In this document: positions 1 to 64,000 of the stretch, piece by piece | Position numbering within the stretch: the stretch's first letter is position 1 | Layout: every line of letters starts with the position of its first letter | Assembly: GCF_009914755.1 (NCBI RefSeq) | Contig: NC_060936.1 | Direction: 5' to 3' (one strand) | Source of the DNA: the human T2T-CHM13v2.0 reference genome, Homo sapiens | Length of the DNA: 64,000 nt | Program-made: the position numbers and the translations under genes | Notes under the pieces: model-generated | The model's input: the letters and a program-made list of their open reading frames with translations, nothing else | Databases searched by the model: none | What the model was told of the DNA's origin: nothing

Positions 1-279
1 GACCCTTTTGTAGGTGCGGATCTCCCGGATCCCCCACTGAGAATCACGCCCTGGGGGCCTGGGGTCTCCAGCTGTGGAGGGAGGTGAACCCAGGCCCGCC
101 TTCCAGGTCCGAGGGTGCCGCAGAAGGGGCCGGGGCAATGCCAGGGAAGGACTCAAGGTGGGGCCCACACACTCAGGAGGATGGACCCCCGGCCGAGCCA
201 TGTTGGCTGATCAGACCCAGTGCGGTTTGGAAGTTTCTCGCCACCCACCTGCCCCCCTGCCCGGAGAGAGTGGGTCAGG

Positions 280-1220
280 CGCCCTCCTCTCGGCTGGTAC
301 CTGCGCCTCGGTCTCTCCTGGCACCCCGGGGGTCACCCGCCCCGCGCCCTGCGACAGCACCGAGCGGAGGATGTGGCTCCCCAGCCTGGCCGGGGGCAGT
401 GAGTGGGGCCCCGGTGTCCAGCCGGAGAGGGAGGACGCTGCGGGCAGCCCCCTGCCTGGAGCCCCGCTCCGTGTCGGGCCCGGCCTGGCGTGGAGCCTCC
501 GTCCTGCCGCGGCTTCCTGCTCACACTGGCGGTGCGGGGCGTCCTCTGCTGGCCCTCGGGGAACCGCGGGCCGAGCTCAGGCCCAGGGGCGGGCGGCTTC
601 CCCGCGGGGAGGGACGAGGAGGCCGGGATCTGGGCGGGAGCGGGGACTCCTCCTCCGCCCGCTCGCCGGAGGCGCTCCCGGAGTGGACTGATATTCAGGT
701 CTGGGCGCCAGGGACGAGAAGTGCTCCTTTGTCTCAGAGCTGCAGACAGAGCTGCACCCAGCAGGGCTGGAGCCGGGGCTGGAGGGGAGGGCCCGCCCCG
801 GAGCGCCCCCCGTATGCACGTGAACAAGGCCGGGATTCAGGCTGCTGGGCTGCGGAGCCGGGCTTTCAGGAGCCCTCGGCGGGGACAAAAGAGCGCACTG
901 TCCCCCCGGGGGTCCTTGGCGGGGCTGCTTGTCCTTGTGGGCCTGAGTTTTTTGTCTTTCTGTGTTTTGAGTACGACATACAGCGAGCAGCCCAGGGTCT
1001 CCACAGGCGTCCGCCTCCCTCCCGCCCCTGGTTCCTGGGCACGGATGGGACGCGGCTCTCCGTGCCTTATTTTTGCACGGTGGCACCGTGGGCCGTGCGA
1101 TTGCAGCTTCGCACGCTATCTGGAGTGTCTGTGCCGGAGCCGCCCGTCTATTCACCTGGTTAAGCCAGGCTCGGCCTGCAGCCTGCTTCTGGCCAGAACT
1201 TCCCGGACTCGCGGCGAGAG
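280..1220. promoter_or_regulatory. CpG-island-like segment at the 5' end of MMP17 intron 1
   Basis: Very high GC and dense CpG by eye (e.g. ccccgcgccctgcgacagcaccgagcgg, GC boxes gggcgg); lies upstream of exon 2. Boundaries approximate. Confidence 0.65.
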
Positions 1221-1829
1221 TGTCTCGGGATCTGGGTCCTGGGTGGCAGTTGTGTGGTGGCAGATTTTGACAAGCTGCTCTAAAGTTTCTGCTCCATTTC
1301 TCCTCTCGGCAGCACAGCCTGTGGCTGTCATCACCGCGCCCACGGCACAGTGGCAGCTCCCTTGATCTTCTGTAGGAGGTGGGGTGGGGCGGGGCAGGTG
1401 GGGGGTACTGCTGAGGTTGTGGGATGCTGGGCCAGATGGTGCCAGGTGGCAGCCGCCCTCCATGTCCTGGCTTCTGCCGGTGGCCTCTGGGTTCCTGGCC
1501 CTCAGGACCTTGTCATCGCCCTGGCTGGGGCCAGGGTGTCCCCTCTCACCCTGCAGCTGCTCCCAGAGCTTCAGGCGAGCACCCCCAGCCAAAACCAAGA
1601 CAGGCAGGAGGGTTAGACCATGGCCTGATTTCGCCATGAGAGACGTCTGACTGTCCCTTGCTCCGCGGTCCCCTTCTGACAGCCGTCCTCATGGCTCCGG
1701 GGATGTTGTTTCCCTTGGACGTGGGCTTTGCCACCCAACTAAGTGCCGGGCCTCAGTCTCCCTGTCTGCGCAATGGGGCCAGTGAGGACAGGCTGCCGTG
1801 CGATCAGCGGAGGTGCTTCCGATCGTTCA

Positions 1830-2415
1830 GGGACAGGAAGGGGGAAGGCTGGAGAGGATCTGGGGGGGGACGGGAAGGGGGAAGGCTGGAGAGGATCGGC
1901 GTGGGGGGACCGGAAGGGGGAAGGCTGGAGAGGATCTGGGGGGAGATGGGAAGGGGGAAGGCTGGAGAGGATCTGGGGGAGGGACCGGAAGGGGGAAGGC
2001 TGGAGAGGATCTGGGGGGTGACGGGAAGGGGGAAGGCTGGAGAGGATGGGGAGGGACCGGAAGGGGGAAGGCTGGAGAGGATCTGCGGGGGGAAGGGAAG
2101 GGGGAAGGCTGGAGAGGATCTGGGGGGGACGGGAAGGGGGAAGGCTGGAGAGGATCTGGGGGGGAAGGGAAGGGGGAAGGCTGGAGAGGATCTGGGGGGG
2201 ACGGGAAGGGGGAAGGCTGGAGAGGATCTGGAGGGGAAGGGAAGGGGGAAGGCTGGAGAGGATCTGGGGGGGACGGGAAGGGGGAAGGCTGGAGAGGATG
2301 GGGGGACGGGAACGGGGAAGGCTGGAGAGGATCCGGGAGGGGGATGGGAAGGGGGAAGGCTGGAGAGGATCTTGTGGGGGAACGGGAAGGGGGAAGGCTG
2401 GAGAGGATCTGGGGG
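1830..2415. repeat. G/purine-rich minisatellite, ~36-38 bp unit (gggaagggggaaggctggagaggatctgggggggac), ~16 copies
   Basis: Core ggaaggctggagaggat recurs about 16 times; explains the repetitive ORFs 1658-3058 and others. Confidence 0.95.
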
Positions 2416-2592
2416 CACTGCAGGGTGTTCCCTGACACAGTGTCTTCCTGGGGGTTCCAGGGGCACTTTGCGCATGCGTGAGTTTGCCTCCTTGTTGGCA
2501 GCAGATCCCGTGGGACGCTTGCCCTGGCTGTGGACGCAGGGCAGGTGTCAGACGCATGCAGGGCGGCGTTTCTGTCACGCAGTGGGTGGGAG

Positions 2593-2667
2593 CCTCCTGG
2601 GCACCCGCCTCTGGGATTCGGGCCCTCCTGGGCACCCGCATCTGGGATTCGGGCCCTCCTGGGCACC
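2593..2667. repeat. Short tandem repeat, 31-bp unit x ~2.4
   Basis: cctcctgggcacccgc(c/a)tctgggattcgggc repeated directly. Confidence 0.85.
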
Positions 2668-3074
2668 GTCTGAGTGGGACAGGACGGCAGGGACAGGACG
2701 GGGTGTGGAGCCTGGCTTCCCCTGTGGACCCTGCAGTAATAAGCAAGTCCCCTCCTCATGTTGGCCCCAAGGGCTCCACGCGATCTGGCCCACCTCCTTC
2801 TCCACCCCGCCCCCTGACTCTGTCACACCCGCTCCTCTGCGCTGTGTGTTTTCCCTGCCAAAGGGCCTTTGCACTTGCTGTCCCCACCACCGTGAGCATG
2901 TGAGCACCGCCCCACGCATCACCTGGACAGCTCCTTCCGTGTCCCCCAGGATGTTCCCTGAGCACCCATTTCATCAGCCCTCCAGCCCATCCCTCACCCC
3001 CACACAGCACAGTGGTCACAGGCAGAGACCCAGAAGCCAACAGCCTGGGCTGAGCTGAGGATACATGTCCGAAC

Positions 3075-3700
3075 TCCCTGTGCCTCCGTGTTCTCATCTG
3101 TAAACTGGGAGTAATAAGAACACCCACTTCATAAGGTTAACCCTCAGTTGCCTGTGAGCACCTGCTTTGTGCCAGGCACCCTCCAGCAGGTACCACCCCC
3201 AGCCTTGCAGTGCCTGAGGGACATGGGCACGAATGACGTGGGCATGGTTGGGTAGTGCTGGATAACTGTTGGCTGTTAGGATCGAATAGAGCAGTTATTA
3301 CTGTTCAGGACATAATGACCGCCTGAGACGCGTGTATGTGTTCAGGTGTTTGCTATTTATCTTCCTCACGATCCCGTCTTCCCCTGTGGGCAGTGGGATG
3401 GGGTCCCGCGGTCTCAGTCTCTCCCCAGTTGCTCAGACAGACGGATTCAGGGGATCTGGCAGTGTCCCTGCGGAAGAGGCTGGAGCAAGGGGGTCACTCC
3501 AACCGAGGGTCAGCCCCCAGAGGAGGCCGGTGCAGGGGAACCCCGCATGGCTGAGTGGGTCAGACGTGGTTGCTGGGACCACACCACAGCTCCATCACTG
3601 ACCGTGTGCTGTGTGACCGTGGACAGGTTATCCACACTCTCTGAGCCTTAGTTTTCTCATCTGTAAAATGGGGCTGATGACACCTGCTCTCCCTGCCCCC
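3075..3700. mobile_element. MIR and L2 remnants
   Basis: MIR core motifs cctccgtgttctcatctgtaaactggga (~3082) and ctgagccttagttttctcatctgtaaaatgggg (~3641); L2-like gagcacctgctttgtgccaggcac (~3156). Confidence 0.6.
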
Positions 3701-6443
3701 AGGCCCCATGCAGGTTGGGTCACAGATGAGTATGGGGGTCGGGCCCTCATTCATCTGCAGGGGCCAGGCCCAGGCGCCACCACCATGGCACAGCAAGGCC
3801 ACACATGCACCCGCCAGCCAGGGTGCCCTGGGCGGGAGGGGCCGTTACAACCAATCAGTGCAACCCAAAGCCCGGGGACGGGGCCTGCACTCCATAAACT
3901 CCCCAAAAACCATAAATTCCCTAAAAACCGTCAAAGGGAATTCTGTGCTGTGTGCATTACGCCCTCTTAAGGCTGGAAACAGATACGCATTGTGTCAGAC
4001 AACAAGCATGGCTGAACGGTGAATCCAGAGTGGGCCTGGGCAGCTGCCTGCATCTGCGTCAGAGTCAGGGGCTGTGGGTGCCCACTTCCTGCCTGTGCCC
4101 CCCAGGGCAGGGCTCTGCCTCTGGCCTCTGTGTCCCCATCTTTGGTAATGGCCCAGCCCATGGGAGGAGCAGGAGAGCGGCCGCCTCTCCTAGGCAGCTC
4201 CAGAAATCAGCATCAGCCAGGGGGTGGCTGCCGTGGGTTGGGGCTCCCTGGAGCTCCTGGCAGCCCCCTCCCGCCTCCTCCCTCCTCCCGGCAGCCCCTC
4301 CCCCTCCCCAGTGGCCTTCTGGAAGGTTCACCCTGCTGCTGCTGCAGCACCCGCCCGCCACAGCCTCTGTTGCCCTGGAGACAGCGGTCTCCGTGGCGAC
4401 AGCAGAGGGAGGACCAGGCGGCGGGTGGGCGTGGAGGGGGGCAGGTAGCAGGTTCCCAGGATCAGACGCCCCCCTGCCTGCGTGGGATCCACAGGCTCTG
4501 TAGGTACTGGGGGCAGGGGGCAGGGAGGGGGACACCTGGAGCGGGGAGTCTGGGCCCCCACCCCAGCGGCCATCCTACAGCAGGCATCCCCCTACCCACT
4601 GTGGGTGGGAGTGGGTCAGGGTAGAGGCCTGGCGGGAGAGGAGGGGTGGGGAGGGGCAGCCACATTTGCCCTGAGCTGCTGGCTGCAGTGGGGGGGTTTG
4701 CCCCAGGACTGTGCTCCAGGCCTGGTTAACCCCTACTCCCCTTAGCTAACAAGCCCACCTTGCCACCACCACCACCCCATTAGCCTGGGTCAACATTTCC
4801 AAGCCCTAGCCAGGAATCAGCCGCCCCCTCCCAGATGGACCTGAGCTGCCTGGTGAGCTGCCTGCCGCCTCTTCCCTGCAGGCTCAGGCCTCCCCACAGC
4901 CGCGCCTCCACCCACACTGGGAGCACAGGACAGGTCAGGGCTGGGCGAGGGCGCCTCGTGGGCTCAGGAGGCCCCCTGGGGCAGGTGGCCACTTCTACCT
5001 GTGTCCACCCGAAGGCTGGTGGCTCCCAAACCTGCAAGGCTTGTTCTGTTGGGGTGTCCCTGGCAAACTAGGAAGTGGTTCCCACCCTCTCACTCCAGCC
5101 CCCAAGACGGCCCCTCCCAGGATGCCTAGCCTGAGATTTGGGGCACAGCCCCCTGAGCACAAACTCGTGTTAGGTAGGAGGCACCCACCAGCCCTGCCCC
5201 ACAGACCCACCACCCCCCAAGATTCGATGCCATTCTATGCTCAAATTCCAGTGCCTCTGGGGCCACAGGCGACAGTGCCTGTTTATCATGGGCGGGGCTG
5301 CCTGTCCCGGGCTGGTGCCGGGGCCCTGGTTCTATGAGTTGAAGCAGGCTGGCCGCTCACACCTGCAACTAAACCACCTGCTTCCAAACATTGGGCAACA
5401 TTCCACAGCCACTGGGAGTGCTGCCTGCCAGGCCCGGCTCCACTTTCCTGAAATGCATGTGGCCTCGTGGCCAGGCTGCCCAGCTCCCTGGGGACCAGAG
5501 TGGGGGGTGCCCCAAACCGCCACCGTGAACCCCACAGAGTAAATGGGCCACTCAGTGCAGCTACCAGCCATGACCTCAGCTTATAGACGGGAAGGCTGGG
5601 GGGTGAGTTGTCCTCCCAAGGGGTCTCAGCACCTGCTGGCCCAACCCAGGCAGCAGCTGGCCTGGGTGGGAAAGGCACCTGCCTGTGTGGACCCTTCCCT
5701 GGTGAGGGGGCAGGGGGTCATCATCCAATATCATAGATGATGTGAGGAAACTCCAGAGTGCTTCCTGGAGGAGGTGACAGGCTATTGTAACCATGAGGCA
5801 CAGTGGCCCTGTTGAGCTGTGATCTTAACAAAGGACTAAAAAGTGCAGAATGTGCTGATGGGCATCTCCAGCACCTACAGCGGTGACTGATCATGGGACA
5901 CCCTCAGTAAACCCTGCAGGTGCAAGGTAGTGTGGGACCGGATGCTCGGGGCCAAAGATCCCCACACCCTGGAGGTCAGGGCGGAAGTGGGAGGCCAGCT
6001 TGTCAAGGCCAAGGCTGTCACCCCCAAGGCCCCTCCAGAGAAGCTGCCCACCCCAGTCATGAACGTCCACTTTGACGTCCTGTCGTGCCTATAGCTTTGG
6101 AGGGGCCCCCAGTTCTGTACACACTCTTGGCTTCCCCAAGGGGCTGAGGGGCTGGGCTGGGTCAGTAGGGTTTGGAAAGGGGGTAAAGGCACAGAGGGGG
6201 GCCCCGGGAAGGACTCAGTGCTTCCTGGAAGGGGGATCTCGGGGTGTGCAGATCCCATGTAGTGTCTTGTGAGGCCCCTCCTGGCCAGCACGGCCTGTTG
6301 CTGATGCCCCTGGGACTTCCAGGATGGTGGTGCCTCATTCCTCTGAGCACTGCCTGCTGGTGGGCAGGAGGGTTGGCCAGGACCACCCCATCACCAGCTC
6401 CTGCAGACCAGAACCTGGAGGCCCAGCAGGTGGCATAAATGAG

Positions 6444-6658
6444 TCACAAGCATTTTCTTTTTTCTTTTTCCTTTTTTTTTTTTTAGGATTTCTTTAAAAA
6501 GTTATGTTTTTTTCATTTATGCATTTTTTTAGGTTAAGCCACATGAAACTACTAGTATTTATTTTAAATCAGAAATGGTCAAAAATGGGCACTTTCATAT
6601 GATTTGGCCAATGAATACATGAGAGGTGGTAAATAACAGCGATTCACAAGCATTTTCT
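6444..6658 (-). mobile_element. Short orphan retroposed insertion (6459-6643) with poly(A) tail and 15-bp TSD
   Basis: TSD tcacaagcattttct at 6444-6458 and 6644-6658; T-tract 6459-6484; AT-rich body unlike the GC-rich flanks. Confidence 0.8.
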
Positions 6659-7689
6659 AAATGTCCAGAGAAAAAAAAAAGACAGGTTTGCAGGCAGGGC
6701 AGAGCCCCCAGCACATCACCCCTGGCTTGTACCTTTCTGGAGCCCGCCTCACCCCTGCTGTGGTTCCCTGGGCTGGCGAGTATCCACAGGGCAGAGCAGC
6801 AGCTTCATGGCAGCCTGCAAGTGGGCACAGGCGCCATTTGGCGGTTGAAGAAACTGAAGCTAGGGGTGGAGGTAGCCCCCACAGATGGCACCCAGGCCTG
6901 CCATCCCCAGGTCCCCACGATGGCACCCAGGTCCCCACAGATGGCATCCAGGCCCCCCTGTCCCCAGGGCCCCTCCAGGGTAGCAGAGATGACTGGGGCA
7001 TGGGGCCAGGGCTTGATTTATGCCCAGGTTAAAGGGCTGCCCTCATTCCTGCTCCTACTCAGCTCCGGTGTGGGTAGCCTTGCACCCACCCCAGTGGGCC
7101 CTTCAGAGCAGAGCTGTCCCCTGCGCCAGGTGCTGGTGTGAACATTTTCCACGTCCTGGCTCACGTCCTCATCACCAGCCTGCCAAGGACTCTGAGGAAG
7201 GAGCCCAGAGGGGTGGACTGCCTTGCCCCAGGCACACAGCGGGGAGGTGGCTGAGTGGGATTTGAACCTAGGCAGCCTGGCTGGAACCTGGCTTTTGTTT
7301 CTGAGACAGGGTCTCGCTCTGTTGCAGACACAGTCTGCAACTCCTGTGCTCAAACGATCCTCCCGCCTCAGCCTCCCAAAGTGCTGGGATCTCAGGCATA
7401 AGCCACAGCACCGGCCAAGCCTGGGCTCTTATCTCCCCCATGAATGTACAGCATGGCCCAATTCCTTAAACTGGTGTCTGAGCCACAGCCTTTCTCAGCT
7501 GGGGTCCCAGACCTTGGATGCTAGACTTCCCTGTCACAAGTCAGCTGAGAGCCTGCATTTGACACTGGCCACATTTAAGAGCCTTTTGAAGGTTCCCTAG
7601 CATTTTGCGGTCTCAGGAGGCGTGGGGTGGGGCAGGGTTGCCATGAGTGGTTGTACAGGTCGTGCACGGCACAAGCTCACACCATCTAA

Positions 7690-8003
<314 letters not shown>

Positions 8004-8187
8004 GGGACATCAGGTTTATTAAGACACTTTTCCGGCAGCTGCCCAGGGAAGAGACAAGAGGTGCCTTGTGGGCAGATAGGGGGCTGGGAGGGGGCCTGCC
8101 CGGAAGCAGTGGTGGCCCGTGGCAGGCTTCTCACTGGGTAGGACCGGGCCCTCTGTTGCACCCCCTCACCCTGCTCTCTGCCCTCAG

Positions 8188-8320
8188 GAGTGGCTAAGCA
8201 GGTTCGGTTACCTGCCCCCGGCTGACCCCACAACAGGGCAGCTGCAGACGCAAGAGGAGCTGTCTAAGGCCATCACAGCCATGCAGCAGTTTGGTGGCCT
8301 GGAGGCCACCGGCATCCTGG
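8188..8320 (+). CDS. MMP17: MMP17 (MT4-MMP) coding exon 2, pro-domain
   Basis: ccctcag|GAG...CTG G|gtcagt; 133 nt; EWLSRFGYLPPADPTTGQLQTQEELSKAITAMQQFGGLEATGIL. Confidence 0.97.
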
Positions 8321-8604
8321 GTCAGTTCTCCAGGGGGCAGCGGGAGCGCCGTGGCCCCCGTCAGGTCTGCGCCCGTCGGCCATGCCCCCTCTGATCAGGC
8401 ACAGTCCCGTCTTATGCTTGAATGAACCTGGGTCCTGGCCTGGTGTAGCTCAGAGCCTGGGGCTGGTCCCCCAAAGATGACGTGGGAGGAGGGGGCGGCT
8501 CGGAGGCTGGTGCCAGAGTCAGGGCTCCCGCCCTTGGGGATGCTCGGGATCCTAGGGTGGGGAGTGAGCTGGGCTAGGCTCTGAGCTCCATGCTTTCCCT
8601 GCAG

Positions 8605-8734
8605 ACGAGGCCACCCTGGCCCTGATGAAAACCCCACGCTGCTCCCTGCCAGACCTCCCTGTCCTGACCCAGGCTCGCAGGAGACGCCAGGCTCCAGCCC
8701 CCACCAAGTGGAACAAGAGGAACCTGTCGTGGAG
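8605..8734 (+). CDS. MMP17: MMP17 exon 3, cysteine switch and furin site
   Basis: ctgcag|AC...TGG AG|gtgggt; 130 nt; PRCSLPD cysteine switch and RRRR proprotein-convertase site. Confidence 0.97.
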
Positions 8735-8968
8735 GTGGGTGCGTGGCCAGGGTGAGGAGCGGGGCCTCCGTGGAGGTGGGCGCGTGGCCAGGGTGAGGAA
8801 CGGGGTCTCCGTGGAGGTGGGCGCGTGGCCAGGGTGGGGAACGGGGTCTCCGTGGAGGCGGGTGCGTGGCCAGGGTGAGGAACAGGGTCTCCGTGGAGGT
8901 GGGCGCGTGGCCAGGGTGGGGAACGGGGTCTCCGTGGAGGCGGGTGCGTGGCCAGGGTGAGGAGTGGG
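8728..8968. repeat. 41-bp minisatellite (~5.8 copies) starting across the exon 3 donor
   Basis: Unit cgtggaggtgggcgcgtggccagggtgaggaacggggtctc at 8728, 8769, 8810, 8851, 8892 and 8933. Confidence 0.95.
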
Positions 8969-9039
8969 GCCCCCATGTCTCCGTGTCTGGGCCTGCTGTA
9001 GATATCCACAAACCAGGGTACTTCAGACAGCAGCAGGAG

Positions 9040-10150
<1,111 letters not shown>

Positions 10151-10564
10151 CCACTCACCTTCTGCTGTCCCCCGGAGTCAAAACTATCTCAGATGGGCCC
10201 TGGCTAGTGTGAGGGCTGGTGAACCGAGAGAGCCCCTTCAGTGGGGAGCAGGGGGATGGGGCAGACGGGACGCACCGTTGAGGGCCCTGGGGCTGATGGC
10301 TCCACGCGGGAGCTGACGTTTGCCTGTGGCCTGGGGGTCTCAGCCTGCCTGGGCTCTCATTTCCCTCCCTCCGTCATCTATCCCAGTGAACTACTGGAAC
10401 CGCCGTGAGTGCATCGGACGACTCCTGGCGTGGGGAGGAAGGCGGAAGATGGGGGAGACCCTCATAGGGGCACCCCCGGGCTGAGGAGGGGCGTTCAGGG
10501 AACCTCGGCCTGGGGCACGTGGCCTGTTCTCCGTGACTCACTCTGGGCTGACCCCTGCCTGCAG

Positions 10565-10848
10565 GGTCCGGACGTTCCCACGGGACTCACCACTGGGGCA
10601 CGACACGGTGCGTGCACTCATGTACTACGCCCTCAAGGTCTGGAGCGACATTGCGCCCCTGAACTTCCACGAGGTGGCGGGCAGCACCGCCGACATCCAG
10701 ATCGACTTCTCCAAGGCCGACCATAACGACGGCTACCCCTTCGACGGCCCCGGCGGCACCGTGGCCCACGCCTTCTTCCCCGGCCACCACCACACCGCCG
10801 GGGACACCCACTTTGACGATGACGAGGCCTGGACCTTCCGCTCCTCGG
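10565..10848 (+). CDS. MMP17: MMP17 exon 4, catalytic domain
   Basis: ctgcag|G GTC...TCG G|gtgcgt; 284 nt; includes HNDGYPFDGPGGTVAHAFFPG and GDTHFDDDEAWT (structural Zn/Ca motifs). Confidence 0.98.
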
Positions 10849-11615
10849 GTGCGTCTGGGGCAGCCCTCAGGGCAGAGTCAGGAGCCCCAGCGGCCTGTGA
10901 GGCTGAGGAGCAGCCATGGCCCCCCCATCCCCAACCCTGCGGCTGAAAACACACGCGGCTGCTCCTGAGCACGGCTGGGCATTTCCCACTAGGCCGATCT
11001 CACAGCATCTGTGCTCGGCCCGGCTGACCTCGCTGGGTGCTGGCCTGTCGGGCAGGGACACCGCTGGCTGAGCCGAGCTTGTCCTCATCACGTTCTCAGC
11101 ACCTGACAGAGCAGGAGGCCTGCGAGGCCTCTGTGGCCCCGGCTCAGTGTCACTCCCGCTAAGTCCCGTTGTCTGCAGAAGTCTCAGCTCTGCAGAGGCT
11201 GTTCTGACCTCTGGACTGTAGCCTTGGGAACCATGCAGTCCTGGGAGCCCAGGCCCGTCTTGTGGGGCCAGGGGGCAGTGCCCACAGCATTGGGCCTCAG
11301 GTCATCCGACCGACACCTGGCCCCGTGTAACCCAGGCCCCAGGCACAAGGTGTTATCTGTGTGGCCTTATGCAGAAAAGGTTATCAGCCGCTCCATGAAT
11401 GGTACAAAGACCCCAGGCCTGGGAAGCCCAGCAGGCCCCACAGAGCCCCCAGGGGAATCGCGTTAATTCCCAGTAACCCTGCAGAATCCCTCTGGCGTAG
11501 CCGGCATCGAGGCATCCCCATGGTCACCCCAGAGCATGGTGGGGGCCTGCTGGTCCCTCCCCGCGGGGACAGGGCCCTTCTTGCCCTTAGTTCACATGGC
11601 TCCCTGTGTCCCCAG

Positions 11616-11792
11616 ATGCCCACGGGATGGACCTGTTTGCAGTGGCTGTCCACGAGTTTGGCCACGCCATTGGGTTAAGCCATGTGGCCGCTGCACACTC
11701 CATCATGCGGCCGTACTACCAGGGCCCGGTGGGTGACCCGCTGCGCTACGGGCTCCCCTACGAGGACAAGGTGCGCGTCTGGCAGCTGTACG
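11616..11792 (+). CDS. MMP17: MMP17 exon 5, catalytic zinc site
   Basis: cccag|AT...TAC G|gtgagt; 177 nt; [11 protein letters not shown] (HExxHxxGxxH) and Met-turn SIMRP. Confidence 0.98.
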
Positions 11793-12439
11793 GTGAGTGT
11801 CTCCCCGAAGCCAGACACAGGGCCCCTGGAAGAGGGGTCAGAAACCCCAGGCACCCCTGAGCAGAGCCCCCCCGGGAGGGTTTGCTCTCCCCGCTGTTCC
11901 CTCCACGGATGGTGCCGTGCCAGCTGGGACGCTCTGGCCTGTCCACAGAGCCCACCCCTGACGTCCCCAGAGCCCCTAGATCAGAATTCCACCTCTGCGC
12001 CCCAGACACTGGTGGAGTTACGACAGGCAGGGTTGATGGCGTCCCAGGCCTGTGCAAATCACATTGCACGTCTTAAATCATCTGATCTTTGTGGCCATAT
12101 AAGGTAGGACTACTGTCCCCACTTTACAGATGAGAAAACTGAGGCACCCAGAGGTATGTAGATTGCCTGGGAAACCCAAGAGTAGCCAAGTCAGGCACCA
12201 GGGACCCCTCTGCTGGGTTCACATCAGGAAGTGAGGCAGAGCCCCTGTCCTGGGAGCTGGTGCCCCGGGGAGACAGCACACGTGCATCAGAGGCCGACGC
12301 GGTCATCTCACTTATACCCAGCCCCAGCTGCCCTCCACACCGCCCACCACACCCTGCAGTAGTGCTGCCCCTGCCGCCCGGACCCTCCCGGCCTCAGCAT
12401 CGTCCTTGCCGCTTCACATGCTCTGACATCCATGCATCG

Positions 12440-13790
<1,351 letters not shown>

Positions 13791-13985
13791 AACTCGGCGA
13801 GGGGTCTGACTCCCACCTCGACGTCAGCTCTGGGGGCAGCAGTCTCGCTGATCGCAGCTGCGCCCCCACAGAGCCTGTCTGCTGAGTGGCCTCGGTTTCA
13901 TCCCTGGGATTCAGAAGGGCTGGTGGGATGTGGGGGGAGGCGGGCGTCGGGGGTTTGAGGCCGTCCTCCTCCTTGTCTCCCGCAG

Positions 13986-14070
13986 GTGTGCGGGAGTCTG
14001 TGTCTCCCACGGCGCAGCCCGAGGAGCCTCCCCTGCTGCCGGAGCCCCCAGACAACCGGTCCAGCGCCCC
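13986..14070 (+). CDS. MMP17: MMP17 exon 6, proline-rich hinge
   Basis: ccgcag|GT GTG...GCC CC|gtaagc; 85 nt; VRESVSPTAQPEEPPLLPEPPDNRSSAP. Confidence 0.96.
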
Positions 14071-15106
14071 GTAAGCCCTGGGCCCACGGTCACCACCCGC
14101 TGGGGTCTGTCTGTCCTCATCCCTGTCCCACGCAACATTTGCCCCAAATCGTGGCTCAGAGTCCTGGGAAACGCACAGCTGTGTGGCCGACTGAGCCCCC
14201 AGTGACATTTTGTCTTTTCTTAAACCCCATCTAATACCGGCCCTCCCCTGCCAGGGGTCCTGCACAGAAATGAGAACTTCAGACAAGGTTTCCTCTCCCC
14301 CTCGTCCCTGTCAGCTACTGCCATGTGACAAGCAGCCCAGCTTGAGGAATGTTTCATCAAGCTCATGGATTCCCAGCATCAGGAAGTCAGGCAGGGCCTG
14401 CGAGTGTCTGGCCTGTGCCCCCAGCGGGAGGGATGTTCACTGCCGGGGCCCACATCTGGTGCCAGGGCTGGGCCCAACTGGGACGGCCACTGGGGCTGCT
14501 CCACGAGGCATGACCCTCCCACAGCAACTGGATTCCCAGTGAAGTTGTCTTGAGAGCTGGTATTGCCAGAGGCCGGTAGAAGCTGTGACCTTGTGCCACC
14601 CAGCCCCAGATGTCACAGGACCGTACGTGTAACCCTCCCGGTTAAAGCTGTGAAGGAGCCACGCTCTGTGTCGAGTCGTCTCTCGGTGGACATGCACCTT
14701 GTCCCTGACCTTCTGTCGCTACAGCCACGTCGCTGTGAACACGCTTCTTGTAGGACCGAATTCTAGGCCCGGGCTTGGGGTCCCGTGGCGTGGGGTCCCG
14801 TGGCGTGGGTGTTTGGCACCCAGCCAGGCCCAGGGTGCTACACCAGTCTCCACCCCTGAGCTCCTGCCCTCCCCGCAGCTCCCTGGCGCTCTGTATGCTC
14901 AGAGCGTAGATCTCGGCCCCCGCCCGCTGAAGCGGTGGACAGGCACCCCCGTTTTAATTTGCCTTTAGCAGACCTCTAGGCAAGGATAGGGGCTCCACAC
15001 AAGGATGCCTGTCCCATGCCGCTCAGGTCAGGGGCTCTGCCGCAGGATGCCCTGTCCCGCGCTGCCCAGGCCCCGCCTCCCAGCCCACCTGGCTCTCTCC
15101 CTGCAG

Positions 15107-15189
15107 GCCCAGGAAGGACGTGCCCCACAGATGCAGCACTCACTTTGACGCGGTGGCCCAGATCCGGGGTGAAGCTTTCTTCTTCAAAG
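15107..15189 (+). CDS. MMP17: MMP17 exon 7, start of hemopexin domain
   Basis: ctgcag|G CCC...AAA G|gtacct; 83 nt; PRKDVPHRCSTHFDAVAQIRGEAFFFK. Confidence 0.96.
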
Positions 15190-15285
15190 GTACCTCCAGG
15201 GTTCCCGTGGCGGTTGGCTGAGGGCCATGGCCCACTCTGGGTGCAGACCGTCTCTGCAGCCCGGCCCTCCCCTCTGTGCCCCCAG

Positions 15286-15438
15286 GCAAGTACTTCTGGC
15301 GGCTGACGCGGGACCGGCACCTGGTGTCCCTGCAGCCGGCACAGATGCACCGCTTCTGGCGGGGCCTGCCGCTGCACCTGGACAGCGTGGACGCCGTGTA
15401 CGAGCGCACCAGCGACCACAAGATCGTCTTCTTTAAAG
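15286..15438 (+). CDS. MMP17: MMP17 exon 8, hemopexin domain
   Basis: ccccag|GC AAG...AAA G|gtgggt; 153 nt; KYFWRLTRDRHLVS...DHKIVFFK. Confidence 0.97.
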
Positions 15439-15574
15439 GTGGGTGGGCCTCCCCGTCGCACTCCGGGCTTCCCGGGCCCTCTGTCCGCCTCATGGAGGGA
15501 CGGAGAGGGTCCAGCCTGCGTGTAAGCCCTACGTCTGCCCAGAGGCTGGTCGAGCACAGAGCAGCTGGTTTGCT

Positions 15575-19495
<3,921 letters not shown>

Positions 19496-19791
19496 ATAGG
19501 ATGGCATGTCGTGGGCCTCGGTTTGGCCCGAGTTGTTGTTTCCATCGGTAAAGGGGTGGCCGGCAGCGTCCACAGGCTGGATGGGACGGCCCGGACTGGG
19601 CACAGTAGGTGCTCACTAAGTATCCATGTGGCCCCTGTGATGTGGGGTGATTGCAGTGTGGCCGCTGTCCCATCAAGCCCAGGTGAGGGGCCAGGGCAAG
19701 GGCGGCTGACACAGGAGAAGGAAAGGCAGGAGCCTCCTGCCCTTCGGGGTGGGGCCGAGCCCCGGCCCACAGCTGTTTCTCTCGCCCCCAG

Positions 19792-20049
19792 GAGACAGGT
19801 ACTGGGTGTTCAAGGACAATAACGTAGAGGAAGGATACCCGCGCCCCGTCTCCGACTTCAGCCTCCCGCCTGGCGGCATCGACGCTGCCTTCTCCTGGGC
19901 CCACAATGACAGGACTTATTTCTTTAAGGACCAGCTGTACTGGCGCTACGATGACCACACGAGGCACATGGACCCCGGCTACCCCGCCCAGAGCCCCCTG
20001 TGGAGGGGTGTCCCCAGCACGCTGGACGACGCCATGCGCTGGTCCGACG
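19792..20049 (+). CDS. MMP17: MMP17 exon 9, hemopexin domain
   Basis: ccccag|GA GAC...GAC G|gtgagt; 258 nt; DRYWVFKDNNVEEGYPR...DDAMRWSD. Confidence 0.97.
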
Positions 20050-20914
20050 GTGAGTGCCAGCTGGGGGGACGGGCCATGCGGCCTTGGTTTCCCCACCAGG
20101 AGAGGGGCATCACTACAGGGCAGCCAAGAGGTTCCCTGAAAGGAGGACGGCCCCGGTCGGTGTGGGCTCTGAGGGTCCCAGCCCCTCGCCTGGAGCTGCC
20201 GACCCTGCAGGCGTCCCCGAGTCGCTCCCCGAAGGCCTGGCCCACGAGCTGCCCTTGTTCTCCCCGCCCTCAGCACTCCCTCGCCCCTGCTGCTCCCCCA
20301 GCCACGCTCCTGCCCCAGGGCCTTGGCACTGGCCATGCCTCGTCTGGGCACACTTTCCTGAGATGTCCACACAGCCCCTCCCTCGCCGGCCCCAGCCCTG
20401 CCAAACGCCCTCCTGGGCATCACCCCTGCCACGTCCCACAGTGTAGAAGAAACCTCCCCACAGGGTCAGCTCCAGGGATGGCAGCATCCTCTGTTTTGTT
20501 TTCAACGCTGCATCCTTGTCACCTGGAACAGCCCTGCACAGAGTGGGCCCTCAATAAATATCCAGTAAGGGAAAGAGACTCTGAGGGTCTCCTGGTCCAT
20601 CCCCTGCCCCAGCAGGCTCCTCTGGAGCTTCCCAGGCCTGTGACCATGCCTGCAGAGCTGCCCACAGCTGAGCAGATGCTGACCCCATCTCAGATATTAT
20701 CTGGGCACCCCCTGCCATCTAGCACGAGCCGCCCCCCACCAGCCGTCTGGTCTGACCCCCCACTGCAGTCTTGTGCAAGCCCCCTGCTGTCTGGCCCGAC
20801 TCGAGCCCCTTCCGCTGCAGCCCTCCCTGAGCCCAACGCTCCCTCCTCGCTGTCCGGCTCGAGCCCCTCCTGCTGCAGCCCTCCCCTGAGCTCAGCTCTC
20901 CCTCCTCTTCTCAG

Positions 20915-21264
20915 GTGCCTCCTACTTCTTCCGTGGCCAGGAGTACTGGAAAGTGCTGGATGGCGAGCTGGAGGTGGCACCCGGGTACCCACAGTCCACG
21001 GCCCGGGACTGGCTGGTGTGTGGAGACTCACAGGCCGATGGATCTGTGGCTGCGGGCGTGGACGCGGCAGAGGGGCCCCGCGCCCCTCCAGGACAACATG
21101 ACCAGAGCCGCTCGGAGGACGGTTACGAGGTCTGCTCATGCACCTCTGGGGCATCCTCTCCCCCGGGGGCCCCAGGCCCACTGGTGGCTGCCACCATGCT
21201 GCTGCTGCTGCCGCCACTGTCACCAGGCGCCCTGTGGACAGCGGCCCAGGCCCTGACGCTATGA
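20915..21264 (+). CDS. MMP17: MMP17 exon 10 coding part: last hemopexin blade, stem and GPI-anchor signal
   Basis: tctcag|GT GCC...CTA TGA; ASYFFRGQEYWKV...WLVCG...AATMLLLLPPLSPGALWTAAQALTL*; hydrophobic C-terminus with no cytoplasmic tail. Confidence 0.97.
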
Positions 21265-21765
21265 CACACAGCGCGAGCCCATGAGAGGACAGAGGCGGTG
21301 GGACAGCCTGGCCACAGAGGGCAAGGACTGTGCCGGAGTCCCTGGGGGAGGTGCTGGCGCGGGATGAGGACGGGCCACCCTGGCACCGGAAGGCCAGCAG
21401 AGGGCACGGCCCGCCAGGGCTGGGCAGGCTCAGGTGGCAAGGACGGAGCTGTCCCCTAGTGAGGGACTGTGTTGACTGACGAGCCGAGGGGTGGCCGCTC
21501 CAGAAGGGTGCCCAGTCAGGCCGCACCGCCGCCAGCCTCCTCCGGCCCTGGAGGGAGCATCTCGGGCTGGGGGCCCACCCCTCTCTGTGCCGGCGCCACC
21601 AACCCCACCCACACTGCTGCCTGGTGCTCCCGCCGGCCCACAGGGCCTCCGTCCCCAGGTCCCCAGTGGGGCAGCCCTCCCCACAGACGAGCCCCCCACA
21701 TGGTGCCGCGGCACGTCCCCCCTGTGACGCGTTCCAGACCAACATGACCTCTCCCTGCTTTGTAG
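21265..21765 (+). other. MMP17: MMP17 3' UTR (3' end approximate)
   Basis: Follows the stop codon; the end is taken from the recalled transcript length because no canonical poly(A) signal is visible. Confidence 0.55.
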
Positions 21766-23359
21766 CGGCTCGGCTGGGCTCCCTGGTGCTCCAGGGCCAT
21801 GGGAGTGGGTACCCTCGGGCCTCAAGGGGCTTGACCCTGACCAGGGGCCCACGCACCTGCACTTGGGGTGGGGGCTTCCCAGGAGGTCTCGGCAGTCGCA
21901 TTCCTCCTTGTTCATCAGCCCGTCCCGCGCTGTCTCTTCCAGTCCTCGTGCCCCGAGGAGTCCCCACGCCCCTGTCACAGATGGGAGAGTTGAGGCCCAG
22001 CGGGGGATGAGCCTCAGTGCTACAGGCAGGGGCATCACGGGCGGGCGGGGCGCCAGCTGGCCCAGTGAGATCTGAGTGTGGGAGGTGCCCGAGGAAAGGC
22101 ATCAGTTGTTGGGTGAGCCACTTGGGACGCTGTCTGCCCCGCAGCACTAGACCATGATGCCCGGCCGAGCACCGGGACCTGGGTGCGCCCAAGAGGGAGG
22201 GTAGGTGCTCCCTGCGCAAGAGGGAGGGAGGGTGCTCCCTGCAAGGGGCTGATTCTAGCTCCAGCCACTCTGTCACTTGCTCCCTTTGCTCCCAGCCTCC
22301 AGATCCACAGCGGAGTCCCTCAGCCTGCCCCCACTCTGGCCGGCAAGTGACGCGTCTGTCCTGCAGTACCCTCTTGTTCAGAGGGTGCAGCCGATGCCAC
22401 TCTGCAGGGCCCAGTCCTCCCGCTGGTGCACAGTCCTCTGGTCTCTGCGGCACAGACGCACCCCGGGCCACAGGTTCGGGGCCTCAGGCTCTGGCTCACC
22501 AGCATCTGCCCTGGGCTGTGGAGGGCCCGGGTGCCCCCTCAAACGTGACTCAGTGAGGATGAGGAGGTGGCCGTTGGACTGTGGGGGATTCACTCCCACA
22601 TAGCAGGAAGTTCCTGACCACAGGCCCAGCATAGGGAGCGGCTGGGGCCACCCAGGGTGCAGATGAGGCTTCCTGGCACCCAGGAGCCAAAGCCCACAGC
22701 CCCCTTGTCCCATCCCAGGGATGGCACCCATCCCAGGATGAGGCTGCCAGGGCCGGGCAGGCAGGCCCCAGGCCAGGCCTCATGGAGCCGGGCCACCTCC
22801 CCGTGAAGAGAGGCCACATCCTCATGGAGTCCAGCCGTGTCCTCTGTCCCCCGCCTGTTCACCATCTGCTCCCTGGAGCAGGAGGAGTCCCTGCCTGTCA
22901 GACCAGTCTGTGGAAAGACCGACCTCCCTCCTGTCTGTCGGGGACACTGGCTCTGCCCTGCACCAAGTGGTGTTTCCTCATCACGCTTTGTTGCCCAGCA
23001 GCCTGTGGGGTGAAGTCCCCCGTGCAGCTGGCCCAGCCCCGTGGTCCCCACGTCCTGGGTCATGCCCCAGTGCAAAGCCGGCTGTGGGCCTTGTCTGCTG
23101 AGTCGGGCTCTCACGTTGGCAGGGCTCACTGCGGTTTTGAAGTCCAAACTCTCCGTCATAAGCCTCTTCTGCCGGTCCTATCTCTGGTGAAGAGGTGAAC
23201 CGTAGGCGGGGCAGGGGGGCTGCTCTGAACTTGCCTCTCCATGCTGCAGCCCACCTCCCTCTGGCAGTGGGGTGGCCGTGCTGGGTCCTGGGGCAGGGCC
23301 TGGAGCCCCGCCAGCCCATGACGCATTTCATGAGCCCCCACCTTTTGATATGCACATGC

Positions 23360-23915
<556 letters not shown>

Positions 23916-24660
23916 GGCGTGTTGTTTTGTGGAAAGGATCTCATGTTCATAGAAAGCTGCACCCGCAGCATGAGAGTCCTCTGCATCCTTTGGGAGGCGC
24001 TGACCACCCTGAGCTCGCTTCTGTGTCTCCTGGAACGCAGGTGTCCTCCCAAGGTCAGAGTTGGGAAAGACACGCAGCCAGTGGATCTCAGATCAGAGGA
24101 TGCTGCAGGGACAGACCTCACCCAGGGCAGCCTTCTTTGGCCCGGCACAGCTCCCGGGCCTTCCCCGACCCCTGTGACCTCGCACCTATGAGGGCTGCCG
24201 GCCCGTCCTTCTGTGGTCCATGCCCCCGGCCTGTCCGCCTGCACCTTCCTCGTGATGGGACCTCGGTTCTGTGTCTTCAGCAGGCAGTTTTCCATCTTCG
24301 CCTGAGTCACCATCTAAACACCTGGAGACTTCACGTGACGTTCTGGATTTTCAGAGTCACTGCTTATACCTCAGGCTGTGCTGGCCCAACTTGGAGAAGC
24401 TGTGCCCCCAGGCCCAGGAGGCAGGGCATCGCCAGCCCACAGCCACAGTCAAAACCCTCCGAAGGAGGTCAGAGGACCCACGCCACCCCAGTGAGGGGCA
24501 AGGACCTCTTCCCTTCTTCCTTCCACCCCAGGGAGGTCAGCCTGGGGGCCCAGGGTCTCTCTTGAGCCACACGGCCGGGCCAAGGCACTGGCTGCCCTTA
24601 GCGTGACCCAGGCTTTTGACCAAAAACACACAGCCCCATGGGTGCTATACAACGCCTCTG

Positions 24661-24908
24661 CATGGGAGACCTCCGAGGCCAGGACACACCCTCTCCAGCT
24701 CCCATGATACAGGAAGGGAAACTGAGGCACGGTGTCTTAGCTCAGCTTGCCGTGACAGGCTGCTGTAGACCATGCGGCTTCCACATGGGTGACCTCTGAG
24801 GCCAGGACACACCCTCTCCAGCTGCCGTGTTACAGGGAGGGAAACTGAGGCACGGTGTCTTAGCTCAGCTTGCCGTGACAGGCTGCTATAGACTGTGCGG
24901 CTTCCACA
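24661..24908. repeat. 123-bp direct tandem duplication, followed by an MLT1-like LTR to ~25175
   Basis: catggg(a/t)gacct...cggcttcca at 24661 and 24784. Confidence 0.9.
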
Positions 24909-25171
24909 CAGGCATTTGCTTTCCCACCAATCTGCAGGAGTCTGAGGTCAGGATGCCGGCAGGGTCAGGTTCTTAGAGGCCCGCTTCCTGGTTCAAAGCC
25001 AGCACCTTCTCACTGTGTCCTCACAAGCCCGAGAGAGAAAGTGCTGGTCCCTTCACCCCCTACCAGGGCACCAATCTCATTGTGGGGGCTCCGCCCTCAC
25101 GACCTCATCTAACCCAAATCGCCTGCCAAAGGCCCCCTCCTAACACCATCACACTAGCGGTCATGGTTTCA

Positions 25172-25480
<309 letters not shown>

Positions 25481-26219
25481 TCAGAAACCCTGTGGGGAGT
25501 GGATTGTGGGGGCTTAGGAGGCTCTGGCGGGAGGCAGATCACCCCAAAGCAGCATGAGTGACAGCTAAGATGCCGGGCCTGCCCTGCGATCTGCGACTGC
25601 AAACTCACTGAATCCTGGCAGCGACACTGAGCGGAGGGACTGGGTTACTTCTGTTTCCCAGATGAGGAAACTGAGGCCCAGAGCTGGCAGAGAGCTGTCC
25701 GAGCCCAGGTGTTCAGGGAGGGGCGGAGCCAAGTGTGAAGCCAGCGGGCACACTCTGAGGTCGGGCTGAGAGCAGCACTCCCTTGCCCAGGCGGAGGGAC
25801 CGCAGGTAGCAGGACACTCTCGTGGGAATCCTAAGGACGCCAGAGCACACCGCTCCGGGGCAGCCGAGCTGGACCCACAGGTGTGACTACAGCGCAAGCC
25901 AGGGCCGCCCCTCCCAGCTCCCGGGCCGTTTTTAGGGCGCCGTGGCTGCAGCGGGGCGGCTGGCTCTGGGCTGCTTCACCCCAAGCTGTGATGGGCCAGG
26001 GTGGCTCTGCACCCCGCCCCCCTGAGCCCAGGCCAGGCAGGCAGGACCCCCGCTGCGGCTGAGAAATGGGAGGAGCCGAGGAGACAGAGCCACTGCTGGC
26101 CACACTCTCCACCTCCACCGGGTCAGGGTCCTTCCACCGTGACTGCAGGACAGGACCCCCACGGCTTCTCCACTTAACAGCAGCAGGATCCTTGCCTTCT
26201 CGCTCGCTCTGTCACCCCC

Positions 26220-26800
26220 AGTCTGTTTCTCTGTCTCTGCCTCTCTCTGTCTCTGTCTGTATCTCTGTCTGTCTCTCCAACTCAGTCTCTATCTTTCTCT
26301 CTCCTTGTCTCTCTGTATCTCTGTCCCTCTCCCTGTCTCTTGTCTCTCTGTCTCTCTCCCTGTCTGTCTCTCCTTGTCTCTGCCTGTCTCTGTCTCTATA
26401 TCTCTGTCTCTCCATCTGTCTCTCTCCCTGTCCCTGTCTCTCTCTGTCTCCCTCCCTGTCTCTGTCTCTCTGTCTCTATCTCTGTCTCTCTCCCTGACTC
26501 TCTCTCTCTGTGCCTCTCTGTCTCTGTCTCTCCTTGCCTCTGCCTCTCTGTCTCTATATCTCTGTCTCCCCATCTGTCTCTGTCTCTCTGTCTCTATCTC
26601 TGTCCCTCTCCCTGTCTCTGTCTCTCTCCCTGTCTCTGTCTCTCTGTCTCTCTCTCTCTGTCCCTCTCCCTGTCTCTCTGTCTCTGTCTCTCCTTGTCTC
26701 TGCCTGTCTCTGACTCTATGTCTCTGTCTCTGCATCTGTCTCTCTCTATCTCCCTGTCCCTGTCTCTCTCTCTGTCTCTCTGTCTCCCTCCCTCTCTCTG
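26220..26800. repeat. Degenerate (TCTCTG)n/(TC)n pyrimidine-rich repeat
   Basis: About 580 bp made almost entirely of tctctg, tctctc and tccctg. Confidence 0.95.
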
Positions 26801-27147
26801 GAGGTTGCCTGGCCTCCGCCGCTGGTCTCCCCTGCACTTGCACCATGGTGGGGGGCCTGGCTTGCTCCTGTCGTATGGCAGTTGGCGCTGGCTCTGGCAG
26901 GAGCCTCCATGGGGCCTGGGCTCCTCCCAGCACTCGGCTGGTGCCATGCAGGTGCCTGCATTTCTGTCACTCTTTTTTTTTAGACGGAGCCTTGCTCTGT
27001 CACCCAGGCTGGAGTGCAGTGGTGTGATCTCGGCTCACTGCAACCTCCGCCTCCCGGGTTCAAGCCATTTTCCTGCCTCGGCCTCCTGAGTACCTAGGAT
27101 TACAGGCACAGGCCACCACGCCTGGCTAATTTTTGTATTTTTAGTAG

Positions 27148-27357
<210 letters not shown>

Positions 27358-27574
27358 TAATCTTGTGAAATCTTCTGTAAATCTTCCTGTATTCCAGTGG
27401 GGAAAAAAGGCAGCCAAGCAGATGGGGCTGTACCTGTGAGAGTGTGTCACCCGTGGGTGGAGTGTGCAGTGATCAGATGTTGGTAGGAAAATGAGGCAGG
27501 GGGGCGGTGTTTGTCGGGGAGGGAAGCCGAGCCTGCAGGAGCTGAAGGAGGCTGCACACAGGCCCTGCGGCCAG

Positions 27575-28370
27575 TGGTGTTGGGTGCTCTGGAGATCGCT
27601 GGGTGCTCTGGGAGGTGCTGGGTGCTCTGGGGAGGTGCTGTGTGCTGGGTGCTCTGGGGAGGTGCTAGGTACTCTGGGGAGGTACTGGGTGCTCTGGGGA
27701 GGTGCTGTGTGCTGGGTGCTCTGGGGCAGTGGTGGGTGCTCTGTGGTGGTGGTGGGTGCTGTGAGGAGGTGCTGGGTGCTCTGGAGAGGTACTGAGTTCT
27801 CTGGGGAAGTGGTGGGTGCTCTGGGTTGGTGCTGGGTGCTTTGGGGAGGTGCTGGGTACTCTGGGGCGGTTCTGGGTGCTCTGGGAAGATGCTGGGTACT
27901 CTGAGGCAGTGCTCTGGGGAGGTGATGGGTACTCTGGGGTGGTGCTGGATGCTCTGGGGAGGTGCTGGGTGCTCTGGGGATGATGCTGGGTGCTGTGGGG
28001 AGGTTCTGAGTGCTCTGGGGAGGTGCTGGGTACTCTGAGGTGCTCCTGGGTGCTCTGGGTCATGCTGGGTGTTCTGCCTGATGCTGGGTACTCTAGGAAG
28101 GTGCTGGGTACTCTAGGAAGGTACTGGGTACTCTGGAACAGTGCTCTGGGGAGGTGCTGGGTACTGTGCGGTGGTGCTAGGTGCTCTGGGGCGGTGCTGG
28201 GTGCTGTGGGGAGGTGCTGGGTGCTCTAGGGAGGTGCTGGGTACTCTAGGAAGGTGCTGGGTGCTCTGGGGAGGCCCTGGGTGCTGGGTGCTCGGAGGAA
28301 GCCCTGGGTGCTGAATGCTCTGGGGAGGCCCTGGGTGCTTCAGGGATGTGCTGGGTGCTCTGGAGAGTCT
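27575..28370. repeat. ~20-bp minisatellite (gggtgctctggggaggtgct), ~40 diverged copies
   Basis: Direct periodic repeats of gggt(g/a)ctctggggaggtgct. Confidence 0.95.
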
Positions 28371-28923
28371 GAGGAGACGCTGGGGTGTCAGGGATTTCTG
28401 TGTTTACTGTGCGGGCTCAGGGGAGCCACGGGAGGGTTTTGGGCAGAGTGGGGCCTGATGAGACGGAGGTTCTGCAGGTCCATCTGACTGCCGTTCTGAG
28501 AATGGGTGGACGTGGGGCCAGTGAGGGTGCAGGGCTGGGATTTGCCAGGGAGAGACAGTGGCTTGGACGAGGGCTGTGAGGGAGACACATCTTGGTTGTA
28601 TTTGGAGATTTGTGAGGACTATGGCAGAGCGATGAGACCTCCCTTGAGCATGGGAGGGCTGCGTTTGCCGTTTTTGCCTGCGGGAGGGCGGTTTGATGGT
28701 GATGGCCTGGTGATTCCCACGTGGGAGTCAGAGGTGTGCTGATGGGATTTTCCACGACAAGTGTGAGACGGCTGGTCCTGCAGGGCTTTCTTAGACTTCA
28801 CATGATGCTCCCGGTGCAGAGGGCGGATCTGTGTCCCCCGCTGCACACTGGCAGGCTCGAGACTTCTGTGGGTCCTTGAGGGCTTCCAGGGGAGGCGGAC
28901 ATAGCCTCCACCCAGTCCTCTGA

Positions 28924-30510
<1,587 letters not shown>

Positions 30511-31346
30511 AAACTAATCCAATCGGTCTCAGCCAAGCTAGGTCCTGGGGCCACAGGAGGATCCCTGCAGCCTGTTGCATGAATCAATCAACCTTCCCTG
30601 GAACACAGCCAGGCCCATTTGTTTAAATAATAATGCACTAAACAAGGCAGCGGAGCGGTGGGCTGGCCTCTGGGAGAGGTGACACAGCAGCTTTTAGTTG
30701 TCACAACACTCGTTTCCCAAGCACAAAGAGAAACCAAAGGACGCGCAGAGGAAAGGTGGTCTCCCGGCTGGGGAGGACCTGGGATGTGAGGGAAGAGGGA
30801 GGGAGGGAGCAGGGATGCATGAGCCCGGCTCTGGGGCTCCTGCACCCCTCAAGGCAGGCTGAGGCCGGCCTCGCCCTGGTTGCATCACCCAGGACGCCCT
30901 GGGGATCTCCAGGCCACCGTGGCAGCCGGGCCCCTGATGCAATCCACGGCTGTCTGGCAGCATGACCTGCCCCGGTCAGCCTGGACTCTGCCCTGCCTGG
31001 GGGCCCAGCCCTGACCACAGCCTCCAGCGATCCCTCCCTTCCCAGGGTCTGTTTACAGGCGCTTGGAGCATCAGGCGCATTTCTATCATGAACTCACAGG
31101 GTGGTGCCCAGCGAGTGTCTCTGATCTGTAAACTGGGTGTGGTGGCATCTACCCTGTCTGTGGGGTTGCAGGAGGAAGCCACACGCATGTGGGGAGCCAT
31201 GCCAGGCACACAGTGGATGCAACAGGGGAGTTGCTCGTTCTGACCGTGTTCACCATGTCTCTGATGCGCATCTTCTCACGTGAAATCAGCATGTGTCTTA
31301 AAATGGACAGAGTAGAAGTTCAACTAGCAACATTGTGTGCTTCCTA

Positions 31347-33185
<1,839 letters not shown>

Positions 33186-33209
33186 GTCTTTGCTGACTCA
33201 GCAGTCGTG

Positions 33210-33310
33210 CCTGGGGAGGGAGGGGTGAAGGGTCGGGGGAGGGGTGAAGGGGGTAGGGAAGGGTGAAAGGGGAGGGAGGGTGAAGTGGGGAGGGAGGGGT
33301 GAAGGGGCTG
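33210..33310. repeat. Short G-rich tandem repeat (gggaggggtgaag), ~5 copies
   Basis: Direct repeats visible. Confidence 0.8.
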
Positions 33311-34849
33311 GGCCTCCCCAGCTGACCCCAGACCTCTAGGCTGGAGCAGGGGAGTTTTTACCCACGAGCCTGCGGGGGCGGCTTTGTTGCTCAAAAGCAT
33401 AAATGCACAGAACCGCCTTTGCCTGGGGCTGGAGGGATTTCGCAAGCTCTCCTCCTCTCTGAAGGCACTTGGGTGTGAGACCCCAGGCCTGGAGGCTGTC
33501 TGGGGGCCTGGGAGGTGAAGGGGTTCCAAAGGCCCCACCCTCACCCCTGTGTTCCTATAGGTCCAGAGGTTGCCTGGGCGAGGGACTCAGGAGTGAGGTC
33601 GGGCTGCACCTGGCTCCTAGGGGTCACGAGAGTGGCTGGGGTCTGAGGAGGGGACACTTGGGCCGAGAGCATAGAGGGGAACACAGGACCGCGCAGGCCC
33701 CTGCTGCTCTGTGGCCAAGCAACCCCCTGCCAGGGCTGGCATCTTAGGTGGGTCGATTCAGCGCCTGCACCAAAGCTTCTAACCTGTCAGCAAGATCAAG
33801 ACGGCCCACTCAGAGCATCTGAGATGAGTGCTTTGTGCATTTGGAAAACAGAGCATTTCCACAGCAGCCGGCCAGGACAGATGTCTGTTTTATTTCACAG
33901 GGTCATAACGATGCCATGTCCCCATCTGTTGCCGCAGGTGAAATAGGGGCGGGGACAATCCAGGGACATCTTTCCCAGCATGCATGAACCAGAAATAACA
34001 CCAGCGTGTCTGAGAAGAAACGGTGAAGAAATCCACCCTGGCTGTCTGTCGGGCAGCCCCGGCGAGGAGTTGAGTCCCCTTACCGCTGCGAATGAGCTGT
34101 CCTCCACCCCACGTCGGAGACCTCAGCGCCCGGGGCCCCGGCCTGTTAGCACCTGCATGCCTTTGACGGCAACCCCTGGCATATGCCTGGGCCTCACAGC
34201 TATTGGCGGAGCGCCTACTCTGTTCCAGGCACAGGGCACAGCAGCAACCTGGACCCCCCAGGGGTGGCTCCTCCTCCATCCCGGCTTCCTGCTGGAACAT
34301 GAGCAGGCAATTCACACAAGAAGCCTGTAATCCCAGCACTTTGAGAGGTGGAAGCGGGAGGATGGCTTGAGTCTTGGGAGTTCAAGGCTGCAGTGGGCTG
34401 TGATTGCACCACTGCACTCCATCCTGGGTGACGGAGCAAGACCCTGTCTCAAAAAAAAACAAAAAAAAAAAAAAAGAAAGAAAAAGAAAAAAAAACAACA
34501 GAATATTAAAATGAATATGTAAATGCAGGAAAATCTGTTTTTTTTTTTCCTAAGAGGTGGGAGGAAAGACAATGGAACCTGGTGGATAAGAAAGAATTTC
34601 TGTCTGTCAGTTGCCTCAGCCTACAACGTGATGTACAACAGCTCAAAGACAACGAAAAGCTAGAATCTGACAGCCCTGGAGTACCTGCTCTGATTTAAAA
34701 TGCATAGTTTTCCTGTGAAACACAGGTGTTTTTTTTTCTATACTATGGTGCTATTTTTATAAAGCTTAAAAACAAGCAGGCCGGGTGCGGTGGCTCACGC
34801 CTGTAATCCCAACACTTTGGGAGGCTGAGGCGGGTGGATCACGAGGTCA

Positions 34850-35035
<186 letters not shown>

Positions 35036-35067
35036 TCAAAAAAAAAAAAAAAAAGCAAAGCTGGAAA

Positions 35068-35179
35068 AGATAGCTTCTAGGTATACACATGCACATACGC
35101 ACTAAGATCGCTTCTAGGTATACACACACATACGTGCTAAGATAGCTTCTAGGTATACACACGCACATACGCGCTAAGA
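35068..35179. repeat. 35-37 bp tandem repeat x3
   Basis: agatagcttctaggtatacac...catacg..cta at 35068, 35105 and 35140. Confidence 0.9.
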
Positions 35180-35724
35180 CTGTTTAGTGAGAAGCAAGGA
35201 GATGATGCAGTGTCAGCGGGGAGTCTCGCAGCTGACACAGGGTGAGTCCTGTCTGACTCCATTTATGTGCAGTCCGGGGATGGGCACGCTAATGTCCAGA
35301 GGCTGAGATCAGGACAGTGACTCACTCGTCAGGAACGACGGGGCACCTGCCAGCTTCCTAGGGTCTGAGATGCCCTACATCTTGAGGGGCTGTGGTGACA
35401 CAGGTGTGCATGTGAGCAAAAATGAATCAGGCTGTGCCCTTCATATTAGTGCACTTGACTGAGAATCGGTTACACTTCAGTAGAAATAACAAAAAACAAA
35501 GGAATAATAAGCGCAAAACTCAGGCATGAGTAGCCTGGTTGGGGAGGTTGGGAGGATGGGATGGGAGGACCACAGATGACAATGAAAATGACTGGGCCGG
35601 GCGCGGTGGTCACACCTGTAACCCCAGCACTTGAAGAAGCTGAGGTGGGAGGATCGCTGGAGGCAGGAGTTCGAGACCAGCCTGGGCAACTTAGTGAGAC
35701 CACCCCCCCCGCCCCCAATCTCTA

Positions 35725-35928
<204 letters not shown>

Positions 35929-36274
35929 TTAGTTTTGGGTGAGGTGGTGATTTACAGGGTGTTCCTTATTTAATTATGCTGTTTATATGTGCTATGTATA
36001 TTATTATGTATGTATTACATAGCAATAAAGAAAAAGGTCTGAGAAGATTATTTAAGTAAACATACAGGAATTCCCAGTATGTTCTTTTTTCTTTTCTCAT
36101 ATACAGTATTTCTTCTTCACGAAAATTTTCAAGCTTAGAAAGGAGTTGACTTGGCTGGGTGCAGTGGCTCACACCTGTAATCCCAGCACTTTGGGAGGCC
36201 GAGGCGGGCAGATCACCTGAGGTCAGGAGTTCGAGACCAGCCTGGCCAACGTGGTGAAACCCCCATCTCTACTA

Positions 36275-36433
<159 letters not shown>

Positions 36434-36647
36434 TCAAAAAAAAGAAAAAAGAAAAAAGAAAGTAGTTGACTGGGCCTGGCGCGGTGGCTCACACCTGTAA
36501 TCTCAGCACTTTGGGAGGCTGAGGTGGGTAGATCACTTGAGGTCAGGAGTTCGAGACCAGCTTGGCCAACATGGCGAAACCCCGTATCTACCAAAATACA
36601 AAAATTAGCCAGGCAGGGTGGCAGGTGCTTGTAATCTTAGCTACTCA

Positions 36648-37055
<408 letters not shown>

Positions 37056-37417
37056 TTAAAAGAAAGTAGTTGAATGAACAGCCTTTTATAAGCACAGCAC
37101 CTAGATTCCAGCATTGTGAGGGCTTTGGATGTTGCTTTATTTATTTTTGTGCTTGTTATAGCAATTTTGAAATAAAAACAGATATCATGACATGTCTCTC
37201 CTAAATATTTTCTCTCTCTCTCTAAGAAGGTGCACATTTTCCTACATAACAATATCACGATCACATTTGACAAAATTAACAATTCCGGCCCAGGCACCAT
37301 GGGTCATGCCTGGAATCCCAGCACTTTCTGAGACTGAGACTATAGGATCGCTTGAGCCTAGGGTTCAAGACCAGCCTGGGCAACATAGTGAGACCCCTTA
37401 TCTAAAAAACACCAAAA

Positions 37418-37540
37418 ACACAATGATTTTGTAATGTTGTGTCAGACCCATCCATATTGAAATGTGTCCCATCCCCACACACAATGATTTTGTAAGGTCG
37501 TGTGAGACACATCCATATTGAAATGTGTCCCGTCCCCACA
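37418..37540. repeat. 61-bp tandem duplication
   Basis: acacaatgattttgtaa...catccatattgaaatgtgtccc.tccccac at 37418 and 37479. Confidence 0.9.
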
Positions 37541-39046
37541 AAATATCTTTACATGGATTCGTTTGAACGATTACCCCATCCAGGGCCACGTGAGTTGTGT
37601 AAACCTCTTGAGCTACAGTGGCTTCCTATTTCCTCCACGTTGTGAGTGAACTTCGGGGCCAGTTGTCCTGTAATGGAAGCTTGAAGCCATGTGGGCCGGG
37701 GAAGATGAGGAGTACAGGGGCCCGGGAGGCGTGGCTTTGGTTTAGGTGATCAGGGACAGCCCCTTAGGAGGGGACATCCGGCTGAATCCTAAAGTCACAG
37801 AGTGCCAGCCTTGTGCGGTTCCAGCGGAGTATGAGCCTGGCAGGGCTGAGGTGGGAGCTCACATGACTGAGCTTGGCCCGAGGTGTGTGGTGGGCGTGGA
37901 AGGATGGTTAGAAGTTACGTCGTGGGTGCTGAACCAGGGAACGGACATGAGCCCACCCAGGCCTGTGGCTGGCAGGGCCGCAGCTGAGTCACTTGCTGGC
38001 CAGGCTGCAGGCCTGGCTCTGAGCCCTTTGTGGCATCAGATCCTCCATCCTCGAGGCAGCCCATGGGGTTCCCTCCAGGGTCTCCAGGAGCCGCAGCCAC
38101 TCAGCCCCATGCAGGTCTGTCCCCTGCCCCATGGCCATGTGCGCGGACTGGGGTGCAGCTGAGAATGGTTCCCATTCAGGTCCAGGGCCCGGGCATCTGA
38201 CCCTCAGCAGGGCCACAGCAGGGCCACAGCAGGGCCAAGCAGCCACAGGCCAAGCTCAGAGCTGCAGCCCGGGACGCCTGCACCCTCCACGGGGTGCTGA
38301 GGCCAGGCTGGCTCCTGCAGGAAGGGCAGGATACCCACAGGCCAGCGGTGGGAAGGCTGGATGCACGCTGGTGCCACGGCCCAATCCACCAGGAGGGCAG
38401 CGGTGTGAGAAGGGCAAAGGGAAGTGGCCCAGGCCTCACGGCCCACAGTGGGAAAGACAGGGGGAGCCGGCCCGGGATGCCCACAGGTGTGAGGAGCAGG
38501 TGCGCTGGGTGTGGCCGCCCAGACACAGCCTGGCCCGATCCCGGAGCAGGAGTCCCCCCGCCCCCACCTCAGAAGGCTGGGATCCGCCACTGCCCCCTTC
38601 CCCAAGGCTGGACCACATCCCAGGTCCCTGCAGGGGCGGCACAGCAGGTGGGCAAGGGCCACTGCCGGGAACCCCAGCTCTGCCAGGCCCACGTGTGAGC
38701 TCCCCCCAGCCTCCCTTTCTTGTGCACATTCTCTGTACCCCCCAGCAGTGAGTGAGGTCTCCCATCTCAGAGCCCACAGTCAGATTCCCCCACCCCTCCT
38801 CAAAATCCTTGTTTTTTTAGGTGAGATTCATATAATATAAAATTACCCATTTTAAGCATCCAACTCAGTGGCACCGAGCGCATTCAGTGTGTTTCACGAT
38901 CACCACCTCGATCTAGTTCAAAATGCGCCGGAAAAGAAAGCTGGTAACTGTCGGCCAGGCGCGGTGGCTCACGCCTGTAATCCCAGCACTTTGGGAGACC
39001 GAGGCGGGCAGATCACGAGGTCAGGAGATCTAGACCATCCTGGCTA

Positions 39047-39325
<279 letters not shown>

Positions 39326-39567
39326 CTAGATATTTCACGTCAACACAGCCATAGGATGTGTGACCGGTGACCTTCCTTTTCCAAGTCTGCAGTGTATCAG
39401 AAAACAAAAATGTCTCCATATGGTTATACAAATTGTTCCTTGGAAAAAAACAATTCACTGGAACCAAACTTCAGGTGCATCCCTTGGATGGATGTAAATC
39501 CTGGTTCTGGGCACACTCTCAGCATCAGCCTGGGCTGCTTTTCTTTTTTTTTTTTTTTTCTGTGTGA

Positions 39568-39852
<285 letters not shown>

Positions 39853-40085
39853 TGATTTGTAGCATAATGAAAATCCGTGGGTTCAGCAGCCCACTCGATG
39901 TTAACCATGGCTGCCATCTGCCTCTGCGCCTTCTAAACCCTCGCTCCCTCCCCAGGCGGCCACTGTCCTTGATTTGTGCTGCCGTCCCTTGCCTTCCTGT
40001 GTTGAAGGTTTAGCCCTAGGGGCATGCCACACGTATCCATCACAGGTGCATCACGGTGTCGTGTTTAGTTTTTAATTGTTTTTAA

Positions 40086-40435
<350 letters not shown>

Positions 40436-40570
40436 TGATCCACCCTCCTGGCCTCCCAAAGTGCTGGTATTACAGGCGTGAGCCACCATGCCCAGCCATG
40501 AGCCACTCCATCTGGCCCATGCATTTTTCTTACTGCTGCATAATACTCCACTGCAGAAAAATATAACTGA

Positions 40571-40708
<138 letters not shown>

Positions 40709-40937
40709 TGAGTAGCTAGGACTACAGGTGCACCCCACCATTCCAGGCTAGTTCTCTGTTTTGTGCAGAGACAGGTTCTTACTACATTGCCCAGGCTGGT
40801 CTCAAACTCCTGGGCTCAAACAATCCTCCTGCCTCAGCCTCTCAAAGCACTGGGATTACAGGTGCCCATCACTATGCCCGCCTCTTTTCTAGTTTTTTAC
40901 TATTATGAATAGTACTGCTATGAACATCATAAATTGA

Positions 40938-41139
<202 letters not shown>

Positions 41140-41590
41140 TGATTTTGAACTCCCGGGCTCAAACAATCCTCCTGTCTCGACCTCCCAAGTGCTGGAGTTA
41201 CAGATGTGAGCCGCTGGGCCCGGCCATGGTTTTTAAATCCAACAGTGTGGCCGGGTGTGCTGGCTCACGCCTGTAATCCCAGCACTTTGGGAGGCCGAGG
41301 TGGGTGGATCACGAGGTCAGGAGATCGAGACCATCCTAACACGGTGAAACCCCGTGTCTACTAAAAATACAAAAAAATTAGCCGGGCGTGGTGGCGGGCG
41401 CCTGTAGTCCCAGCTACTAGGGAGGCCGAGGCAGGAGAAGGGCGTGAACGCAGGAGGCGGAGCTTGCAGTGAGCCAGATCGCACCACTGCACTCCAGCCT
41501 GGGCGACAGAGTGAGACTCTGTCTCAAAAAAAAAAAAAAAAAAAAAAACTTAACAATGTATATTGAAGTTCTTTCCAGATCTGCATATAG

Positions 41591-41782
<192 letters not shown>

Positions 41783-42062
41783 TAGTAGAGACAGGGTTTC
41801 ACTGTGTTAGCCAGGATGGTCTCGATCTCCTGACCTCGCGATCCGCCCACCTCGGCCTCCCAAAGCATTGGAATTACAGACATGAGCCAGCGCGTCCGGC
41901 CGTTATCTCCTTTTTAATAGCTGTGTAGTACTCCATGAATGGGTACGTCGTAATTTATTTAGTCAGTTTCCCCAAATGAATTTTTATTAAGCTGTTGCCA
42001 GTCTTCTGTTACAACAAAAAATCCTGTATCAAAAAACTAAACAGGCCTGGTGCGGTGGCTCA

Positions 42063-42518
<456 letters not shown>

Positions 42519-43907
42519 TCAGCGCTTGACTAGGGGGCATCAGGGAGAGCCTTGAGAGGGCGTGTTCTCCAGTTGCAAAGAGCCTGTCAGTGCAAAGGCC
42601 CCGCGGCTGCCAGGTGCAGGGGATGGGGAGGAAAGAAGGGGCTGCCCCCATTAGGGGTCTGGGGTTGGTGCAGGTCAGAGATGACAGGGGCTCAGACGCA
42701 GTGATCGGGGGATGGAGACAGGAGGGCAGGACTAGGGAAGGGAGGTGAAGGAGATGGACATTTGGGCTGGATGTTGGGGAGGAGGGAGGGCGTGAGCTCA
42801 GGAGACTCACCTGGGTGTTGGGCCTTGGGTAGAACTGCACCATTTACAGAGATGGGCAGATTCGGGGAGGGCAGGTTTGCCCGCCTACTTGGTGGAACCA
42901 GGGCATTGAGGATGTTGGAGGATTCCACGTTGGAGAGCAGAGGCGTGGGGAGCAGGAGCCTGCCCCGGCCCTGACTCAGCCCTGCAAGGATTCTCCTGCC
43001 TGTGGCGGCTCTGCCTGCCTTCCAGACGTGCTGTGAGGCTGGTGACCTGTCTGTCCCATCATGGGGCCGGCTACCGCTTGTGTCAGGCTGAGTCACAGGC
43101 AAGCTGCAAAGTCCCTGGGGCACTCTAAGGGCCTCTGCAGGAACCAGTCTGGCCGGCTGCAGGCTCCTGGCCAGCTCGGGCCTCATTTGGGAGCTGCTGA
43201 AGTTCAAGGGCTGGAGCTCTCTGGGCTGGGAAGATGCTGGATAAAGCTTGGGTCCCTGGCCCTAGCAGTTCCTGTCTCCCACTGTCTTCAGGCCACACTG
43301 GCCACAGCTCCCAGCCTCCTCCGTCCCACCCTCACCCGGGCCTGGTGGAGAGGCTGGCGGGACTCCCACACTACCGGGCAATGGTGTTCAGGAAAAGTGA
43401 CTTTAGCAAAAGCTTCCTATGCACCCTTTGTGCTCTTGTCCTCCCCTTTCCCTTCTTCCCCCTCCTCACGTCCTTTTTTATTTCAGTGAGACTCACATGA
43501 CACAAAATCAAACATTATGAAGTGCACAACACAGCCGCAGTGCACAGTGCTGTGCAACCACCTCCTTACGCCAGCTCCGAAACGTTTCATCACCCAAAAG
43601 GATATTGCACACCCATTCGCAGTCACTCCTTAAGCGCTGCCCCCCAGGCCCTGACAACCACTTTATTTTATTTTAATTTTCATTATTACTTTTTTAGACA
43701 GGGCCTCACTTTTTTTCCCAAGCTGGAGCACAGTGGTGCAGGCATGGCTCACTGCAGGCTCAAACTCCTGAGCTCAAGCGATCCTCCTGCCTTGGCCTCC
43801 CAAAGTGCAGGGATCACAGGCATGCGCCACTGCACCTGGCCTCACTTCCTATCTCTGTGGATTTGCCTGTTCTGGGCATCTCATATAAGTGGTGTCATAC
43901 GTCATAT

Positions 43908-44683
<776 letters not shown>

Positions 44684-44693
44684 GTCCCCCCTC

Positions 44694-44975
44694 TCAACAG
44701 GAAAACCCAAGTGCTGTTGGGGAGGTTGGCCGACGACCACTGTAACTGCTTCCTGCTGAACTGGGGCATAGTAGGGGTTGTGCAGTTGAGATTTCCTCAG
44801 GAGGGGTGTCTTCAATGTCATCAACATTGGAGCATGGGCTAGCAGGCCGATCCAGGGGTCTGTGGTGGATCTTAGTCATGGACTGCATCTGAGGCTCTAT
44901 TTGAAGAACGATTTGTAGTTTTACAGCTTCAGTTCTGGAAGAGACAAACTTAACAAGGAGGTTAAAGATACAGGG
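44694..44975 (-). pseudogene. HERV-W env remnant (TM end and cytoplasmic tail only)
   Basis: MQSMTKIHHRPLDRPASPCSNVDDIEDTPPEEISTAQPLLCPSSAGSS matches the recalled HERV-W Env/syncytin-1 C-terminus. Confidence 0.88.
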
Positions 44976-44989
44976 ATTAAAATGTATGG

Positions 44990-47898
<2,909 letters not shown>

Positions 47899-48933
47899 TC
47901 AGTCCTGTCCTGCTGCTGGATCATCTGGTTAGTGGCTTCTGACTTAGAGAACCTTCGTCCCCTGGGGCAGTGGGTCTTCCAGTGATTCCCTTGACATAAG
48001 GGGCGTGGACGAGGGGGCGGCTTATTTCTATTCGGACAGTCTTTTTTAAAGTGTCCTTGGAGACCGCACTGGAAGCAAGCCCTATTAGGCATTGGATTTG
48101 CCCAGCCTTTCCGTATTCCAGAGCCTCCACAATCCACTTGCCTGAGGGCCATGACTAAAGGGGTGGCCTTTTTCTTATCTCGTTTGTCCCGTTCCGCCTG
48201 CTCCTCCTGATCTCTATTATAAAAAATGGAGGTTGCCAAGTTCAATAGGGTTTCTAAGTTTTGCTCCAGGCCTAAGGCAGACTTTTGAAGTTTTTTTCTA
48301 ATGTCTGCAGCTGAGTGAGTGAGAAATTTATCCTTTAAGATTAGTTAGCCTTCAGTAGAGTCAGGTGACAGGGAGGTATGCTTCCTCAATGCCTCCCTTA
48401 GTCTCTCCAGAAAGACAGTAGGATTTTCTTCCCTTCCCTGTGTTACAGTGGACATCATTGAATAATTCATAGGCTTCTTCCTAGTTTTCCTTAGTCCTTC
48501 TAGCACACAAGTTAGCAAATGTCTGCAGCACCAATCTCCATGTTCTCATTCTGTGTCCCAATGAGGGTCTACACTGGGAACTGCCTGCTGGCCTGTGGGG
48601 AATCATTCTCTTTCCTCTGTTGTCATCCTATCATCGACCTGACTGAGACACCAGAGATCTCCAAGCTCTCGGGCTGCAGTAATGGCAGCACTTCTCTCAT
48701 TAGGGGTTAGTGTCTGATCTAGCAGTAACATTGCATCTCTCCATGTCAGATCAAAGGATTGTCCTAACCCTCATAAAACATCAATATAGCCATCGGGGTT
48801 ATCTGAGAATTTACCTAGGTCTATTTTAATTTGCTTCAAGTCTGAGAGGGAAAAAGGCACATACACTCTGGCTGGGCCGAATTCTCCAGAATACATCTTA
48901 GGAGCGTTTTTGCCTTAGGGGAACTTTTCCTAT
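47899..48933 (-). pseudogene. HERV-W gag remnant
   Basis: Zinc knuckle CFQCGLQGHFKKDC; the likely start ATG reads ATA (48931-48933); internal deletion near 48880. Confidence 0.85.
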
Positions 48934-50887
48934 CTGGAAAAAGAACATAGGGATGCCAGGACCCCTGGTTATTTTCTGATGAGCGTTAGTCCTAGAGTGT
49001 CCTCTATGTTCCTAATGCTTATTCCTTTCCAGGGTGCGTAACCACCCACGGACCTCTGCTTATTGGATTAGTTACACTCACCGACGTAGCAGGTCCTGCA
49101 CCTGTTTTCCCACCTTTCTTGACCACAAAGAAAGAGGTCCGGGCTATTGATTCTAGTGGTCCTTTAATAGTGTGCCCGACATTGCCTTTACACCCAAGGG
49201 TGAGTTCTAGAGCTGGGCTGGGTTCCTGAGTATTTCATAATAAACCCCAGTTACCCCATCAAGATGCACTCCCATAAACAACAGTTCTTATGCAAATTCA
49301 TTTCAGAGAGGGTGTGGGTAACCTTTTGAGTCAGGATTGAGATAGAGTTTTTTGATTCTGTAAGTACTTTCAGGCTTGGCTGAGTGCAAACAGCTCGCAC
49401 GTTTGAGCAGACCCATTATTAGGCAATTTTCTTAACTCTACTTCTACCAGAGTTTCCCTCAATTACTGAATACCCATTGTGTTTTTTTCTCAATCACTTG
49501 GGAGGAACCATCTATTGTCCTGTCCTGAAGGGAGTTCCTCCTAGGTCTGGTCGGACCTTAGTATGGTAAATAAGATTTAAATCCCCTGTTAGGAAGTCTG
49601 CTGGGTTAAGGGAATTTTCAGTGGTTAACATTAAATTATCTTTCTCTAACAGAATAGCCCCATACTTTAAGATTTTTGAGTTAGTAAGCTACCTTTTTGC
49701 TTTTTTGACTTAGGATAGTTCTGAACTGGTGAGGTGTGCTCACAATGGGGTTTCCTCTAAAGGCTAATTTTCTGCTCTCTTCTGTTAGCAAAGCAGTTGC
49801 CACTACAGATTGAATGCATTTGGCCCCCCAGGGGTTACTGGGTTAAGGATTTTTGATAGGAAGGCTACTGGTTGTCAGTGGCCTCAGTGCTTTCGGGCTA
49901 CACCCTTATTTACAATGACAACAAAGTAGTATTGGAGTGTTATAGGGTCACAGAGAAAACCTTCAGTTATCAATTATAAGTTTTAAATTTACCCTGGCTT
50001 TTAAAGAAATAGGGTACACTGTTTTTTCTTTACTACTTCTTTCTCTCTTATGTTCTCCTTTCTGTCTTTGCAGATGGATTTTTGGAAACAGTGGAAGGAC
50101 GTTCGCTCGTTGCCCCCATTTGCCACTATAGGAATATGTACCTTCCTTTTATTTACTCAATTTACTTATATCCTGATCTATTATGTTGTTGTAGACCCAG
50201 TTCCAATTGTTAAAATACTGGGTTATCAGTTCTAAGGCCTTGGCAAGGGTGGTAGGAGCGGGTCCCACCTAACTGCCCATGTCAAGAGCTGTATGCCTAA
50301 ATTGGGGGGAACACCAGGGACAAGACTCCCTGGGTTCATAGCCTAGGGGCCTAAGGACACAGCGTAGAGCTTCCTTAGATCCCTTTGGAGATACAACCTG
50401 CTCTAATACTTGGGAGAGGAAGTGAAAGTCTGAAGCATTAGTATCTAGGAGGCAGGGATCAGAGGAAGTAGATTCAGCAGTAAGGAGAATTTTGCGGCTA
50501 CACTTTCAAGAAATTCATGCTCAGGACCCAGGAAGTATGGGTCAAAAGGAAAGGTAGGGGTGCATGTATGGACAACTGTTGAGTAGAGACTTCTGGCCAC
50601 ACCATAATCTCAACAGGCTAATGATGGGAGTTCAGGACGACAGCTTTCTGCCTCTAATCAGCCTTCAGCTTCCCCAGAAAGTGGAAGCTGGTTCCAGGCA
50701 GACCACGCTCCCAACCCAGAAGGGTTGGGGGTTGTTAGAAAGCCCTTTCCCAGACAGCCTCACACCTGAGTCTTAAGTCCAGTGTTTTTAACCTGCCAAC
50801 TGGTGCCCGGTATTTTCCTCCAATTCTAAGGAAGGATAGGACAGAATAGCAAGCGAAAGTGGTCCAATATTACTCACCACTTTGGAG

Positions 50888-50905
50888 GTCCCTTCATGAT
50901 CACCA
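50888..50905 (-). other. Primer-binding site, tRNA-Arg-like
   Basis: TGGTGATCATGAAGGGAC just downstream of the 5' LTR; the major splice donor GGTGAGT follows at 50872-50878 (-). Confidence 0.75.
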
Positions 50906-50908
50906 AAA

Positions 50909-51669
<761 letters not shown>

Positions 51670-51758
51670 ATATGTCTTTTTGCGTCTGTCTTCTTTCACA
51701 AGAATCATGTTTTCAAGATTCACCCACGTTGTGTGTGAAAAAAACAACAAGAAAAAAC

Positions 51759-53995
<2,237 letters not shown>

Positions 53996-54641
53996 AACGT
54001 GTAGCTCCTTTAGGAGGAGCCACACCCGCTTCCTGTCCCAAGCTGCTTCCATTCCACAGCCCAGCCCCAGAGAGCTGCAGAAGTCAGAGTTCTGATCTCC
54101 TGAAAAAATCTTTGTCCTCCACTAGGGCGCTTTAGGTAGATCTCGGAGCCACCAGGCTGGATCCTAGGGCCTCCAGCCTCTTTGTTTAAAAAAAAGGAGG
54201 GGTGGGCATGTTAGAGAAGGAAGTGGAGGAAGGGAAGCTTGGCAGCCCACCCTCACTCCTGGGGGTGCCGGAGGGGCATGAGGGAGCCACCAGGCAGGGT
54301 GGGCCTCACCCTTGGCCCTGGAGCAGGCTCCTAGCAGTGGGAGTGGGGACAGCCTGGGGCGCTCGAGGGAGGTCCTGGGCAGCTTCGGTCCTGGGTGCTC
54401 TCTGGGCCCCACCCATGTGCCCTGAGGCTCAGAAAATCTTTTGGTTGTTTTTATGCTGCTAGACAGACTCTGACCTCACACTAGGAATCCTACTCCTAGG
54501 TATTTATACAAATCACATTTGGGAAATGTTCTTAGCAGCTTCACGCATAAATAGCCCAAAGCTAGAACCAGAGAAGTCTGTGAAGAGGCAAATCAATTTT
54601 CCATCCTCCAAGGATGTAGGCTGCTCACTGGAGGTACCTAA

Positions 54642-55300
54642 GGATGGGCCTCCACTCAGCCACGGGAAAGAATGGATCCCGCTCAGCCACAGGAAAGGAT
54701 GGATCCCTCTCAGCCACATGAAAGGATGGCCCTCACTCAGCCATGGAAAAGGATGGCCCCCACTCAGCCACGAGAGAGGATGGACGCCCGCTCACCCACG
54801 GGAGAGGATGGACCCCCACTCAGCCACGGGAAGGATGGATCCTGCTCAGCCATGGGACAGGATGTCCCCTCACTCCGCCACAGGAAAGGATGGCCCCTCA
54901 CTCTGCCACGGGAAAGGATGGCCCTCCAGCCACAGAAAGGATGACCCCCACTCAGTCACAGGAAAGGATGGATCCCCCTATTCAGCCACGGGAGAGGATG
55001 CCCCCCCACCGACTCAGCCATGGGAAAGGAAGGCCCTCCATTCAGCCACAGAAAGGATGACCCCCACTCAGCCACGGCAAAGGATGGACCTCCATTCAGC
55101 CACAGAAAGGATGACCCCCACTCAGCCACGGCAAAGGATGGCCCTCCATTCAGCCACAGAAAGGATGACCCCCACTCAGCCACGGGAAAGGATGGCCCCC
55201 CACTCAGCCACGGGAAAGGATGGATCCCACTCAGCCAAGGGAGAGGATGGCCCCCCCACTCAGTCACGGGAAAGGATGGATCTCGCTCAGCCACGGGAAA
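54642..55300. repeat. ~27-28 bp minisatellite (cactcagccacgggaaaggatggcccc), ~24 copies, inside an old L1M fragment (~54470-55604 +)
   Basis: Periodic ctcagccac...aaaggatg; L1-like flanks on both sides. Confidence 0.92.
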
Positions 55301-55563
55301 CAGCCAGAGGGATGAGTGCACATGGGCCCAAACCAAGACGCAAATGAAGAGACCCGGCTGCAGAGTCCACTTCTGTGGGATTCTAGAAGATGCAAACTCA
55401 TTGATAGCCTTGAAATCAGATCACTTTTGGCCTGGGGTGGGGTTTGAATGGGAAAGAGCGGGAGATAACTTTTGGGCGATAGAAATGCTCTGTGTTGATT
55501 GGGAGTGGATAAATGGGTTTGTACGTTTGTCAAAACTCACTGAACTGAACTCTTAGAATGTGA

Positions 55564-55902
<339 letters not shown>

Positions 55903-56412
55903 GGGAGTAGAGTTTTTAAGGATAACTTGGTTGGTGGGGGGAAGCCAGTGAGCCAGGATGCTGATTGGTCAGAGATGAAATCATAGCAAGTCAAAGCTGT
56001 CTTTCCTCTTGCACTGAGTCAGTTCCTGGGTGGGGGCCACAAGATCTGACGAGCCTGTTTATCCATCTGGGTGGTGCCAGCTGATCCATCAAGTGCAGGG
56101 TCTGCAAAATATCTCAAGCGCTGATCTTAGGAGCAGTTTAGGGAGGGTCAGAATCTTGTAGCCTCCAGCTGCATGGCTCCTAAACCGTAATTTCTAATCC
56201 TGTGGCTAATGTTAGGCAAGAAGGAGGTTTGCTTTGGGAAAGGGCTGTTACCGTCTTTGTTTAAACTGTAAACTACAAGCTAAGTTTCTCCCAAAGTTAG
56301 TTCAGCCTACGCCCAGGAATGAACAAAGACAGCTTGGAGGTTAGAAGGAAGATGGAGTCGGTTAAGTTAGATCTTTCACTGTCTCAGTCATAATTTTACA
56401 AAGGCGATGTCA
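55903..56412 (-). mobile_element. LTR8 5' portion
   Basis: - strand begins TGACATCGCCTTTGTAAAATTATGACTGAGACAGTGAAAG (recalled LTR8 start); preceded on - by ctac and the 5' half of a MER58-like element (56413-56490). Confidence 0.82.
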
Positions 56413-56626
56413 GTAGCACTAAAGAAGGCAGAAACAACCAATAAACGCAGACCATGGCTTCAGGAAAACTTTATTTACAAAAGCAGGCAGTTAACATTCA
56501 GAATACATAACCAACTCCCACAACTCAACAGCAAAAAATCAAGCCACCAGATTACAAAATGGGCAAAGCACTTGAATAGGCATTTCTCCAAAGGAGATAC
56601 ACAAGTGGCCAGTAAGCACCTGCAAA

Positions 56627-58388
<1,762 letters not shown>

Positions 58389-58664
58389 CAAAGATGTTCA
58401 ACATCACTAGTGGTTAGAGAAATGCAAATCAAAACCACAGTCAGGCCGGGTTCAGTGGCTCACGCCTGTAATCCTAGCACTTTGGGAGGCTAAGGCGGGT
58501 GGATCACTTGAGGTCAGGAGGATCACTGAGACCAGCCTGGCCAACATTGTGAAACCCCATCTCTACTAAAAATAAAAAATGTAGGCTGGGCACGGTGGCT
58601 CATGCCTGTAATCCCAGCACTTTGGGAGGCCAAGGTAGGCAGACTGCCTGAGCTCAGGAGTTCA

Positions 58665-59177
<513 letters not shown>

Positions 59178-59244
59178 TCAAAAAAAAAAAAGAAAAAAAA
59201 AAATTTAGCCGGGCATGGCGTGCACCTGTAATCCCAGCTACTCA

Positions 59245-59349
<105 letters not shown>

Positions 59350-60069
59350 TCAAAAAAAAAAACACACACAATGAGATATCAGTTCACACCCATGGGTACT
59401 GTTGAAAGCAACTAAGGGAAAAGAACAAGTGTTGGCTGTGGAGAAAGGGAACGCGTGGGTGCTGCTGTTGGGAAGGTAACATGGTGTGGACCTTGTGGAA
59501 AATGGTGTGGAGGTTCCTGAAGAAATTAAATAACATTCCCTACAATCCAGCAATTCCACTCCTGGGTATATATTCCAAAGAAGTGAAGGTAGGGACCCAA
59601 ACAGTTATCTGTGTACCCACATTCGCAGCAGCATGATTCGCGGTAGTCAAAGGTGGAAATAACCATGCGTCCATCCATGGGTAAATGGACAAAGAAAATG
59701 TCCAGCTCAAGGAGGCTCACGCCTGGAATCCTAGCACTTTGGAAGGCTGAGGCAGGTGGATTGCTTGAACCCAGGAGTTGGAGACCAGCCTGGGCAACAC
59801 AGTGAGACCTTGTTTCTACAAAATATGAAAAAATTAGCTGGGTGTGAAGGCGCGTCCCAGGTACTTGGGAGGCTGAGAGGTGGGAGGTTCACCTGAGCCC
59901 AGGAGGCGGAGGTTGCAGCGAGCTGTGCTCCTGCCACTGCACTCCAGCCTGGGCTACAGAGTGACATCCTGTCTCAAAAAAAAGAAAAAGAAAAAGGAGA
60001 AAGAGAATGTGGTCTATCCATACAATGGGTATCATCCTGCCTTGAAAAGGAAGAATGTTCTGACACACA

Positions 60070-60575
60070 GGACCGTAAAGGCCACAGCTCAGCCCTGGAA
60101 GGACTGTGGAAAAATGAACTCGCAAAAAGCAGGTGAGAAGGAGTGTGCATGTTTATGGAACATGTGCATTCAGGGAGAATCACAGAGCGACTGCCCACAC
60201 CCTCAGGGAGGTCAGAAGCAAAGCAGGTTATGGGAGGTGGGGAGAAGGGCAGCTCTGTTGAGGGGATACACCGGGAGAATGAATGTGTCTGGGAAGAGAG
60301 AGTAACTCCTAGATGGTTCTCTCTGAAGGAAAAGGGTTAACTCGTAGGTGGTTCTCTGAGGGAAAGGATCTGTTCAGGTGTAGCCACATTCTTGCTCTTC
60401 CAGGGAGGGGAAGGAATAAACAATTGTTCTCCTTGGCGGGTCCGGATCTTAGGCAGATAAAGAAGCTTTGACTTTGGGAGAAGTGGGGGGAGGCTGGAGA
60501 GACCTTGAGCGTTTCTTTCTTCACTTCAGCGTGTGAAGGTGCCCTATTTTGGGATATCAATTACTGAGCCCCAAC
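60070..60575 (-). mobile_element. MER39/MER34-like LTR remnant
   Basis: - strand start TGTTGGGGCTCAG...ATCCCAAAATAGGGCAC; interrupts the L1 between ctgacacac and tacaacatagatgaacc. Family assignment tentative. Confidence 0.5.
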
Positions 60576-60682
60576 ATTACAACATAGATGAACCTGGAGA
60601 ACATCATACTCAGTGAAAGAAGCCAGTCACAAAAGCGCAAATACTATAGGATTCTACTTATATGAGGTTTTCAGAGGAGTCA

Positions 60683-61331
<649 letters not shown>

Positions 61332-61642
61332 TAGTAGAGACAGGGTTTCACTGTGTTAGCCAGGATGGTCTCCATCTCCTGACCTAGTGATCCGCCCGTC
61401 TCGGCCTCCCAAAGTGTTGGGATTAGAGGCGTGAGCCACCACGCCCCGCCTCAACAATGTTTTTATAGAGACAGGGTTTCACCATGTTGCCCAGGCTGGT
61501 CTCCAACTCCTGGGCTCAAGCAATTCTCCTGCCTCGGCATCCCAAAGTGCTGGGATTACAGGCGTTTGCCACTACGGCCGGCCCACAACAATGTGATTGT
61601 ACTTAATGTCACTGAACTGTGCACTTAAAAATGGTTAAGATG

Positions 61643-63310
<1,668 letters not shown>

Positions 63311-64000
63311 AAAAAAGAAACATGTCCTTCCTCGGTGGGCCTAGTAACGGTTTCCAAATGCAAATCCCATCTTGCCATCCCACCCTCTCCTAAACTCTTC
63401 CTGGGTATTTCTTTGAGTTTGGGGTGAAGACCCCGTTAGCTTGGCTTTCCAGGCCAGGGTGGGCTGGGCTGGGGTTCCCTGAGTACTTTCCAGGAGTACA
63501 GGCTTCGCCATCTCTAGCAATCTCGGCCCTCACGGTCTGCCCTGATCACCTCAGCACGTAGCCACCTGTTCACTCATTTTTCTCTTGCAATTTTGCCACG
63601 GGTGGTGCAATCTTTGCTCTTCTTGTCCCCCACCCCTAAGCGCTGGGAGCTCCTGCAGGCGGGTCTTGTTCTCACTGTGTCAACTGCAGCACTTACCTCG
63701 CAGCGTGTGCTCTCTGGGCAGGCCGGTGTGCAGCAGGCACTCCAGGATGTGAGTGAATGCTATGGCTGACTACGGGGCACTGTGGAACCTCTTTATTGGG
63801 AAAACAAACATGGTGGGCCAGGAGACCTCTTGTCCCTTCCAGCTCGGTGGCTTCTGGCCCCCAGTCCAGGGTCGGGAGTCTGTGTGTCCTGCGGCCTGGA
63901 GGATGAGCTGGGTGCAGGTAAAAGGCATCCAGGACTTGCTGATCCAGCCCAGGGCATCAGGCTGTCCAGCTGCTGGGCTGCTCTGGGAGGCAGCATGGAG

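What the first reader, a model, noticed from the sequence alone, without database searches (positions are those of the whole stretch)
6444..6658. Orphan 185-bp retroposed sequence with full TPRT hallmarks in MMP17 intron 1
Seen: perfect 15-bp direct repeats (tcacaagcattttct) bracket an AT-rich island. On the - strand it reads TT|AGAAAATGCTTGTGA - 159-nt body - poly(A) - AGAAAATGCTTGTGA, with AATAAA and CATAAA inside the body. Known: TSD, poly(A) and a TT/AAAA-like site are L1 target-primed reverse transcription signatures. I do not recognise the body as Alu, L1 or SVA. Inference: a severely 5'-truncated retrocopy of a cellular mRNA 3' end, or an orphan L1 3' transduction, that repeat annotation could miss. 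On the sense strand it also supplies a long polypyrimidine tract plus AG (ttttag, AG at 6485-6486), a potential cryptic acceptor.
Basis: partly seen in the sequence, partly recalled or inferred. Interest (0 to 1): 0.7.

Follow-up and report, generated by a model that had tools for sequence, protein, structure and literature searches.

The report
Orphan L1 transduction inside MMP17 intron
A 185-base piece in the first intron of MMP17 carries the marks of LINE-1 insertion and copies a short stretch of chromosome 4, likely carried over when a LINE-1 transcript ran past its own end; this is a known kind of event, here with an unexplained extra piece in its tail.

Summary
A perfect 15-bp duplication (6444-6458, 6644-6658) brackets a 185-bp minus-strand insert with an A-rich tail at an L1-endonuclease-type site. 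The "body" is composite. Its 5' 114 nt have one other match in the genome, chr4:24,351,960-24,352,073 (91%). That match ends 27 nt after an AATAAA, which is the first canonical poly(A) signal downstream of a same-strand primate L1 3' end lying 378 nt upstream. This is the layout of an orphan 3' transduction. Then come A7, 39 nt with no donor found, and the main tail. Against this source: that L1 is only 506 bp with no duplication of its own, and the chr12/chr4 differences cluster at the 5' end (9 in 42 nt, 1 in 72 nt), so the age is uncertain. The donor also lies sense within the long brain PPARGC1A transcription unit, a rival source. The extra 39 nt begin with an exact 10-nt inverted copy of the target flank (p about 0.002-0.05, post hoc). 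The cryptic acceptor is strong in sequence but not in the annotated exons shown, and would add a stop codon. Verdict: new member of a known kind; modest interest.

The parts
6444..6458 (.). Target-site duplication, copy beside the tail; its right end is the L1-EN-type nick position (TTCT/AA on + strand)
6459..6484 (-). Main poly(A) tail, interrupted (A13-GG-A5-G-A5); on + strand a long pyrimidine tract
6485..6523 (-). 39-nt segment between two A tracts; no donor found; holds CATAAA; 6513-6522 is an exact inverted copy of 6433-6442
6524..6530 (-). A7 run at the end of the chr4-derived piece, not templated by chr4 (likely remnant of a poly(A) tract)
6530..6642 (-). 114-nt copy of G000:C4:24351960-24352073 (91%), ending 27 nt after AATAAA
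6558..6563 (-). AATAAA poly(A) signal, shared with the chr4 donor; antisense to MMP17
   Evidence: insert position 81
6601..6643 (-). 5' end of the copy, holding 9 of the 10 internal differences from chr4
6644..6658 (.). Target-site duplication, copy at the truncated 5' end; extends to 18 nt with one mismatch, i.e. a possible 2-nt microhomology
6433..6442 (+). Flank 10-mer, one base from the duplication, whose inverted copy lies in the tail segment
6454..6486 (+). Candidate cryptic splice acceptor (pyrimidine tract + AG), not used by the annotated exons shown
   Evidence: annotation in the finding

Best explanation
The 185 bases are an insertion with LINE-1 hallmarks whose main part copies a short stretch of chromosome 4, likely carried as an orphan 3' transduction when a LINE-1 transcript ran past its own end. 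Shown: duplication, tail, endonuclease-type site, single chr4 donor, match ending 27 nt after AATAAA with a U-rich stretch left behind at the donor, and a same-strand L1 3' end 378 nt upstream. Inferred: that L1, then longer or driven from upstream, read through its weak signal for about 490 nt to the first AATAAA. The RNA was polyadenylated and ORF2p nicked MMP17 intron 1 and primed on the tail. Reverse transcription stopped after about 114 nt, before any L1 sequence. Inferred, weakly: the 39-nt extra arose during integration, partly by copying the target flank (about 45%), or is the flank of a lost intermediate copy (about 30%). It is most likely a neutral intronic fossil; any use of its acceptor would give a stop-containing exon.
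For: TSD unique in the window. Only 2 loci match the body genome-wide, 2 of 2 candidates scored; a 991-nt donor query finds no other offspring (16 of 16 scored). Homology stops where the A7 begins; AATAAA is 27 nt upstream; chr4 continues U-rich (53% T in 30 nt). That AATAAA is the only AATAAA/ATTAAA between the L1 tail and the site, and the L1's own end has only AGTAAA. In 39 unrelated loci (120.7 kb) none held an L1 3' end at 80% or more identity to it, so the closeness is unlikely by chance. Polarity chr4 to chr12: an old repeat runs across both donor junctions (profile hit L002:1318-1509, E 7e-29; right part 27 of 2000 shuffles). At 6 of 7 substitutions there, chr4 has the family base (read by eye, in an alignment fitted to chr4). 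Overall divergence of 8.8% equals that of the L1 from its nearest relatives, 90-92%.
Against: The chr4 L1 is only 506 bp, with no TSD in 20 kb, so it could not now be a source; a later deletion or an upstream promoter must be assumed. Differences cluster (permutation p 0.003). Only 1 difference in the other 72 nt plus the 15-nt TSD has p 0.004 at 8.5% divergence (segment chosen post hoc), which points to a younger event than this L1's family. The 39-nt segment has no donor and is not explained by one-step transduction. The donor lies sense within the long PPARGC1A brain transcription unit, an alternative RNA source. No orthologue could be examined.
Confidence: 0.5

Rival explanations
1. Same orphan transduction, but the source was a different full-length L1 that inserted near the chr4 site, never fixed and is absent from CHM13; the surviving fragment is a bystander and the event is young (ape-era).
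For: 1 difference in 87 nt (CI 0.03-6.2%) and a perfect TSD suggest youth. The fragment is truncated. Orphans from non-reference L1s are known (title of Solyom 2012 seen in a reference list).
Against: It needs the same-strand L1 end 378 nt upstream to be coincidence (0 of 39 control loci held such an end). It also needs a separate cause for the 5' cluster.
Confidence: 0.2
2. Retrocopy in trans of a host RNA: the long brain isoform of PPARGC1A (or another Pol II transcript) was cut at this intronic poly(A) site, and L1 proteins copied its last 114 nt.
For: A PPARGC1A coding exon lies on the same (minus) strand at C4:23.81 Mb, 542 kb downstream. The brain B1 promoter is about 587 kb upstream of exon 2 (PMC8548212 passage). 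So the donor is sense inside that unit.
Against: The isoform is described as brain-specific, whereas a fixed copy needs germline RNA. The L1 end next to the site becomes coincidence. No RNA evidence for use of this site was available.
Confidence: 0.2
3. Two-step transduction (concerns the 39 nt; compatible with the readings above): the chr4 piece first moved with an L1 to an intermediate site, and a second read-through added 39 nt of that site and a second tail.
For: Two A tracts with unique sequence between is the working rule for a 3' transduction (PMC12350158 methods passage). CATAAA lies 31 nt before the second tail.
Against: Neither a filled nor an empty intermediate was found. The 83-nt query finds only itself. 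A 28-nt pattern with up to 3 mismatches gives 1 other hit (chr18) against 2 control hits, and no L1 lies beside it in the part read.
Confidence: 0.3
4. DNA-level duplication, copying from chr12 to chr4, or chance similarity.
For: The near-identical 72 nt interrupt the old repeat at chr4.
Against: TSD, tail and EN site exist only at chr12. The match has E 1e-36. The repeat is continuous across both chr4 junctions.
Confidence: 0.04

Closest known systems
Orphan L1 3' transduction
   Same: Unique sequence from just downstream of an L1, ended by a downstream poly(A) signal, 5'-truncated so no L1 remains, with tail and TSD. Orphans were 10% of somatic L1 events in PMC10191854 (passage) and 48 germline cases in PMC12350158 (passage); ends fall 10-30 bp after the signal (PMC13009371 passage).
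   Different: No full-length source L1 survives. It has a second A tract plus 39 unexplained nt, clustered 5' divergence, and is in the reference rather than a listed polymorphism.
Processed pseudogene / retrocopy of a cellular RNA 3' end
   Same: L1 proteins acting in trans, poly(A) signal, tail, TSD, severe 5' truncation.
   Different: The donor is non-coding DNA overlapping a decayed repeat, not a known terminal exon (annotation of chr4 not available here); no exon junction.
L1 insertions with target-site fold-back or templated insertions
   Same: A short inverted copy of target-site DNA inside the insert (fold-back inversions 0.3% of events in PMC10191854 passage; templated insertions in PMC11702581 passage).
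   Different: Here the exact copy is only 10 nt and lies within the tail region, whereas the PMC10191854 cases were at the 5' side; support is borderline.

Membership tests
L1-mediated (TPRT) insertion | Target-site duplication of about 7-20 bp | tested here: met
   15/15 identical, unique in the window
L1-mediated (TPRT) insertion | 3' poly(A) tail next to the TSD | tested here: met
   26-nt A-rich tail 6459-6484
L1-mediated (TPRT) insertion | Endonuclease-type site (TTTT/AA or close variant; consensus recalled) | tested here: met
   TTCT/AA, one mismatch
L1-mediated (TPRT) insertion | Empty site with one TSD copy in an outgroup | not testable with these tools
   No primate genomes held
Orphan 3' transduction | Insert has no L1 sequence and maps to one other locus | tested here: met
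   2 loci only; 39 nt remain unmapped
Orphan 3' transduction | End lies 10-30 nt after a poly(A) signal at the donor | tested here: met
   27 nt after AATAAA; U-rich stretch downstream at chr4
Orphan 3' transduction | Donor lies just downstream of a same-strand L1 3' end | tested here: met
   378 nt
Orphan 3' transduction | That L1 is or was a full-length source element | tested here: inconclusive
   Now 506 bp without TSD; the nearest near-full-length L1 is 12 kb away on the opposite strand; past state unknown
Processed pseudogene of an annotated mRNA | Donor is the terminal exon of a gene | tested here: inconclusive
   Donor is 542 kb upstream of a PPARGC1A coding exon and 170 kb from a helicase HA2-domain exon; no annotation or poly(A) atlas for chr4 available
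Alu / L1 / SVA 3' end | Body belongs to a multi-copy retroelement family | tested here: not met
   Only 2 genomic matches, against 11,283 first-look candidates for a real L1 end; Dfam not available; no Rfam match at gathering score

The most novel reading that the evidence does not exclude
A fixed germline orphan transduction whose tail records polymerase switching onto the target flank during target-primed reverse transcription (an inverted target-site copy inside the poly(A) region), together with an error burst at the 5' end; or, alternatively, a retrocopy of a prematurely ended brain PPARGC1A RNA, implying germline use of that long promoter.
Probability: 0.25. Interest if true: 0.55.

Novelty: new member of a known kind. 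Interest (0 to 1): 0.3.

Why it matters
Old orphan transductions carry no L1 sequence, so catalogues anchored on annotated elements can miss them (the T2T survey started from annotated L1/Alu/SVA; 'orphan' has 0 occurrences in its text). This one names its donor and points to a possible former source L1 inside the PPARGC1A brain unit. If the tail segment is templated from the target, it is a natural record of template switching at the 3' end of TPRT. No effect on MMP17 is shown; at most it adds a latent acceptor whose use would give a stop-containing exon.

Tried and rejected
Rfam: no match at gathering score among 10 weak hits. Hairpin-templated origin of the 5' cluster: suggested by the fold but not above chance (635 of 3000 and 630 of 3000 simulations reach the observed values); rejected. 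The whole 39 nt as an 'A-or-inverted-site' mosaic: mixed, 42 to 670 of 2098 matched genomic 39-mers reach the score, and without the exact 10-mer 245 of 2098 do; only the 10-mer lead is kept. chr18 as intermediate or second donor: at control level. The 39 nt as decayed poly(A): 19 of 39 bases are not A; unlikely. The 39 nt as a spliced downstream chr4 exon: no GT at the chr4 junction and no chr4 pattern hit. The chr4 locus as itself a partnered transduction: no TSD or tail and no third copy. Near-full-length L1 at C4:24,364.4-24,370.7 kb as source: opposite strand, 13 AATAAA in between. The body as the plain end of the old repeat: the body alone does not score (574 and 167 of 2000 shuffles reach it). 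The three-way alignment fell in another register and was not used. The bacterial promoter scan is irrelevant. The RNA-style model of the 39 nt could not be run on this genome.

Full report
1. Observation. The window shows identical 15-mers at 6444-6458 and 6644-6658 around a 185-nt AT-rich insert. With up to 2 mismatches they are the only 2 matches in 64 kb; 0 of 100 shuffles reach 2. On the minus strand the insert ends in A13-GG-A5-G-A5, and the empty site reads TTCT/AA on the + strand, a one-mismatch variant of the L1 endonuclease site (consensus recalled). The repeat extends to 18 nt with one mismatch, which fits a 2-nt microhomology at the truncated end.

2. Donor. A genome search with the 159-nt body gave 2 of 2 candidates: itself and G000:C4:24351960-24352073, minus strand, 91%, E 1e-36, query 2-114. 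A 991-nt query from chr4 gave 16 of 16 candidates: itself, chr12 and 14 weak hits to a flanking old repeat. The tool warns that only best candidates are scored. Homology stops where an A7 run starts at chr12. AATAAA lies 27 nt upstream, and chr4 continues with a U-rich stretch, the layout of a poly(A) site.

3. Polarity. TSD and tail exist only at chr12. A profile built from 38 members of the flanking repeat (chr4 and one duplicate locus left out) aligns to L002:1318-1509, crossing the donor's left junction. Its last part aligns across the right junction, with 27 of 2000 shuffles reaching the score. The body alone does not score (574 and 167 of 2000). In the shared part chr4 has the family base at 6 of 7 substitutions (by eye; the alignment was fitted to chr4, so this leans that way). 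I take the repeat to be a hAT-type DNA transposon from recall; no call names it.

4. Source RNA. A 506-bp L1 3' end with a 32-nt tail lies on the same strand, 378 nt upstream of the copied stretch. Its 39 best-scored relatives (40 of 11,283 candidates scored, one being itself) are 90-92% identical. 'L1PA7-like' is my recall. Its own end has only AGTAAA, and the donor's AATAAA is the only AATAAA/ATTAAA between its tail and the site. None of 39 unrelated loci (120.7 kb) held an L1 end at 80% or more identity; one held a 71% match. These loci were picked through another repeat and may be L1-poor. Against this source, the fragment is truncated and has no TSD within 20 kb. The nearest near-full-length L1 is 12 kb away on the opposite strand. 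The donor also lies sense within the PPARGC1A brain unit: a PGC-1alpha coding exon is on the minus strand at C4:23.81 Mb, and B1 is about 587 kb upstream of exon 2 (PMC8548212, passages).

5. Age. There are 10 internal differences in 114 nt (8.8%, CI 4-16%), matching the L1's age. But 9 fall in the 5' 42 nt and 1 in the other 72 (permutation p 0.003 on 11 differences including the junction base). One difference in 72 nt plus the TSD has p 0.004 at 8.5% (post hoc). A hairpin-templated cause was tested and rejected. The date stays open; primate-era is inferred.

6. The 39 nt (6485-6523). No donor was found (1 of 1 candidate, itself; one chr18 hit at 3 mismatches against 2 control hits). Positions 6513-6522 are an exact inverted copy of 6433-6442, one base from the TSD. 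Such a 10-mer is shared by 2 of 553 window tiles and 9 of 565 other tiles. Segment plus tail against the empty site is reached by 5, 94, 21 and 5 of 2098 matched genomic 39-mers under four scorings. Without the 10-mer it is not significant (245 of 2098). All of this is post hoc: a lead for local templating, not proof. The alternative is a second transduction step through a lost copy (two-tail rule, PMC12350158 passage).

7. Splicing. The AG before 6487 ranks 2 of 820 YAG sites in window 1-21761 on a crude U-richness score, above all 9 real acceptors (ranks 14-181); a second AG before 6533 ranks 8. Nearby donors match only 6 of 9 consensus positions. Both candidate exons ending at 6628 carry a stop in the frame of exon 2. 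No exon shown in the supplied annotation uses either site (one row is hidden). The AATAAA is antisense to MMP17. No RNA data were available.

8. Mechanism. Shown: hallmarks, donor, poly(A)-site layout, adjacent L1 end. Inferred: read-through of about 490 nt, cleavage, TPRT into MMP17 intron 1, truncation before L1 sequence. That the insert is an L1-made copy of a chr4 RNA end: about 0.95. That the RNA was L1 read-through: about 0.7 (0.5 this L1, 0.2 a lost one). Host RNA: 0.2.

9. Literature. No held paper has MMP17 with retrotransposition and transduction (0 papers); none of the top 10 of 394 mentions MMP17. Other searches gave background. Seen as passages: PMC4862182, PMC8548212, PMC12016303, PMC13009371, PMC12350158, bioRxiv 2021.07.12.451456, PMC10191854, PMC11702581. 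Seen as abstract and outline: PMC5453318. Solyom 2012 and Szak 2003 were seen only as titles in a reference list and are not held. In the PMC12350158 spreadsheet, rows for chr12:131.80-131.99 Mb hold no entry at this site, but the file is cut before the transduction tables. The bioRxiv supplements of the T2T survey are closed. Either could list this locus. Most subscription papers are not searched.

10. Verdict. A real TPRT insertion and a new member of a known kind (orphan 3' transduction), with two unexplained oddities. Interest 0.3.

Noticed in passing
window 6877-6954: Three imperfect copies of a 22-nt unit (spacing 35 and 21), a small decayed tandem repeat in MMP17 intron 1.
   Followed up: no
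L002:1290-1690 (C4:24,351,750-24,352,150): The old repeat at the donor seems interrupted by about 70-90 nt that do not belong to the family; this stretch is the part nearly identical to chr12.
   Followed up: partly
L002:1993-2530 (C4:24,352,452-24,352,990): Truncated L1 with 8-9% divergence from its relatives but a pure 32-nt tail and no TSD.
   Followed up: partly
L003:1321-1360 (C4:24,346,320-24,346,360): On the minus strand, a MIR-like stretch (recalled) between an AG and a consensus donor: a possible 24-nt micro-exon in the PPARGC1A brain unit.
   Followed up: no
C4:24,364,400-24,370,666 (L004, L063): Near-full-length older L1 on the + strand, interrupted by an Alu-like insert, antisense to PPARGC1A.
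   Followed up: partly
window about 13283: Another AG in MMP17 with a 20-of-20 T tract, ranking above the 6487 site on the crude score.
   Followed up: no
L023 (C18:39,245,702-39,245,729): 26 of 29 match to the unexplained segment, itself preceded by AATAAA; at control level.
   Followed up: partly
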